Below, one piece after another: positions 1-64,000 of a DNA stretch of 64,000 bases; position 1 is the stretch's first letter; every line of letters starts with the position of its first letter. The stretch is from Candidatus Aenigmatarchaeota archaeon (GTDB lineage Archaea; Aenigmatarchaeota; Aenigmatarchaeia; GW2011-AR5), in NCBI GenBank assembly GCA_016198685.1, contig JACQID010000008.1, forward strand, positions 1 through 64,000, read 5' to 3'. The notes beneath the pieces were generated by a model that was not told where the DNA came from, did not search any database, and saw nothing but the letters and a program-made list of their open reading frames with translations. Position numbers and translations under genes: made by a program.

Positions 1-161
1 ATCTAATATATTCTATAGAATATAGATGAACCCTCACCCATTTGTGAGGGTTAAAGTGACTGCCTATATTATACTAAAGTGTTACAAAGCACAACCAATC
101 ATTCCGAGTCAATAATTATAAACACCGCTTATGACGATTAGAGACTGTAAATTTATAGAAT

Positions 162-767
162 TTAGCGTTCGTAAAGTTTGCGTGGATTCGCATGAGACGG
201 GGGTTTGAAAATAGGATCTGCTCGCTTCGGTGACGTGACAACGTCTACGCAGAAGAGATCTGTAACGTCTTCACCGAGGTGTTGGAAATCCACTGGCATG
301 GGATTGTGTTCGCGGTCATAATCCAGCGACATTCCTATGCCGCCCGGCTCGGTAATTACAATTTCCTGGCGATGGCGCTCATCGGCCTCATCCCCATAAC
401 TATAGACACTTGAGCTTGCATTCGAGTTGCCGCGCATGTTAATAGTTATATCAGCAGCATCCGATGCAGCAACTTTTATATCTACTCTCGTTATTCTGCT
501 TGCGCCCTGAAGGTTATCCCAGCCATATCCGGCTATTCCCGTGCCGGGATATGCTCTTTCAACCATGCTATTCAGGGTTCGATAGTGCCTATTCCATGCC
601 TTGTCGGAAGGCAATACAAGAGTCCTCCTTTCGCAATTTTCGATCGGGTATCTCAATATTACCCGTGCATTGTCCCGTGGAGCATTCACCGCCCCGGCAA
701 CGCCTCCCGTTATAGCCAAGGCCGCTGCTATTGCAAGAGCGCCCTTCCAATAATTGCTAAAGTTCAT
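162..767 (-). CDS. Hypothetical secreted or membrane-anchored protein (201 aa)
   Basis: N-terminal basic plus hydrophobic segment (KGALAIAAALAITGGVAGA) resembles a signal peptide; TTTAAATA box about 21 nt upstream of the ATG; no family recognised. Confidence 0.7.
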   Translation of the reverse strand: MNFSNYWKGALAIAAALAITGGVAGAVNAPRDNARVILRYPIENCERRTLVLPSDKAWNRHYRTLNSMVERAYPGTGIAGYGWDNLQGASRITRVDIKVAASDAADITINMRGNSNASSSVYSYGDEADERHRQEIVITEPGGIGMSLDYDREHNPMPVDFQHLGEDVTDLFCVDVVTSPKRADPIFKPPSHANPRKLYER

Positions 768-790
768 TGCATAGGCTTGGGAGTAACTTA

Positions 791-846
791 TTTAAACATT
801 GAATTCGGCCGTATTAACACGCGGACGAAACAACGGGAATTCGATG
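791..846. repeat. Structured 56-bp element, copy 1 (copy 2 at 12599-12655)
   Basis: tttaaacattgaattcggccgtattaacacgcggacgaaacaacgggaattcgatg; differs from copy 2 by 2 substitutions and 1 indel. Confidence 0.9.
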
Positions 847-874
847 CGCAAATCCAGCGCTTGAAAGCGGCGCA

Positions 875-1684
875 TCATCTGTGGCCGGCACGGGGCACGT
901 GGCGTCCTGAGCCGCCTTCCGCATAAGTAAAGTTGCTGCCCCATCCCGTGGGGACGGGTGCGGTAAGGGATGCGTCGTTCTTTTTGACAATGCCGATAGA
1001 CGGCAAAATTGCGTCAAATTCTTCGAAGCCGTCTGGATCGAGGACGCAAGGTATGATAACGCCGGAATGGCCGCGAGCGATCGCGTCCAGATAATCCGTT
1101 AGCCTGTTTCCGCGCAGCATATCTTCTTCATTGGCCCATAGAACTTTGAGCAGGGCGCTGTAGAAACCCGCGACCTGATCATCCGGGCAGGCGTTTCTTG
1201 CAGCGATTATCTGGGAGTGGAAGCCGCGCCTTTGCCGCAAGTCCGCCTTTGTATCGGGGCATTCCCTGTACACAGACGTAATTGTCTTTATTGCGCCCGG
1301 CTGGGGCTCTACCGCGATGTTTTCCCATCTTTGTTTCTGGCAGGCAAAAAGCTTGCGGTAGAAATTTTCGACCACGTCAGGATATAATTCCGTCAACTCG
1401 GGCGGCGCAGGAAGAGGTGAACTCGGGTATTTTTCAAACATTGCTTTTCCCTCCCCATATACTACCGCGCCATCGGGAAGCGATCGGCTGGAAAGCCACA
1501 CGAGCGCGTCATATACTTGGGCGGGCGTATAATTAGGATGGGAGATTTCGGAAACACGAAAGGGGCCGTCATTTTCTTTCAGCCTGAAAAATACATATCG
1601 GCGCAGAGTGTTTATAGAAGATTCCGTAATGCCCGGCGCATGAGAGACGCGCCCCCCTGAAGAGTTTGAAGACGAGCGTGCCAT
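875..1684 (-). CDS. Hypothetical protein (269 aa)
   Basis: Long ORF filling the gap, with no credible competing ORF; no recognisable motif. Confidence 0.7.
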   Translation of the reverse strand: MARSSSNSSGGRVSHAPGITESSINTLRRYVFFRLKENDGPFRVSEISHPNYTPAQVYDALVWLSSRSLPDGAVVYGEGKAMFEKYPSSPLPAPPELTELYPDVVENFYRKLFACQKQRWENIAVEPQPGAIKTITSVYRECPDTKADLRQRRGFHSQIIAARNACPDDQVAGFYSALLKVLWANEEDMLRGNRLTDYLDAIARGHSGVIIPCVLDPDGFEEFDAILPSIGIVKKNDASLTAPVPTGWGSNFTYAEGGSGRHVPRAGHR

Positions 1685-1819
1685 GAAAAAATATGGCCGC
1701 CTTGTTTAAATTGTTTTTTGACGCGTCCTGCAAGGAACTGAAACCCTGTTTACAGGATGATCTGTGATAGCATGATTATTTCAGATGGGAATATGATTCT
1801 GCCATATCGGGCAGAAGAA

Positions 1820-2227
1820 TCACTTCTTCGCTTCGTTCTTCACGACGTTCGGGAACTGCATGGGTGGAGGAAGTCGTACATCCGAGCAGATTTCCACGGC
1901 TTTTGCAAGGCATCGTCTGAATATGGCATTGAGGACTTCAACCGCAATGTCATCATCGAGTCTCTTTTCCTTGTCCCATTTTTCCTGCATTTCTTTGGGC
2001 TTATCAGAACTATAAAGAACCTCGCCCTCAATGACGAGTTTGCCGACATCAGGATCGTAATTTGTTTCAAACGCATAAGCTATTGAGACCACGTTTTTTA
2101 TGCCGAGCAGGCCGTTGTGAACCTTCACGGATTTAACGCGTGGACTGCTTGATACATTGACATTAGCGGCTGTTTTGCCGTTGCTTTTAGCCTCTATTCT
2201 GTCGAAATTCACCGCAAGTATGGGCAT
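1820..2227 (-). CDS. Conserved archaeal hypothetical protein (135 aa)
   Basis: Pattern G-x-L-x-I-x-G-x-V-L-Y ... N-x-I-x-x-x-C ... LPPP-x-x-FP recalls an uncharacterised archaeal family; family assignment from memory only. Confidence 0.75.
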   Translation of the reverse strand: MPILAVNFDRIEAKSNGKTAANVNVSSSPRVKSVKVHNGLLGIKNVVSIAYAFETNYDPDVGKLVIEGEVLYSSDKPKEMQEKWDKEKRLDDDIAVEVLNAIFRRCLAKAVEICSDVRLPPPMQFPNVVKNEAKK

Positions 2228-2315
2228 ATTATCACGATTTACTAATAGGGCAACGTTTTTATATTTATCATGGACATTAATGTTTTTACATAATTTTCAA
2301 TTATACGTGATACTA

Positions 2316-2564
2316 ATGAAGCTGACGCCTGCGGAGGAGAAACTGCTCAAGAAGATAGGGGAAGCCCAGCTTATCACCAAGGCAGAACTCAAGGAATTCA
2401 TAGTCAATAACAATGGCGTGACGCCTAAGGACGCTTCTAGCCTCCTGGATATGGCAACAAGAAGCTTGATGGAAAAGGATCTTGTGTCCGTGATAAATCC
2501 TATCGGTTCCACGTGCTACATTATCACGCGCGACGGCTCCAAACTTCTCCGTGACAATGACTGA
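2316..2564 (+). CDS. Small winged-helix-like protein (82 aa)
   Basis: Start moved to ATG 2316 (MKLTPAEEKLL); C-terminal L-x-E-K-x-L-V ... Y-I-I-T-x-x-G is typical of a wHTH wing. Confidence 0.7.
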   Translation: MKLTPAEEKLLKKIGEAQLITKAELKEFIVNNNGVTPKDASSLLDMATRSLMEKDLVSVINPIGSTCYIITRDGSKLLRDND

Positions 2565-2626
2565 GTTCTTTAAAATATCAGGCTATAGCGAGCCGTTAAT
2601 AATTCAGGCATTATGAAGGGTTAACA

Positions 2627-2671
2627 TATAGTTCCTAAGCGTGTAATATCCCTGTTGCTTGGAGAGCTATA
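2627..2671. other. Intergenic hairpin overlapping the tRNA-Gln TATA box
   Basis: tatagttcctaagc ... gcttggagagctata imperfect inverted repeat. Confidence 0.45.
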
Positions 2672-2699
2672 AATTCTTTTCCGATAATTCCTTAACTAC

Positions 2700-2803
2700 A
2701 GCCCCGTCGTCTAGTGGTCATTTCGTTTCTTTTTGGAAACGGAAACACAAAAGGATGCAAGCCTCTGGAGCTTGATACAGCGGTTCGAATCCGCTCGGGG
2801 CTA
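2700..2803 (+). tRNA. tRNA-Gln(CTG) with a 31-nt D-loop intron (about 2720-2750)
   Basis: Acceptor AGCCCCG/CGGGGCT; anticodon arm CAAGC-CTCTGGA-GCTTG; T arm AGCGG-TTCGAAT-CCGCT; extra hairpin in the D-loop forms a relaxed BHB. Confidence 0.93.
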
Positions 2804-2833
2804 TTTTAAATGTTCAAAAAGAAAATAATTCAT

Positions 2834-3022
2834 ATGGCCAAGAAACTTTACCGTTCAAGAACAAACCGGATTCTAGGCGGCGTCTGCGGAGGCATAGGGG
2901 AATACTTTGATGTCGATGCAAACATCGTAAGAATTCTCTTCCTTATCTCAGGCGCGGGTCTCATGATTTATCTGATAGCCTGGATCCTCATTCCCGAGGA
3001 GCCTGTCAGGAGAAAGAAGTAA
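2834..3022 (+). CDS. pspC: PspC-domain membrane protein
   Basis: KKLYRSRTNRILGGVCGGIGEYF...YLIAWILIPEE is the PspC signature; alternative start at 2810. Confidence 0.9.
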   Translation: MAKKLYRSRTNRILGGVCGGIGEYFDVDANIVRILFLISGAGLMIYLIAWILIPEEPVRRKK

Positions 3023-3113
3023 TTTCCAATGCGTTTTTAGTTTTCATTCGAGCTTATGAGAATTAATTTTTTCATTAATATGATTATAAAAATGCTATAA
3101 ATAAAACTGTTAA

Positions 3114-3401
3114 ATGAAGGCTATCGAGTTTTTTGTTCATATTATATTTTTTATTGTTGGAATGATATTATCATGGACGTTGCTCAAGCCCTCAAATCTT
3201 GGATTATGGTTGGCTATTTCATTCGTTATATTTCTTGTCTATCTATTCAGCAAATCCAGCCCGCAACTTAAGACGTCATTCTCATTTCTTATGATGCTAT
3301 TTGCAGGAATATTTCTTGCATTCTGGACGATTAGCGGTTCGGAGAAATTCCTAGTAGGCGTAATAATAGCAATAGTTATTGCCGGCTTGAATATGCTGTA
3401 G
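3114..3401 (+). CDS. Small multi-pass membrane protein (95 aa)
   Basis: Three to four hydrophobic segments; AT-rich; stop abuts the carB stop. Confidence 0.65.
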   Translation: MKAIEFFVHIIFFIVGMILSWTLLKPSNLGLWLAISFVIFLVYLFSKSSPQLKTSFSFLMMLFAGIFLAFWTISGSEKFLVGVIIAIVIAGLNML

Positions 3402-6400
3402 CTATACTTTGACCAACTCTTCAATATTGTTCTTGCTTAGGGCATTCGCCATCGTGCGGAACAGTTCCATGTTCGTTATGACAGGCACGCCGAATTCCAC
3501 GGATTTTTTCCTTATGAGTTGCTCATCTTGTATCGTTTGAACGACGTTTGATGACAGGGACGGAATGTTCACGACCATGTCAAGCTTCTTGCCTATCAGA
3601 TAATCAAGGAGGTTGGGTTGCTTATCCTCATTGACCTTGTACAGGGTCTCGCATTTTATCCCCTTGGATGAGAGGAACCTTGCGGTATCCTCAGTTGCGT
3701 ATATTCTGAATTTTTGTGAGAGCATACGCGTCGGCTCTTCTATCTTGGTTTTGTCCCCTCCTACAGTTATGAAAATAGAACCATCTTTAGGTATCCTTAT
3801 GCCTCCGGCTGTGGCGGACTTGAGGAACGCTTCTTCAAAGGAAGCGCCAAAACACGCGACTTCTCCTGTTGAAACCATTTCAACTCCGGTTACAGGGTCG
3901 GCGCCTAGCCGTGTAAACGAGAACTGCGGGAACTTGACGCCGTATATGGTTGGTTCCGTATAGACTTCGGTAACCTTATTTTCCATCATGGCTCGCGCAG
4001 CTATTTCCATCATGTTTTTCCCTATAGTCTTGGAAACAAACGGCATGCTCCGTGACGCGCGCAAATTGCATTCTATCACGTATATGCCGCCTTTCTTTAG
4101 CAGGTATTGCATATTGAAAGGGCCTTTGATATCAAGCGCATCAGCTATTTTTTCAGTAATGCGTATGAGATTATTCTTCTCATCTTGAGACACATTTAGC
4201 GCTGGCAACATCATGGTAGCATCCCCTGAGTGAACGCCAGCGTCTTCAATATGTTCAAGTATGGCTGCAACAAACGTTTTATCCCCCCGCACGCCGTCAA
4301 CCTCAACCTCCTTTGCCTTTAGGAGGAATTTTGAAATCGCGATAGATGAGTCGTCCGGCACCAGCTTCATGAAATCACTAAGTTGTTCGTCGCTGAACGC
4401 TACGTTCATTGACGAACCTGAAAGAACATATGACGGCCTTATGAGTACAGGGTAGCCAACATGTTTAGCAAAATTTTTGGCGTCTGCGGCGCTTTTTAGC
4501 ATAGTCCACTGCGGCTGCTGGATTCCTATGCTGTCAAGGAGCGACGAGAATTTTACGCGGTCCTCGGCGCGATCTATATTCTCGGCTTTTGTACCGATGA
4601 TGTTCATGCCGTATTTTGCAAGCGCTGTTGCAAGATTGTTAGGAATTTGGCCGCCGACGGAAACTACAATACCTAAAGGATTCTCCTTATCCGCTATGTC
4701 AAGCACCCGTTCGAGGGTAAGTTCGTCGAAGTAAAGCTTGTCGATGATATCATAGTCAGTGGAAACGGTCTCGGGATTATAATTAATCATTATGACTTCA
4801 TCTGCATATTTTTTCATCGCTTGCGCCGTATTGACGCAGCACCAGTCAAATTCAACTGAAGAGCCTATGCGGTAGCAGCCCGAGCCCAGGACTATTATTT
4901 TCTTTTTTTCTTTAAACAAAATGTCATCTTCAGTGCCGCCATAGGTCAGGTAAAGATAGTTTGTTCTTGCCTCCCATTCGGCAGCCGTCGTATCTATTTG
5001 CCTCACTGCCGGCACTATACCCATTTCTTTTCTGAGCGACCTTATCTCATCTTCTTTGCTATCCATAAGACTTGCTATTCTCTTGTCCGAGAAACCCAAG
5101 CGCTTGGCGCGGAAAATTGCATCTTTAGTCATGCTTATGCTTTTTTCAGCATCCACAATATTTTTTATTTTGGAAATAAACCATGAATCTATTTTCGTCA
5201 GGAAAGCTACCTGCTCCACGCTCATGCTTCTCAATGCATTGGCAATATGGAATACGCGGCGGTCATTGGGAGTTTCAAGCATCGAAATATCCGCTTCGCC
5301 GTTCATATATGTAAGCTCTTTGCCGACATCCAGCATGCGAACGGCTTTCTGCAGCGCCTCTTCAAAGCGCGTGCCGATCGCCATCACTTCGCCCACGGAC
5401 TTCATTTGCGTGCCTATCGTGGGATCAATATCCTTGAATTTCTGGAAGTCCCATCTTGGCATTTTGACTACGACATAATCAAGCGCCGGCTCAAAGCAAG
5501 CGCTCGTTGCGGTCATCTTGTTCTTTAATTCATGCAAACGATGGCCAAGCGATAATTTCGCAGCTATGTATGCTATAGGGTAGCCTGTTGCTTTGCTCGC
5601 AAGCGCAGAGCTTCTCGAGAGACGGGAATTTACTTCTATTACCTTGAACGTATGGCTTCTGGGATCAAGTGCATATTGAATATTGCATTCGCCTACTATG
5701 CCGAGCGCGCGAACGACCTTAAGAGCGGTTGTTCTTAGCATATGATACTCCTCGTCATTGAGCGTCTGCGACGGCGCGACGACTATTGAATCGCCCGTAT
5801 GCACGCCCATTGGATCAAAATTCTCCATGTTGCATATGATTATGCAATTGTCGTCCCGGTCACGCATGACCTCGTATTCAAGCTCTTTCCAGCCGTCAAG
5901 ATATTCTTCAACAAGAATCTGCCTTATGCGGCTGTATGATAGACCACGATAGGAAATTTCTTTTAATTCTGCGTCGTTATGGGCCACGCCTGACCCATAG
6001 CCGCCGAGCGTATAGGCTACGCGCACTATGACAGGATACCCTATTTCTTTTGCGGCCTTGAGAGCATCTGTCACAGAATTTGCTTCCATGCTTCTTGGGA
6101 CAGGAACATTATTTTGCTCCATCAGCGACCGGAATTTTTCCCTATCGCTTGCCAGTTTTATGCTCTCAGGTCCTGTGCCAAGAACGACAACGCCGTATTT
6201 TTCAAGTATACCGGTTTCATGCAGTTCCATGCCGCAATTGAGCGCCGTCTGGCCGCCAAAACCTAATAGTATCCCGTCAGGCAGTTCCTTGGCTATCACC
6301 TTTTCGACGAACGCGGGCGTTATAGGGATGGAGTATACCTTGCCTGCAAATCCCGGGTCGGTCTGGACAGTAGCTATGTTAGGATTGACAAGCACCGTTT

Positions 6401-6509
6401 CGATGCCTTCTTCCTTGAGAGCCTTTATTGCCTGGGAACCGGAGTAGTCGAATTCTCCCGCCTCCCCGATCTTGATTGCGCCCGACCCGATAATAAGGAC
6501 TTTTTTCAT
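3402..6509 (-). CDS. carB: Carbamoyl-phosphate synthase large subunit
   Basis: GSGAIKIGEAGEFDYSG, ENFDPMGVHTGDS, duplicated ATP-grasp halves, C-terminal MGS-like domain. Confidence 0.98.
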   Translation of the reverse strand: MKKVLIIGSGAIKIGEAGEFDYSGSQAIKALKEEGIETVLVNPNIATVQTDPGFAGKVYSIPITPAFVEKVIAKELPDGILLGFGGQTALNCGMELHETGILEKYGVVVLGTGPESIKLASDREKFRSLMEQNNVPVPRSMEANSVTDALKAAKEIGYPVIVRVAYTLGGYGSGVAHNDAELKEISYRGLSYSRIRQILVEEYLDGWKELEYEVMRDRDDNCIIICNMENFDPMGVHTGDSIVVAPSQTLNDEEYHMLRTTALKVVRALGIVGECNIQYALDPRSHTFKVIEVNSRLSRSSALASKATGYPIAYIAAKLSLGHRLHELKNKMTATSACFEPALDYVVVKMPRWDFQKFKDIDPTIGTQMKSVGEVMAIGTRFEEALQKAVRMLDVGKELTYMNGEADISMLETPNDRRVFHIANALRSMSVEQVAFLTKIDSWFISKIKNIVDAEKSISMTKDAIFRAKRLGFSDKRIASLMDSKEDEIRSLRKEMGIVPAVRQIDTTAAEWEARTNYLYLTYGGTEDDILFKEKKKIIVLGSGCYRIGSSVEFDWCCVNTAQAMKKYADEVIMINYNPETVSTDYDIIDKLYFDELTLERVLDIADKENPLGIVVSVGGQIPNNLATALAKYGMNIIGTKAENIDRAEDRVKFSSLLDSIGIQQPQWTMLKSAADAKNFAKHVGYPVLIRPSYVLSGSSMNVAFSDEQLSDFMKLVPDDSSIAISKFLLKAKEVEVDGVRGDKTFVAAILEHIEDAGVHSGDATMMLPALNVSQDEKNNLIRITEKIADALDIKGPFNMQYLLKKGGIYVIECNLRASRSMPFVSKTIGKNMMEIAARAMMENKVTEVYTEPTIYGVKFPQFSFTRLGADPVTGVEMVSTGEVACFGASFEEAFLKSATAGGIRIPKDGSIFITVGGDKTKIEEPTRMLSQKFRIYATEDTARFLSSKGIKCETLYKVNEDKQPNLLDYLIGKKLDMVVNIPSLSSNVVQTIQDEQLIRKKSVEFGVPVITNMELFRTMANALSKNNIEELVKV

Positions 6510-7546
6510 TTTTTCATCAGCTCGATAAACTTGTCAAAAAGAAATTCCGTATCCCGCGGCCCGGGGGATGCCTCGGGGTGGAACTGTACTGCGAAGAACG
6601 GCAAAGTCTTGTGTGTCATGCCTTCCATAGTTCTGTCATTTATATCGAGCATTGTCGCTTCCGCGTAATCAGGAAGATTGTTGACTTCATAGCCGTGGTT
6701 CTGGGACGTTATGTAGCACTTGTTTGTTTTCACGTCGATACACGCATGATTTTGCCCGCGGTGGCCGAACTTTAGTTTGCGTGTCGCGCCGCCCATAGAC
6801 AGGGCGAGTATTTGCATGCCAAGGCATATGCCGAATATCGGGATCTTGTATTCCATGAGCTGCTGTACGGCGCTTATTGTTGATTTTGCCATGGTAGGAT
6901 CGCCCGGACCGTTCGATATGAGGATGCCCTGAGGAGCATATGACATTATTTTATCTGCACTGTAAGATGCAGGCAATCGCAATACTCTTGCGTCTCTTGC
7001 CAGCAACGAACGAATTATGTTCTCTTTAGCGCCGCAGTCAATAACGGCTATTGTCGGCCCGGTGCCTTGATAAATTATAGGCTGTTTCACGGTAACCAGG
7101 GACACAAGGTCGGTCTGATTGGGGTCCTTGATGTCCGGCATTATCGGCGTATCGCTAATAGCTCCGAGCATGGTGCCTTTTGCGCGCAGAATTTTTGTCA
7201 GGCGTCTTGTGTCTATGCCTGATATTCCCGGGATGCCATGCTTTTTTAATGTTTCATGCAGCGTAGAAAATGCGCTCCTGTGGCTTGGGGTCTTGCAGTC
7301 TTCGCTTGTCACATAGCCCTCTATTTTGGGCGAAGCCGATTCAAAATCGTTTTCATCGATACCATAATTCCCTATTAGAGGGAAAGTCTGGCATAGTATC
7401 TGCCCTTTGTAAGAAGGATCGCTTATGGTTTCTGTATAACCGGTCATGCCAGTGTTAAATACAACTTCGCCGCTTGTAATGGCAGGGCTTCCGAATGACT
7501 GGCCTTCAAAGACAGATCCGTTTTCTAGAACAAGATATCTCTTCAA
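6506..7546 (-). CDS. carA: Carbamoyl-phosphate synthase small subunit
   Basis: GEVVFNTGMTGY, SNGPGDP, GICLG (catalytic Cys), QFHPEASPGP; 4-bp overlap with carB. Confidence 0.98.
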   Translation of the reverse strand: MKRYLVLENGSVFEGQSFGSPAITSGEVVFNTGMTGYTETISDPSYKGQILCQTFPLIGNYGIDENDFESASPKIEGYVTSEDCKTPSHRSAFSTLHETLKKHGIPGISGIDTRRLTKILRAKGTMLGAISDTPIMPDIKDPNQTDLVSLVTVKQPIIYQGTGPTIAVIDCGAKENIIRSLLARDARVLRLPASYSADKIMSYAPQGILISNGPGDPTMAKSTISAVQQLMEYKIPIFGICLGMQILALSMGGATRKLKFGHRGQNHACIDVKTNKCYITSQNHGYEVNNLPDYAEATMLDINDRTMEGMTHKTLPFFAVQFHPEASPGPRDTEFLFDKFIELMKK

Positions 7547-7652
7547 TATAACCCTCTCATATTCTGAAGTAAAAACTTAAAAAGTGGTATCTACGCTGCA
7601 AATTTAACGTCATGCACGATTCATAACGCCTGCCGGTTCTAGTAGGGCTAGT

Positions 7653-8228
7653 TTACACCCGAAGCTCGCCGCGGAATCCTCTGGCGACATAGTAAGATTC
7701 TGCGCCGTTGTGATACACGAAGACATGGCCATAGCGGCGATCAGCAAAAAGGGCACCGTCAAGTTTTCTGATATCGGAAGGTGTCTTCACCCAGCTTGAT
7801 GTCTTCGTATCGAACTTTCCAAGTTTCTGCAATTCCCGGTATTGTTCTTCCGTTAAAAGCTCAATGCCCATCTCGGTTGCCATCCCAATAGCGCTATTTT
7901 CCGGTTTATGTTCTTTCCTTGACTCCAGCGCTTCATGGTCGTAACAAACACTTCTGCGGCCTTTAGGGCTTTCCGCCGAACAATCGCAAAAAATATATTC
8001 GCCCGTCTTTTTATTATAGTCAACGACATCCGGTTCACCGCCAGTTCTTTCCATTTCATTGAGTGACCGCAGTTTCCCACTATTAGCTTCCAGCCTTGCT
8101 TGTACTTTAGCCCATTCAAGATCTTTATGACGGTTCGTGTTTTTCTCAAAACGGGCTTGCAACGCTCTGAGTAGTTCTTCACGTTGTTTTGGCGACAACT
8201 CCTTTTTATTGTCATTAATGTTGTTCAT
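7653..8228 (-). CDS. DUF4256-family protein
   Basis: MERTGGEPDVV, DCSAESPKGRRSVCYD, YHNGAESYY-x-x-RGFRG match this mainly bacterial family as I recall it. Confidence 0.85.
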   Translation of the reverse strand: MNNINDNKKELSPKQREELLRALQARFEKNTNRHKDLEWAKVQARLEANSGKLRSLNEMERTGGEPDVVDYNKKTGEYIFCDCSAESPKGRRSVCYDHEALESRKEHKPENSAIGMATEMGIELLTEEQYRELQKLGKFDTKTSSWVKTPSDIRKLDGALFADRRYGHVFVYHNGAESYYVARGFRGELRV

Positions 8229-8439
8229 ATTTCTCTTTGTTATAGTATTTTCCCTTAATTATTAGTAAATTATGAACGTTTATTAAGCATACAATTTTTC
8301 AGGGAATTTTGATGAAGCGAAGCGTAATCCTTATGGTATACATCTTTCGGCGCATGAGAAAGAAATGCGTCAATTTCGGCGACTTGAACTTACGACCCAA
8401 CCTTATAAAGATTTTTAATCAGCTAATCAATGCGAGAAG

Positions 8440-8718
8440 ATGCTGAATATTTTCAGGAAAAATACTGTATATAGCAATCTAAAACCGGGTGATATCGTCT
8501 ATTTCTCGGACATGCACTATCCGGAACTGCATCCGGCAGGTTCGGTCGTTGAACTTTTGGCTAACGGAATGGTGCGTTTGGATTCCGGATGCAACGACAG
8601 CTATAGAGGCCTTGCCAGGTATTCTGAAAGGCATTCTTCAGTTCTCACTACGCTCCCGATAAAGGCAAAGAATCATTTCAAAAATCAAAAGCACTCTTCT
8701 AAAGCGGTGGATTTTTAA
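8440..8718 (+). CDS. Hypothetical protein (92 aa), possibly KOW/SH3-like
   Basis: LKPGDIVY...GSVVELL...MVRL beta-strand pattern; weak. Confidence 0.5.
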   Translation: MLNIFRKNTVYSNLKPGDIVYFSDMHYPELHPAGSVVELLANGMVRLDSGCNDSYRGLARYSERHSSVLTTLPIKAKNHFKNQKHSSKAVDF

Positions 8719-8741
8719 GATTCGTGTTGCAATAATCTACT

Positions 8742-9194
8742 ATGAAAGAAGAGACAAAAAAGAAAGCGATGGTGCTTTTCATAGTCGGAAGCTTGTTCCT
8801 CTCGTCCATTGCATTCTTCGTTATAGGCTTTGCAACCAGCAGCGCTCCGCCTGAAATAGAGCCGCTTACCTCTTTCGTTCTTGAAAAAGAGCTTTCAAGG
8901 GAATCAGAGAGCTTCTACATAAGCAATGGATTCACCGTGCTGAAATTATTCCATCATAATTCCAGCCTTGATGAATTTGCCAATGGCCTGCCGGATTCCA
9001 TGACAACAGTAGGCGGGCAGAGGCAGTTGATTGTGGAAAAGATACCTGCGAACCAGACTTATGTGACTATTGAGAGCCTCAATGGGAAGCAGGTAGTTAA
9101 TAATCCTGACGAAGAGAAAATAACAGCCGTTTTATGCGAGGGATTGATGCTCAAGCCTTCTGTCTGCCTTTTCGGAAACCTTAGCGCATCTTAG
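8742..9194 (+). CDS. Membrane-anchored hypothetical protein (150 aa)
   Basis: N-terminal TM helix; C-terminal LC...P..C pair. Confidence 0.75.
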   Translation: MKEETKKKAMVLFIVGSLFLSSIAFFVIGFATSSAPPEIEPLTSFVLEKELSRESESFYISNGFTVLKLFHHNSSLDEFANGLPDSMTTVGGQRQLIVEKIPANQTYVTIESLNGKQVVNNPDEEKITAVLCEGLMLKPSVCLFGNLSAS

Positions 9195-9291
9195 CTATGT
9201 CTTCCTTGAAGCGCCGGAGAATCTTGGGCACGTCTTCCGCTTCAACGCGTAGTATTTCAGCCGCTTTCTTTATCTTTTGTATATCATCCAT
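9181..9291 (-). CDS. 36-aa ORF coupled to alaS, resembling the AlaRS helix-loop-helix dimerisation segment
   Basis: MDDIQKIKKAAEILRVEAEDVPKILRRFKEDIAKMR; ATG overlaps the alaS stop (ATGGATGA); not in the ORF track. Confidence 0.65.
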   Translation of the reverse strand: MDDIQKIKKAAEILRVEAEDVPKILRRFKEDIAKMR

Positions 9292-11890
9292 CTTTCATCC
9301 GCTTCCTTATTTTTTCTAATGCCAGTTCATCCGGCGTGTTTTCGTACGTTCCCTGGGCAAATGTTCCGGAACCCCCGCCGTTACCTCCGGTGAGGTTTAG
9401 AGCGAACTTCATTATTTCCGATGCATTGCCGCCGGAGGCAACTATGCTTTTGTCTTTGGTTCCGAAAAGAACATAGGAGCCGCCAGTTCTTGTTATCGCC
9501 ATAAGGCTTTTTCTCTCCGCGTCAAGCACATCTACGCTTTTTACCTCGATGCTTTGTGCAAGCGAGGCCGCTTTTTCTTCATATTCTTTTCTTGCGCGTT
9601 TCCATTCGTTGAAAAGCTGCTCTGTACCGGCCACTATGTCCTTTGTTTCCAGTATACTTTCGGCTTCCCTGGCTAAAGATGCCATTTTTTCTTCGTATTC
9701 CTTAGCAGCTTCGCCTGCGACCAGTGTCAGTCTGACAACGCCGTCCTGTATTTTTTCGGCCTTGGTTATTATGATTCTGCGGATTGTTCCTGTATTGTCG
9801 ACGTGCGTTCCGCCGCATGCTTCCGTGTCCACTTCAGGTATTTCAACTATTCTTAGTTCCTTTGCAGGTATGGCCGGGCCCTGATATATTCGCATGCCGA
9901 ATCTCTTTTCAGCCTCGGTTCTCTCTATGACATGCTTATGCGTCTGAATGTTTCTTTTGACTGCGTCATTAGCCATCTTTTCTATCTCATCTAGCTGTTC
10001 ATGGGATGGAATCTTGTAATGCGTAAGATCTATAGTTGCCTTTTCAGGCGTCTTCAGAGCTCCTGCCTGCCAGAGATGGCTGCCAAGAACGCGCCTTGCA
10101 AGGCCATTGACTATATGAACTGCGCTGTGATGATGCATGAGCCTCTCGCGTCTTTTTGCATCAATAACGCCTTTTACGGTATCGCCTTCTTTGAAAGGAA
10201 TGCCGGACATCTTGTGCGCGACTACTGTGCCGAATTTTTGCACATCTTCAACAGGAATGGCATTAATAGCGCCTAAGTCATTCTGCTGTCCTCCGCCTTC
10301 AGGATAAAATACCGTTCTGTCAAGGACAACCCAGTTATCTCTTATTTTCAGAACTGTGGCCGTGAATTCCCTTGCGTTGTTGTCCTTGTAATAAAGGAGC
10401 TCTGTCGGCGCTGCGTCAAATTCTATCTTCATCTTTTCTTTCTTCTCGGTTCTTCTGTGTCTGTCAGCTACAAGTAGATAGAAATTTTCAGGAATAACTA
10501 TATTTGGCATCACTTCCTTTACGTCCTCTGGCGGGATGCCATGGCTGTCATAAAGCTCTATAAGCTTGTTTGTGTCAACGTTCCTAAGCTTGCTTACTAT
10601 TTCCCTGCTTTTCTCTTTCGTAGAATCATATTTTTCCTTTTCATATGCGAGTATATCGTCTATGCTCCCAATGGCTTCCTGAAGCTCAGGATATATTTCC
10701 TTGAGATAATCCGCATGCAATTCACAGAGCTTGGCAAAATCAATATCCCATCCGTACTTTCTTGAGAGCGAAAACGCCCTTCTCAGTATCAAGCGCAGGT
10801 TATAGCCCCCTCCGACATTGCTTGGAAGCGTTCCGTCATTTATCGCGACAAGCAATGTTCTTGTATGTTCGGCAATCGAATAGAGTGCAGCAAGAGGCAT
10901 GACGTTCTCCCTGAGAAGTTTTGCGTCATACCCCGTCTTTTCTGCAACTTTCTTCCATGCTTTGTCCATGTCTTCAGTTTCGTCTATGTTAAGCATCGAT
11001 GCATACGGCAGGAATTTCTTGATGATGTCTTCGTTTACTTGTATTCCGGTTATGCTCTTGAGATGCGTCATCACCGTTGGGAAAGTTGTCTCGTAGCTAT
11101 TGACAGTTCCGTGCGAGAACCATGCATTCCTTTCCTGCCCAAGACCCATGTCGAGGACCTTGAGCTTAAGGTCCTCGTAACCAGTTTCAGTCTGCCTGAA
11201 CTGCATGTATACCTGGTTTGCTAATTCAAGGCCGCCTGAGAAAAATTCCACGCATGGGCCGAAGTTGCCTGAGCCGGCCCAAACGTCCTCGTGTAATATT
11301 ATTTCTTCCTTGGGAAGGCCGAGGCCGTCTGTGAACCACTTCATGAGGTGGAGGAAATAATCATTCATCCTGTAATCCTTAGGCTGCTCGAATCTGTGCT
11401 GCCCAATCATGACAAAACATGTATAATGCGCTCCTGTTATTCCTACATTGTCTATGTCGTTGAACCTGAGGCACGTTTGCGGTATCACGAGTGGATTTGC
11501 CGGCGGCTTTACTTCGCCGGATATGACATAAGGAATGAAATCGTCTATTGAAGCTTCCACGAAATGCAGGTCTGTTCTCCATCTTGCCGTCACAGGATAG
11601 CGTTTTATCGGTGTATAGCCCTGCTTCTGCAAAAGTTCGGAAAATTTTTTCCAGACCTCAGGATAAGTCATCTTGTGCTTTGCCGGGCTGTTGCCTATGA
11701 ACGAATATCCTCCGCAACATGCAGAATCCCCGCAGGCGCTTCGCGCCTTGACGGACCAGAACGCGCGGCCGCACGACATGCATTTTCGCCTAACAAAGCC
11801 TAAATCCGCCATGCCGTTAGGATAGTATTTTGAAGGTTCCTTTGCGAATTCAATGAAGTATTTTTTCTTCAGTGCTTTGTCATCTAGCAT
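9284..11890 (-). CDS. alaS: Alanyl-tRNA synthetase, archaeal type
   Basis: C-x-x-C N-terminus, HFVEASIDDF, VLDMGLGQER, editing HHSAVH...EACGGTH, short C-Ala. Confidence 0.98.
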   Translation of the reverse strand: MLDDKALKKKYFIEFAKEPSKYYPNGMADLGFVRRKCMSCGRAFWSVKARSACGDSACCGGYSFIGNSPAKHKMTYPEVWKKFSELLQKQGYTPIKRYPVTARWRTDLHFVEASIDDFIPYVISGEVKPPANPLVIPQTCLRFNDIDNVGITGAHYTCFVMIGQHRFEQPKDYRMNDYFLHLMKWFTDGLGLPKEEIILHEDVWAGSGNFGPCVEFFSGGLELANQVYMQFRQTETGYEDLKLKVLDMGLGQERNAWFSHGTVNSYETTFPTVMTHLKSITGIQVNEDIIKKFLPYASMLNIDETEDMDKAWKKVAEKTGYDAKLLRENVMPLAALYSIAEHTRTLLVAINDGTLPSNVGGGYNLRLILRRAFSLSRKYGWDIDFAKLCELHADYLKEIYPELQEAIGSIDDILAYEKEKYDSTKEKSREIVSKLRNVDTNKLIELYDSHGIPPEDVKEVMPNIVIPENFYLLVADRHRRTEKKEKMKIEFDAAPTELLYYKDNNAREFTATVLKIRDNWVVLDRTVFYPEGGGQQNDLGAINAIPVEDVQKFGTVVAHKMSGIPFKEGDTVKGVIDAKRRERLMHHHSAVHIVNGLARRVLGSHLWQAGALKTPEKATIDLTHYKIPSHEQLDEIEKMANDAVKRNIQTHKHVIERTEAEKRFGMRIYQGPAIPAKELRIVEIPEVDTEACGGTHVDNTGTIRRIIITKAEKIQDGVVRLTLVAGEAAKEYEEKMASLAREAESILETKDIVAGTEQLFNEWKRARKEYEEKAASLAQSIEVKSVDVLDAERKSLMAITRTGGSYVLFGTKDKSIVASGGNASEIMKFALNLTGGNGGGSGTFAQGTYENTPDELALEKIRKRMKDG

Positions 11891-11969
11891 CTTAATCAAT
11901 TATAGGCAAAATCTTAATAGTTAAGGAAAGGCGGATTTTTACCGGCTGTAGCGCCCATACGTTTGTATC

Positions 11970-12329
11970 TCATTTCATGAACTCGACATTCGGCATGCCT
12001 TCAAATTCCCTGTCGCCTGTGAGAAACTTCATGCCGTTTTTCAGGGCAACGGCGTATCCGATGCAATCTGTCATGGAAAGCTTTCTGTTTGATTTCTTGA
12101 TTGCGGCCGCCGCCTGGATAACATTGCCGTCGAATTCTATGGCAAGCTCTTCGTATTTTTTCAGGTAATGGCGCGCCTTGCCGGCATCTTCTTTCAGTAT
12201 CGAATAAAAAAGCTCGAAAAGATTGAGCTTTGTAAGCACTATTTCAGCATCTCTGTATTTTTCGTAGTGCGGGTTGCCGGATATGATCTCTATGACTGCG
12301 TATGTATCGAAGAAGAATGCTTCAGTCAT
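11970..12329 (-). CDS. vapC: VapC PIN-domain toxin
   Basis: FFDTYAVIE, LSMTDCIGY, LTGDREF acidic PIN residues. Confidence 0.92.
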   Translation of the reverse strand: MTEAFFFDTYAVIEIISGNPHYEKYRDAEIVLTKLNLFELFYSILKEDAGKARHYLKKYEELAIEFDGNVIQAAAAIKKSNRKLSMTDCIGYAVALKNGMKFLTGDREFEGMPNVEFMK

Positions 12330-12540
12330 AAAGTTCTTTCCTTAGCTCGTCTTTCATCTCTTGCGCCGATTTCTTGAATTTCATGGTCCCGAACGTTTCC
12401 TTCAAGACGTTGGTCTTCTTCGTTATCAGTATCTCAACTTCCTTTCCGGGTTTGATGCCTTCCTTTTCGGCTATTTCTCTGGGTATAACTAGGCCCACGG
12501 AATTTCCCCATGCCCTTGCCCTGATTTTCACGGTTTCCAT
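12322..12540 (-). CDS. vapB: AbrB/MazE/SpoVT-family antitoxin
   Basis: RAWGNSVGLVIPREIAEKEGIKPG; overlaps the vapC start; start set at ATG 12540. Confidence 0.9.
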   Translation of the reverse strand: METVKIRARAWGNSVGLVIPREIAEKEGIKPGKEVEILITKKTNVLKETFGTMKFKKSAQEMKDELRKELYD

Positions 12541-12598
12541 AACATCACAATAATTATACATAATATAACTATTTAAATTCCATAACAACAAGAAAGAA

Positions 12599-12655
12599 TT
12601 TAAACATCGAATTCCGCCGTATTAACACGGCGGACGAAACAACGGGAATTCGATG
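12599..12655. repeat. Structured 57-bp element, copy 2
   Basis: tttaaa-catcgaatt-ccgccgt-attaac-acggcgg-acgaaacaacggg-aattcgatg; nested inverted repeats. Confidence 0.9.
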
Positions 12656-12870
12656 TGGTTGTAGAGACCGAACAAACGAGCTAAGGAATGCAACCATGTC
12701 TTTCGCGCCGACATGTCGTACTCCTTTTTAATTATTGTGGTCTTCCCTCTAGGCCTGAGATAATTCAAGCACATACTTGCTTGTAATACCTGAAATCGGT
12801 CGGTAAATATTGCCTCAATATTCTGAAACAGTTCATTGGCCTCCGTCAAACGCTTTTTAAAGCCTTCCAA
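12622..12870 (-). CDS. Hypothetical protein (82 aa), doubtful
   Basis: TTG start only 15 bp from a divergent ORF; ends inside the repeat. Confidence 0.3.
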   Translation of the reverse strand: MEGFKKRLTEANELFQNIEAIFTDRFQVLQASMCLNYLRPRGKTTIIKKEYDMSARKTWLHSLARLFGLYNHIEFPLFRPPC

Positions 12871-12885
12871 GATATTTCAGAATCT

Positions 12886-13395
12886 ATGAGATATGAATAC
12901 GTGCCCCCACTCCATGACTGGAGCGGATTCGCATTTGAGGGAACATGGGGGTTGACTGGGGAGATCCAGCAAATGCTGGAGGAGGAATATCCAGGGGAGA
13001 TGGTGTTGGAAGAGCGGCCGGAAATAAAGTTACTAGTAGCCTACCGGCTTTCGTTTGAAAGATACCGTGAATCAATTGGCAAGAACTTTCCAGAATATAA
13101 TCTGTTCTTGATAGATTCAGACGCTTATAGCAAAGAATATTTGCAGCCAGTGAAGGAGGTCGAACAGACTGATGGGCGTCATTATATTTTGGCGGGGATT
13201 CAATTAGGGCATGAGTATTCAATCAATGATTTTTTCTCAGTTGCACAGAAACTGGGATTTAGAGAAACTGATAGTTTTACGCAGGAGCAGTTAGAGGAGT
13301 TAACCCAAAAGGCACTAACGCCCTACAATCATCCGTACAATTCCGCGTTGCGCGATCTCAGAGAAACATCTGGATGTCACGTATGGCTTAGCTGA
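12886..13395 (+). CDS. Hypothetical acidic protein (169 aa)
   Basis: Protein-like composition; no motif recognised. Confidence 0.65.
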   Translation: MRYEYVPPLHDWSGFAFEGTWGLTGEIQQMLEEEYPGEMVLEERPEIKLLVAYRLSFERYRESIGKNFPEYNLFLIDSDAYSKEYLQPVKEVEQTDGRHYILAGIQLGHEYSINDFFSVAQKLGFRETDSFTQEQLEELTQKALTPYNHPYNSALRDLRETSGCHVWLS

Positions 13396-13682
13396 TAGCC
13401 ACCAGTTCGATCCAGCAGTAAGGTGGTGGAGCAAAAGCGTATTCGCCCCGGTGGCGCGTTAGAATGGTGGGACTAAGTCGCTCTAAGGGCTTGCCATTAA
13501 ATTCAAGTAAACGCCCGCTGTTAGAAACTACTGCATCTAATCGTGTAAAGTCATTTATCGGGCCTTTTTTCCATCGGCCGAAAGCTTAGGAGATAAAGAT
13601 TCCCTATCTTCTTTTCCGTTAGACGTACATCCGTAGCTCGGCTAAGCGCATCCAATCCAAAATTAGGTTCTTGAAATTCCAT
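13388..13682 (-). pseudogene. Frameshifted orphan ORF (about 97 aa if joined)
   Basis: MEFQEPNFGLDALSR...RPMEK continues after a -1 shift in an A6 run as KGPINDFTRLDAVVS...WIELVAIS*; fills the gap between 13395 and rpl12. Confidence 0.4.
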
Positions 13683-13775
13683 AAATTTAGAACGCGTAAA
13701 GGTTTACGTATCCAGTGAAATATATGCAAAACTAATTAAATGAAGAATCATGAAAACAAAATGAAAGCAAAAAAT

Positions 13776-14075
13776 TTAACCGAACAATGCGCCTAATCCT
13801 GCGGCTGCTTCTTCGGCCTTCTTGGCTTCGTCTTCTTCTTTCTTCTCTTCTTTCTTGGCTTCTCCGGCAACTGCCGCAGGTGCCGCTGCCGCTACAGGCA
13901 TAGCCGCCTTGCTTATGGCTTCCTCGATGTTCACGCCTTCAAGCGCTGCAACGAGTGCCTTTATCTGTGCGTCTTCTATCTTTTCGCCTGCTGCTTCAGC
14001 AACTTTCTTTACATTTGCTTCATTTATGGGTTTTCCTGCGGAGTGAAGGAGGAGAGCTCCGTATACTAGATTCAT
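13776..14075 (-). CDS. rpl12: 50S ribosomal stalk protein P1/L12
   Basis: [15 protein letters not shown]; Ala/Glu hinge; [12 protein letters not shown]-terminus. Confidence 0.97.
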
Positions 14076-14088
14076 GTTTCAAAACCTC

Positions 14089-14922
14089 CTAAACATTCTT
14101 TGCGCTTTCGAGCGCCTTTGCTTCGCGTGATGCTTTTGCGAGAACTTCGCCTATGAAATCTTTGTCAAGTATGTCTGCCTCTATGACAAGGCTTCTCGCT
14201 TCGCCGAACGCCTTCTGTATCATGACAGAGATGTTTTCTTTGGTCGGATAGTGGGCGTTGACCGAGAGGTTGAATGCAGATGCAATGCAGGCTTCAACAT
14301 TTCTCTGGTACTCGTCCTTGTCGATATCCAGAACTTTGCCTTCGTATATCAAGCCATTCTCCCATGCGGATACCATGTCTATGCCTATCTGCATGGGCTC
14401 GAGCTTGAGTAAGTTAAATCCGTTGACCATGTCCGCCGTTATCGTTTCGCCTTTTTTTGCAACGACCTTGTCCTGGGAAACTGCAATTTTGCCTGCTTCG
14501 ACCGTTGTCTTAAGGCCAAGCTTCTGCAGGGTCGTTATTGCAGGGCCAGGCGGAAGGCCGGTCGGCCCCTTCTGTACCGTTATGTCCTGCGGAGCAATGT
14601 CGCCTATCTTGGCTCCTGAAGCTATTCTGTTCTGCTTCAATGTAGCGTAAAGACGGAACGGATTGTCGTTGGAAAGTATGATTGCAGATTCGCCTGCCAC
14701 CTTGCCGGAGAGTGCCGAGAGATCATGGCCGCTTTTTTCCATCGCTTTCTTGAGTATGACGTTCTTTGCCGCCTTGATTGTGGCCTTGCCTGACATCTTG
14801 TTTTTTATCTTCTGCATCTGCTTTGTCGGCATCTTGTGAATGTTAAGTATGCCTATCACGGAGTAGGAAGCAAGCATTTTTGCAAGCTCGTCTACCTTCT
14901 TGGGTTTTTGAGATTTAAGCAT
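14089..14922 (-). CDS. rpl10: 50S ribosomal protein L10/P0
   Basis: AKIGDIAPQDI-x-V-x-x-GPTGLPPGP; conserved gene order. Confidence 0.96.
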   Translation of the reverse strand: MLKSQKPKKVDELAKMLASYSVIGILNIHKMPTKQMQKIKNKMSGKATIKAAKNVILKKAMEKSGHDLSALSGKVAGESAIILSNDNPFRLYATLKQNRIASGAKIGDIAPQDITVQKGPTGLPPGPAITTLQKLGLKTTVEAGKIAVSQDKVVAKKGETITADMVNGFNLLKLEPMQIGIDMVSAWENGLIYEGKVLDIDKDEYQRNVEACIASAFNLSVNAHYPTKENISVMIQKAFGEARSLVIEADILDKDFIGEVLAKASREAKALESAKNV

Positions 14923-15517
14923 CTATCTTCACCGGTTTGCCCATTGTTGTCTTGATATATAAGGTTTTTATCTGGTTGACGCCCTTAGGCAACAGGGCCT
15001 TGACATCGTTTATGACAGCTTCAGCATTTTCCTTGATCTGAGAATCTGTCATGGCCTCAGTGCCTACAGGGACTGTTATCGCAGGAGCATCACGAACTTT
15101 GATTGAAACGGATTTCTTAAGGCCTTTCATCAACGCTTCTGCAGGAACATTCGGAGGTAATGGCTTGGGCATCTTGCCCTTCGGCCCCAAGAACTTGCCT
15201 AGTACCTTGCCTACTGTGGCCATCAATGCAGGCTCGCATAAGAAATAATCATATTTGTTGATTACTGCTCTCATCTTCTTCATGTCTTTTTGCAATTCGT
15301 CAAGACCGTCTTTGTTTATGGCATCTGGAATGCTGTTGGATATCAGGCCAATTTGCACATCCTTGCCTCTTCCGTGCGGGAGCACCGTTTCCTTGGAGAA
15401 TCTGTTCTCAGGTTTCTTGACGTCAATATTTCTTAGCGTCATTCCCAGGTCTATCGTCTGGGTGAACTTTTTCTTGTCCTGCTTCCTGAGCTCCTGTATA
15501 GCTTCTTCGAGTTTCAT
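14915..15517 (-). CDS. rpl1: 50S ribosomal protein L1
   Basis: KKFTQTIDL, LPHGRG, LGPKGKMP, IKTTMGKPV. Confidence 0.97.
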   Translation of the reverse strand: MKLEEAIQELRKQDKKKFTQTIDLGMTLRNIDVKKPENRFSKETVLPHGRGKDVQIGLISNSIPDAINKDGLDELQKDMKKMRAVINKYDYFLCEPALMATVGKVLGKFLGPKGKMPKPLPPNVPAEALMKGLKKSVSIKVRDAPAITVPVGTEAMTDSQIKENAEAVINDVKALLPKGVNQIKTLYIKTTMGKPVKIDA

Positions 15518-15588
15518 AATTATCCTCCTGTCGCGAAAACGCGGCAGTATACGGACCTATCTAATAATATGGTAAAGTATAAAAAGCA

Positions 15589-16053
15589 TTATGGGCGGCG
15601 ATAGCTTTCTTCTTCCTCGTCCTTGGAATTGATCCTGTCGTCCATGGAGCCAAGCGCGCTTGCAAAAGTTCTTCTTGCGGCAGTGAGGCGATTTTCAACT
15701 TCGAATATTTTGCGTGCAAGCTCGCGATAATTCATATCCATGTCCTTCTGGTAATCAGCTCTAGCTTCCTTAAGGCGGTTGTCAAACGTGTAAAATCCTT
15801 TGCCTACATCGTAGCGTATCTCTTCAAGCTTGCGTGAAAACATTTCAAGCCTTGCCACCACCTGAACAAGAGCTTCGCGGTTCTTGTCAGATTCTCTTAT
15901 CATCTCGTCCTCAACTGCGGCTTTCTGCACGAGGCTGAGCATAAGAATTAGTATCAGTATGGCGGCAAGCGCCCACACATCCGATAGTAAGGCGATGATC
16001 GCAAAAAGCGATATCGCATAAAGACCGAGGAGTGCCTTGTCGTAGGCGTTCAT
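15589..16053 (-). CDS. Membrane protein with two TM helices and a coiled-coil tail
   Basis: Hydrophobic N-terminus followed by a heptad-like charged region; lies between rpl11 and rpl1. Confidence 0.8.
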   Translation of the reverse strand: MNAYDKALLGLYAISLFAIIALLSDVWALAAILILILMLSLVQKAAVEDEMIRESDKNREALVQVVARLEMFSRKLEEIRYDVGKGFYTFDNRLKEARADYQKDMDMNYRELARKIFEVENRLTAARRTFASALGSMDDRINSKDEEEESYRRP

Positions 16054-16091
16054 GATTCAGCTATCTTGGGAAAGCATAAAAGGTTTGCGTA

Positions 16092-16574
16092 CTATTCGAC
16101 CTTGTGCTTGCCTTCATCTATTTCCTTCTGTAAGTCGCGTGGATCCTTGCCGTCAACTGTAACGCCACCTGACAGGCACGTTCCAAGTATCTGCTTTACC
16201 TTTCCCTTCATTGTGTGGCTCATCAGCACGTCTTCCTTGGCTTTTGCTATCTGAAGGATTTTTGAGAATGCAATGTCGCCGCCTTCTATTGTTGTTTCCT
16301 CTTTCTTGTGTCTGAGCTTGTCCTTCTTCATCTCCTTTCTTATCATGGAAGTTGTAGGAGGCGTACCTACTGTTATTGTATATTCTTTCGTTTCAATATC
16401 AACAATGATCTTGACAGGCACTTCCATACCGGCAAAACTCTTTGTTTTTTCATTTATCTGGGCAACTACTTGGCCGACGTTTACCTTAAGCGGTGAAAGG
16501 CTCGGACCTAGCGGTGGCGCAGGCGTAGCCTTGCCTCCCTGAACAAGAACGTCTATTGATTCTTTTTTACCCAT
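16092..16574 (-). CDS. rpl11: 50S ribosomal protein L11
   Basis: GGKATPAPPLGPSL, FAGMEVPVKI, GTCLSGGVTVDG. Confidence 0.97.
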   Translation of the reverse strand: MGKKESIDVLVQGGKATPAPPLGPSLSPLKVNVGQVVAQINEKTKSFAGMEVPVKIIVDIETKEYTITVGTPPTTSMIRKEMKKDKLRHKKEETTIEGGDIAFSKILQIAKAKEDVLMSHTMKGKVKQILGTCLSGGVTVDGKDPRDLQKEIDEGKHKVE

Positions 16575-16590
16575 ATAATATCCCTCCTGG

Positions 16591-17034
16591 TTATTCCTCT
16601 TTTTTCTTTGAGTGTATGCTGACTGAATTAACAGGCACTGTGACCGGTATCGGTATAGCGGCTTCCAGGAATTCTACCGTGACTTCCTGCTTGGTTTCGT
16701 CTATTCTGGTTACTTTGCCGCGCTCGCCCTTGAAGGGTCCGCCTACAATTTCTATGACGTCGCCCACGCCGACCTTGATTTCCTGTCTTTCTGCAACTAA
16801 GAATCTTTCAATCTGGGACATAGGAATTTCTTTAGGTATTATTCCACGAACGTGCGGGACGTTCTTCGTGGCGGATTCTATGTCATTTAATTCTCCTTCC
16901 ACGAAAATGTAGCCGCGTATTTCTTCAGGACGGAACATGGCGTTGATCGGAATGGCCCCGGCCTTTATTTTTGTGGCCAAGGATTCCATGACTACATTCT
17001 CTCTTCCTGTTGTCGTTCTTACCGTTAGAATCAT
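16591..17034 (-). CDS. spt5: Transcription elongation factor Spt5
   Basis: NGN domain (RTTTGRE...RGYIFVE) plus KOW (GDVIEIVGGPFKG). Confidence 0.96.
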   Translation of the reverse strand: MILTVRTTTGRENVVMESLATKIKAGAIPINAMFRPEEIRGYIFVEGELNDIESATKNVPHVRGIIPKEIPMSQIERFLVAERQEIKVGVGDVIEIVGGPFKGERGKVTRIDETKQEVTVEFLEAAIPIPVTVPVNSVSIHSKKKEE

Positions 17035-17042
17035 TTTTTCAC

Positions 17043-17222
17043 CTATAGATGGCCTGCACCACTAAGCAGCATTGCCGTGACGAATATGATGAACCCGGCC
17101 AAGCCTATTGCCGCTATGCCCGCGCCGGTTATCTTGGCGCTTTGCGTGAGCTCCTGTTTATCCGGTTTGGATGCTATCATTAACACTCTGGCTATTTTAT
17201 CTATTCTATCCTTGATGTCCAT
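17043..17222 (-). CDS. secE: Protein translocase subunit SecE (Sec61 gamma)
   Basis: My translation: MDIKDRIDKIARVLMIASKPDKQELTQSAKITGAGIAAIGLAGFIIF...; conserved position between ftsZ and spt5; not in the ORF track. Confidence 0.93.
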   Translation of the reverse strand: MDIKDRIDKIARVLMIASKPDKQELTQSAKITGAGIAAIGLAGFIIFVTAMLLSGAGHL

Positions 17223-17335
17223 TTCCCTTAATTGAATGAAACATTTAAATGGTTAATTTATGCTTCAGACGGGCGGCGTAGTTCGGGAAAGAGACGTCAA
17301 GCGCCGCGCCTGCGGGTTCATAAAGCGGTATCTCC

Positions 17336-17470
17336 TCAAACTGTTAAAGCCGCCAATTCTGAATACACGCTAAGTTTTGAGTCATGAATGACGCTATCCG
17401 CCCATACTTTCAGGGAATCGTCACCTGCAGGATCGGCTTCTATATGGAGATTGTAGAGAGGCCTTGCCAT
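17336..17470 (-). CDS. Possible 44-aa ORF directly after ftsZ
   Basis: MARPLYNLHIEADPAGDDSLKVWADSVIHDSKLSVYSELAALTV; ATG 5 nt after the ftsZ stop. Confidence 0.3.
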   Translation of the reverse strand: MARPLYNLHIEADPAGDDSLKVWADSVIHDSKLSVYSELAALTV

Positions 17471-17475
17471 TATAC

Positions 17476-18555
17476 TCATTCCACAAAGTCTATGCCGAGC
17501 GTTTTCTCTATGTCGCGTTTTCTCTGGTGAACATAGGGTTTTTCGTTTGTCGCCATATGAGGCATGTTTATGCCTGTCACGATTATCATCGTCCTTATGG
17601 AATCGCCCAGTTCCTTCATTATCTGAGCTCCCCAGATAATTTTTGCGTCAGGGTTAAGTCTTTCGGCCACTGCCTCGACTATCTGCTGGCATTCTCTTAT
17701 AGTAACATCCATGCCGCCTGTGACATTTATCAGGGCGCCCTTTGCGCCGTCTATGTTTACGTCAAGAAGAGGATTATTCAGTGCCCTCTCTACGGCTTCA
17801 GATGCCCTGTTTTCAGTGTCAGAATCGCCCATGCCTATCATGGCAAGGCCGCCTTGTGACATGACTGCACGCACATCAGCAAAGTCAAGGTTTACAAGTC
17901 CGGGCCTTGTGACGAGTTCAGTGATGCCCTTGACGGCATTCACGAGTATTTCATCCGCTACCTTGAAGGCCGTAGTAAGAGAAACGTCCGGAACTATCTC
18001 GAGAAGCTTGTCGTTGGGTATTATGATAAGGGTATCCACAACCTTTTCGAGCTTCTCAAGTCCCTGTTTGGCGTTATTCATTCTTGATCTGCCTTCCATT
18101 GTAAAAGGAAGTGTGACTATGCCTACTGTAAGCGATCCTTGCTTCTTTGCAAGTTCAGCTGCAATCGGGATAGAACCTGTTCCTGTTCCGCCTCCAAGAC
18201 CGCACGTCAAAAATATCATGTCAGCGCCCTTTATGGCATCTTTAAGTTCGTTTTTGCTTTCCTTTGCGGATTCTTCGCCTACCTTAGGGTCTGCGCCTGC
18301 GCCAAGGCCTCCGGTTATTTCCTTGCCTATGAGCAGCTTGACATCCGCATCGGTGTAAAGAAGGTCCTGCGCATCTGTATTGATCGCTATGGTTTCTCCG
18401 CCAGTAACGCCAACCTGCGTCAGCCTGGAAAGTGTGTTGCCGCCAGCTCCTCCGGCGCCCAGAATTTTGATAGTAGCTTTCTTCGACTCAAGTATCTTTC
18501 TCAATTCCTCGTCCCCATTTTTGTTTCTTTTAGAATCAATGCTTCCTACTCCCAT
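17476..18555 (-). CDS. ftsZ: Cell division protein FtsZ
   Basis: GAGGAGGN, GLGGGTGTG tubulin signature, NLDFADVR. Confidence 0.98.
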   Translation of the reverse strand: MGVGSIDSKRNKNGDEELRKILESKKATIKILGAGGAGGNTLSRLTQVGVTGGETIAINTDAQDLLYTDADVKLLIGKEITGGLGAGADPKVGEESAKESKNELKDAIKGADMIFLTCGLGGGTGTGSIPIAAELAKKQGSLTVGIVTLPFTMEGRSRMNNAKQGLEKLEKVVDTLIIIPNDKLLEIVPDVSLTTAFKVADEILVNAVKGITELVTRPGLVNLDFADVRAVMSQGGLAMIGMGDSDTENRASEAVERALNNPLLDVNIDGAKGALINVTGGMDVTIRECQQIVEAVAERLNPDAKIIWGAQIMKELGDSIRTMIIVTGINMPHMATNEKPYVHQRKRDIEKTLGIDFVE

Positions 18556-18715
18556 GCAATCACCATTTTCCTTTAAACATCAACTAAAGGGCTGTACTAT
18601 TCCTGCCACCCCAAAGCAAAAATAACGGAGACAGTATAAACAGCGTGTTTCTTGCTCTGTATAATTCGCTGAAATTATTTAAAGCCTAATAGGATTGGCG
18701 CGTTAAAATTTTAAA

Positions 18716-18745
18716 TAGTAATAGTAGTAGTAATAGTAGTAGTAA
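18716..18745 (+). repeat. (TAR)10 trinucleotide run between the TATA box and the RBS
   Basis: tag taa tag tag tag taa tag tag tag taa, followed by ggtga. Confidence 0.85.
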
Positions 18746-18754
18746 GGTGATAGC

Positions 18755-18877
18755 ATGAAAATAAAATGTGGCAAATGCGGGCACGTTTGGATAACAAGGA
18801 AGGAAAAGATACCTGTGGCTTGCAGCTACTGCAAGACATCAATGTATTTCCACAAGCCGGTTATACTGAAGGAATAG
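18755..18877 (+). CDS. 40-aa zinc-ribbon protein
   Basis: MKIKCGKCGHVWITRKEKIPVACSYCKTSMYFHKPVILKE; two CxxC pairs; AGGTGA RBS; not in the ORF track. Confidence 0.8.
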   Translation: MKIKCGKCGHVWITRKEKIPVACSYCKTSMYFHKPVILKE

Positions 18878-18995
18878 CACGATCACTTTTCATGGACTTA
18901 AAATAGAGAAAAGTGCAGGCGAATCTGCCAAAATCTATAGTGTCGGCAAAAAGTTTCTCTCTCATTGGCAGAAGAGAATAAAGCGCCGCTTTGCC

Positions 18996-19643
18996 TTAGA
19001 AAGCCTGTATAAATCTGACTTTCTGGAGCTTTTTACCGTCGGGCTTAACGTTCTTAAGTATGGTTTCTGCGATTTTTGACTTGATCTCAGCAGGCAGATC
19101 AGCTTCGATGTCTGCAACGCCGTTCGATATCATCACAGCAGACGCTTGGAAGCCGAAGAATTGAAGCAGCGACTTTATCTGCTCATCCGCTTTTTCTATC
19201 TTTTCCTTGACTTCCACGTCATAAATGAGCTTTTTCCCCGCGAGTGGATTATTGAAATCTACCGTAACACGGCCAGAGGAGACGGATTGTATCCTTCCCT
19301 TAAGGCCGGAGAAATCAACTATCATTCCAGGTTGCGGATCGACATTTTTGTCCCCAAAAACCTTGCTATTGACAGTTTTGACCATGTCAGCGTTTCTTTG
19401 GCCAAAACCATCGGCAGGCTCTATGGTAATTGTCTTCTTGTCGCCCGGCGTCATGCCGACAAGGGCATTTTCAAGGCCGGGAAGCACGAATCCAGAGCCT
19501 ATAACAACAGAAACCGGTCCATACTTCATTTTTTCATTATAAATTTTCTCCTTTCTGGCAACATCCTCGCGGGTAAGATCGAATATCTCGCCGCTTTCCA
19601 GTCTTCCAACATATTCTATTTTGACGAAGTCGCCTTTTTCCAT
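18996..19643 (-). CDS. slyD: Long-type FKBP peptidyl-prolyl isomerase (SlyD-like)
   Basis: GDFVKIEYVGRL, GLENAL, DFNNPLAGKKL. Confidence 0.93.
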   Translation of the reverse strand: MEKGDFVKIEYVGRLESGEIFDLTREDVARKEKIYNEKMKYGPVSVVIGSGFVLPGLENALVGMTPGDKKTITIEPADGFGQRNADMVKTVNSKVFGDKNVDPQPGMIVDFSGLKGRIQSVSSGRVTVDFNNPLAGKKLIYDVEVKEKIEKADEQIKSLLQFFGFQASAVMISNGVADIEADLPAEIKSKIAETILKNVKPDGKKLQKVRFIQAF

Positions 19644-19746
19644 CACTACCATATAAAGAAAAAGCATTTAATTGCATATGTCCGGCTATTCCAGAGATCA
19701 TTTTTTATACCCTTCTGTCATAACCTGTTTTATGTTCAAACTATTG

Positions 19747-20031
19747 ATGAACACGCAGGGAAGAAATTGGAAAGAATATCTGACACCTCAAGACGAGGAA
19801 AAGATAAACGAGATAATCAAGAAAGTGGCAAAGCACAGAGGCGCATATAGCCATGCAGATGATACAAAGAATGCGCAGTTGTGGTGTGCTGTTCTGGAGG
19901 TTAACATCGCCCAGGACGCCATGGATCAGAGGCTTTCTGAACTTGAAGGCGTGTTTGAGTCCATGTTCCAGAGGATGCGTTTCAGGGAAAACGAGAAAAG
20001 AGAGCTCCATAAGAGTTTAGAGACCTTCTGA
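19747..20031 (+). CDS. Conserved archaeal hypothetical protein (94 aa)
   Basis: W-x-E-Y-L ... AY-x-x-A ... AQLWCA motif followed by a coiled coil; start set at ATG 19747. Confidence 0.7.
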   Translation: MNTQGRNWKEYLTPQDEEKINEIIKKVAKHRGAYSHADDTKNAQLWCAVLEVNIAQDAMDQRLSELEGVFESMFQRMRFRENEKRELHKSLETF

Positions 20032-20072
20032 AGTTCATTTGTTTTTATATATTAGACCATCCAATATCTAAC

Positions 20073-20309
20073 ATGCCAAAGGCTTCGCGCAACAGAAAAC
20101 AGAAAGTCTTTGTAGTGACGCTCAATGATTATCGCCGCCAATCCGGCTTCGCCTTTGCAATAGGGGGCATTATGTTTCTTGTCCTTGCTCTTTACTTCTA
20201 TTTCACGAACCAGGCGCCTTCCCTTATAATCGGCTGGCTGGCATACGGCGCTGTCGCCATGATTGTAATATACGCTCTTTATCAAAGATCGCTTTCTATG
20301 TTCAAGTGA
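20073..20309 (+). CDS. Small two-TM membrane protein
   Basis: Two hydrophobic helices after a basic N-terminus. Confidence 0.7.
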   Translation: MPKASRNRKQKVFVVTLNDYRRQSGFAFAIGGIMFLVLALYFYFTNQAPSLIIGWLAYGAVAMIVIYALYQRSLSMFK

Positions 20310-20315
20310 TGCTAG

Positions 20316-23093
20316 TTATTCTAAAAATATTCCAGGCTTGTCAGGCGCAGCTGCGTTAGCCTTCGGGTTTTGGCCGGCAGCTTCTTCCACAATAATAGGC
20401 ATTCCAGCCTGCGACGACATGAAATCCGCGGCTTCAGACAGGGCCTTTATCTGCAATTCGCGGGGGATGACTTGATATTTTCCGGCTTTTGCAGAGTTAA
20501 TGAATGATGATATCTCCCTGCCTTTATCGCGATGCATAGCCACAATTTCCTTGATAACGACCGCCGGCTCAATGCCTTGCGCGAGCTTTGATAGGGCAGT
20601 GAACTTCCATGCCTCGGCAATGTAAACTTTAGCATTCTTCTTGGCCCCGACCAGCTTCTTTATTTCTTCTATGTCTTCAGTGGCCTTTTGGATCAGCTTC
20701 TCAGCGTTTTCGTAGGAATCATCATATGCTTCTTCATGCAGTGGCTGGAACGCTGCGAATCCCTTGCCCCCGAGGACAGACCACATTTCTTCCGATATAT
20801 GAGGCGCCATAGGAGTAAGAGTTTTTACCGTTCTTCTTAATGACTCGGACAGTATATCAGGATTAGCGTCCTCTATGCCTCCTGTCCTGCGGATGTACCA
20901 CTTCAATGCATTGGTGGTCTCGAAAAGCGCATGAGTGCTTACATCCCTGAATCTGAGTTCCTCGTATGCCTTGATAGCGTTGGATGATTCTTTCTTTATT
21001 TTGTTTTCAAGATACATATCAAGGGATGTTTTTGTTTTGCGTTTTGCTTTCGAAGCGTCCTTAGAAAGCTCGCAAATCATATCGAGCCTCGATCTCATGC
21101 CCTTTACATTCTCTGATCGCCAGTCAGCGTCATCCAAGGCTTGCGCTGCAGTGATCATATTCAGGCGCACCATGTCAGCGCCGAACTCTTCAAGCATATC
21201 TTTAAGGGGTATGATATTGCCCTTGCTCTTCGACATCTTTTCCCCTTCGACATTGACAAAGCCGTTGACGGAAATTGCCCGCGGCCATTTACTTTCCGGC
21301 CATATGGCTGCATGATGAAACAGATAGAATGTAAGATGGTTCTGAGTCAAGTCTTTGCCCGAATTCCTTAGATCAACCGCATAGAAGTATTCGAATTCCG
21401 CCCTCATCTCTTCGAGGTCTTTGCTTTGGGCTCTGCCCTTGCCAAGAAATATGTAATCGAAGGCTTCGTCTGTCAACGTCTCGGCCGGTATTTTCCTTTC
21501 ATTGATGATTCGTGCTATCGTGTAATATGCCATGTAGATAGTGCTGTCAGAGAGAGTCTCAACTATCCATGACTTGTCCCATGGGAGGGGCGTTCCTAGA
21601 CCGCCTCTTCTTGTGCAAGCCTTGTCCTTCAGCCACTCTATGGTGTTCTCGAAATTTTGCCTTGCTTCTTCAGGGTATATTTTCATGCCCTTGAGCATCT
21701 TTCGGACTTTTGCTTTCCATGCCTCGTCCGAGAATTTAAGGAACCACTGGTTCTCCAGTATTTTCACGTGGCATTTTGTCGTGCAGCGGCAGACTACTCC
21801 AACGCAATCCCACATGAAATCGGCAACGCCAACGGCCTTGAGTTCTCCTATTATTTTGTCCTTGGCTTCGGCAACGGTCATTCCGGCGTATTTGCCGCAG
21901 TTATTGTTGAGTATTCCTTTATGATATTCTTTTTTGTAAATTTGAGATGTTGCTTCATCGAGCTTTGCTCTTTCCTCTGAAGAGCGGATTCCCATTTTAT
22001 TTACAGTGTCTATTGCCGGCGTTTCCCCGAGGCCCTCTGTTTTTATGAGTACAATAGGCTGCAATTCGGTTTTTGTAACTCCGTATCTTTCAAGACCCGA
22101 ACCAATCAAGTCAAGAATGCCCGCCCAGTCAAAAGGCGCATGAGAGGGAACTGACATGACAACGCCGGTTGCTATGTTTGTATCCACAAAATTGGCGGGC
22201 AGTACTGGTATCTCTTTATTATCTAACGGATGCATGGCTCTTTTGCCCAGAAGGTCTGCCGGATTAATTTCTGATGTGATTTTGACTTTCTTTAGTTGAT
22301 CTGCAATTTTAGAGGCAGCGTGTCTGCTTATAATCCATTTCTCTCCGTTTACCGCCGCCTTCACGTAATCGGCATGGGGGTTGATCCAGATATTAGTTAC
22401 TCCAAATATCGTTTCTGGCCGCAATGTAGCACAGACCAGGAAAGCATCGCCTATCTTGAACTTTATCACTGTGTATTCTACCGGGCTTTCTCCTTCGCCT
22501 TCCAGCCTGTCATGGTCGCCTGTGGGGCTTTCATCGTGGGGGCACCATATGACCGGATGCGTTCCTTGGACAACATATCCGGCTTTCTTCAGCGTATTGT
22601 ATTGCCATTCTATGAATCGCGAATATTGAGGAGTCAGCGTTGTCGTGACAAAACTTCTCCTCCAGTCAATGGAAAACCCGGTAGCTTTCTGAGCCTTCTT
22701 CCATTCGGTTATCCAGAAATTGACAAGATATTGAGGCGATTCCTTGAATTTATTGATGTCTTCGTCCGTGGCGCCAAACTGTTTGAGCGTTTGGATTTGC
22801 GATGCATCGCCCTTGCGAAGACGTTCAATAACGCCCAGTATTGGTTCGCCCGTGGCATGAAATCCCTGAGGATACAGAACGTTGAAACCGCACATGCGCT
22901 TGAAGCGGGCGTAAGAATCGGTTCTCAAAGAAGTGTATGCATGCCCGATGTGCGGAGCGCCATTCACATACGGATAGGGGAACGTTATGAAGAATTTCTT
23001 TTTGGAAGTATCTATGTTTGCCTCAAACGCCTTCTCTTTTTCCCATTTCTCCTGCCATTTCTTCTCTATCCGGGCGAAATCCATGATATCCAC
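20316..23093 (-). CDS. leuS: Leucyl-tRNA synthetase, archaeal type
   Basis: PYVNGAPHIGH (HIGH), CP1 TLRPETIFG and MSVPSHAPFD, KMSKSKGN. Confidence 0.98.
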   Translation of the reverse strand: MDIMDFARIEKKWQEKWEKEKAFEANIDTSKKKFFITFPYPYVNGAPHIGHAYTSLRTDSYARFKRMCGFNVLYPQGFHATGEPILGVIERLRKGDASQIQTLKQFGATDEDINKFKESPQYLVNFWITEWKKAQKATGFSIDWRRSFVTTTLTPQYSRFIEWQYNTLKKAGYVVQGTHPVIWCPHDESPTGDHDRLEGEGESPVEYTVIKFKIGDAFLVCATLRPETIFGVTNIWINPHADYVKAAVNGEKWIISRHAASKIADQLKKVKITSEINPADLLGKRAMHPLDNKEIPVLPANFVDTNIATGVVMSVPSHAPFDWAGILDLIGSGLERYGVTKTELQPIVLIKTEGLGETPAIDTVNKMGIRSSEERAKLDEATSQIYKKEYHKGILNNNCGKYAGMTVAEAKDKIIGELKAVGVADFMWDCVGVVCRCTTKCHVKILENQWFLKFSDEAWKAKVRKMLKGMKIYPEEARQNFENTIEWLKDKACTRRGGLGTPLPWDKSWIVETLSDSTIYMAYYTIARIINERKIPAETLTDEAFDYIFLGKGRAQSKDLEEMRAEFEYFYAVDLRNSGKDLTQNHLTFYLFHHAAIWPESKWPRAISVNGFVNVEGEKMSKSKGNIIPLKDMLEEFGADMVRLNMITAAQALDDADWRSENVKGMRSRLDMICELSKDASKAKRKTKTSLDMYLENKIKKESSNAIKAYEELRFRDVSTHALFETTNALKWYIRRTGGIEDANPDILSESLRRTVKTLTPMAPHISEEMWSVLGGKGFAAFQPLHEEAYDDSYENAEKLIQKATEDIEEIKKLVGAKKNAKVYIAEAWKFTALSKLAQGIEPAVVIKEIVAMHRDKGREISSFINSAKAGKYQVIPRELQIKALSEAADFMSSQAGMPIIVEEAAGQNPKANAAAPDKPGIFLE

Positions 23094-23132
23094 TGTTCCT
23101 AAGTCTTAAATTGCTGATATAAAAAAAGAAAT

Positions 23133-23330
23133 TCAGACGTATCCTATCTCTCTTAATGCTTTGTATCCTGCTACAGATCTTGGATCAGTGGGGTCGTAAT
23201 CTATATTATTATTTGTGTATGCTTTATTCGGATACGCGCTTTTGTCGTCCGTATCCGGCATTTCTAACTGTCCAAATCTCTCAAATGCCCATTTTCTGGC
23301 AAGGATTCTCATATGTCGGTCTGTATTCAT
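23133..23330 (-). CDS. Hypothetical protein (about 65 aa)
   Basis: GAGGTGG RBS-like sequence upstream of MNTDRH; no motif. Confidence 0.55.
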   Translation of the reverse strand: MNTDRHMRILARKWAFERFGQLEMPDTDDKSAYPNKAYTNNNIDYDPTDPRSVAGYKALREIGYV

Positions 23331-23554
23331 AACATCCACCTCATTTTTTATTTATTGATTCCTCGTTTTGCATAGCGACATCTCCGCGTTTTATTTTTTG
23401 TGAAATACGAAGAAAAGCGGAGTGTCATAGGCTGCTTATCGCAGCAGGACAGTCGCAAGGCTAAGCAGAACTACGCTGAAAATCGATGTCTGCTTAGACA
23501 TAGAAGATCTTATGCGGGTAAATAATTAAATATATTACTGCCCACAGAGTGGGA

Positions 23555-24700
23555 CTATTCATTCTCTATTTTATTTATCGTTTCCATCATTGCGCTGCCG
23601 TCAAGTTCTCCAAGCGAGCCTTTTCTGCATGCCGTTTCGCTGAGCCTCCTTGTACCATCGGGTTTCTTTGACGTTATGCATATAGGAACGGAATCCTTGG
23701 TGTGCGCTCCGAGAGCCGATGATGTTGCATGATCGGCTGTGATTGCTATTGTAATGCCGGGAATGTTCTTGACGACCGAGAAGAAGTCGCGGTCTATTTC
23801 TTCTAGCGCCTTCACTTTGCCTTGGAAATCTTTCCTGTGGGAATACTTGTCCGGCGATTTTATCTGGACGCACACGCTGTCATATAGATAGAGCGACACG
23901 ACTTTTTTCGCAAGTTCTGCATTGCTCTCAGGTTTCTTGTGCACATGCATGCCGGCGAGCTTTCCGATGGTTGCGTCTGCATGGCTGTCTGCAAGCATGC
24001 ACCATTTGCCCTGAGCCGGAGGCAGTTCAGGCAGGCTGTCACCTGCCCCTCTTAATAGAATGTAGTTTGCCGTAGGATTGTCCTGAAGTATAGTGGATAC
24101 TCTTGCGGTTATCTCATTGACCAAATCAGCGGTCTTTTTTGCTTCAAGGGACCCGTCCAAAGGCTCGCAAATTCTGGGCGCGGCGCCTGTGCGTTCTTCA
24201 AGGGCAGTAGATACGCGGTTTTTTATCACAGCATATCCGGGATGCGTATTCTGGACAGCAGAACTCAAGCCGCGCCGGGAAAGCACAAGCGCGAAGCGGT
24301 AGCCTTTTGTCGTCTGGAATTTCACGCCTGTCATGTCAAGTTTTTCGTTTAGCAGTGCGCAGAGCTTTGCATTAACGTCCTCGGTTATCTCAACACTGGG
24401 CTCGGTGATTATCCCGTTCTTGATGACAGAAAAGTTACCCCTGAAAACTATATCGCCTTCACCGAATCTTACGCCGGCATCATACGCTTCAAGCGGGCCT
24501 CTGCCCGTATAATACGTATAGGGGCTGTACCCAAGAAGTGCCATCATGGCCTGGTCGGATTCAGGCGCAACGCCCTTTATGGGAAAGAGCATGCCGCCCT
24601 TGCTGCGTTGTGCTATTTCATCCAAATGCGGCGTGCGCGCAGTTTCCAACGCGGAAGGCGCGTCTCCGGCTCCGTCGAGTATCACGAAAAGAAGCTTCAT
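23555..24700 (-). CDS. apgM: 2,3-bisphosphoglycerate-independent phosphoglycerate mutase
   Basis: ILDGAGD, PESDQA (catalytic Ser), YTGRGPLEA, ITADHAT. Confidence 0.93.
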   Translation of the reverse strand: MKLLFVILDGAGDAPSALETARTPHLDEIAQRSKGGMLFPIKGVAPESDQAMMALLGYSPYTYYTGRGPLEAYDAGVRFGEGDIVFRGNFSVIKNGIITEPSVEITEDVNAKLCALLNEKLDMTGVKFQTTKGYRFALVLSRRGLSSAVQNTHPGYAVIKNRVSTALEERTGAAPRICEPLDGSLEAKKTADLVNEITARVSTILQDNPTANYILLRGAGDSLPELPPAQGKWCMLADSHADATIGKLAGMHVHKKPESNAELAKKVVSLYLYDSVCVQIKSPDKYSHRKDFQGKVKALEEIDRDFFSVVKNIPGITIAITADHATSSALGAHTKDSVPICITSKKPDGTRRLSETACRKGSLGELDGSAMMETINKIENE

Positions 24701-25836
24701 AATTTCGCCATTTCAGGCTTTTCTGCAAGATTCCAAAGCCTTACAAGTTCGTTCATTTTTGCTATATCTGTGTCAGCAAGGCCGATCTTTATTATCGGCG
24801 TTTCCCAGTTGACTGCAAGGCGGGCTATCGTAGAATCAGATGTTTCTCCGGACCTGTGCGACATTACATTGATCACGCCTGCGGATTTTGCAACTTCGAC
24901 TGCCTTCAGGGCAAGCGTTACGCTGCCGATTTGGTTGGGTTTGACTATCATCGCGTTCACGGCATCCTTGTCTAACGCCATCTTGAGCCGCTCGGCATTT
25001 GTGACAGTGAGGTCATCGCCGCAAACTAAAGTGCGCCTCCCTATCTTTTTCTTCAATTCTGAGAAACCTGTAAAATCATCCTGATCAAATGGGTCTTCTG
25101 CATAAAATAAATTGTAAGTTTCGGCAATCTCTTTCATGAAATCCACCTGCTCGCCATTGTCAAGTTCCGTGCCTGAATTCTTGTACACATATTTTTCGCC
25201 GTTCCAGAGTTCGGAAGACGCGGCATCGATGCCTATTTTTGCCGGCATATCCTCAGCGACCTTAAGAAGCATGTCAAAAACATCTTCCTGTCTTATGTTT
25301 GCAGTCACAGCGCCTTCTATATTGCGTCCTACCGGCCCCCTTTTTTCGGCAAGCGATTTGAACGCGTTATAAAATTGTCTGCTCGTTTCAAAGGCTTCGG
25401 CGAAGCTCTTCGCTTCATGGGGCATTATCAAGAATTCCTGTATATCGGAAAACCCTCCATGCTTTCCGCCGCCGAAAATGTTCACAAGCGGAAACGGAAA
25501 GGATGATTTTTTTAATGCAAACCCGTGGTTAAAGAACGCGAAAGAAAGCGCTGTCGAAGTGTTTCCTCCTATGTTTGAGAAATCCTGGCTCTCGTCCGTT
25601 TTTTTCAGTTCATTATCAAAACTTTCCTGCGTGAACTCGCGGCCCATAAATTTTTCCTTCAGAGAGCCGTTAATGAGCAGGAGCGCATCCTCAACATCAA
25701 TTTCCTTGGCTTCGTATATTCCCTTGCTGGTTCCGCCGGGCGCTGCACCTTTTGTGCCGTTTATCTCGGCTTCGATCGTCCATTTTCCCCGGCAATCTTT
25801 TATTTTATCCGCCTTAAGATCGGTTATTTTTATCAT
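24697..25836 (-). CDS. eno: Enolase
   Basis: GGGKH, IQEFL, EDPF, GDDL, VKPNQIG, SHRSGET. Confidence 0.95.
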   Translation of the reverse strand: MIKITDLKADKIKDCRGKWTIEAEINGTKGAAPGGTSKGIYEAKEIDVEDALLLINGSLKEKFMGREFTQESFDNELKKTDESQDFSNIGGNTSTALSFAFFNHGFALKKSSFPFPLVNIFGGGKHGGFSDIQEFLIMPHEAKSFAEAFETSRQFYNAFKSLAEKRGPVGRNIEGAVTANIRQEDVFDMLLKVAEDMPAKIGIDAASSELWNGEKYVYKNSGTELDNGEQVDFMKEIAETYNLFYAEDPFDQDDFTGFSELKKKIGRRTLVCGDDLTVTNAERLKMALDKDAVNAMIVKPNQIGSVTLALKAVEVAKSAGVINVMSHRSGETSDSTIARLAVNWETPIIKIGLADTDIAKMNELVRLWNLAEKPEMAKL

Positions 25837-25883
25837 GTGGTGACTTTGTTTTGAGAAAATATAAACCTTCTGGCAACCAAAAA

Positions 25884-26268
25884 TTAGAATCCAAACGAAT
25901 ACGTGTCTTGGTTCTTGGGTAAATCAAACAGCTCTATGGAATTCTTGGAGTATCTTTTTTTATCTATCTTAGCAAGTCTATCTTTATTTGATTTACAAGA
26001 ATGACATATTGGGCATAGTGCCTGACCATTGGATGTTATCGTTTTGCCGCCATTTTCCATGACTTTATATGGTCATAATGGACTGCCGATAGTGTTAATT
26101 GCATTTTACAATTCGTACATTTTCCATGTTGTCTATCCCAGATTTCGTTTTTCTGAGTCTGCGTAAAAGCTCTGCGTGTATCCCTAACAGGGTCTGCTCT
26201 TTATCAAAAAGCACAAACGGTTTTAATTTTAGTGGTTTCAATCCAAAGATATCATGACTTTTTGACAC
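25884..26268 (-). pseudogene. HNH endonuclease pseudogene with two frameshifts
   Basis: Joined frames read ...DIFGLKPLKLKPF../RDTRRAFTQTQKNEIWDRQHGKCTNC...YDHIKSW/NGGKTITSNGQALCPICHSCKS...; CxxC, DH, N, CxxCH motifs. Confidence 0.85.
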
Positions 26269-26325
26269 GTTATTTTTGATTTTAAAGGGTTATAAATCTA
26301 AACTTCTTTATATTCTCAGTCTTTA

Positions 26326-26400
26326 GGGCTCGTAGCTCAGCTTGGACAGAGCATCTGCCTTCTAAGCAGGGGGTCGCGGGTTCGAATCCCGTCGGGCCCG
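26326..26400 (+). tRNA. tRNA-Arg(TCT), no intron
   Basis: GGGCTCG/CGGGCCC acceptor; TCTGC-CTTCTAA-GCAGG; GGTTCGAATCC; upstream TTATAAAT. Confidence 0.96.
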
Positions 26401-26440
26401 TTTTTGTTTTTCGTGTTCTGCCATCAATATTAACTAAGAA

Positions 26441-27811
26441 TTATTTTTTAGGAAAAAATCGATTATATAGTGTTTGTATACCTGGGCTGATATCATGTTG
26501 GCCTATTATGAATCCGATAGAATTTCTGCTAGGGTCTGCGCCATATTCTATATTTATCCCCGCCCGTCCCACAGCGCCTGCGCTTGCTTCTAGCATACCT
26601 TTCGTGTTTCTTACTCCGCCGACAATGCCTATATGGCCCTTTTCGCCCTCATATTCCATTTTAATTCCATTAGTTTTTCTGTGTTTAGATTCCATGTAAT
26701 CTCCCAATACCAATTCCGTGTGATCTCTATTTTCATACGGAACTGCTATGGATAGGTTGTCAGCTGTTCCTGTTATTGTGGTATACTCCACATTTCGGCC
26801 TCTTAGCGTATCCTCTAAGCCGGATATGTTTCCCTCGAATGTATAAACGTCAACACGGCGCCCGGCGACAAGCAGAACGCGGCCTTCTTCTGCAGTTTTA
26901 ACTATGTTTGTCTTATTGCCGCTTATATCCTGGGAATGCGCAATATAGACCTCCGGTTCTTCGTTCTCATCATATCTCATTTCAAGTCCTTCAAGGCTCT
27001 TGCTTCCTGGTAGCTTGGCGCCAAGGTTCGCCGCAGCTTTGGCATGAGCCAGGCTGAGTACCGGGACCGTGTCAGCGTCATCCCTATCGGCAGTTTTTAT
27101 TCCTGCAACGTTCGTAAGGATTCCAAGGCTGCCTGCCTGTGCGGCGTATTGAAGTGCAATCGCAGACCTGTCAGAACCGCCCCTTGCAAGAATGCCGCCT
27201 TTTCTGGTTGCCCTATTCATGCCGCCATATCCGGGAAGTATGAGTAGCGGCGGGGTTGTCTGTTGTAACATTTGATATGTTCTGCGTCTTGAATCCGGAA
27301 AATCTATGCTTGCATTCATGTAATCTCCTTTGACGGTTAGCGGAAATCTCTCATCTGCAAGGTCAATAAGTGCGCAATTTATGCCCGACTGGCGCGCAAG
27401 TTCATACGCATCTATTGCGGCTATTCTTTCACCCATTAAATGAAGCATGGCAACATAAGAATTATCGTCAAGCTGTTTTCTGGTTTCCGGATCTTTTCTG
27501 ACCTTGTCTATCTCAGTCAGTATAGAATAACGCCGGGCCTGCGAATCGGGCTCATATGCCAACCCAAAATTTGTGGAATCGGCAAACAAGTCTTCGGGTT
27601 CGGGGAGGGACTTGCCGGTTTTTGCGTCACAAATGAATTTCTTTATTCTGTTTGTGGTTTCGCCTTGCGCTGACGTTATGAAAATTATTTTATCGTCCAT
27701 TCCATATATCTGGGGGAATATGCCTGGCACAAGTTTGCCGTCTACATATCCGCCTGCCAGCCTTTCAGGCCTTGTTACGGACGAGCCGCCTGCTTTTATT
27801 ATCGTTGTCAT
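26441..27811 (-). CDS. Divergent aspartokinase-family kinase with ACT-like C-terminus
   Basis: KAGGSS, MGER, ARGGSD, NVAGIKTAD; start set at MTTIIK because the track's longer frame overlaps the Lrp gene. Confidence 0.82.
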   Translation of the reverse strand: MTTIIKAGGSSVTRPERLAGGYVDGKLVPGIFPQIYGMDDKIIFITSAQGETTNRIKKFICDAKTGKSLPEPEDLFADSTNFGLAYEPDSQARRYSILTEIDKVRKDPETRKQLDDNSYVAMLHLMGERIAAIDAYELARQSGINCALIDLADERFPLTVKGDYMNASIDFPDSRRRTYQMLQQTTPPLLILPGYGGMNRATRKGGILARGGSDRSAIALQYAAQAGSLGILTNVAGIKTADRDDADTVPVLSLAHAKAAANLGAKLPGSKSLEGLEMRYDENEEPEVYIAHSQDISGNKTNIVKTAEEGRVLLVAGRRVDVYTFEGNISGLEDTLRGRNVEYTTITGTADNLSIAVPYENRDHTELVLGDYMESKHRKTNGIKMEYEGEKGHIGIVGGVRNTKGMLEASAGAVGRAGINIEYGADPSRNSIGFIIGQHDISPGIQTLYNRFFPKK

Positions 27812-27854
27812 AATCGAACATAACAAATTATCTATAACTAATTTAAGCTTGCGT

Positions 27855-27875
27855 TTTCGTAATAAAATTACGAAA
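27855..27875. promoter_or_regulatory. Perfect inverted repeat, candidate Lrp-family operator
   Basis: TTTCGTAAT-AAA-ATTACGAAA between the divergent kinase and Lrp genes. Confidence 0.6.
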
Positions 27876-27890
27876 TTCGTAGGTGATGAA

Positions 27891-28280
27891 ATGGATGAGA
27901 CGGACTTTAGCATTCTTGGAATGCTTGAAAAAAATTCAAGGGAAAGTTTTGTGACGATAGCAAAGAGCCTCGGGATCACCGAAGGAACTGTCAGGAACCG
28001 CGTAGCGGCACTGATACGGACTGGCAAAATCAAACGCTTTACAGTTGAATTCGAGGCGCCTTTTGAAGCGATAGTCATGATAAAGGCCTCGGGGAAGAAA
28101 GGAGGGCGTCTTGCGGCAAAAATAGAGGAATTTTGCGGCAATGCCTACGAAATATCGGGCGATTACGATGTTGCAGCGGTCGTGAAAGCCGTGTCCATGG
28201 ATGACCTGAACAAAAAGATAGACCGCATTCGAGGAACCAAGGGTGTCTCTGTGACTGTGACAGCAGTCAAGCTGCGATAG
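27891..28280 (+). CDS. Lrp/AsnC-family transcriptional regulator
   Basis: MDETDFSILGMLEKNSRESFVTIAKSLGITEGTVRNRV HTH; YEISGDYD RAM domain; AGGTGA RBS. Confidence 0.93.
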   Translation: MDETDFSILGMLEKNSRESFVTIAKSLGITEGTVRNRVAALIRTGKIKRFTVEFEAPFEAIVMIKASGKKGGRLAAKIEEFCGNAYEISGDYDVAAVVKAVSMDDLNKKIDRIRGTKGVSVTVTAVKLR

Positions 28281-28418
28281 GTGCAAGAAAAGGATTAATA
28301 CCCTAGGATTGAATTAGTTATAGCATCGGACAGTAATCATTGGATTGTTGATGCTATATGCGAAAGGCGTTAAAAAATATTCAAATTATACGGCCTTTCA
28401 CTGTATAACGGTGCGGAA

Positions 28419-29192
28419 ATGACAAGAGTTATAGCTATCTGTTCCGGCAAGGGGGGCGCCGGCAAGACAACTGTTACGGCAAACCTCGGCGCGAGGCTTG
28501 CACAGATGGGCAAGAACGTTGTCGTTCTTGATGCCAACCTTACTACTCCTAATCTGGGCATGCACTTCGGCATGCCGCTATATCCAGTGACGTTACATGA
28601 CGTGCTCAAAGGCAAGGCCTCGATAAATCAGGCCATGTATGAGCATGACAACGGTCTGAAAATAATTCCTGCGGGCATATCGGTCCGAGACCTTCGTGGC
28701 GTTGACGCTCGCGATTTGCCTAATGCGATGCTTGATCTTTTAGGCAATGCCGACATAGTTCTTGTTGATGTAGCTGCAGGCCTCGGACGAGAAGCCCTGT
28801 CGGCCATGGAAGCTTCAGATGAGCTTATACTCGTGGCAAACCCGGAAATGACCTCGGTCACTGATGCACTAAAGGCGGCCAAGCTTGCCGAGCAGGTCGG
28901 AACCAAGATCATGGGGGTTGTAGTTAACAAAGTTAAGGGCATGCGCCATGAAATGAAAACTGAAGATATACGCCTCATGCTTGACGGATTGGAAGTGCTT
29001 GCCGAGATACCGGATGACATTGAAGTGCAGAAGAGCATAGCAGCAAGAACGCCGGTTATATATTATTCTCCTAAATCGGAAGCCGCCTATAACCTTCGGC
29101 GGCTTGCGGCATGGGTCTCCGGGGAATCGTTTAGTGAAAATCTGCCGTTCAGCAGAAGACTCTGGAAAGTTTTCTTCCGCAGGGGCTTCTAA
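28419..29192 (+). CDS. minD: MinD-family ATPase
   Basis: Deviant Walker A GKGGAGKT, DANLTTPNL, DVAAGLG; amphipathic C-terminus. Confidence 0.92.
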   Translation: MTRVIAICSGKGGAGKTTVTANLGARLAQMGKNVVVLDANLTTPNLGMHFGMPLYPVTLHDVLKGKASINQAMYEHDNGLKIIPAGISVRDLRGVDARDLPNAMLDLLGNADIVLVDVAAGLGREALSAMEASDELILVANPEMTSVTDALKAAKLAEQVGTKIMGVVVNKVKGMRHEMKTEDIRLMLDGLEVLAEIPDDIEVQKSIAARTPVIYYSPKSEAAYNLRRLAAWVSGESFSENLPFSRRLWKVFFRRGF

Positions 29193-29197
29193 TCATA

Positions 29198-29326
29198 ATG
29201 GAATGCAATCATTGCGAAATCTGCAGAAGAGAGCACAGATGCAGGAAGGATTTTCACGTATGCATGGCCCATGATTACCTGAAAGATATGCGGCCTGTGA
29301 AATGGAAACCTGCTCAAAGGAAATGA
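29198..29326 (+). CDS. 42-aa Cys/His-rich peptide
   Basis: MECNHCEICRREHRCRKDFHVCMAHDYLKDMRPVKWKPAQRK; fits the gap between minD and pheT; not in the ORF track. Confidence 0.55.
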   Translation: MECNHCEICRREHRCRKDFHVCMAHDYLKDMRPVKWKPAQRK

Positions 29327-29330
29327 ACCG

Positions 29331-30962
29331 TTATTGTGCGAGGCTGTTTGCATCGATTTCAAACGCCACAACAGGTGTGTCTATGCCCCAGTTTTGGAGG
29401 ACCTGGGGGTCGACTTCTCCGACGATGCCTGCCGCTTTTTTATCAACAATGATATGCGCCTGCCTGCCTTCAATAAAGCTCTTGCTCTTCGACGGTTTCA
29501 ATTCATACTTTACGCCTAACATGCCAAGCAAAGCATCAACGACAGACGAGATATCTTCGTAGCCTATTGAAGTATCTGCTATAGCTGCAGCAAGCTTGGC
29601 CGCACTTTTTGGGTCAGTATCAAGGACAGCACATTCGCCAAATTCAAAGATCCTGTGAGGATACTCTACATGCAAGTTCTTGCCGAGCATATTCAACAGT
29701 GAGGGCAGAACACCGTTTCTTACGGCAGAATAAGTTTCGCTCATGAAATTCTCTATTTCTATGATTTTTTCGGTAGAACGCATTTTGTCCTCAAGCGCAG
29801 CTTTGTTTGAAAGTATCGGGGACATTATTTCCTGGAATCCCATGCCTATCATCGATCTCCTTGCCCTTTCCGAGAGGGACGTATACGCCGAGAAGCCGCC
29901 TGGAGTAAAGCTCTTCACCTCGGCAGGCCGTATATTGCCGTAGCCGTAGGCTATAGCTATGTCTTCCATGATGTCGAACGGATGCATGACATCTCTTCTG
30001 TAATAAGGTATTGTGACAAGTATGTTCTTTCCTCTCCTGACTGCATCATACTGCATCGACTTGAGCAAAGAAATCATATCTTCGGCATTCAGGGACAGAC
30101 CAAGCCTTTCCTCGGCAAGGCTTTGCGGAATTGACATCTTGTCATCAAAAACGAGAGGAGTCGTCACTTTCCTGCCAAGAGGCGTTGCGTAAGGGTACTG
30201 AATTTCTATGCTCTCTATGGATGCACCCCGATCCTGCAGTGCCAAAGCTATTACGTTTACAGCAAGAATGGTGGGCTTGATATCGCTTCCGGTGGCTTCT
30301 ATGAAAATGTCCGATGTGCCTTCCCTTACGCGGCCAAGATGATTGCTGTTTATCACCGGCGGGAATGAAAGTACTTGATTTCGAGAGTCCGTAAATATCG
30401 GGTAAAGTTTGTGCTTCCTGACTATATGACCGTACTGCCAGCCTTTAGGATGTTTTTCAAGTATTTCATCCAGATTCATTTCTTCCTCGAATTCAAGAGG
30501 CGCAAACTTTATGCCAGATGGCTCTATTGCCTTGTAACGTAGTGGGAACTTGGCATCAGCATAATTGTATATGCCTATCGAAATCTTTTCTCGCTTCCGC
30601 CCGAAATTCTCGGCTATTTTTTCCTGTAATTGTATCAGGTCCAAAAGCAGCTCTTCGGTAATCTCGGCTTTCCTGGCAATAAAACCTGCTATATATGGTC
30701 TTATCGTTTCAACGGTTTTGTCGACTATGATTTTCTTGTCGCTTTTCTTCAGCTTGAGTTTCGGCATGCCTCTTTCGCGGTAAACACGTGCTACGCCTTC
30801 AACGCTCCAGAGATCTGGCCTGTTGGTATCTCCTATCTCAAGCTTTATGGCGCCCTCATTCTCTTCTTCTATCTCGCCTTTGACACGGTCTAGCATATCT
30901 TCGGTTATCTTCCTTCCTGCAAGTTTTTCCAGTATCTTGCGTGAAACTTCTATTGTTGGCAT
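29331..30962 (-). CDS. pheT: Phenylalanyl-tRNA synthetase beta subunit
   Basis: DTNRPDLWSVEG, LSFPPVINS, RRDVMHPFDIMEDIAIAYGY. Confidence 0.97.
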   Translation of the reverse strand: MPTIEVSRKILEKLAGRKITEDMLDRVKGEIEEENEGAIKLEIGDTNRPDLWSVEGVARVYRERGMPKLKLKKSDKKIIVDKTVETIRPYIAGFIARKAEITEELLLDLIQLQEKIAENFGRKREKISIGIYNYADAKFPLRYKAIEPSGIKFAPLEFEEEMNLDEILEKHPKGWQYGHIVRKHKLYPIFTDSRNQVLSFPPVINSNHLGRVREGTSDIFIEATGSDIKPTILAVNVIALALQDRGASIESIEIQYPYATPLGRKVTTPLVFDDKMSIPQSLAEERLGLSLNAEDMISLLKSMQYDAVRRGKNILVTIPYYRRDVMHPFDIMEDIAIAYGYGNIRPAEVKSFTPGGFSAYTSLSERARRSMIGMGFQEIMSPILSNKAALEDKMRSTEKIIEIENFMSETYSAVRNGVLPSLLNMLGKNLHVEYPHRIFEFGECAVLDTDPKSAAKLAAAIADTSIGYEDISSVVDALLGMLGVKYELKPSKSKSFIEGRQAHIIVDKKAAGIVGEVDPQVLQNWGIDTPVVAFEIDANSLAQ

Positions 30963-32215
30963 CAGTAAGTCACCTTCATGCTCCTCAGATAGTTCAAGTC
31001 CGTGCTGAACAGGTCACGAATATCTTTTATTCCCATGTTGAACATGCCTATCCTGTCTATCCCGAGCCCCCATGCTACGACAGGAACATTGATGCCCAAA
31101 GGCTCCAGCATCTCTTGCCGGAACATGCCTGCGCCTCCAAGTTCAATCCATCCCATGTCTGGATGCTTCGCGTACAGCGAGGCCGACGGTTCTGTAAACG
31201 GGAAATAGCTAGGCGTTACCTTGATGTCTTCGGCGTTTGCAAATTCCTTGCCGAACATCTTGAGCATACCTATCAGATGGCGAAGGTTCAGCCCTTCATC
31301 AAGTATTATCCCCTCAACCTGGAAGAAATCAACAAGGTGCGTAGCGTCTATCACGTCATGACGGAAGCATCTTGCGACCGAAAAGTACTTGCCAGGAATC
31401 CTTGGCTTTGATGCCAGTGTCTTTGCAGAGAGGACTGTTCCCTGCGTTCTTAGTATATGACGATGAGCTCTCTGGACATCATACTGGTATTCCCAGCCTC
31501 TTGATTGTGTCGTGCCCCTCTCATGTGCATTCTTAACAGATTCCAGTATTGCCGGATCAAGGCTCTTAGCGTACTTCGGCTCCTTGACAAAATATGCGTC
31601 ATGAATGTCACGGGCCGAATGGTGCTGTGGCATGAAGAGCGCATCCATATTCCAGAACTCGGTCTCGACGATTGGGCCGCGCATTTCCTCAAACCCGAGG
31701 AACGCGAGCTTCTGCTTGACGTGGTCAAGGAACGCGGCATAGTGATGCTTTTTTCCGGGGTATATTTTTTTCCCTGCAACGGCAACGTTGTATTTCTTCA
31801 GCTTGGCCTCGCGCCAAAGCCCGGTCTTTATGAGTTCTGGCGGTATATTTGCTATTTCCCGGCCTAAATATTGCTGTGCCTTCTTTACTATGTCCTCCCG
31901 CTCTTTTTCAGCAAGGTTTCTCGAAAGAAGTATCTGAAGATGGAAATCATCTGCTTTCCCCATCTTCGCCACGCTTTCCAGTGCATTTTGAAGCTCAAAA
32001 CCATCAGGTTTCTTGGCAAGCGATATCTTGCCGCCTGCCATTTCAACCCAGCCGTTTCTCTTTGCCCACTGTATTGCAATTGGAAAGTCTTCCATTTTTT
32101 GGGCTTCGTTCATTGTCAGTGGCCCCTTGCGCAAGATATCAGCCAGCCGTTTCTCGGGCAGCCCCTGCTCAAGATATTTCTTTCCTTCATCAGTCAGCTT
32201 GTACATTGTTATCAC
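30962..32215 (-). CDS. pheS: Phenylalanyl-tRNA synthetase alpha subunit
   Basis: WNMDALFMPQHHSARDIHD, LRTQGT, FFQVEG, YFPFTEPS, AWGLGIDR. Confidence 0.97.
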   Translation of the reverse strand: MITMYKLTDEGKKYLEQGLPEKRLADILRKGPLTMNEAQKMEDFPIAIQWAKRNGWVEMAGGKISLAKKPDGFELQNALESVAKMGKADDFHLQILLSRNLAEKEREDIVKKAQQYLGREIANIPPELIKTGLWREAKLKKYNVAVAGKKIYPGKKHHYAAFLDHVKQKLAFLGFEEMRGPIVETEFWNMDALFMPQHHSARDIHDAYFVKEPKYAKSLDPAILESVKNAHERGTTQSRGWEYQYDVQRAHRHILRTQGTVLSAKTLASKPRIPGKYFSVARCFRHDVIDATHLVDFFQVEGIILDEGLNLRHLIGMLKMFGKEFANAEDIKVTPSYFPFTEPSASLYAKHPDMGWIELGGAGMFRQEMLEPLGINVPVVAWGLGIDRIGMFNMGIKDIRDLFSTDLNYLRSMKVTY

Positions 32216-32262
32216 TTGAACGCCGGTGGATTTAAGATTTAGGAGGACCCAATTTTTTGAAT

Positions 32263-32535
32263 TCAGGGTATGTCCCTATGCTTTGATATTTGTCCTTGGA
32301 CATAAATTCTCAAGCCATTCTGCCCCGAAATAGGATACGTCCTGCTGAGTTGCGGATTCATTCCTTCTGCAACGTGGTGTGTATAGTCGTTCGCGGCATA
32401 TGTAATCCAATTGGCTACTGAAGGGTTACCTTCTATCGATGCTGATAGGGATAATCTTTCCCCCGCCCACGCTCTACCTCCTATTCTAATCCATGGTTCC
32501 ACATTGCTTATTTTCATTTTCCATCCAACCTCCAT
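32263..32535 (-). CDS. Hypothetical protein (84-90 aa)
   Basis: GGAGG precedes MKISNV; no motif. Confidence 0.5.
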   Translation of the reverse strand: MEVGWKMKISNVEPWIRIGGRAWAGERLSLSASIEGNPSVANWITYAANDYTHHVAEGMNPQLSRTYPISGQNGLRIYVQGQISKHRDIP

Positions 32536-32758
32536 TTTTATTTCATAGCTTTTGCTATCATAATATCGAGGCCCGCATATTCGCGAGCCTAGTTAAATCT
32601 AAAGAAGAATCCTTCGAGTGACGGGTTCAATTTTATGTAAATAAGGCTAGAAGAGATTGCCTTTCCGGTTATTGTATAAATTGGGACATACCAATCCTGC
32701 TTTTTCCTATGAATGCCAGAATATTTAAACATTTCTGGTTAAGCTGGAATGGAAAAAT

Positions 32759-33133
32759 ATGGGGCGGCATTATAATTCAGGATTTGTTCATGGAACCCGT
32801 GTAGATGAAATTCGGGGCAAAATTACAGCAGCCGGTGAATACCCGGATTTTGTCAGGATGCACGGCGATAGGGGATTGCTTATCGGATACAATAAATCGG
32901 ATCTCCTGGTGAAAGTGGAGTACCCCGTAAAAACTGGTATCGAAGATAGGCTTACGTATTTTAATGAGAAAGTTGCAGCGGGAATTCTTAGCGATTGGGG
33001 CTTGAAAGAATATCCGGAATTAGAAAACTGTTTGGTAACGGTTTTATTGCAATATCAAAGGTTAATCGGAATACAAAAGGAAGCGCCTTATCAAGGCAGT
33101 GTCCCGATTCGGCCTAAAGGTCTCCTGAGATAA
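32759..33133 (+). CDS. Hypothetical protein (124 aa)
   Basis: TTTAAAC box upstream; no motif. Confidence 0.6.
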   Translation: MGRHYNSGFVHGTRVDEIRGKITAAGEYPDFVRMHGDRGLLIGYNKSDLLVKVEYPVKTGIEDRLTYFNEKVAAGILSDWGLKEYPELENCLVTVLLQYQRLIGIQKEAPYQGSVPIRPKGLLR

Positions 33134-33179
33134 ATCGTTTCAGAGGCGCATTTAAGAATAGCACCATAATAATTCTCTT

Positions 33180-34676
33180 ATGCCTGAGAAAGAAAAACTT
33201 TTGGATAAGATCGAGGAAATTGCAAAGAATCGCGGGTTCTTCTGGCCTTCGCAGGAGATATACGGAGGCGTTTCCGGGTTTTACGAATACGGCCCTCTGG
33301 GAGCGCTTCTCAAAAAGCACATACAGGACATGATTCTTGATCATTACGTAATGCAGGAAGGATGCCTTGTCGTGGAGGCGCCGGTCCTGACTTCGATAAG
33401 CCCCTGGATAGCATCGGGTCACGTTGAAAGCTTTGCGGACCGCATGACAGAATGCGAAAAGTGTGGCGAGCCTTATAGGGCCGACCATATCATAGAAGAG
33501 AAAACAGGAAAGGGCGCAGAAGGAAAAAGCCTGGCCGAAATGGACACAATGCTAAAGGAGAACAACATACGATGCCCCAAGTGCAAAGGAGTACTCGGCA
33601 AGGTTTACGATTATAACATGATGTTCCGAACATTCATAGGTCCCGGAAAGAACAAGATAGAGGGCGCATTGCGTCCGGAAACCGCGCAGACGACATACAT
33701 GCCTTTCCGAAGGCTCTATGAAATCGCGCGCCGCAAGATGCCGTTTGGAGTCATTCAGATAGGCAAGAGTTTCAGAAATGAAATCTCGCCAAGAAAGGCA
33801 ATAATCCGCCAGCGCGAGTTCACGCAAGCGGAAATACAGTTCTTTACCCCGCCGGCACTCGATGAATGGAAAAATTTTGATAAAATAGCAGGCATGGAAG
33901 CAGAAGCGCTGGTGAAGGGTTCAGAAAAAACTGTGAAAATGAAATTTTCTGATTTCGTTTCAAAGAAACACGTCAAGCAGACAATATCATATTTCCTCGC
34001 AAGATCGCTTGAGCTTTTTAAGAATATGGGCATGGACGAAAAAAAGCTTCGCCTGCGCCAGCACAGGGACGATGAAAGGAGCTTTTACTCTTCTGACACG
34101 TGGGACGTCGAGTTCCTTTCCGAAAAATATGGCATAGTCGAGCTTGTGGGAGTCGCCGACCGCACAGACTATGACCTCAAGCGTCATCAGGAACAGAGCA
34201 AGCAGAGCATGGAAGTCACCTTTGACGGAAAGAAGTTTATCCCGAACGTTATAGAAGTAGCTTATGGCATAGACAGGCCCGTAATATGCATAATGGAGTC
34301 TGTAATGAAGGAAGAGAAGGAGCGCCTGTTCTTTTCGTTCCCGGCCGCCATATCGCCGTATCAAGTCGCAGTCTTTCCTCTTGTCCGCAAGGATAATCTG
34401 CCCGTAAAGGCAAGATATATATTTGATTTGTTGAGAAAGCGATACTATACCGCTTACGACGAAACCGGCTCCATCGGCAGGATGTATTATCGTCAGGACG
34501 AGGCAGGAACGCCATTGTGCATAACGGTTGATTATGATACATTAGAGGATGGCACGGTTACGATTCGTGAAAGAGACACGCAGAAACAGATCAGGGTGCA
34601 TGAAGACGCTCTGATCGATTCCATACAGAGAATTTTTGACGGCGAAAGCGTGGAAAATGTCGGAAAAAATCTTTAG
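33180..34676 (+). CDS. glyS: Glycyl-tRNA synthetase, alpha2 type
   Basis: LRPETAQ, GKSFRNEISPR, REFTQAEI, EVAYGIDR, IGRMYYRQDEAGTP. Confidence 0.98.
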   Translation: MPEKEKLLDKIEEIAKNRGFFWPSQEIYGGVSGFYEYGPLGALLKKHIQDMILDHYVMQEGCLVVEAPVLTSISPWIASGHVESFADRMTECEKCGEPYRADHIIEEKTGKGAEGKSLAEMDTMLKENNIRCPKCKGVLGKVYDYNMMFRTFIGPGKNKIEGALRPETAQTTYMPFRRLYEIARRKMPFGVIQIGKSFRNEISPRKAIIRQREFTQAEIQFFTPPALDEWKNFDKIAGMEAEALVKGSEKTVKMKFSDFVSKKHVKQTISYFLARSLELFKNMGMDEKKLRLRQHRDDERSFYSSDTWDVEFLSEKYGIVELVGVADRTDYDLKRHQEQSKQSMEVTFDGKKFIPNVIEVAYGIDRPVICIMESVMKEEKERLFFSFPAAISPYQVAVFPLVRKDNLPVKARYIFDLLRKRYYTAYDETGSIGRMYYRQDEAGTPLCITVDYDTLEDGTVTIRERDTQKQIRVHEDALIDSIQRIFDGESVENVGKNL

Positions 34677-34707
34677 CTCTTTATATATCACATAACTAAA
34701 TTGTCAA

Positions 34708-35037
34708 ATGCCTTATAGCATGCGAAGAGCACTGGAGGATGTGGGCTTTGTTGTTCGTCTGGCATTGCCTAGTAATGAGGAGAATGGGTACAGAGAAGCG
34801 TTATCATTTTTACGCTTAAGACCTTTAGGAAATAGGGCTCCTCTTGAGGAAGTCGTAGTGCAATATACATTGCCGGACGGCACCTGTGAACTAATATATA
34901 ATTTTGGCCGAGAGTTTTTGATAGGAAGCTCTTTTCTCCTAAAATATAGTCCAGAAGGCGAATTGTTAAGCAATGATGGGCGTTTGCTATATGCTCATGG
35001 CTGCATATTCAGACCCTCAGAAGAGACGCTTGATTGA
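34708..35037 (+). CDS. Hypothetical protein (109 aa)
   Basis: Fills the gap after glyS; no motif. Confidence 0.5.
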   Translation: MPYSMRRALEDVGFVVRLALPSNEENGYREALSFLRLRPLGNRAPLEEVVVQYTLPDGTCELIYNFGREFLIGSSFLLKYSPEGELLSNDGRLLYAHGCIFRPSEETLD

Positions 35038-35053
35038 GTTTTAAACGCCTATC

Positions 35054-36175
35054 TTAAATCTGCTTTCTTGATTCAGCGGCTCTTTTGCCCTTGGCTCTAT
35101 CCTTGCCGTATTTCTTGAGAATTTCTTTTTCCAGCGTATCCGTAAGATCCTGAGCAACTTCGGTTATATCCCATCCCCATTTGTGGGCGACGAACAGTCC
35201 TTTTGGAGTCGGCAGGCGCGCCCGCATTGAGTATTTCTTCTTGCCCTCGTCATGATGCGTTTCGACGTAGATGTTCATGGTTCCGGCAGCAGGCTCGATC
35301 TTCATGATGGTCGCCGAAGACTTGAGAAATATCCTGTTGATTTTGGCCTCGGTTATCGGATCCTCGCGCAGGTGCGTGACCTGCACAGGCACGCCCTCTT
35401 CCGGAGTGAAAAGCGTTTCCAGTATGTCTTTCGGGGTCACCGTATAGACGGTTCCCGTTTCATACGCGGCTATATGCTCGTTTTTCTGGAGCAATGCCGC
35501 GACCTTTGAGATTTTTTCGCGCTTGCCGATTATGACGGGCGGCTTCATTACGGTGCCCGCGGATATGGAGTACATGGGCACCTTGTCCTTCTCGCCCGAT
35601 TCCCTGCCGCGCGCACTGAATTTCTGTTTCCCTTTAAGATAAACGTCTATGAGATCCATCGTGTCTATCATGCCGACAACTTTTCCTTTCTCGACGACCG
35701 GAACGCGGGAAACGTTGTTGTAGCGCATGATATGTTCGGCTTTCCCGAGATCATCAGTAGGTTCCACATAATCGCATCTTGACAGCAAAGATTCGACCGG
35801 GCCATCCTTGAGTTTCACATTGAGAAGATCCGTTTCCGAAATTATTCCTATTACAGTATTGTCATTTACTACAGGCAAGGCTCTGGAGCCGCTTTTAATC
35901 AACACAGAAACTGCATCATCAACATCGGTGTCTGGAGAAATTGTGGCAGTACTTATCATGACGGTCTTGGCTTTTGCCGAAGTAGGGTCAAGCTCCCTTG
36001 TTATTATAGTGCGCAATTCCACTATGCCGGCAAGAATGCCTTTGTCTATAACAGGCATTTGGTGTATGCCATTCTGCTTCATCTTGCCCATCACTTGAGA
36101 GAGGGGCGTATCAATGCTACAAGAAATCACTTTTGTCGCCATGAGGTCGGAAACTTTCATATTCATCACGACCAT
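35054..36175 (-). CDS. Four-CBS-domain protein with a C-terminal HPF/RaiA-like domain (HibA-like candidate)
   Basis: Two CBS pairs (HQMPV, RALPVV, SRVPVV), then a beta-alpha-beta-beta-beta-alpha-like segment (KKKYSMRARL...GWDITEVAQDLTDTLEKEI). Confidence 0.8.
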   Translation of the reverse strand: MVVMNMKVSDLMATKVISCSIDTPLSQVMGKMKQNGIHQMPVIDKGILAGIVELRTIITRELDPTSAKAKTVMISTATISPDTDVDDAVSVLIKSGSRALPVVNDNTVIGIISETDLLNVKLKDGPVESLLSRCDYVEPTDDLGKAEHIMRYNNVSRVPVVEKGKVVGMIDTMDLIDVYLKGKQKFSARGRESGEKDKVPMYSISAGTVMKPPVIIGKREKISKVAALLQKNEHIAAYETGTVYTVTPKDILETLFTPEEGVPVQVTHLREDPITEAKINRIFLKSSATIMKIEPAAGTMNIYVETHHDEGKKKYSMRARLPTPKGLFVAHKWGWDITEVAQDLTDTLEKEILKKYGKDRAKGKRAAESRKQI

Positions 36176-36204
36176 TATATGGGGTTGAGAATTAATATAT
36201 CCAT

Positions 36205-36816
36205 TTATGGCTTGTGCCTTAGCACCTGATAGTAGGTGCAGTCGCCTTCATTGTCAACAACTGCCCATAGCATCCTTGCACGAATATTATGGGCAAGACG
36301 CACTGCGCGGGAAAGCTCCTGAAAAGAACAGTTATAATCCTCAGAAATGGCAAATACTATCCACTTGGTATGCTCCTTGGCACTTTTCGGGCCTTTCTTT
36401 AATTGTACGCCTCTTTCATAAACGCGGAAATCGCATCCGAACTTGAAACCTGTTCTTACCAGAAGACCACGTTCACGCAGATCCTCATACACCCTGTATC
36501 TTTCAGGCATCCTGGTATCCAGTGCAGATGCGTGCTTGTAAAGATCGTCAAAATTCATGGGAGCGCCTTTGTTTGCAAGGCGTATCCTTCCTCTTTTGAG
36601 CAGAAGCAGTGCTTCTATAAGCGCGATTTCAAGACGGTTTTCCATGGGCTTGCCATAATAACCCGGCTCATAAAGGGGTTCCCAGCCTTTCCAGACAATG
36701 ATTTTATCATCATGGAGTTCTGCAGGCACTGGCTCTTTGAGCGGAGCTTCTACTATGCCGGGCGATGGAAGTTCCTCAGGCTCCGTCTCAACTTCCTGTT
36801 GTTTTTTCTTGCTCAT
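36205..36816 (-). CDS. endA: tRNA splicing endonuclease, single-unit type
   Basis: IALIEALLL, RTGFKFGCDFRVYERG, RLAHNIR, VDNEGDCTYY. Confidence 0.95.
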   Translation of the reverse strand: MSKKKQQEVETEPEELPSPGIVEAPLKEPVPAELHDDKIIVWKGWEPLYEPGYYGKPMENRLEIALIEALLLLKRGRIRLANKGAPMNFDDLYKHASALDTRMPERYRVYEDLRERGLLVRTGFKFGCDFRVYERGVQLKKGPKSAKEHTKWIVFAISEDYNCSFQELSRAVRLAHNIRARMLWAVVDNEGDCTYYQVLRHKP

Positions 36817-36853
36817 TCTATCACGAAACTATCAACTGGAAAGCTTTATAATC

Positions 36854-37558
36854 CTAATAATTAGTGGCGCCTGTAGCGCAATTGATCGTGTAATTGCTTG
36901 AGCCGCAGGTAATGGAGTTGTCAATTATGCCCCAGCCTACAGTTCTGCCAGTGATAACATCAAGTGCCGTGCAGCATGATAATCTTGCAGCGCTCTTGGC
37001 AAGCGTGTCATACGCTTCTTTTCTCTCTTTGAATTCATTTGTGACGGAATCCACTGTAGCGCTAAGTCCTTCCTTGTCTGCGTTGCAGGAACTCAGGAGC
37101 GTTCCGAGTTCGTCAGATTGCGTTTTGAAGGCGTCTTTTTCTGCTGTACAGGAAGCAAACTCTTTGCTTCTGGAATTCAAATTAGTGCTGCATGTTTCAA
37201 AGCTGCTTTTTGTACTTCCAAGGTCGGTTTTGCATGCGTCATAGGAAGCAACGGTATTTTGGAGCGTTGCATTAGTCTCGCTAAGGCGCGCTTCCAAGCT
37301 ATTGGCGCGCGTCACGTATCCCGTTATGCTTTGATTCAGGCTATAAAATAAGATTATCATGACAAGCGAAACGACCGCTATAGAAATTGTCTTCCCGTTG
37401 TGCCTCCAGAATTCGCGTATTGCAGATTTGGTCTCAGGGCTGAAGCGATAATTCTTAGGACGCGCCGCGGAGAATTTGAACTGCGGGATGTTTATGTTTA
37501 CGGGATTGCTTTTTGGCGTATCCGGATTTCCCTGCACATCGCGGCCATCTGGATCCAT
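36854..37558 (-). CDS. Membrane-anchored coiled-coil protein with Cys-rich C-terminus
   Basis: One TM helix; periodic Cys in the coiled coil; C-terminal CC...C...C. Confidence 0.8.
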   Translation of the reverse strand: MDPDGRDVQGNPDTPKSNPVNINIPQFKFSAARPKNYRFSPETKSAIREFWRHNGKTISIAVVSLVMIILFYSLNQSITGYVTRANSLEARLSETNATLQNTVASYDACKTDLGSTKSSFETCSTNLNSRSKEFASCTAEKDAFKTQSDELGTLLSSCNADKEGLSATVDSVTNEFKERKEAYDTLAKSAARLSCCTALDVITGRTVGWGIIDNSITCGSSNYTINCATGATNY

Positions 37559-37604
37559 GTGCTATATTTGTGCATCCTTATTATAAAAGGTTGTGCCGTA
37601 AAAA

Positions 37605-37678
37605 TGGGAACGGAGGGATTTGAACCCCCGACAGCACGAGCTTCAGTCGTGTGCTCTCCCAGGCTGAGCTACGTTCCC
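37605..37678 (-). tRNA. tRNA-Phe(GAA), no intron
   Basis: GGGAACG/CGTTCCC acceptor; CACGA-CTGAAGC-TCGTG; GGTTCAAATCC. Confidence 0.96.
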
Positions 37679-37682
37679 AAAG

Positions 37683-37785
37683 CGCCCTCGCGCGGGCTCG
37701 AACCGCGGACCTTCTGGTTAACAGCCAGACGCTCTACCTATCTCAAAACGCTCCCGCAGGATACGTTTAACTGAGCTACAAGGGC
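37683..37785 (-). tRNA. tRNA-Asn(GTT) with a 30-nt intron at 16/17 (37740-37769)
   Basis: GCCCTTG/CGAGGGC acceptor; TCTGG-CTGTTAA-CCAGA; strict BHB with CTCA/TGAG central helix and AAACG/CGTTT outer helix. Confidence 0.94.
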
Positions 37786-37855
37786 TTAACTAAATCTGTT
37801 AGAAGTTATACTTTAATAAGTTTAAAAATGAGAAAATGAAAATGCAAAAGCAGAA

Positions 37856-38944
37856 TTAATCAATGAAATCCTTCTTCCTGAGCTTGTCCGGTAGGTATTC
37901 CTCGGACATGAATTTGAGGCCTCTATGCGAGAGAGCCTCTATCTCCGCTTTCACGCCTTTCTCTATCATGAGGTTTAGTTCCTTGACCCAACGCGGGTTC
38001 TTGTTGAACCATTCGTATTGAAGCAGCTCTTTTGCGCGCTTTATGTCAACTTCCCTTGTCTTTATAATGGCTTTTTTCAGGTCATAGTTATAGATGTCGC
38101 TGACTGTAAGGCCTATGAACCTCGCTTCAGGCGTTGCAATTCTGTCCGAAACGTGTGCTAAACTTATGGATCCGGATTTTATCACGGAATATATATAGAA
38201 ACCGTAGCTGTCGCTGTCTGCAAATACATAGACAGGCAGTTTATATTCGCTATTCAGTCTCTGTATCAAGAGTCTTGTCCCTCGGGACGGCTGGCCTCCT
38301 GTACCTATCAGTATGCACTTGAATTTCTGCCAGAATTTGTCCTCGTGAAGACGCTCGAATCCTGCGTTCTTCTCTACAACAAGCACGAACTCGGCTTTGA
38401 CGCTCTTGAATGTTATTTCATCCACCGTAGAGGGTATTGACCAGCCGCCGCTTCCGAGCTTGCCCCAGTTAATCTCGTCGCCTCGGTCTTCTATAATAAC
38501 ATCTCCTGCAACTATTCCTTTCCGATCGGTTGTCAGGTGCAAGTGCTCCCTTAACGTGTCAAGTGCGACCTCAAGATCCACAATAAGCGGATCGGATTCG
38601 CCTTGCTCATCAAATGTATTTTCATTGCTGTCAGCAAGCGTTCTCTTGAGGTTGTAATACATGTCTCTAATGCTCGCATGTATGCCTTCATCGAGCAGGC
38701 TTTTGCAGAAGCCGCCGACCATCATGGTCTGCATGAACTTCTTCGAGTGAGCAACGTTGAAAAAATATCTCTTGGCGGATTTGTCGCCCAGCATGAGCTG
38801 CTTCGTTTTCTTGTCAAATACAACGTTAGACAAAGTTCTGAGTGGAATGTCTATGCTTGGATTGCCTTCCTTTTCCAGCGTCTTGATTACATCTTCGCCC
38901 ATTTCAGCGAGTTTATTGCTTGTCTTCTTCACATCATCCGCCAT
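37856..38944 (-). CDS. top6A: DNA topoisomerase VI subunit A
   Basis: SIRDMYY (catalytic Tyr), VVEKNAGF, GGQPSRGTR, DSDSYG, KAEIEAL. Confidence 0.97.
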   Translation of the reverse strand: MADDVKKTSNKLAEMGEDVIKTLEKEGNPSIDIPLRTLSNVVFDKKTKQLMLGDKSAKRYFFNVAHSKKFMQTMMVGGFCKSLLDEGIHASIRDMYYNLKRTLADSNENTFDEQGESDPLIVDLEVALDTLREHLHLTTDRKGIVAGDVIIEDRGDEINWGKLGSGGWSIPSTVDEITFKSVKAEFVLVVEKNAGFERLHEDKFWQKFKCILIGTGGQPSRGTRLLIQRLNSEYKLPVYVFADSDSYGFYIYSVIKSGSISLAHVSDRIATPEARFIGLTVSDIYNYDLKKAIIKTREVDIKRAKELLQYEWFNKNPRWVKELNLMIEKGVKAEIEALSHRGLKFMSEEYLPDKLRKKDFID

Positions 38945-38946
38945 GA

Positions 38947-41900
38947 TTATTCACCCTCTTCCTGCTTAGGCGTTTCAGGTTCTTCAGCCAGGGCATCGCC
39001 GGCTTTCTCGGTAGCTTCCTTAAGCTTATTTCTGTTCTCTATTATGCCTTTGAGTTTCGCAAGTATGCTTTTTTCTTCCTTGCCCGTTAATATGTGCAGG
39101 GCAGTTGCGACTTCGACCGAGTATCGTTCGAATATCTGCAGCCTTCTTTTCTGTTCGCCTTCCTTGCGCTTGCCGGAAATGTATCTTGATAGTTGCCTGC
39201 CTGCGTCCTGTATCGCAAGCTTCATCTCCTTGACTATGTCCGGATAAGGGGCTATGGCTTCCTTGCTCTCCGAAACGAAAGGCACCCATGATGATGCCAT
39301 GTGAACCACTAGCACCATAGGACCCACTGGAACATTGCTTCCGGATTGCTGCAGGCCGTATCGCTTCCATTCGATTTCCTTGATCGCTTCCATTGTTGCG
39401 CCTGCGCCTGCCTGATAAAGAAGAGGCACACGGTTGGCAAATCTCATTATTTGTATCTGTTCATCCGCCTTCATCTCACCGCCGTATGCTATGCCCACTT
39501 CTATTTCAAAAGGGTTGCCTCTGTAAACCGTAGGCTCTCTCTGCACGGCGACAATGAATTCAGCGCCAGGAAACTCCTTCTTCAGGCTTTTCTCGAGTTC
39601 TTTCCCGCCTATAGGCGAGAGGCAATCAAGAGGCGGCCTCTGAAGCTTGGCTTCCTGCATAGCCTTCAGGAGTTTTTCTATCTGCGTCCTGTCAAGTGAT
39701 GCAGGCGCTGCCTGAGCATCTATCTTTGCCATGTTGCATATTTCCTTGGCGCTTTGTGCCCCTGTTGACGAGAAATCATTTGCTATGAAAGTGCTGACGT
39801 TTCTGCTTTTCGTATTAACCAGCATTCGCTGCAGAATTCCGAATTCTATGCCGTAAGGATGCGGCTTCATTTCCTTCGGCGCTTTTGGAAGTTCATTAAC
39901 GCTTCTTGGAAATATACTTTTGACGCCGTCAGGCGCAGTATACGTTATTTTTGCAAAAGGATTGGCTATCGACGTCTGCTTGAGATAATCATCGACCCCC
40001 TGTGTCTTCCTGTAACGACCGGACATCTCTATGCTGACTATTGTGCCGTGCTCTTTGAGAGGCGATTCGTCAAGATAATCTTCTTTGACAACTTTTGGCT
40101 CATTCTTCATCGTGTCTATATTCAGTTCAACATAAGTTGTCTTCTTGTCGCCCTCTGTGCGCGTCCATATCTTTGTAGGGGTTCCTGTTGTCAGTTGCGA
40201 GTATAATGCTACTGCAGATATCCCGATACCCTGCTGGCCGCGGCTGTTGTGGCACGATATGCCTCCCAAGCCGCCTATGAAATTTTCACACTCCGGAACC
40301 GATATATCATATACAAATTCGTAGCCTTCATTGAGGACTTCAATCGCCGTGACAGGGAGCATCACGATATCGGTCCCCTGTTCTGTGAGAAGGGCGGCGG
40401 AATTGTGATATATCGATCTCATTCTTGTCGTATTGGTAGTTTTGAAAACATAGGATGAGTTTATGTCCGTGCCGTATACCGAAACCACGTGGGCGGTATA
40501 CGGATTTCTCCCAAATCCTTTGCCGGTTCTTCGCGTCCTGCATGCCGCTATTCCCTGCATGGCCCAGAGATACATGAGTTCGTTGCAAAGGCGGGCGCTT
40601 ACGGTGCTGAACATAAGGCAGTTTCTTTTCCTGACTTTGTGGCCGTCTCCCTGGTAAAGGGCGTCTATGAAATGTTGCCTGTTTTCGCGGCTTGTCCTGA
40701 AGATGAACTCCGGGATGCGTTTGTTGTGCGCGCCTTTTCCGCACAGTTTTTCGAGCAGAAGGCTCATTACGTTGCCGAATATCTTGACCCTTATACTCCT
40801 TTCGCGCGGCTCGACCGTAAAGCTCAATCCCATCCTCCTTGCAAATCCTATGGTCTCCTCTATCAGGGAATCCTCGTGTTTTCCAAATGTTAGTCCTATC
40901 TGCCTTTTGTCAACGTGACCTTCGGCCACAAAAAGGCCGAGGAAACGCATGAAGAATCTTTCAAGTTTCAGGGCGACAGGTATCCTTGTAGGCTTCCCGT
41001 GGTAATAAGATTGCAATATGCAGTCTTTCAACATGGATGTTGGCACAAGCCTGAGTGCCAGATGAAGCGGCATAAATCCTTTGCTTGTATACTGCTTCCA
41101 GCTGTCATCAAGTATATCAATGCCGCCTATCCTGTAATATCTCCGGCTTTTATCTGTTTTGTTGTGCACGGTTAGGGATTTTTTGAATAATTCCTCGAAT
41201 ATGCTCTGCTCTATGCCGTATACATAAAACCAGTTAGCATCTATATCGCCAGGTTGGATGTAGTCAAGTATGTTTATCTCATCTATTTCTTCAGGAGGGG
41301 ATATTGCCCTCGGCGCCGCTATGAAATCTCCTATCCTGAGGTTTCTCGCTTCAACCTCCTTGAGTCCGGCCCCTTGGGCGGAAAACAGGCTATGACAGCC
41401 TGTCACCTTTATTTCCCTGTTGCCAGCAAGCTTTATTTTCAGTATCTCGTTTTCCCTTCTATGGCGTATTACATGGCTGACTTTGCGGAATGCATATTTA
41501 TACCCTTTCCAGTCGAAGGAAGGAACCTTTATATTGAGCGATGAAACATCTCGCAGTTCAGCATCCCCTATATACCGGTCCACAAGCTCTCCGATAGGGA
41601 GTATTTCGACTTTACCGTTAATGCATGCCATGACAGGCTCGTCATGCGTCAGAGACTGCCTCAATCTGTGGAATTTGCTTCCATAAAGTAGCTTTCCGAA
41701 TATTCGCGGAACCTGCTCTCTGACAATTCCCGGCCCGTTGTCCTGTACGGTAACAAGGAACTTATCTTCGCCAATATCCTTCATTTTAACGGCAAGGTCT
41801 GGAAGTATCTCGCTTTCTTCGCATGCATCGAGAGAATTGTCAACTGCCTCCTTTACAGCCATCAGTAGAGCCTTCGTAGGATTATCGAAACCTAAAAGGT

Positions 41901-41985
41901 GGCGATTCTTCTCAAAAAACTCACTTATTGATATCTCTTTCTGCATCGCTGCCATTTCTTGTGCTGTCTTTCCCATGATCATCAC
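38947..41985 (-). CDS. top6B: DNA topoisomerase VI subunit B containing an intein
   Basis: KEAVDNSLDA, DNGPG, GSKFHRLRQ|intein|SRGQQGIGIS, RFANRVPL; start may be 41976. Confidence 0.97.
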   Translation of the reverse strand: MMIMGKTAQEMAAMQKEISISEFFEKNRHLLGFDNPTKALLMAVKEAVDNSLDACEESEILPDLAVKMKDIGEDKFLVTVQDNGPGIVREQVPRIFGKLLYGSKFHRLRQSLTHDEPVMACINGKVEILPIGELVDRYIGDAELRDVSSLNIKVPSFDWKGYKYAFRKVSHVIRHRRENEILKIKLAGNREIKVTGCHSLFSAQGAGLKEVEARNLRIGDFIAAPRAISPPEEIDEINILDYIQPGDIDANWFYVYGIEQSIFEELFKKSLTVHNKTDKSRRYYRIGGIDILDDSWKQYTSKGFMPLHLALRLVPTSMLKDCILQSYYHGKPTRIPVALKLERFFMRFLGLFVAEGHVDKRQIGLTFGKHEDSLIEETIGFARRMGLSFTVEPRERSIRVKIFGNVMSLLLEKLCGKGAHNKRIPEFIFRTSRENRQHFIDALYQGDGHKVRKRNCLMFSTVSARLCNELMYLWAMQGIAACRTRRTGKGFGRNPYTAHVVSVYGTDINSSYVFKTTNTTRMRSIYHNSAALLTEQGTDIVMLPVTAIEVLNEGYEFVYDISVPECENFIGGLGGISCHNSRGQQGIGISAVALYSQLTTGTPTKIWTRTEGDKKTTYVELNIDTMKNEPKVVKEDYLDESPLKEHGTIVSIEMSGRYRKTQGVDDYLKQTSIANPFAKITYTAPDGVKSIFPRSVNELPKAPKEMKPHPYGIEFGILQRMLVNTKSRNVSTFIANDFSSTGAQSAKEICNMAKIDAQAAPASLDRTQIEKLLKAMQEAKLQRPPLDCLSPIGGKELEKSLKKEFPGAEFIVAVQREPTVYRGNPFEIEVGIAYGGEMKADEQIQIMRFANRVPLLYQAGAGATMEAIKEIEWKRYGLQQSGSNVPVGPMVLVVHMASSWVPFVSESKEAIAPYPDIVKEMKLAIQDAGRQLSRYISGKRKEGEQKRRLQIFERYSVEVATALHILTGKEEKSILAKLKGIIENRNKLKEATEKAGDALAEEPETPKQEEGE
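40246..41655 (-). mobile_element. 470-aa intein with LAGLIDADG homing endonuclease
   Basis: Begins SLTHDEPV; block B TGCHSLF; FLGLFVAEG and FIDALYQGDG; ends VYDISV...CHN before a +1 Ser. Confidence 0.95.
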
Positions 41986-42484
41986 TCTTTATTTTTTTTA
42001 TAGCGCGGTAGGCATTCTTGTGAGGTGCGCCGCTTATGAGCTTGTCAAGCGCCTTTACTGCAAGTTCCACACGCTCGTGCCCCCCTATCACGGAAACCGT
42101 CTTGCCGTAAACGGAGAGCCGTGTTTTTGTTTCCCGTTCTATGCGCCTTCTTGCTTTCCCGCGCGTGCCTATGATTCTTGCTCTTACCCTTTCCAATCCT
42201 TTCTCCGGCAGGTTCATTATGTGGAGGGTTTGGGTTTCGTCAAGAAGCTTTAGCGCTGCCATTGGCGGGAACCCCCTTCCAATTGCACTTATTATTTGCG
42301 CTGCAACCATGACATCCAGGGGATCTCCCCTTATCACTATGGCATCTCCTATATTTATTCTTGTCCGCGTTTTGGCTTCTATTTCATTCTTCGTTGTACC
42401 GGCCCTGCCTATCAAAACGGCCTTTCTTTCTTCCGGTATTTTAATATCCTTTTCAGCGTAGTTATCGGAATCCATCCGCATCAC
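41921..42484 (-). CDS. KH-domain ribosome biogenesis protein (Dim2/Pno1/Krr1 family)
   Basis: LIGRAG, AIGRGF, RIIGTRGKAR, GAPHKNAY. Confidence 0.93.
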   Translation of the reverse strand: MMRMDSDNYAEKDIKIPEERKAVLIGRAGTTKNEIEAKTRTRINIGDAIVIRGDPLDVMVAAQIISAIGRGFPPMAALKLLDETQTLHIMNLPEKGLERVRARIIGTRGKARRRIERETKTRLSVYGKTVSVIGGHERVELAVKALDKLISGAPHKNAYRAIKKIKSDDHGKDSTRNGSDAERDINK

Positions 42485-42777
42485 ATGGTCAGAATGCCTT
42501 TTCTTCGAAGAGCGTTAGACTCTGTCGAAGTATATCTCCATATTACGTCGCCGTTTGTATCGCCTTGTATGTCCCAGGGCTTTAGTATCACGTAATCCCC
42601 TAACCTTATCCACACTTTTTTCTTCAGCTTGCCGGGTATCCTGCCAAGCCGTACCTTTCCATCCTGGCATCTGACTCGGAGGCGGCTCGCGCCTAACATT
42701 GACTCGACGAGTCCAAGGACTTCGCCCTGTCTGGGGGTCCTGATTCTTACCTCTTGGGGCTGTTCATCCATGATCAT
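42481..42777 (-). CDS. eif1a: Translation initiation factor aIF-1A
   Basis: MLGASRLRVRCQDG, RIPGKLKKKVWIRLGD, VIWRY. Confidence 0.97.
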   Translation of the reverse strand: MIMDEQPQEVRIRTPRQGEVLGLVESMLGASRLRVRCQDGKVRLGRIPGKLKKKVWIRLGDYVILKPWDIQGDTNGDVIWRYTSTESNALRRKGILTM

Positions 42778-42778
42778 A

Positions 42779-43387
42779 TCACCTTATTGAGTAGACGCTT
42801 CTATAAAGCATCTTTCCATCCTTTTCTCCTGCAAGCTTAAAAGAGCTTATAACCTTGAACTCTTTTCCAAGGCTGGTAGCAACCCTGATGGCTTCGGATT
42901 TCCGTACTATTCTTGCATCATACCCCTCCTTCTTAGTGTCTATGCGAGCAAGGTACTGAGGCGCCACCATTTGTTTGACCAATTCGAGTATTTCTTCTTT
43001 CTGGCTGCCCCTTATCTGGAGAACCGCCTCATGATAATTCCCTGAAAGCCTTGAGCAGTTTTCGCAAAGTCTTTTCCTTACCGAAATGCGGATAGTCTTT
43101 AGTTCTTTTCTTGTCTTGCCCCCTGTCAGGGCTATGGTTGCAGTCACCGTTGCAGTAACAGGCCCTTTAAGGTTTGTCTCGACCTTGAAGGACTTGACGT
43201 TCTTTATGTTTTCGAGTGACTTGTCTATCCTCTCCTTAATATGATTTTGAGCCTTCTCTTCGCCGTCAGGGCAGCGGGGGCACATGATTATCTCAAAGCT
43301 CTTGAGCCTGAGAGCGCTCTTTTTAGACAGGCATTCCACGCAAATATAGCCGGATTCAGCGTTCTTTCCGCATTCTATACAGAACAT
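42779..43387 (-). CDS. NMD3-family protein, short form
   Basis: CxxC motifs; CENCSRLSGNYHEAVLQIR. Confidence 0.88.
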   Translation of the reverse strand: MFCIECGKNAESGYICVECLSKKSALRLKSFEIIMCPRCPDGEEKAQNHIKERIDKSLENIKNVKSFKVETNLKGPVTATVTATIALTGGKTRKELKTIRISVRKRLCENCSRLSGNYHEAVLQIRGSQKEEILELVKQMVAPQYLARIDTKKEGYDARIVRKSEAIRVATSLGKEFKVISSFKLAGEKDGKMLYRSVYSIR

Positions 43388-43388
43388 C

Positions 43389-44453
43389 CTAATAGAACGT
43401 TTTCCATATTAAAATAGTTATCTTGTAAGGGTCTGAGCCGACAGCTCCGGGAAAATCGTACCGCATATAAGGCTGCCTTGAAGGCAGGTCTCTTTCTGAT
43501 ATAACATATCTTTCCCCGGATTCCCAGATTATCGCAGCCCTTAGCAGCTTGTTAATATCATCATTGCGTATTGTAACAGACCCGTCGTCATTTAAGATAA
43601 ACGCCTCACCGTCATAAGCTGCAAACCACAACGCTCTTCCGCCTGCTTCACGTCCTTTCACAAAAGAGACAGAACCCGAATTGATCACGCTCCCTTCCCC
43701 TGCGCTTATCTGGTTGGCGCCCGCAGAAGGATTGAAATTAAAGTTTTCAGAGCTTTGATATGCCGAAGAAGCTGTGAAATATTTCGCAATTTTGTAGGGA
43801 ATTTTCCGGATATCATCGCTTTGCGTGAATGTGCCCGGAGAACCCCCTGCGCTTCCTGTCCATTGAAGGCCGAAAACGTCAGTCAACGCAGGCCCTATAG
43901 TCTCGTCATTAAAATGCGCTTGCTGGATATCGGCGAGCAGCATAACGTTTCTGCCTTGGATGATCCAATTATCAAGTCTTTGTTGTTGGCCGGACAAGTC
44001 TGATGTGCGCAGAAATAGTATTATGTCCGCCGCTCTATCAACATTGCCTATGTCCGGGTCAGCACTCATGATTATTGAAATCACCCTTTCATTATAGGCG
44101 AAAAACGTTCCGATAAGGCCCAGCCGTGTTCTTATAATATCAGCCTCTGCGATTGTGCACACGCAATGTATCTTTATTTCAGGTGGTGGCGCTCCTGATA
44201 TCTCTGCAGAGTAATCGGTTGTAGACGGCATTATTCTATCCAGTGCAGTCTTGACAGCAGCAGGATCGCCAGAATAGAATGATTCATTTACCGTTCCGCC
44301 TATGTAAAGCGCGGAAACCGTATCCTGAACGAGGGTTCTAAGCGATGCAGAATTCCAGAACGAATAATCATACGTTGTAAAGAAATAGGTAAGTGATGTG
44401 AATAATATTATTGACGATATCAGCGCCTCCAGTATCCTTACAAACCCTTTCAT
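43389..44453 (-). CDS. Pilin-like protein with class III signal peptide (354 aa)
   Basis: MKG/FVRILEALISSIIL; within the pilus locus. Confidence 0.75.
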   Translation of the reverse strand: MKGFVRILEALISSIILFTSLTYFFTTYDYSFWNSASLRTLVQDTVSALYIGGTVNESFYSGDPAAVKTALDRIMPSTTDYSAEISGAPPPEIKIHCVCTIAEADIIRTRLGLIGTFFAYNERVISIIMSADPDIGNVDRAADIILFLRTSDLSGQQQRLDNWIIQGRNVMLLADIQQAHFNDETIGPALTDVFGLQWTGSAGGSPGTFTQSDDIRKIPYKIAKYFTASSAYQSSENFNFNPSAGANQISAGEGSVINSGSVSFVKGREAGGRALWFAAYDGEAFILNDDGSVTIRNDDINKLLRAAIIWESGERYVISERDLPSRQPYMRYDFPGAVGSDPYKITILIWKTFY

Positions 44454-44971
44454 CAGCCTGCCACCGTAATGTCCAATGTTATTAGTTCTGGCGCCAGCGG
44501 AGACTTATCAAGCAGGGCCACCCTTCTTGCAGTGTATTCTGATACACCTGCAATTGCGGGCGGCGGGCAAAAGACTAGTACATTGCCTGACTGGTCCGTT
44601 ACCTGTATCCCCACTCCTCCGCCGGATGTGAGCATCGACGTAAGTTTGACGAAATTCGCGGCAACAGGCGGGTTGCAAAAGCTGTCAAGAGTGCTGAGTT
44701 TTTCCTCGGAAAGATAGAATCTTTTGCCTGAAGATAGTCCTATTGTTTCTACCGCTTCTGGATTGCTGGCCAGCAGAATTTCCCAGTTACGAGTGCCGCT
44801 TCCGTATATCAGCATATCTGATATTCTGTATGATTCAGCTATTATGTTATTGAAATCGCTTTCTTCTTCCAGGAAGGGTATGCGGGAATTTATCGTAAGC
44901 AATATGAATGATGCCGTGCCTATGAATATAGCTATGGCAAGTATGAATTCGATGTCCAACATTCCTTTCAT
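44453..44971 (-). CDS. Pilin-like protein with class III signal peptide
   Basis: MKG/MLDIEFILAIAIF. Confidence 0.78.
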   Translation of the reverse strand: MKGMLDIEFILAIAIFIGTASFILLTINSRIPFLEEESDFNNIIAESYRISDMLIYGSGTRNWEILLASNPEAVETIGLSSGKRFYLSEEKLSTLDSFCNPPVAANFVKLTSMLTSGGGVGIQVTDQSGNVLVFCPPPAIAGVSEYTARRVALLDKSPLAPELITLDITVAG

Positions 44972-44977
44972 GAGAGC

Positions 44978-45952
44978 TTACACCAGCCCGAGCCTGACTA
45001 CGATAAGGTAAATGAATACTCCAAATATGAACATGATCACGCTGTGCTTTACGCCGGCCGCAAGCGAGTCTGAGCCTATCTGGCCTGCTATGAGACCTGA
45101 GAATATGGCCTGTATTGCGACCATTACAAAAAACAGCGACTTATAGTATGATGAGGGTTCCTTTGGATCGCCAAAGCCGAAGGCAAGGGAAACTGAACCG
45201 AATGTCGTGCAACCAAAGCATGCCGGAACCGTAGAGCCTACGCATTTTTCGCAGGGGTTCTGTGTGGGAAGGAAAGATGAGTATGAACTCAGTCCTGTGT
45301 TAATGCTGGACGTAGTGCCAGGTGCAAGACGAGACTCAACAAGCGGTATAAGAAACTTGACAAGAGAGAGCGATATGCCAACGAATATGAAAAATATCGC
45401 ATATAGCATCATCACCTGCTGATTAAGAAGTGCGGCTTTCTCATCCGCGACATCTTTAAGCAATTCTATATTATTCGCCAAAGAGTCCATTATGTCTTCT
45501 ACTTTTTCGCCTGATTTATTCGCCTGCTCGATGACCATCATAGATCTTACTATCAAGGGGCTTCCACTGACTCTGTCCGTGAAGCTATCAAAGACCTTTT
45601 CTAATGGCACGTTCCAGCTGAGCTGAAGTGCCATCTTCTGCACATGGGGCGTTAACGAGCCATAATTGGATTTGGCCACAAGTCGTATGCTCTGCATTAT
45701 GCTAAGCCCTGCTCTTTGAGCTTCTGCAAGATCTCTAAGAAACACAGGGAATTCCTCTTCGTATATCTTGATCTTCTTGAACTCGAAAAAGCTGTATGCG
45801 GCATATGGAAGTATGAGGATGAGTATTCCGAGGAAAATGAGATTTGCAGAGAGTGCAAAATCCCTTCCGAATATCATCGAGAGTATCAGCATCAGGAGGA
45901 ATCCGGCTGCTGATGCGGCTATTAGCTTTTCCTTGTCACTGTATTTTTTCAT
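44978..45952 (-). CDS. Type IV pilus platform protein (T2SS-F/TadC-like)
   Basis: EEEFPVFLRDLAEAQRAG, YGSLT; multiple TM segments. Confidence 0.9.
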   Translation of the reverse strand: MKKYSDKEKLIAASAAGFLLMLILSMIFGRDFALSANLIFLGILILILPYAAYSFFEFKKIKIYEEEFPVFLRDLAEAQRAGLSIMQSIRLVAKSNYGSLTPHVQKMALQLSWNVPLEKVFDSFTDRVSGSPLIVRSMMVIEQANKSGEKVEDIMDSLANNIELLKDVADEKAALLNQQVMMLYAIFFIFVGISLSLVKFLIPLVESRLAPGTTSSINTGLSSYSSFLPTQNPCEKCVGSTVPACFGCTTFGSVSLAFGFGDPKEPSSYYKSLFFVMVAIQAIFSGLIAGQIGSDSLAAGVKHSVIMFIFGVFIYLIVVRLGLV

Positions 45953-45956
45953 TGCA

Positions 45957-46817
45957 TCAACTCAATGGAGATATTGACTTTATCAGTATCATGAATCCTG
46001 CTGAAAGGAGCGGCAGAAGCACAAAAACTATGAACGTTTGTATGAGCGCAGTCTCTGCGCCTCCGCTTATCGAGGCTATGATCGACGACAAAACTATGAA
46101 GAATATAGCGCCGACTATTATCAGCGTCAGGTATATTTCTACGAATAGCGACAAATCCTGTGAGTATTTTTTTATTTTTCGCCTGTAATCGGCCATGAGT
46201 TCATTGCCCTTGCCTTTCAGGTATACATTGACGTTTCCGCCCGAGCTGTAAATATTATTTATGCCCCATAGCAGTTCTTTGAATTCCTTGGACGGAGTCG
46301 TCTTGGCCCTCTTCTTTATTGCCGAATGAATAGGCATGCCCAGAATTTCCACGTCTCTGACTATGCTCTGTGAGTCCGTGGATATCTCTCCGTATTCCTT
46401 GAATTGGGAAAGCGTCTTGAAGAAGAATATCAAGGGCACGTCGGCACTCGATACCGAAGACATGTAGGAAACTGCAAACGGCAATGCCTTGTTTATCTTC
46501 ACTTCCCTGTTTTTTGCTATGGCTCCGGGATATGAATAGAAAAGAAAGAGGAGCGCCCCAGCTATGGAAAAAGAAAGGGTTATAGAAAGTAGTATGGCTA
46601 TCAAAGGTGCCATGCCCATTAGCCCGAATATAAAGGCAAATATGACTGTCTCCATGACAAAAGTCGTGAGAGTTACGAACGCGGCTATGGACAGCCATTC
46701 TTCCAGGGTATATTTGAGGTTGGCTTTTTGGAGATTTTCCTTGACATCGAGAAAGTATACGGAAAATCCCTTCACATAGGTTCCGAATATGCCATACGAT
46801 ATGCTTTCCAACTTCAT
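45957..46817 (-). CDS. Type IV pilus platform protein (T2SS-F/TadC-like)
   Basis: INKALPFA, YGEIS, TTPSKEFKELL. Confidence 0.9.
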   Translation of the reverse strand: MKLESISYGIFGTYVKGFSVYFLDVKENLQKANLKYTLEEWLSIAAFVTLTTFVMETVIFAFIFGLMGMAPLIAILLSITLSFSIAGALLFLFYSYPGAIAKNREVKINKALPFAVSYMSSVSSADVPLIFFFKTLSQFKEYGEISTDSQSIVRDVEILGMPIHSAIKKRAKTTPSKEFKELLWGINNIYSSGGNVNVYLKGKGNELMADYRRKIKKYSQDLSLFVEIYLTLIIVGAIFFIVLSSIIASISGGAETALIQTFIVFVLLPLLSAGFMILIKSISPLS

Positions 46818-48619
46818 AAATCTCCCTCTATTTTCTCCATGAGGGATTCAGGCGAGGCATAGAATGAATCAAGAATGGCTCCGACTTTTCTAAAGTCTTC
46901 TATACCTTTCTTGAACATCCAGTTTATTACTTTTCCTCGTTTCTCCAGTTCTTCTTTCATACGGCTGTGTGATATGCCCATTGATTCGGCTACCTTCTTC
47001 AGAGCGACGCTCTTGTTTTTTGCAATATATCTGTCGTTCTTCGGGTCCCAAGCGAACACCTCATCCATAATAGGCGCCTTGGTCTTATCGTCGAATCCTA
47101 TGACCTCAACAAGAGAGCTTATCCTCCTGATGTATTTCCTGCCGCGCTTGAAGCGCTTAAGGAATATTATCACGTCCAAATTCTGCATAAGGTAAGGTGG
47201 CAATCCTATGGGTTCTGTCGTTAGCCTGTCTATGAGCTTGTTGAAATCCTCAGCGTGTATGGTTGAGAGGCCTGCATGGCCTACGGCCATCTGTTGGAAC
47301 AGCACATAGGCTTCCTTGCCTCTAACTTCACCTACGATGATATAGTCAGGTCTTTGCCTCAAGGACTCCTTCAGAAGTTCGAACATGTCGACTTGCGTTC
47401 TGTTCTCGGAAACCGAGACTCTCGACACTTCAGGCACCCAATGGGAATGCGGCAGCCTCAGTTCAGCGGTATCCTCAATGCTGACTATCTTCATCTGCGG
47501 CTTAATGAAAAGCGATAGGACATTAAGGAAAGATGTCTTGCCGGTTGCCGTCCCGCCTGAAACGAGAAAGCTTTTGCCGTATTCTATGAGCATCCAGCAA
47601 TATGCAAGTATAGCTGTATCCGACGTTCGGTATTTTATCAGGTCGACAGGCGTTAAAGGCTTTTCAGTAAACATTCTGATGGTAAAATTGCTCCCCCTTC
47701 TTGCGATGTCGCTGCCCAGAGTGGCCTGAACTCTCGATCCGTCAGGAAGCGTGCCGTCAAGAAGCGGGTGCGTTATAGATATGGTCTTCCCGCACCTTTC
47801 GCCCAGACGGTTTGCAAATGAATCCAGCTCCCTTGTATCGTCGAATTTGATGTTCGTTCTCACTGAGCCAAGACGCGAGTCTCTATGATACACGTAAATA
47901 TTAACGCTCTTGCCGTCGCACGATATGTCTTCTATATTTTTGTCCGCTAGCAGCGGCTCTATCTTGCCCATCCCAACGAAGTCGCGCATGACATAATATC
48001 TTAGTGCCGCCCTTTTCGAAGGATCGGTTCTGTGGCCGAAGTATCTTATTGCATTATCCACGAATTTGTCTATGTATCGTTCTATGCCCGCAGTGCGTAT
48101 TTCTGAGAAGTTTATGTCGACTTTTTCCTGTATGTAGTTCTTTATCTCTTCTATCATGGAAATATCTTGCGGGCTTATTTGCGGTTCAATAACCTCGTAA
48201 ACGAGTTCTTGCCCGCGTTTATCATAAAATATACGGACGCTGATTTCAACTCCAGGGGTTGAGAAACTCCGGAACTCCAACGGGTATTGTATGCTTATTG
48301 TCTCAAGGCCGCTCGTTTTTTCTGGCTCTGCGCTTTGTTCTTCTTCTGGCTCCTGTTCAGTATGTATAACAGGTATAGGCACGCCTTCCTCTATCATCTT
48401 AAGGAACGGTCCTGTAGGCATCCCTCTGGGAGTGTATTCGTCGTTTCCGGGTTGCTGCCACGGGAAGCCGAAAGGTTGCATCTGCCCGACAAACCCTCCG
48501 GTCATTGCAATATTATTTGCCGGCGTCGGTGTTTCTCGCTCACGAGGCTGGTCTTTTTTCAGCCCGACCTTGAGCTTTCGCCCGCCAAATCTTACATATA
48601 CAGAACGCGCTTCATCCAT
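46814..48619 (-). CDS. Type IV pilus assembly ATPase (FlaI/TadA/VirB11 family)
   Basis: GGTATGKTS, IEDTAEL, LRQRPDYIIVGEVRG, GHAGLSTIHA. Confidence 0.95.
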   Translation of the reverse strand: MDEARSVYVRFGGRKLKVGLKKDQPRERETPTPANNIAMTGGFVGQMQPFGFPWQQPGNDEYTPRGMPTGPFLKMIEEGVPIPVIHTEQEPEEEQSAEPEKTSGLETISIQYPLEFRSFSTPGVEISVRIFYDKRGQELVYEVIEPQISPQDISMIEEIKNYIQEKVDINFSEIRTAGIERYIDKFVDNAIRYFGHRTDPSKRAALRYYVMRDFVGMGKIEPLLADKNIEDISCDGKSVNIYVYHRDSRLGSVRTNIKFDDTRELDSFANRLGERCGKTISITHPLLDGTLPDGSRVQATLGSDIARRGSNFTIRMFTEKPLTPVDLIKYRTSDTAILAYCWMLIEYGKSFLVSGGTATGKTSFLNVLSLFIKPQMKIVSIEDTAELRLPHSHWVPEVSRVSVSENRTQVDMFELLKESLRQRPDYIIVGEVRGKEAYVLFQQMAVGHAGLSTIHAEDFNKLIDRLTTEPIGLPPYLMQNLDVIIFLKRFKRGRKYIRRISSLVEVIGFDDKTKAPIMDEVFAWDPKNDRYIAKNKSVALKKVAESMGISHSRMKEELEKRGKVINWMFKKGIEDFRKVGAILDSFYASPESLMEKIEGDL

Positions 48620-48623
48620 GCTT

Positions 48624-49076
48624 TTAACCTGCCGAGAGCCTTAGACCGCTTCCTTCCTTGCGGATTTCCACAAATTCGGATCCGCTTGTAGCAAAGCCTG
48701 ATATAATATCAATGTCGCCGACTATATTAAAAATTTTTTCGCGTATTCCCTCGCCTGAGGAGCTTGTAAGATTCAGATAACAATTGCTGCTTGATAAACA
48801 GTTCCCGCCGGTTTCTGATTCGAGTCTTATGTAATAGCTGCTCTCAGATATAGTGGCAGGAACCCTGATGCGTATTGCGCCATTGGGGAGTTCCGATGCC
48901 TTGGCCATCGCAGATTTTACGCTGTTTGAAACCGATTCAAACTGGCTTCTTGCCGATGCGCCCTTTACCGTTTCTGAAACCCCGGAGAAGCTGATTATCA
49001 TATAGCTGGCAAGAAGGATGCCTATCGCGAAGAAAAGAACTTCCATTATTATCCTATACTGGCCTCGCATAAGCAA
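48624..49076 (-). CDS. Pilin-like protein with class III signal peptide
   Basis: MLMRG/QYRIIMEVLFFAIG. Confidence 0.78.
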   Translation of the reverse strand: MLMRGQYRIIMEVLFFAIGILLASYMIISFSGVSETVKGASARSQFESVSNSVKSAMAKASELPNGAIRIRVPATISESSYYIRLESETGGNCLSSSNCYLNLTSSSGEGIREKIFNIVGDIDIISGFATSGSEFVEIRKEGSGLRLSAG

Positions 49077-49103
49077 TAATCGGCAGGTACGGCTTAAAAG
49101 CTC

Positions 49104-49709
49104 TTATGCCTCTATGGACACGCTCACGAGCGACTTCTTTTCGTTTGTTCCAGTGTCACCGAGTTTTTCCAAGACTATAAAGCTGTCTCTATTGCCAAGC
49201 TGCGGCCCTGGACTCTGAAGATCTATTTTCCTGCTTTCGATTGTCTGGCCTATCCTAAGCTCGACCGGCACAAGCGTGTAAGCGACAGAATATCTCCTGC
49301 ATGATTGGTCTCCTTTTTCTATGCAGGTGCTGAGTACGCACAATGTCAGTGGTGAATTGTCCTGCCAGAAACCCTGGCTTATTCCGCAATCATTACGGCC
49401 TAGCGGTATTTCGGCCTCTGAATCGTAAAGAGTTCCGGATGTTATCATTCTCATTTCTATTTTTTCCGTTGCCGGATCGAAAGAGACATCCGAGTCCACA
49501 GTAACGGGTATTCTTACCCTACCTCCGTTGTTTGCCACTTCCTTGAGGCTGTTTTCAAGGTTGATCATGAAATTGCGGGAATTTTCAAGTGAAGAAGCGT
49601 CTCTTGTCTTGTCAAGAAGCGGAAGCCCTATTGCGGTGACTGCAGTGACTACGGCTATAAGGATGCCTGTAAGTAATACGGAAGAAACTATCTGTTCGAC
49701 TCCCTTCAT
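49104..49709 (-). CDS. Pilin-like protein with class III signal peptide
   Basis: MKG/VEQIVSSVLLTGILI. Confidence 0.78.
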   Translation of the reverse strand: MKGVEQIVSSVLLTGILIAVVTAVTAIGLPLLDKTRDASSLENSRNFMINLENSLKEVANNGGRVRIPVTVDSDVSFDPATEKIEMRMITSGTLYDSEAEIPLGRNDCGISQGFWQDNSPLTLCVLSTCIEKGDQSCRRYSVAYTLVPVELRIGQTIESRKIDLQSPGPQLGNRDSFIVLEKLGDTGTNEKKSLVSVSIEA

Positions 49710-49710
49710 T

Positions 49711-50106
49711 CTAGCGCCCTCTCTTGAATTTCATGTTGGGCATTGTAGTGAGAATCAGTGCGTTGAGTCTTTTCTCGAGCTTGGCAAGCTTTTCGTTCAC
49801 TTTTGCGGAGTTCTCGTCCGATTTCTTGCCCGACTCCTCTATGTCAGTTTCAGAAGCAATTTCGAGCTTCTGCATGAAGTCAGTGAGATTTTCATTGAGA
49901 GAATTAACGGATTCCATGAGCTTGGCAACACGGTCTACGAGGTCGGAATTAACCTTTATCATTTCATCGACAATGGTCTGGTTTGATTTTACGACTTCAA
50001 CCAGCGCCTTTGTAGATTCACCGCCTCCGGTGTTTTCCATTTGCTCTATTTTTTTCTCAAGTCTTCTTATCGGTCCTATAGGCACAAGTTCGTATTCCTC
50101 TTCCAT
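49711..50106 (-). CDS. Coiled-coil protein heading the pilus operon
   Basis: ELVPIGPIRRLEKKI followed by long heptad repeats. Confidence 0.75.
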   Translation of the reverse strand: MEEEYELVPIGPIRRLEKKIEQMENTGGGESTKALVEVVKSNQTIVDEMIKVNSDLVDRVAKLMESVNSLNENLTDFMQKLEIASETDIEESGKKSDENSAKVNEKLAKLEKRLNALILTTMPNMKFKRGR

Positions 50107-50172
50107 TTTATCACCGCAATTATAATTATGATATTCTCATAATTAATGGCTGATTGTATATAAAGATTAGTT

Positions 50173-50200
50173 GCCTTTCCCAATGCTCAATAGGAAAGGC
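50173..50200 (-). terminator. Hairpin downstream of the thermosome gene
   Basis: gcctttcc-N12-ggaaaggc next to a T-rich tract on the minus strand. Confidence 0.45.
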
Positions 50201-50227
50201 TAGAAAAAGGAAAATCTAAAATCGGCG

Positions 50228-51853
50228 CTACTCGCCCATCTCGCCGCCCGGCATGGGAGGAGCCGAAGTGCCTGTGGACTTGGACGTTATCACGTCGTCT
50301 ATCCTCAGTATCATTTCCGCAGCTTCGGAAGCCGATGTAATGGCCTGAGTCTTTGTTTTTAACGGCTCTACAACGCCCATCTGCTTCATGTCAGCGACGC
50401 CCGCCTTGAACACGTCAACCCCCATCGTTTCCCCGCCTTTGTCGTGTTTTGTACGGAGGTCTACTAGAATGTCTATCGGGTCGCGGCCCGTGCTTTCAGC
50501 CAGTGTGCGAGGTATAATCTCAAGGGCTTCTGCGAAGGCATTTATTGCAAGCTGCTCTCGTCCGCCAACTGAATCAGCGTAAGTCTTCAGGCGCCTTGAA
50601 AGCTCGATTTCAGACGATCCGCCTCCGAAAACCACCTTTCCGTTTTCAAGGGCGGCTATGATGCCGAGAACTGCATCATCCATTCCCCTCTTGACTTCAT
50701 CAACGACATGCTCTGTGCTTCCGCGCGCAAGTATGGAAACTGCCTTCGGATCTTTGCACTCTCTTACAAAAATCATCTGGTCGCCGGCTATTTTTCTTTC
50801 CTCAACAAGCCCTGCGTAGCCAAGATCCGTCTTGGAAAGTTCGTCAACACTAGAGATTATCTTTGCGCCTGTAGCCTTGGCCAGCATTTCTATGTCGCTT
50901 TTTTTGACGCGTCTTGCAGCGGTTATGTTATTCTTGGCAAGATAATGCTGGGCTAAATCGTCTATGCCTTTCTGGCAAAAAGCGACGTTGGCGCCGCTGT
51001 CCACGACTTTCTTTACCATGCTCTTGAGCATTGCGCTTTCCTGTTCAAGGAAGGCCTGCAGCTGCTCAGGCGTATTTACGCGTATCTCTGTCGTCCTTTC
51101 TGTTTCCTTTACTTCCAAAGCGCAATCGAGCAGCGCTATCTTGGCGCCTTTTATGATTTTGGGCATTCCGGGATGAACTACCTCCTTGTCAATAACGAGG
51201 CCTTTTATCAATTCGGAATCCTCCACGCTCGCGCCATGCTTCTTTTCTATCTTGATATCATCCTTGTTTATCTTGACAGAACCGTCTTGCTTCTCAGCAA
51301 CGAGCTTCACCGCCTGTACTGCAAGTGCAGAAAGACTGTCTTTAGCTGTTTCGCCGCTCTTGCCTGTAATTGCAGTCGTGGCTATTTTCTTGAGAAGATC
51401 TTCGTCTTCAAGAGAAACCTTTGTAGCGAAGGAATTCAGTACTTCTATAGACTTGGATTTTGCCAGCCTGTAGCCTCTTACTATGACCGTGGGATGCACT
51501 TCCTGCTCCAGAAGGCCTTCGGCTTTCTTCAAAAGTTCGCCGGCTATAACAACCGCAGTTGTTGTGCCGTCACCAACCTCATTTTCCTGGGTCTTGGCAA
51601 CTTCGACTATCATTTTAGCCGCAGGATGCTCAACTTCCATCTCTTCAAGTATCGTGACGCCGTCATTGGTTATGGTTACATCGCCAATAGAATTGACCAG
51701 CATCTTGTCCATGCCTTTCGGTCCCAATGTCGTTCGGACGCTCTCTGCAACGGCCTTTGCGGCCGCTATATTCCTGCTTTGGGCATCCTTGCCTGTATTC
51801 CTGAGCGAGCCCTCAGGTAATATGAATATCGGCTGTCCTCCAAGCTGATTCAT
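50228..51853 (-). CDS. ths: Thermosome subunit (group II chaperonin)
   Basis: [32 protein letters not shown]; GGAGGTG RBS. Confidence 0.98.
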
Positions 51854-52029
51854 TATTCACGCACCTCCTGTATAGTAGGGCATTTGCCCTACGATATAAT
51901 CTAGGCAATATTTAAAAAAGTGTACTTTAATGCTCCAAAGCGGCAGGAAGCGCAGAAAACGGCCTTTCAGTGGGCCAAACGCCGCTCTGTTTGCATGGAT
52001 TTAAGTTTTGCGAATTAAGTAGCAGTCAG

Positions 52030-52144
52030 GGGCCGGTAGCTCAGTCGGTAGAGCATCAAAGTGATGTGCACGTCTTATATGACGGCTGAGTATTATGCCA
52101 TCTAGGCAAACTGAAGGTCGGGAGTTCGATTCTCCCCCGGCCCA
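52030..52144 (+). tRNA. tRNA-Ile(TAT) with two introns: 29/30 (52059-52071) and 37/38 (52080-52108)
   Basis: Removing both gives TCAGT-CTTATAA-ACTGA and a 73-nt cloverleaf; BHB helices GCAT/GTGC and CTTA/TAGG. Confidence 0.9.
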
Positions 52145-52448
52145 TTTCTTTCCTATTCATGTTTTCATCACGGATGCTAATTTTGATTTTGGTGATATTG
52201 GACGATTGCAATCGGCGTGCTGCCGATAAAAACGTTTTCAGTTGTTCTGATTATATATTGCTCTTTCGTCGGTTTGTAATTAACTGATTGTTCATGTGCG
52301 AGGATAGTTTCAGGCGTGTCCATGTATCATCAAATAAAATTGAATGCATGCGCAAATTCGGTAAGTAAAGTTTATTTTACGATGTCTATGACCGCAACTT
52401 ATATATATGGGCCGTTGTCATAGCATTATTATAAATAATAGGTGAAAA

Positions 52449-52520
52449 ATGATGGCAGCTAAAAAGAAGAAAGCCGTGAAAAGAACAACAAAGAAAACGG
52501 CCAAGAAGAAAAAACGATAA
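52449..52520 (+). CDS. 23-aa Lys-rich basic peptide
   Basis: MMAAKKKKAVKRTTKKTAKKKKR; AGGTGA RBS, upstream TATA-like boxes, downstream T-rich tract; not in the ORF track. Confidence 0.75.
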   Translation: MMAAKKKKAVKRTTKKTAKKKKR

Positions 52521-52617
52521 ATAAATTCTTTCTTTTTCTTTTTTTGATTCTCAGAAGTGTAATTTTTTATAAAAAATCAAGTAGCCTTCTCGACTTCTAT
52601 TCTCAAGCTTGACGGAT

Positions 52618-53085
52618 TTAACCGTGATAATCTGTAGTCTCGCTCTTGAACTTGAGATCCTGCCAGCCCGCGGAAAGCTTCTTGCACATATGCTTCACTT
52701 CCTTTTTCATGTCGTTGTTCCAGAACTGCCATGTCTCACGTATCCATTCGGCAACGTCTTCTTCCTCGGGATCCATCAGGAGCATATTATTTTTCCATTT
52801 GAGAACCTGCAGCCTCTTATAGAGCTCAAAGAGCTTCTGCTTCTCTTCTTTCGTTATCATGTGCTGTTCATAGAAGCCGGAGAGCGAATCAACATCGCCT
52901 ATCATGGGTTCTATCATTCTTTCAGTGAAGGAGAAGACTCGGTTGGAGATTTCTGATCTGATCTGTTCAAATATTTCTCCTTCCTCTTCTATTTCAAAGT
53001 TGAAAGTTTCTTTTAATTCGGTCAGGTGCGGCAGGCTGAACTTGGTTTGGAATTTTTTATACTTCTCCAGAACGTCGGGTTGCAT
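52618..53085 (-). CDS. Conserved hypothetical protein (155 aa)
   Basis: KYKKFQTKFSLP...F-x-F-E-I pattern; all-helical composition. Confidence 0.8.
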   Translation of the reverse strand: MQPDVLEKYKKFQTKFSLPHLTELKETFNFEIEEEGEIFEQIRSEISNRVFSFTERMIEPMIGDVDSLSGFYEQHMITKEEKQKLFELYKRLQVLKWKNNMLLMDPEEEDVAEWIRETWQFWNNDMKKEVKHMCKKLSAGWQDLKFKSETTDYHG

Positions 53086-53115
53086 CGTATAATAAATCTG
53101 GCAAACTATATAAAT

Positions 53116-53210
53116 TATAGTTAGCCAAGTTAAGCGGGAATATTAGACTCGGCTAACTGTATGTGACGAAGTTCTATGATTATGTATTAAAATTATCTTG
53201 GCCAGCTATA
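53116..53210. other. Nested inverted repeats in the divergent intergenic region upstream of pyrH
   Basis: 53116-53129 tatagttagccaag can pair with 53148-53158 or with 53197-53210. Confidence 0.55.
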
Positions 53211-53229
53211 TTCTGCGGATGTGGAATGC

Positions 53230-53889
53230 ATGAAGGTTGTAATAAAGATTGGAGGATCGGTTGCAATAAACGAAATGGGAATTAATTCCCACTATTTTTC
53301 TCAGATGCTTCCAATCCTAAAGATGATCGAGAAGGGCAATGAGGTCTCCCTATGCATAGGCGGAGGGCGCATAGTGAGAAATTATTTCGCGTCTGCGCGC
53401 GCCCTTGGCATGACAGAAAGAGAAATGGAACTTATAGGCATAGATATGATCAAGGCGCATGTCCGTTTCCTTGCATTTCTCACTAAAAAGACACCGATTT
53501 TTTCACGTGAAGAGATAAAAGCCAAGAATATGGTGATAGGAGGTCTTGAACCAGGAAAAAGCACTGACCATAGTGCTGCGCTCCTCGCTTCAATCATAAA
53601 AGCGGATATGTTTGTGAAGATGACGAACGTTGCAGGCATATATGACAAAGATCCTGCAACGCATGAAGGAGCAAAACTGATAGAATGCATGTCATTTTCG
53701 CAGCTTAAGGGCTATGCCAGCAGCGGAACTCCCGGTAATTACGGCATCCTGGACGCGGCGGCTATAGAAATAATAGTCAGAGAAAAAATAACCACCGTTA
53801 TAATGGACGGAAGAACGCCGGAAAACCTTGCCAAGGCGCTGTCGTTGCAGACAGGAACGATCATCAAAGAAACATTACAAGGAAAATAA
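53230..53889 (+). CDS. pyrH: Uridylate kinase
   Basis: VIKIGGSV, GGGRIVR, GGLEPGKSTD, TNVAGIYDKDP. Confidence 0.93.
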   Translation: MKVVIKIGGSVAINEMGINSHYFSQMLPILKMIEKGNEVSLCIGGGRIVRNYFASARALGMTEREMELIGIDMIKAHVRFLAFLTKKTPIFSREEIKAKNMVIGGLEPGKSTDHSAALLASIIKADMFVKMTNVAGIYDKDPATHEGAKLIECMSFSQLKGYASSGTPGNYGILDAAAIEIIVREKITTVIMDGRTPENLAKALSLQTGTIIKETLQGK

Positions 53890-54159
53890 TGAATAGGAAT
53901 AACCCGAGTATTGTTCCAACCGCATCTTCTATTGTGAGCTTCATAAAGTAGATATGGGATGGCCACCTTATAAAACTTTCTAGTCCTTATTACGGCCGAT
54001 GAATGCAACTTTTGCCCTGCAGGAATTATACGGCTAAATACTTATGTTCAATCCTATAATTATACTCAAAGATGCAATTTACGGAAATTAATGCGGCTTT
54101 GTATATGCAAAGGACGCCATTAAATGCCCGATTATCAATATCCTTCAGTATAATTGCAA

Positions 54160-54257
54160 GGGCTCGTGGTCTAGCGGCTATTTTCCGAAAACGGAAAAAC
54201 GCAAATGACGCAACCTTCACATGGTTGAGGCCGGCGGTTCAAATCCGCCCGGGCCCA
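54160..54257 (+). tRNA. tRNA-Val(CAC) with a 25-nt D-loop intron (54180-54204)
   Basis: GGGCTCG/CGGGCCC; CAACC-TTCACAT-GGTTG; intron A-TTTTCCG-AAAA-CGGAAAA-ACGC-AA. Confidence 0.94.
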
Positions 54258-54268
54258 TTGGTGATGGA

Positions 54269-55252
54269 ATGAAAGCTACAGCAAAGGCGAATGCAAATAT
54301 AGCTCTGATAAAATATTGGGGCAAACGTGACGAAGCGTTGATATTGCCGTATAATTCATCAATATCAATGACTTGCGATGCCATGGAAACCATTACTACA
54401 GTAGAATTCTCGGAAAATTACGACACAGATACGGCAATCATAAATGATGAGGAGCTGTCCTCGGATCAGAAGCGTGTCTATGACCATATAGGCATGATTA
54501 GAAAAATGGCAGGAATAAAGGAAAAAGCAAAGATAGTTTCCGAAAGCAATTTTCCACTTGCTGCGGGATTGGCTTCTTCTGCCTCCGGTTTTGCAGCTCT
54601 TACCGTTGCGGCCGTCGCCGCCGCGGGGTTGAAACTCCCGGAAAAAGAACTGTCCATTATCGCTCGGCAAGGCTCCGGCTCCGCTTGCCGCTCCATACTC
54701 GGAGGTTTTGTTGAATGGAAGAAAGGCAGCAAGTCCTCGGATTCATATGCCGAACAGATAGCAGGCAAGGATTATTGGAAGGATTTCAGGATGATAGCTA
54801 CCATAGTCAAGGAAGGGAGGAAAGCGATTTCATCCCGTTCCGGTATGTCGCAGACAGTGAAGAACTCGCCCTATTACAGCGGCTGGCTCTCTTCGATAGA
54901 GGAAGATCTAAACAGGATGAGAGAAGCGATACGCTCACGAGATTTCGCATCTGCAGGCAGCATTGCAGAGTACAATGCTCTAAAAATGCATTGCACCATG
55001 ATGACATCCAAGCCGCCCATCATGTATTGGAAGCCTGCAACTGTTGAAATAATGAACGCGGTGATGGCATGGCGAGAGGATTTGGAATCATATTTCACAA
55101 TGGATGCGGGTCCTAACGTTAAAGTCATGTGCATGAAGAAAGATGAAAAAGAGCTATGTCAGAGGCTCTCAGAATTGGAGGGAGTTGTAAAGACAATATC
55201 CTGCGCCCCAGGAAGCGGCGCGGCTCTTAGTCAAAAGCATTTGTTTGATTGA
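54269..55252 (+). CDS. mvaD: Diphosphomevalonate decarboxylase
   Basis: NIALIKYWGK, GLASSASG, GSGSACRS, YFTMDAGPNV; start set at 54269 because the longer frame overlaps tRNA-Val. Confidence 0.95.
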   Translation: MKATAKANANIALIKYWGKRDEALILPYNSSISMTCDAMETITTVEFSENYDTDTAIINDEELSSDQKRVYDHIGMIRKMAGIKEKAKIVSESNFPLAAGLASSASGFAALTVAAVAAAGLKLPEKELSIIARQGSGSACRSILGGFVEWKKGSKSSDSYAEQIAGKDYWKDFRMIATIVKEGRKAISSRSGMSQTVKNSPYYSGWLSSIEEDLNRMREAIRSRDFASAGSIAEYNALKMHCTMMTSKPPIMYWKPATVEIMNAVMAWREDLESYFTMDAGPNVKVMCMKKDEKELCQRLSELEGVVKTISCAPGSGAALSQKHLFD

Positions 55253-55646
55253 TATGATTCTGCATGATACGGCTTCGATAGTAGTTGAGAAAGAAAATAA
55301 AGTCCTTCTCGTGAAGCGAGCTACGCGCCCTGAAAAGGGTTATTGGACAGTGCCTGGCGGGCACGTGGATGCGGGTGAGACGTTCAGGCAAGCTGCACAG
55401 CGCGAGGCCATAGAAGAAGTAGGCGGTGTCACTATTGAGGGTTCGCAGATGATGTCTTTTATCCATGATGCAGACATATGCCACAGGCACAAGGCGCATG
55501 TATTCCGGGGAAACGTCACAGGCAAAATTATTGCAGGAAGCGATGCCGCCGATTTTGGCTGGTTTTCTTTGAATGAAATGAAGAAAATGGACATAACGCA
55601 TTATACCAAAAAAATTCTGAATAAGCTTTGTGAGGAAAAAGCATGA
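55245..55646 (+). CDS. Nudix hydrolase
   Basis: Complete Nudix box GGHVDAGETFRQAAQREAIEEVG. Confidence 0.93.
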   Translation: MIDMILHDTASIVVEKENKVLLVKRATRPEKGYWTVPGGHVDAGETFRQAAQREAIEEVGGVTIEGSQMMSFIHDADICHRHKAHVFRGNVTGKIIAGSDAADFGWFSLNEMKKMDITHYTKKILNKLCEEKA

Positions 55647-56650
55647 ATGTTTCCGCGCCGGGCAAGATAATAATAATCGGGGAGCATGCTGTCGTCTATG
55701 GCAAGCCTGCCATAATAGCTGCGGTTAACAAGCGCTGTAATGTTGCGATCAAGAAAGCTAAGACCATAACGGTTAGCTCGCCTCTGATAAAAGCCGTCTT
55801 GAATTTTTCAGCACCAGAAGCCATTGAACGTTCCGAAAAAGCTGATGCTCTCTGGAAAAAATGCGCTGAAGCGAAGGACTTCAGTGCGCTCTTTGCAGCT
55901 ACGAAGAATAACGGCGATGCCCTGAAGGCAGGAATAGGCAAGATACTGCGTGAATTCAGGATAGATGGCGGAGCGGATATTAAGATAGATTCCGATATAC
56001 CTATAGGTTACGGGATGGGGTCTTCTGCCGCTCTGGCCGTTTCTTTGACTAAGGCCATTACATCGCTTTACGGAAAGAATGTTGCGCTTGAGGAGTTAAA
56101 CGCAGTTGCATACAAATTGGAACAATATTCCCACGGCACGCCTTCAGGAGGAGACAATACAGCTTCCTGCTTTGGTGGCGTCATGCGATACGTCAAAGAG
56201 CCTAAAACTATGGAGCGGTTGGATCTAGGCAAACTCGAGAACTTTATTCTTATTTACTGCGCGCCGCCAATGAAAACTACAGGAGAACTTGTCCAGAGCG
56301 TACGCAATCTTGACGCTGCGTTTAGGGCGGAAAGGGTGGATGCGCTTGGATTGCTGGCAGAACGCATGCTCGGCGCTTTGCGCAAGAGAGATCATGCGGA
56401 AATAAAACATATAATCAACGAGGCGCAGAAAAATCTTCAGGAACTCGGCGTTTCTACACCTGAAATAGACAAAGTCTGCAAGAGAGTGGAAAAAACAGGC
56501 GGAGCCGCCAAACTCTGCGGAGCCGGTGGCGGCGGCGTTGTGATGTGCTATCATGAAGACGCTGCCAAGCTCGAGGCTGCCGTGCGCGCTGGGGGTTACG
56601 AGCCGCAGCATGTACAGCTCGGAGCAGAAGGCGTCATGATAGATTCATAA
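55643..56650 (+). CDS. mvk: Mevalonate kinase
   Basis: PGKIIIIGEHAVVYG, PIGYGMGSSAA, PSGGD, KLCGAGGGG. Confidence 0.95.
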   Translation: MNVSAPGKIIIIGEHAVVYGKPAIIAAVNKRCNVAIKKAKTITVSSPLIKAVLNFSAPEAIERSEKADALWKKCAEAKDFSALFAATKNNGDALKAGIGKILREFRIDGGADIKIDSDIPIGYGMGSSAALAVSLTKAITSLYGKNVALEELNAVAYKLEQYSHGTPSGGDNTASCFGGVMRYVKEPKTMERLDLGKLENFILIYCAPPMKTTGELVQSVRNLDAAFRAERVDALGLLAERMLGALRKRDHAEIKHIINEAQKNLQELGVSTPEIDKVCKRVEKTGGAAKLCGAGGGGVVMCYHEDAAKLEAAVRAGGYEPQHVQLGAEGVMIDS

Positions 56651-58858
56651 CGATTTTTCGGCTTGGGCGACTATATGCCTTATTTTATCGACTGCATCTG
56701 CATTGACTGATATGCTGGTCGTTCCCCATTGCACGAGTTTCTTCGCAAGATCCGGATAATAACTCGGCGCTTGGCCGCATATCGAGCAGGTCACGCCGTT
56801 CTTTGCGCAGGCCTTCACGACTCTTTCAATGCACCACAGTACAGCAGGATCAAGCTCATTGAACCATCTTTCAGCCAGCATTGCGGAGTCTCTGTCTACG
56901 CCCAATGTAAGCTGCGTAAGGTCATTGCTGCCTATTGAAACTCCGTCTATCCCTTCGCGTATGAAGTCCTCAATCAATATCGCGGTTGATGGAACTTCCA
57001 CCATTATCCAGAGCTTGAATTTCGGGTAATCGTAGAGCCCTGCTGTCTTTATCGTATTTTTTATTTCTCTGAGTTCCCAGGCGCTTCTGATGAATGGTAT
57101 CATCAGGCATATATTGTCAAGGCCTTCTTCGTACGCTTTTTTTATCGCAGCAAGCTCGAGCCTGAATTCCTGGGGTTCCACGATGTAGCGGGAAGCGCCT
57201 CTCCATCCTATCATGGGATTATTTTCCACAGGCTCCCTTTCTCCGCCCTCTAGATTGCTGTATTCATTGGTCTTGAAATCAAGCGAGCGGTATACTACAG
57301 GGCGCGGATAAAATGCTTTTCCCACGCGTGCCACGCCTTCGTATATCTTTTCAACAAATTCATTTTCCCTGCCTTCGGCTATCAGGAATCCCGGATGCTT
57401 TCCCACATTGGCGGCTATGAACTCCGCTCTCATCAGGCCTATGCCGTCGCATGCAAGTTTTGAGTACCTTTCCGCCGCTTCCGGCTGGCCAAGGTTTACA
57501 TATATCTTTGTCCTTGTAGGAGCGAAGTCGTATTTCTCTTCACGTCTCTCTATCTTAACCGTTCCATTGTAAATCCGGCCTGTATATGCATCAAGCGTAG
57601 CTATTTGATTTTCTTTCAGAGCTAATGTCGCAGTCCCGGCCCCGACAACGCATGGTATGCCAAGCTCCCTGGATACTATAGCAGCGTGAGATGTCATTCC
57701 TCCTTCGTCTGTGATTATTCCCCCAGCTATCTTCATCGCAGGCACAAAATCCGGCGATGTCATCTTTGCAACCAGTATGTTTCCGGGACTGACTTTACCC
57801 ATATCCTTCGCATTTGCAAGTATCTTGACTGCGCCTGTTGCCGCACCCGGAGATGCAGGGAGCCCCTTGGCCAGGTATTCGATTTCCTCGGATACAGAGC
57901 TTGTCCCCCCTGTACGCACTGCTGTCACAGGTCTGGCTTGCAGAAGGAATATCGTACCGTTCTCGATTGACCATTCAAAATCCTGCGGCCGGCCGTAATG
58001 GGATTCCAGTCTTAAGGCCATGCGTGCGAGTTCTTCCACAGACTTTTGCGGAAGGCAGAGTATGTCCTGCCTTCCGCCTTCTATTACCGTTTCCTGCAGG
58101 CCTCCTGCGCTGTTTAATATCTTCATTCTTGTTTTTTTCCCGCTTCGCGTATCTATGATGTTCAGGGTTTTCTTGTCAATTATGTAGGTGTCAGGGGTTA
58201 TCTCTCCTGACACAACCGAATCTCCCTGCCCCCAAGCCGCTTCGATAACTATCCGATCCGTTTCTCCTGTTACCGGGTTTACGGTAAACCCTACTCCGGC
58301 TTGGGAAGAATCAAGCTGCTTCTGGACAACGACCGACATAAACACGTCACGGTCGCTTATGCCTTTCGCTTTTCTGTAAGAAATAGCCCGAGAGGTAAAG
58401 GCAGATGCCATGCATTTCTTTACGGCATCGAGCACGTTTCTTTCTCCGCTGACGTTCAGCAATGTAAGCTGTTGTCCCGCAAAGCTGGCATCTTCAAGAT
58501 CTTCTGTTGTAGCCGAGCTCCTTACTGCAACAGGCAAATCACGCGTTCCGTATTTTTCAGAAAGATCGCGATAAGATCCCGTTATTTCCTTTTCAATATG
58601 GTCAGGCATGCGTGATTCTTCTATCTGTCTGCGTACAGAGGCTGATGCTTCTTCGGATCGTGATATGTCATTATCCTCTCCGAGTAACGAAGAATAATCC
58701 ATGCCATTTAGAAAATGTTTGTAAGCTTCAGTCGTAACGGCAAATCCATGGGGCACAGGGAGACCGGCCCTGATGATCTCGCCAAGATTGGCGGCCTTGC
58801 CCCCGACAGAAAGAATATCATTTTTGGAAACATTTTCCAGCCCCCTTACAAATTCCAC
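56645..58858 (-). CDS. ppsA: Phosphoenolpyruvate synthase
   Basis: GGKAANLGE, VRSSATTED, GGMTSHAAIVSRE, IGSNDLTQL; GTG start with GGGGTG RBS. Confidence 0.97.
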   Translation of the reverse strand: MEFVRGLENVSKNDILSVGGKAANLGEIIRAGLPVPHGFAVTTEAYKHFLNGMDYSSLLGEDNDISRSEEASASVRRQIEESRMPDHIEKEITGSYRDLSEKYGTRDLPVAVRSSATTEDLEDASFAGQQLTLLNVSGERNVLDAVKKCMASAFTSRAISYRKAKGISDRDVFMSVVVQKQLDSSQAGVGFTVNPVTGETDRIVIEAAWGQGDSVVSGEITPDTYIIDKKTLNIIDTRSGKKTRMKILNSAGGLQETVIEGGRQDILCLPQKSVEELARMALRLESHYGRPQDFEWSIENGTIFLLQARPVTAVRTGGTSSVSEEIEYLAKGLPASPGAATGAVKILANAKDMGKVSPGNILVAKMTSPDFVPAMKIAGGIITDEGGMTSHAAIVSRELGIPCVVGAGTATLALKENQIATLDAYTGRIYNGTVKIERREEKYDFAPTRTKIYVNLGQPEAAERYSKLACDGIGLMRAEFIAANVGKHPGFLIAEGRENEFVEKIYEGVARVGKAFYPRPVVYRSLDFKTNEYSNLEGGEREPVENNPMIGWRGASRYIVEPQEFRLELAAIKKAYEEGLDNICLMIPFIRSAWELREIKNTIKTAGLYDYPKFKLWIMVEVPSTAILIEDFIREGIDGVSIGSNDLTQLTLGVDRDSAMLAERWFNELDPAVLWCIERVVKACAKNGVTCSICGQAPSYYPDLAKKLVQWGTTSISVNADAVDKIRHIVAQAEKSL

Positions 58859-58990
58859 AATACCACCCCGTATTAACGCGCAAGCAATCGCGCCTGAATA
58901 TTATATGCCCCATTATTTAAATAGTTTCATACTTCTTCATACTTTTTCATTTGTTTCTATTTTAAAATATAGCAATGCAAAAAGCTACAC

Positions 58991-60064
58991 ATGACCCATG
59001 TTTCGGCGCCGGGCAAGCTGATGATAGCAGGAGAATGGTCGGTTCTTGAGCCAGGGAACCCTTGCATAGTTGCGGCAGTGGATAAGCGCGTTCACGCGGA
59101 AGTCAGAAAGAGCGCCGTGCTTACACTCGAGTTGAAAGATTTTGATATCAAGGCTTCCGGCTCGTTTGTCAATGGCAGGATTATATGGGATTCTGACGAT
59201 CCGAAACTCATTTTTGCCAAATCGTCTGCCGAAACCGTAGTCAAATATACCGGCAGAGAAGAGCCTTTCAGGCTGATAACTTATGGCTCTGCTGACATGG
59301 AAACCAAAGGAGCAAAACTCGGTTTCGGTTCGTCGTCTGCAGCGACCGTTGCCATGGTGGCTGCCATATTGGGTTATTTTTCCAAGAAAGAAAAATTCGA
59401 GACTACGGTCTTCCGGCTTTCCGCCATAGCTAGTTATAACGCGCAGGGCAAAATGGGATCGTGCTTCGATATAGCGGCTGCAGTATATGGCGGCGTGATA
59501 ACTTATGAAAGATTCGACCCGAAATGGCTAGAGGCGGAATTGCGTTCTTCGCAAATGCGGGATATGATCATTAAGAAATGGCCGGGTCTAAAAGTCAGGC
59601 GCTTGGGCATTCCGGGGAATCTGCAATTGCTCGTGGGCTACTCGGGAAAGGCAGCTTCTACGACTGAAATGATCCGGCAGATGAAAGAATTCAGGCAGGA
59701 GAACTCTGAAAATTACGCAAGAATCATGGGCGATATATCCGTAACAGTACAGTCCATGGTAAAGGCATGGGAAGCTTCTGATGCAGATGTTGTAATCTCA
59801 CTTGCCAACAGGAACGAAAAGTTGCTGCGGGAACTGACACGCCTTTCCAACATGCCAATAGAGACAAAAGAGCTTATGCGTCTCTCTGCGTTAGCCGAGG
59901 ATGAGGGGGCTGGCGGCAAGCTTTCCGGCGCAGGGGGCGGTGATTGCGCCATAGCTATCTGTTTCTCCGAGAAAACGGCTCAACAGGTCAAGAGTGCATG
60001 GGAATCTAACGGTTTTCGCATGGTCAATGTGAAGATAGACAAGCAAGGGATACGCGAAGAATAA
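58991..60064 (+). CDS. mvaK2: Phosphomevalonate kinase, GHMP type
   Basis: APGKLMIAGEWSVL, KLGFGSSSA, GSCFDIAA, KLSGAGGGDC. Confidence 0.92.
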   Translation: MTHVSAPGKLMIAGEWSVLEPGNPCIVAAVDKRVHAEVRKSAVLTLELKDFDIKASGSFVNGRIIWDSDDPKLIFAKSSAETVVKYTGREEPFRLITYGSADMETKGAKLGFGSSSAATVAMVAAILGYFSKKEKFETTVFRLSAIASYNAQGKMGSCFDIAAAVYGGVITYERFDPKWLEAELRSSQMRDMIIKKWPGLKVRRLGIPGNLQLLVGYSGKAASTTEMIRQMKEFRQENSENYARIMGDISVTVQSMVKAWEASDADVVISLANRNEKLLRELTRLSNMPIETKELMRLSALAEDEGAGGKLSGAGGGDCAIAICFSEKTAQQVKSAWESNGFRMVNVKIDKQGIREE

Positions 60065-60094
60065 GTTTTTATCATTTCACCCCTATGGGATTGA

Positions 60095-60619
60095 ATGGAA
60101 AACGACACGCTCATTCTCGTGGATGAGAATGATAACGAGATAGGCAATGATAGTAAAATTAATTGTCATTATCGCGAACCTAAGCTTCATCGGGCATTCT
60201 CGGTTTTTATTTTCAATGGCAATGGCGACATGCTGATAACCCAACGAAGCGAGTCGAAAAAGACATGGCCGCTTCACTGGAGCAATGCCTGCTGCAGCCA
60301 TCCGCGGAAGGGTGAGATTACAGATGTTGCGGCCTTGCGCAGAACAAAGGAAGAGCTTGGCATAAGCTGCGCCCTGAAGTTTCTTTTTAAATTTCAATAT
60401 GCCGCCCGATACAGCGAGGAGTGGGGCGAGAAAGAACTCGATTGGGTTTATATCGGGATGCACGAAGGCCCGATCAATCCGGATCCCGGCGAGATAGCCG
60501 GCTGGAAGTTTATTTCTGTGCAAAAGCTACAGAATGATATTAAGAAAAATGCTGACAATTATACTCCATGGTTCAAACTTTGTGCTGAAAAAGTCATTGA
60601 GCGCATGAGAGGTCTCTGA
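60095..60619 (+). CDS. idi: Isopentenyl-diphosphate isomerase type 1
   Basis: LHRAFSVFIF, WSNACCSHP, E-x-E motif, YTPWF. Confidence 0.95.
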   Translation: MENDTLILVDENDNEIGNDSKINCHYREPKLHRAFSVFIFNGNGDMLITQRSESKKTWPLHWSNACCSHPRKGEITDVAALRRTKEELGISCALKFLFKFQYAARYSEEWGEKELDWVYIGMHEGPINPDPGEIAGWKFISVQKLQNDIKKNADNYTPWFKLCAEKVIERMRGL

Positions 60620-61282
60620 ATGCAGGAAGAGATATTCTTTGGCAACGGCCGCGGCGAGAAGCTGGCAGGCGTTGTGCACTACCGAAAGGAAATTTCTAGC
60701 GCCGTGATATTATGCCACGGTTTCAGAAGTTCAAAAGAAAACAAAGCCGCGTGGGCCGAAAGGCTTTCCGATAATTTTGTAGTCCTGCGTTTTGATTTGA
60801 GCGGCCATGGCGAAAGCGACGGTGAATTGAAGGACATAACTATTACCCGTCTTCTTGCCGATATGAATGCCGCGATTGATTTCATGATTGCTCGCGGAGC
60901 AAAAACTATAGGCCTTGCCGGGCATAGTCTTGGCGGCTCGCTTTCCATTCTTGCTTCAGAGCGCGCAAAAGCAATATGCTCTTTGGCCGGCGCGACGGAC
61001 TTCGGCACGCGCAACCTGAACAGATTCGGGCTGCTGCATTTTGATCAGGACGCGAAAAAGTATGATTTTTACAGAACCCTGAAAAAAAGCAAGACGCCCG
61101 CGCTTTTCATTCATGGGGACCGCGATGAAGTCGTGCCTTTGTGGCATTCCGAAAAAGGCATACAAGCCGCTACAGAGGGCAGCAGAATGGAAATAATAAG
61201 AGGAATGGATCATTCCTATGCCGGACATTACGATAAAATAATTTCGCTCAGCGAAGCGTGGTTCAAAGAACGTTTAGGCTAA
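60620..61282 (+). CDS. Alpha/beta hydrolase
   Basis: CHGF, GHSLGG nucleophile elbow, HGDRDEVVP, MDHSY. Confidence 0.92.
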   Translation: MQEEIFFGNGRGEKLAGVVHYRKEISSAVILCHGFRSSKENKAAWAERLSDNFVVLRFDLSGHGESDGELKDITITRLLADMNAAIDFMIARGAKTIGLAGHSLGGSLSILASERAKAICSLAGATDFGTRNLNRFGLLHFDQDAKKYDFYRTLKKSKTPALFIHGDRDEVVPLWHSEKGIQAATEGSRMEIIRGMDHSYAGHYDKIISLSEAWFKERLG

Positions 61283-61480
61283 AGTGGCGCGTCTTGTGAT
61301 TATCTTTTTCATTGTGGTGACTTCGCCCGCCAGCTTGTTCATAGTTTCCTTGCTGACTTCCATTTTTAACTCCTTGAGTGCTGTCTTGTTAGCCGCAAAG
61401 TCATGGCCAAACTTTTCGCCGTGCTTCTCCATGAGAAGGTGCGCTGCCCTCTTTATGTCAGTAGTCTTTATGCTGCCCAT
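61274..61480 (-). CDS. rps17e: 30S ribosomal protein S17e
   Basis: MGSIKTTDIKRAA...F..NK...NKLAG. Confidence 0.9.
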   Translation of the reverse strand: MGSIKTTDIKRAAHLLMEKHGEKFGHDFAANKTALKELKMEVSKETMNKLAGEVTTMKKIITRRATLA

Positions 61481-61539
61481 GTAGTCACCTTCATAGATTT
61501 TTCGCAAAGGGTTAAATAGCTTGTGAAAGCCTAAATATC

Positions 61540-62481
61540 ATGAAAAAAGCGTTTCTATCCCGCATGCCTGCAGGGATTTTCATATTTGACGAGGCTCAAA
61601 AGCTCCTGGAAGCCCGTTTTTTCTCCAAAAATCCGGTTGAAGCGGCTGAAGAATATGAAAAACCTCTAACTTTAGCAGGTTATGAAATAAGGCCGGACGA
61701 CAGCCTGGGAAGGGCATTGGCCAGAAAAATATCGGTGGAAAAGGGCCATTTTTCTTCGGACCATGAGTATACTGAATTCTTGTCCGGTTTTGCTGCGGCA
61801 TTTTCGCTTAAGAAGCTCGAAGGGTCGGTAGGCAAAGACAAGCTGCTTCAGCAGAGCATGAACGCTTTGCTTGAGCTGGAAGACATGGAAAGCATGCTCG
61901 GTACGCGGTTGAAAGAATGGTTCACTCTGCATTATCCTGAAGAGCGCTCTCAGGGCAAAGAGCTCGGCAAGAAAGTTGCTGAATTTGGCAAAAGAGAAAA
62001 CTTTCCGGGGTTTGCGGGATCTACAGGGGTTGCAATGGATTCTATTGATGAAGCCGCAGCACGGAAATACGCGTCACTCTTTCTTGCAACTTCTGACTGT
62101 AGAAGAGATACAGAAGCTTATATCAGAAATCTTGCCGAGAAAGTCATGCCAACTACATCTACTATAGTTAATCCGATGCTGGCAGCCCGATTGCTCGCGC
62201 ATGCAGGCTCATTGGAGAAGCTCTCGAGAATGGCTGCATCCAGCATCCAATTGCTTGGCGCGGAAAAAGCTTTGTTCAGGCATATCAAGAATCAGGGCAA
62301 ATCGCCAAAGTACGGCATAATATTCATGGATCCAAGGATACAATCCGCCCCGCCGGAAACAAAGGGCAAAGTCGCGCGCGCGATAGCCGCCAAAATAATG
62401 GTGGCTGTAAAAATAGACTTCTTTTCGCGCAGAAAAGATGAGACTTTAGCAAAACAACTGGAAAAGGAGCTGGCAGCATGA
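61540..62481 (+). CDS. nop5: Box C/D sRNP protein Nop5/Nop56
   Basis: RLKEWFTLHYPE, IQLLGAEKALF, PKYGIIF, GKVARAIAAK. Confidence 0.95.
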   Translation: MKKAFLSRMPAGIFIFDEAQKLLEARFFSKNPVEAAEEYEKPLTLAGYEIRPDDSLGRALARKISVEKGHFSSDHEYTEFLSGFAAAFSLKKLEGSVGKDKLLQQSMNALLELEDMESMLGTRLKEWFTLHYPEERSQGKELGKKVAEFGKRENFPGFAGSTGVAMDSIDEAAARKYASLFLATSDCRRDTEAYIRNLAEKVMPTTSTIVNPMLAARLLAHAGSLEKLSRMAASSIQLLGAEKALFRHIKNQGKSPKYGIIFMDPRIQSAPPETKGKVARAIAAKIMVAVKIDFFSRRKDETLAKQLEKELAA

Positions 62482-63173
62482 AAGCTGCATTTTTTGACAT
62501 GGACGGCGTTTTGAGCCGCGGGCATTACATGTTCAAGATATGGAGATATTTCTATGGCCAGGGTTATATGTCGCGGGAGAACCTCAAATCATTACTTTCT
62601 GTTGTCAATTCGTACCTCTTGAGAAAGATAGATTATCGTGAGTTTACGAAGAAAACAATAGAAATAGCGGCATTATGCGTAGCCGGTTGCGAAAGGCAGT
62701 TAATACAAAATTCAATCGATGATTTTTTGCGGAAGAAAGGTCTGTCTCTGTTCCCATACAGCGTAGATCTGATACGCTTGTTTAAGAATAACGGTTACAG
62801 AACGATTATAATATCAGGTTCTACAATCGAGCTCCTGCAAGCATACAACAGGCACATAGGCGCTGATGAAATCCACGGCACGATATTTGAAACTATGGAC
62901 GGAATATTCACGGGCAAGGTTGACATGAATATGTCATTGAAGGAATCGAAGCAGAGTGCCATGGATTCTTTGAAAGGCATAGACATGGAGAAATCTTTCG
63001 GCTTTGGCGACACTGACCAGGACATAGCCATGCTTGAAAAAGTCGGGCATCCTGTGGCTCTTAATCCGACAAAACCGCTCAAGAAGATCGCTACTGCCCG
63101 CGATTGGACAATTCTCACAAAGAAGGACGATGTAGTGACGCAAGTCGCGCAGATGATGGAGGGGCATTTATGA
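62478..63173 (+). CDS. HAD-superfamily hydrolase (SerB-like, subfamily IB)
   Basis: FFDMDGV, IISGS, K motif, GDTDQD. Confidence 0.9.
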   Translation: MKAAFFDMDGVLSRGHYMFKIWRYFYGQGYMSRENLKSLLSVVNSYLLRKIDYREFTKKTIEIAALCVAGCERQLIQNSIDDFLRKKGLSLFPYSVDLIRLFKNNGYRTIIISGSTIELLQAYNRHIGADEIHGTIFETMDGIFTGKVDMNMSLKESKQSAMDSLKGIDMEKSFGFGDTDQDIAMLEKVGHPVALNPTKPLKKIATARDWTILTKKDDVVTQVAQMMEGHL

Positions 63174-63820
63174 ACGAAATATTCCCAGGGGTCTTCCGCG
63201 ACGGAAAGAAGCTATACACGATTAATTTTGCTCCCGGCAGGAAAGTTTACGGCGAAAAATTGATAAAAAAAGACGTTGAGTTCAGGGAATGGACACCTGA
63301 AAGAAGCAAGCTCGGCGCTGCAATAGCAAACCGCATGAAAGTCATGCCAATAGGCATTCAGAGCTCAGTTTTATATCTGGGGGCGTCAACAGGCACGACC
63401 GTTTCTCATGTCAGCGACATAGCACGCAACGGCATTGTGTATGCTCTTGAATTTGCCGAGCGCGTCTTCAGACCCCTTCTGGAATTGCAGAAGTTCAGGA
63501 AGAATATCGCGCCTATTCTTGCTGATGCACGAAAGCCAGAAACATACTCTTGGATCGAGACATGCGATGTCGTCTTCGCAGACGTGGCACAGCCTGACGA
63601 AACGGAAATCGCGATAAGGAACGCAAAAATATTTCTCAAGAAGGGCGGCTATGTGATGGTTTCAATCAAATCGCAAAGCATAGACGTGACAAAGAACCCA
63701 AAGGATGTTTACCGGGAGGAGGCCTCAAAGCTTGAAAAAGCGGGCTTCTCTGTCGAAGAAACTGTCAATTTGGAACCGTACGAAGACAAACACGCGCTTA
63801 TCGTAGCGAAGTATCTCTGA
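63170..63820 (+). CDS. flpA: Fibrillarin rRNA/tRNA 2'-O-methyltransferase
   Basis: RSKLGAAI, VLYLGASTGTTVSHVSD, DVAQPDE, LEPYEDKH. Confidence 0.97.
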   Translation: MNEIFPGVFRDGKKLYTINFAPGRKVYGEKLIKKDVEFREWTPERSKLGAAIANRMKVMPIGIQSSVLYLGASTGTTVSHVSDIARNGIVYALEFAERVFRPLLELQKFRKNIAPILADARKPETYSWIETCDVVFADVAQPDETEIAIRNAKIFLKKGGYVMVSIKSQSIDVTKNPKDVYREEASKLEKAGFSVEETVNLEPYEDKHALIVAKYL

Positions 63821-63857
63821 CTGAGAACAAGCAATGGCATGAAAGATACGTATGCGA

Positions 63858-64000
63858 TTATTTCTTCATCGCAGCAATGAGGCGTTCCTTGAATTCGTTC
63901 CATTCTTTCTCTGCAACAGTAGCGCCGGCCGCCGCAGGATGGCCTCCTGCCGAAGCTTTGAGACCGCGGGCCGCCTTCTTCATGGTAGATGCGACATCAA
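63858..64000 (-). CDS. C-terminus of a DHH/DHHA1-domain phosphoesterase (runs off the window edge)
   Basis: ...ASAGGHPAAAGATV...EFKERL: DHHA1 GGH motif. Confidence 0.8.
   Translation of the reverse strand, partial: DVASTMKKAARGLKASAGGHPAAAGATVAEKEWNEFKERLIAAMKK

Follow-up and report, generated by a model that had tools for sequence, protein, structure and literature searches.

A 36-codon gene overlapping archaeal alaS: a predicted free-standing copy of the AlaRS helix-loop-helix zipper, and probably a detachable piece of the enzyme

The alaS locus and the small gene that overlaps it

The window, i.e., the whole stretch of 64,000 nucleotides that was analyzed, carries on its minus strand an alaS gene (9284..11899), which Pfam and alignment identified as encoding an archaeal-type alanyl-tRNA synthetase (AlaRS) of 871 amino acids with a complete C-terminal domain. 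The Pfam matches were tRNA-synt_2c (4.8e-86), tRNA_SAD (1.7e-13) and, weakly, DHHA1 (0.0013), and the C-terminus could be aligned to residues 714-791 of the Archaeoglobus AlaRS and to PDB entry 2ZVF. Since the enzyme is complete in one 871-residue ORF, it does not belong to the split AlaRS of the Nanoarchaeum equitans type. The helix-loop-helix of the enzyme itself (hereafter HLH1; 9569..9682, minus strand), located by translation and by alignment to approximately residues 748-787 of the Archaeoglobus AlaRS, has the sequence ILETKDIVAGTEQLFNEWK and is the presumed docking site in the interpretation developed below. An earlier note on this DNA had described this segment as diverged and shorter; its loop is indeed two residues shorter than that of Archaeoglobus, but the related AlaRS in the order are similar, and it is no defect special to this genome.

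On the same strand, and overlapping the end of alaS, lies a gene of 36 codons plus TAA (9181..9291; ORF list and translation), the predicted product of which is referred to here as the microprotein. Its ATG occupies 9289-9291 and its TAA 9181-9183, and it is read in the +1 frame relative to alaS. It had been claimed earlier that this ORF begins inside the alaS stop, which was confirmed by reading the sequence: the ATG falls within ATGGATGA (9284..9291, minus strand), the 8-nt start/stop overlap of the two genes. All the sequence elements named in that note are present at the locus. A TGA lies in frame with the small ORF, two codons 5' of its ATG. Also read from the sequence was the motif AAGGAAG (9302..9308, minus strand), situated within the 3' end of alaS and 10 nt 5' of the ATG; it is a partial match to a Shine-Dalgarno (SD) motif and may play an SD-like role in the initiation of the small gene.

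The system is bounded, on the plus strand, by a convergent ORF of 150 amino acids with a hydrophobic N-terminus (8742..9194; ORF list), which is not a part of it. The final 14 nt of this ORF overlap the last codons of the microprotein gene, an arrangement that is also seen in close relatives (loci L002-L005), and its translation had no Pfam family. A search of Rfam over 8600-9700 returned zero RNA families, and an explanation of the region as structured RNA is therefore unsupported. The genes farther along form an ordinary context, comprising a DUF4256 protein (7653-8228, minus strand) and carB/carA-like subunits of carbamoyl-phosphate synthase (3402-7546, minus strand), the latter named by eye from their translations.

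Conservation of the small gene and its kinship with the AlaRS zipper

The earlier note had set a zipper segment of the Archaeoglobus AlaRS beside the peptide as a close match, and the segment was given correctly: residues 16-40 of PDB 2ZVF contain ILRVEPAKLPKTVERFFEE, the counterpart of which in the ORF is ILRVEAEDVPKILRRFKE. The match of the single peptide to 2ZVF was nonetheless weak (12.3 bits, E 0.11), and when the single peptide was compared with the PDB by phmmer, de novo TIM-barrel repeats ranked above AlaRS. The claim of kinship with the zipper therefore hinged on finding relatives of the peptide.

To this end, the alaS loci of 40 related genomes were taken, and the DNA 3' of the stop codon was read. 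Close relatives retrieved from a named genome collection were mostly labelled Candidatus Aenigmatarchaeota. The same peptide was found 3' of alaS even where AlaRS identity was only 41-55%, with a consensus of DvPKtLrRFKkE over the loop and second helix. Of the 30 relatives of the same order, 27 had the gene no more than 150 nt downstream of alaS and in the same orientation; in the three exceptions, it was 0.4 kb downstream (G011), convergent to alaS (G015), or on another contig (G020). The homologous ORF behind alaS that the earlier note had proposed to look for was, in other words, recovered in 27/30 genomes of the order and in numerous others throughout the phylum. Relative to alaS, the gene was read in frame +1 or +2 depending on the genome, and the start codon fell anywhere from -25 to +97 nt from the alaS stop. 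When 70 microprotein loci were examined, 47 adjoined alaS, the commonest spacings being overlaps of -4 nt (14 loci) and -8 nt (8 loci). Most of the alaS-adjacent homologs had an SD-like GGAGG, GAGG or AGGA upstream, at the place that AAGGAAG occupies in the window. The unlinked copies, some of which lay on a different contig or the opposite strand, had AT-rich DNA upstream instead; outside the order, they made up about one-third of the sampled loci (family f14 and part of f16).

In whole-genome profile searches, 49 of the 70 genomes of the order had one copy each, and 200 of the 371 genomes of the phylum Aenigmatarchaeota gave matches, including those inside AlaRS. Against 1.84 billion representative proteins, the profile retrieved 90 matches at E<=1e-3, nearly all of them 30-80 amino acids long, and the name given to members by NCBI is "hypothetical protein". 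Within genus, dN/dS (Nei-Gojobori) was 0.08-0.33, and synonymous changes were many. Because the ORF is conserved across the phylum and is under purifying selection, it is far beyond what chance would produce, and by these comparative measures the 36 codons are a protein-coding gene rather than a chance ORF, a relic or an extension of AlaRS by frameshifting.

Two of these discarded explanations deserve a fuller account. It could be argued that the ORF is a non-functional relic, left when the 3' end of alaS was partly duplicated, or that it arose by chance, since the product is short, has no Pfam family, and reaches significance only as a profile and not as a single sequence. However, its amino acids are conserved even where AlaRS identity has fallen to 41%, and also outside the order, its dN/dS is well below 1, and its start codon and SD-like motif have been maintained, all of which contradict a relic so strongly that we give it hardly any credence. 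An extension of the AlaRS C-terminus through programmed +1 frameshifting or readthrough is conceivable in that the two frames overlap by 8 nt, and a change of frame within the final three codons of alaS could in principle fuse the two. It had been argued earlier that the in-frame TGA just before the ATG speaks against this, and the argument holds; it is reinforced by the individual start codons and SD-like motifs, by an offset that varies among relatives and uses either alternative frame, and by the copies on other contigs or the opposite strand. A frameshift product is likewise contradicted, and must be deemed extremely improbable.

With relatives in hand, the relationship to the zipper became clearer. 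A profile of 15 sequences found, in the PDB, 2ZVF (E 1e-4) and residues 749-780 of 3WQY, the full-length Archaeoglobus AlaRS (E 0.0037), and no other significant match. When the profile was built from 55 sequences, the values for 2ZVF and 3WQY improved to 7.6e-8 and 1.6e-6, respectively, over residues 748-787, and the next match after AlaRS was vimentin (E 0.005). Comparison of the microprotein profile with the C-terminal HLH of 14 Aenigmatarchaeota AlaRS by hhalign gave a probability of 95.9% (E 5.6e-9). A profile search against archaeal AlaRS, suggested as a check in the earlier note, thus gives a significant match to the HLH, both against 2ZVF and by hhalign. In an AF2 model based on the 55 sequences, the microprotein folded as a helical hairpin with helices at residues 3-14 and 18-35 (pLDDT 96). 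Hydrophobic residues, as read from the sequence, recur at positions 4, 7, 11 and 14 and at 21, 24/25, 28, 32 and 35, a heptad-like pattern on both helices, such that the microprotein has the two amphipathic helices and the short loop that characterize the AlaRS zipper. The zipper of the enzyme is part of the AlaRS polypeptide and is followed by a globular DHHA1-like subdomain, neither of which is true of the microprotein. As the latter is encoded by a distinct ORF, which comes after the alaS stop and has an ATG to itself as well as an in-frame TGA upstream, the microprotein should be regarded as a paralog of the HLH domain and not as the domain itself. Judged by the profile comparisons, the microprotein is a free-standing paralog of the dimerization HLH zipper of AlaRS, copied from the enzyme.

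The search for known families by Pfam yielded no match for the peptide, and its 15 homologs gave only helix-turn-helix (HTH)-like noise (E 0.006-0.1), all of it below the gathering scores. Identity as an HTH DNA-binding protein was rejected, because the Pfam matches were all sub-threshold and two helices are predicted where three or more are required.

Several variants of the gene were encountered. In G003, which belongs to the same genus, the final microprotein codons are split by some 83 nt of inserted DNA with an inverted repeat of about 10 bp (L003:2400-2530); the original ...AAGATGCGCTAA end now lies farther downstream, and the C-terminus of the protein has changed. The insertion looks like a miniature mobile element. 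Some members (L017:4188-4412, P0004, P0010) have a basic N-terminal extension of about 35 amino acids (MKRKAPFG...) before the HLH, which is conserved between genera. In one or two genomes (P0067; L128:2700-3413, G346), a protein of 238 amino acids joins the unit to the N-terminus of a domain of the uracil-DNA glycosylase superfamily.

AlaRS types in the phylum and the second helix-loop-helix in cis

The AlaRS of the phylum is of more than one type, and the presence of the microprotein gene was compared with them. In 41 of the 371 genomes, AlaRS is about 590 amino acids long and ends right after the editing domain, with no HLH and no C-Ala. The microprotein gene is absent from 40 of these 41; the sole exception, G295, also has an HLH-bearing AlaRS of 786 amino acids, and the microprotein gene is located directly behind it. 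The HLH-less enzymes are scattered over six families, and they contrast with microprotein-bearing genomes within five genera (g69, g78, g129, g138, g149). A naive Fisher test of this co-loss gave p = 5e-14, a value that overstates the independence of the genomes, although several independent contrasts remain. Examples of the ~590-residue AlaRS are found at L130-L134 (G016, G013, G010, G040, G036). A long archaeal-type AlaRS was looked for in six genomes with this enzyme and was not found. By impression, the sequence of the ~590-residue AlaRS looks bacterial-like.

The free microprotein gene accompanies two types of AlaRS, namely the full-length type of the window and a short type of 770-800 amino acids that ends at HLH1 and is common in families f16, f23 and f28. 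The short enzymes (L062, L063, L067, L091-L103, L109, L112, L129) are without the globular DHHA1-like subdomain that binds the tRNA elbow. In the short-AlaRS lineages, this globular C-Ala subdomain was not encoded beside the microprotein; the downstream gene there is that of the Cbf5/TruB pseudouridine synthase, and in family f28 the operon order is alaS, microprotein, cbf5 (TruB/PUA).

In still other genomes, a second HLH resides inside the AlaRS chain. A search with the family profile restricted to longer proteins gave no match, and the fused enzymes were detected only when a natural fragment, P0057, was used as query. Ten AlaRS of 833-866 amino acids (P0093-P0102, one of them labelled Candidatus Woesearchaeota) were thereby obtained, which lack the DHHA1-like subdomain and end in HLH1, a linker and HLH2. 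The HLH2 units matched the microprotein profile with domain E-values of 1e-4 to 1e-9 in full-length AlaRS and to about 1e-13 in short fragments, whereas the HLH1 units of the same fused AlaRS scored 1e-4 or worse, or were not detected. For 37 of 70 Nanohaloarchaeota genomes, the sole genome-wide profile match was internal to the AlaRS frame, where an extra HLH separates helix 1 from helix 2 of the usual zipper. An internal HLH insert like that of the Nanohaloarchaeota is present in the AlaRS of the Aenigmatarchaeota families f20 and f25, and among their genomes whose matches were listed there was no free gene. At L068:848-3796 (G214) and L083-L089 (Nanohaloarchaeota), the zipper region of the AlaRS, which is 930-990 amino acids long, contains a tandem insertion of one or two additional HLH-like units.

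As a structural proxy for the arrangement of the two HLH units, P0057 (125 amino acids; HLH1, linker, HLH2) was modeled by AF2 together with 12 fused relatives. The model was compact (pLDDT 85, pTM 0.73), with helices at residues 6-27, 31-53, 85-97 and 101-124. Its HLH1 could be superimposed on residues 737-787 of 2ZVF to 1.3 A over 51 residues (VIA-align, Z 4.3), which is not discriminating when taken alone: the other VIA-align matches of the model were generic helical bundles with Z<=5.2, most of them three-helix bundles spanning residues ~30-125. Foldseek found no match of the model in the PDB at E<=0.001. The model is consistent with HLH2 packing on HLH1, the pTM of a monomer being no proof of such packing.

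Taken together, the synteny (27/30), the absence (40/41) and the cis fusions describe a separately encoded homolog of a synthetase domain that tracks its cognate synthetase. The microprotein is tied to AlaRS by the fusions, by the internal inserts in genomes without the free gene, and by the co-loss.

Possible roles of the microprotein

We consider it reasonably likely that the microprotein supplies a second HLH in trans, which docks on the zipper of AlaRS and is functionally equivalent to the HLH2 that sister lineages carry in cis. It would be translated from its own ATG, probably coupled to the termination of alaS, and its two amphipathic helices would then dock on the AlaRS HLH to form a helical bundle. 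As a small subunit in trans, it would represent the "second HLH" that sister DPANN lineages hold within the AlaRS chain, and may either buttress the AlaRS dimer or occupy the dimer interface. In short, the microprotein is probably a detachable piece of AlaRS. The idea of a partner in trans has strong circumstantial backing from the genomic record, in the form of the natural fusions and of the co-loss with HLH-less AlaRS. Several observations count against docking. The AlaRS of the window has a full C-terminal domain, and its need for an extra HLH is not evident; a BLASTP comparison of the 36-residue peptide with this AlaRS returned no match to the HLH; and the unlinked loci outside the order must be added to these, as must the genome G031 (94% complete), which has a long AlaRS yet no detectable copy of the microprotein.

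The last two observations would be at home with an independent small helical protein, either a self-associating four-helix bundle or one that binds nucleic acid or some other partner, which derives from the AlaRS HLH only historically and for which linkage to alaS is a remnant of its origin. The occurrence of unlinked copies in several families, the one fusion to a uracil-DNA glycosylase domain, the weak HTH-like noise in Pfam and the missing copy in G031 all agree with such a protein. However, it would have to have disappeared, in 40 of 41 genomes, together with the HLH-bearing type of AlaRS, over six families and within five genera, and its distribution is complementary to that of the cis forms; the HTH matches, moreover, were all below the Pfam cut-offs, and there are two helices only. 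An independent role is in our estimate unlikely. A regulatory microProtein is also to be considered, which would bind the AlaRS zipper and compete with homodimerization, as a dominant-negative or a switch, and so tune AlaRS activity without being a constitutive subunit. The microprotein is, after all, a small single-domain copy of the dimerization element of a larger protein, a review (PMC8583063) reports that the AlaRS of archaea and bacteria must dimerize through C-Ala in order to charge tRNA, and the unlinked copies, which are preceded by AT-rich DNA of their own, could be under separate control. Against this, the cis fusion in sister lineages, which fixes the ratio at 1:1, is more in keeping with a permanent structural component than with an inhibitor that can be titrated, and the stop/start overlap suggests co-expression with alaS. 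Regulation of this kind consequently strikes us as quite improbable.

Returning to the preferred reading, i.e., a trans-encoded HLH that docks on the zipper, a more far-reaching version may be envisaged, in which the homodimer interface of AlaRS in Aenigmatarchaeota and other DPANN lineages has been taken over by the extra HLH, either in cis or as a 4-kDa subunit in trans, with the enzyme being a "pseudo-dimer" or switched between monomer and dimer by the microprotein. This extension is speculative and we doubt that it is correct; if true, it would give an aminoacyl-tRNA synthetase its first partner of the microProtein type, and would be a natural instance in which a copied fragment has replaced a dimer interface.

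To the helical subdomain of the Archaeoglobus fulgidus C-Ala (2ZVF/3WQY), the profile is significantly similar over some 40 residues, among them the hydrophobic positions and the P-K-T turn, and the predicted helix-loop-helix has helices of the same lengths. Unlike it, the microprotein is a separate product of 36 amino acids, without the globular DHHA1-like subdomain or the rest of the enzyme, and the second of its helices falls well short of the long helix in the AlaRS zipper. The closest parallel is offered by the two-HLH AlaRS (P0093-P0102, Nanohaloarchaeota, f20/f25), the extra HLH of which matches the microprotein profile better than HLH1 does and is distributed in a complementary manner, but is covalently part of AlaRS; no description of these cis forms was found in the literature searched. 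In eukaryotes, microProteins such as Id, acting on bHLH proteins, and LITTLE ZIPPER, acting on HD-ZIPIII proteins, regulate transcription factors. They share with the archaeal microprotein the property of consisting only of the dimerization motif of a larger, multi-domain relative; in contrast to them, the cis fusions of the AlaRS unit argue for a structural role.

AlaRS has repeatedly been described as retaining one prototype architecture throughout biology, and as the only synthetase to have gained no new domains (PMC8583063; PMC10036535), and a full-text literature search covering the AlaRS HLH zipper, C-Ala, free-standing forms and DPANN/Aenigmarchaeota retrieved no description of such a protein. 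In the genomes considered here, the C-terminal region of DPANN AlaRS has been remodeled in several ways: the globular subdomain has been lost, and the zipper has been duplicated, with the duplicate either fused, inserted, or freed as a gene of about 40 residues. A microprotein that tracks its parent enzyme would be an easily testable model of how oligomer interfaces evolve by fragment duplication. It would likewise exemplify a functional archaeal protein, as predicted, of fewer than 50 amino acids, of the sort that annotation pipelines miss or call 'hypothetical', and could serve as a marker for the type of AlaRS that a DPANN genome uses. A piece of a synthetase with a gene of its own has precedents in the AlaX trans-editing proteins and in the alpha and beta parts of the AlaRS of Nanoarchaeum equitans (split AlaRS; PMC11392972). 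Those, however, are catalytic or tRNA-binding modules of at least 150 amino acids, whereas the microprotein is an oligomerization element of about 40 amino acids beside a complete AlaRS. Copies of AlaX are also present in these related genomes.
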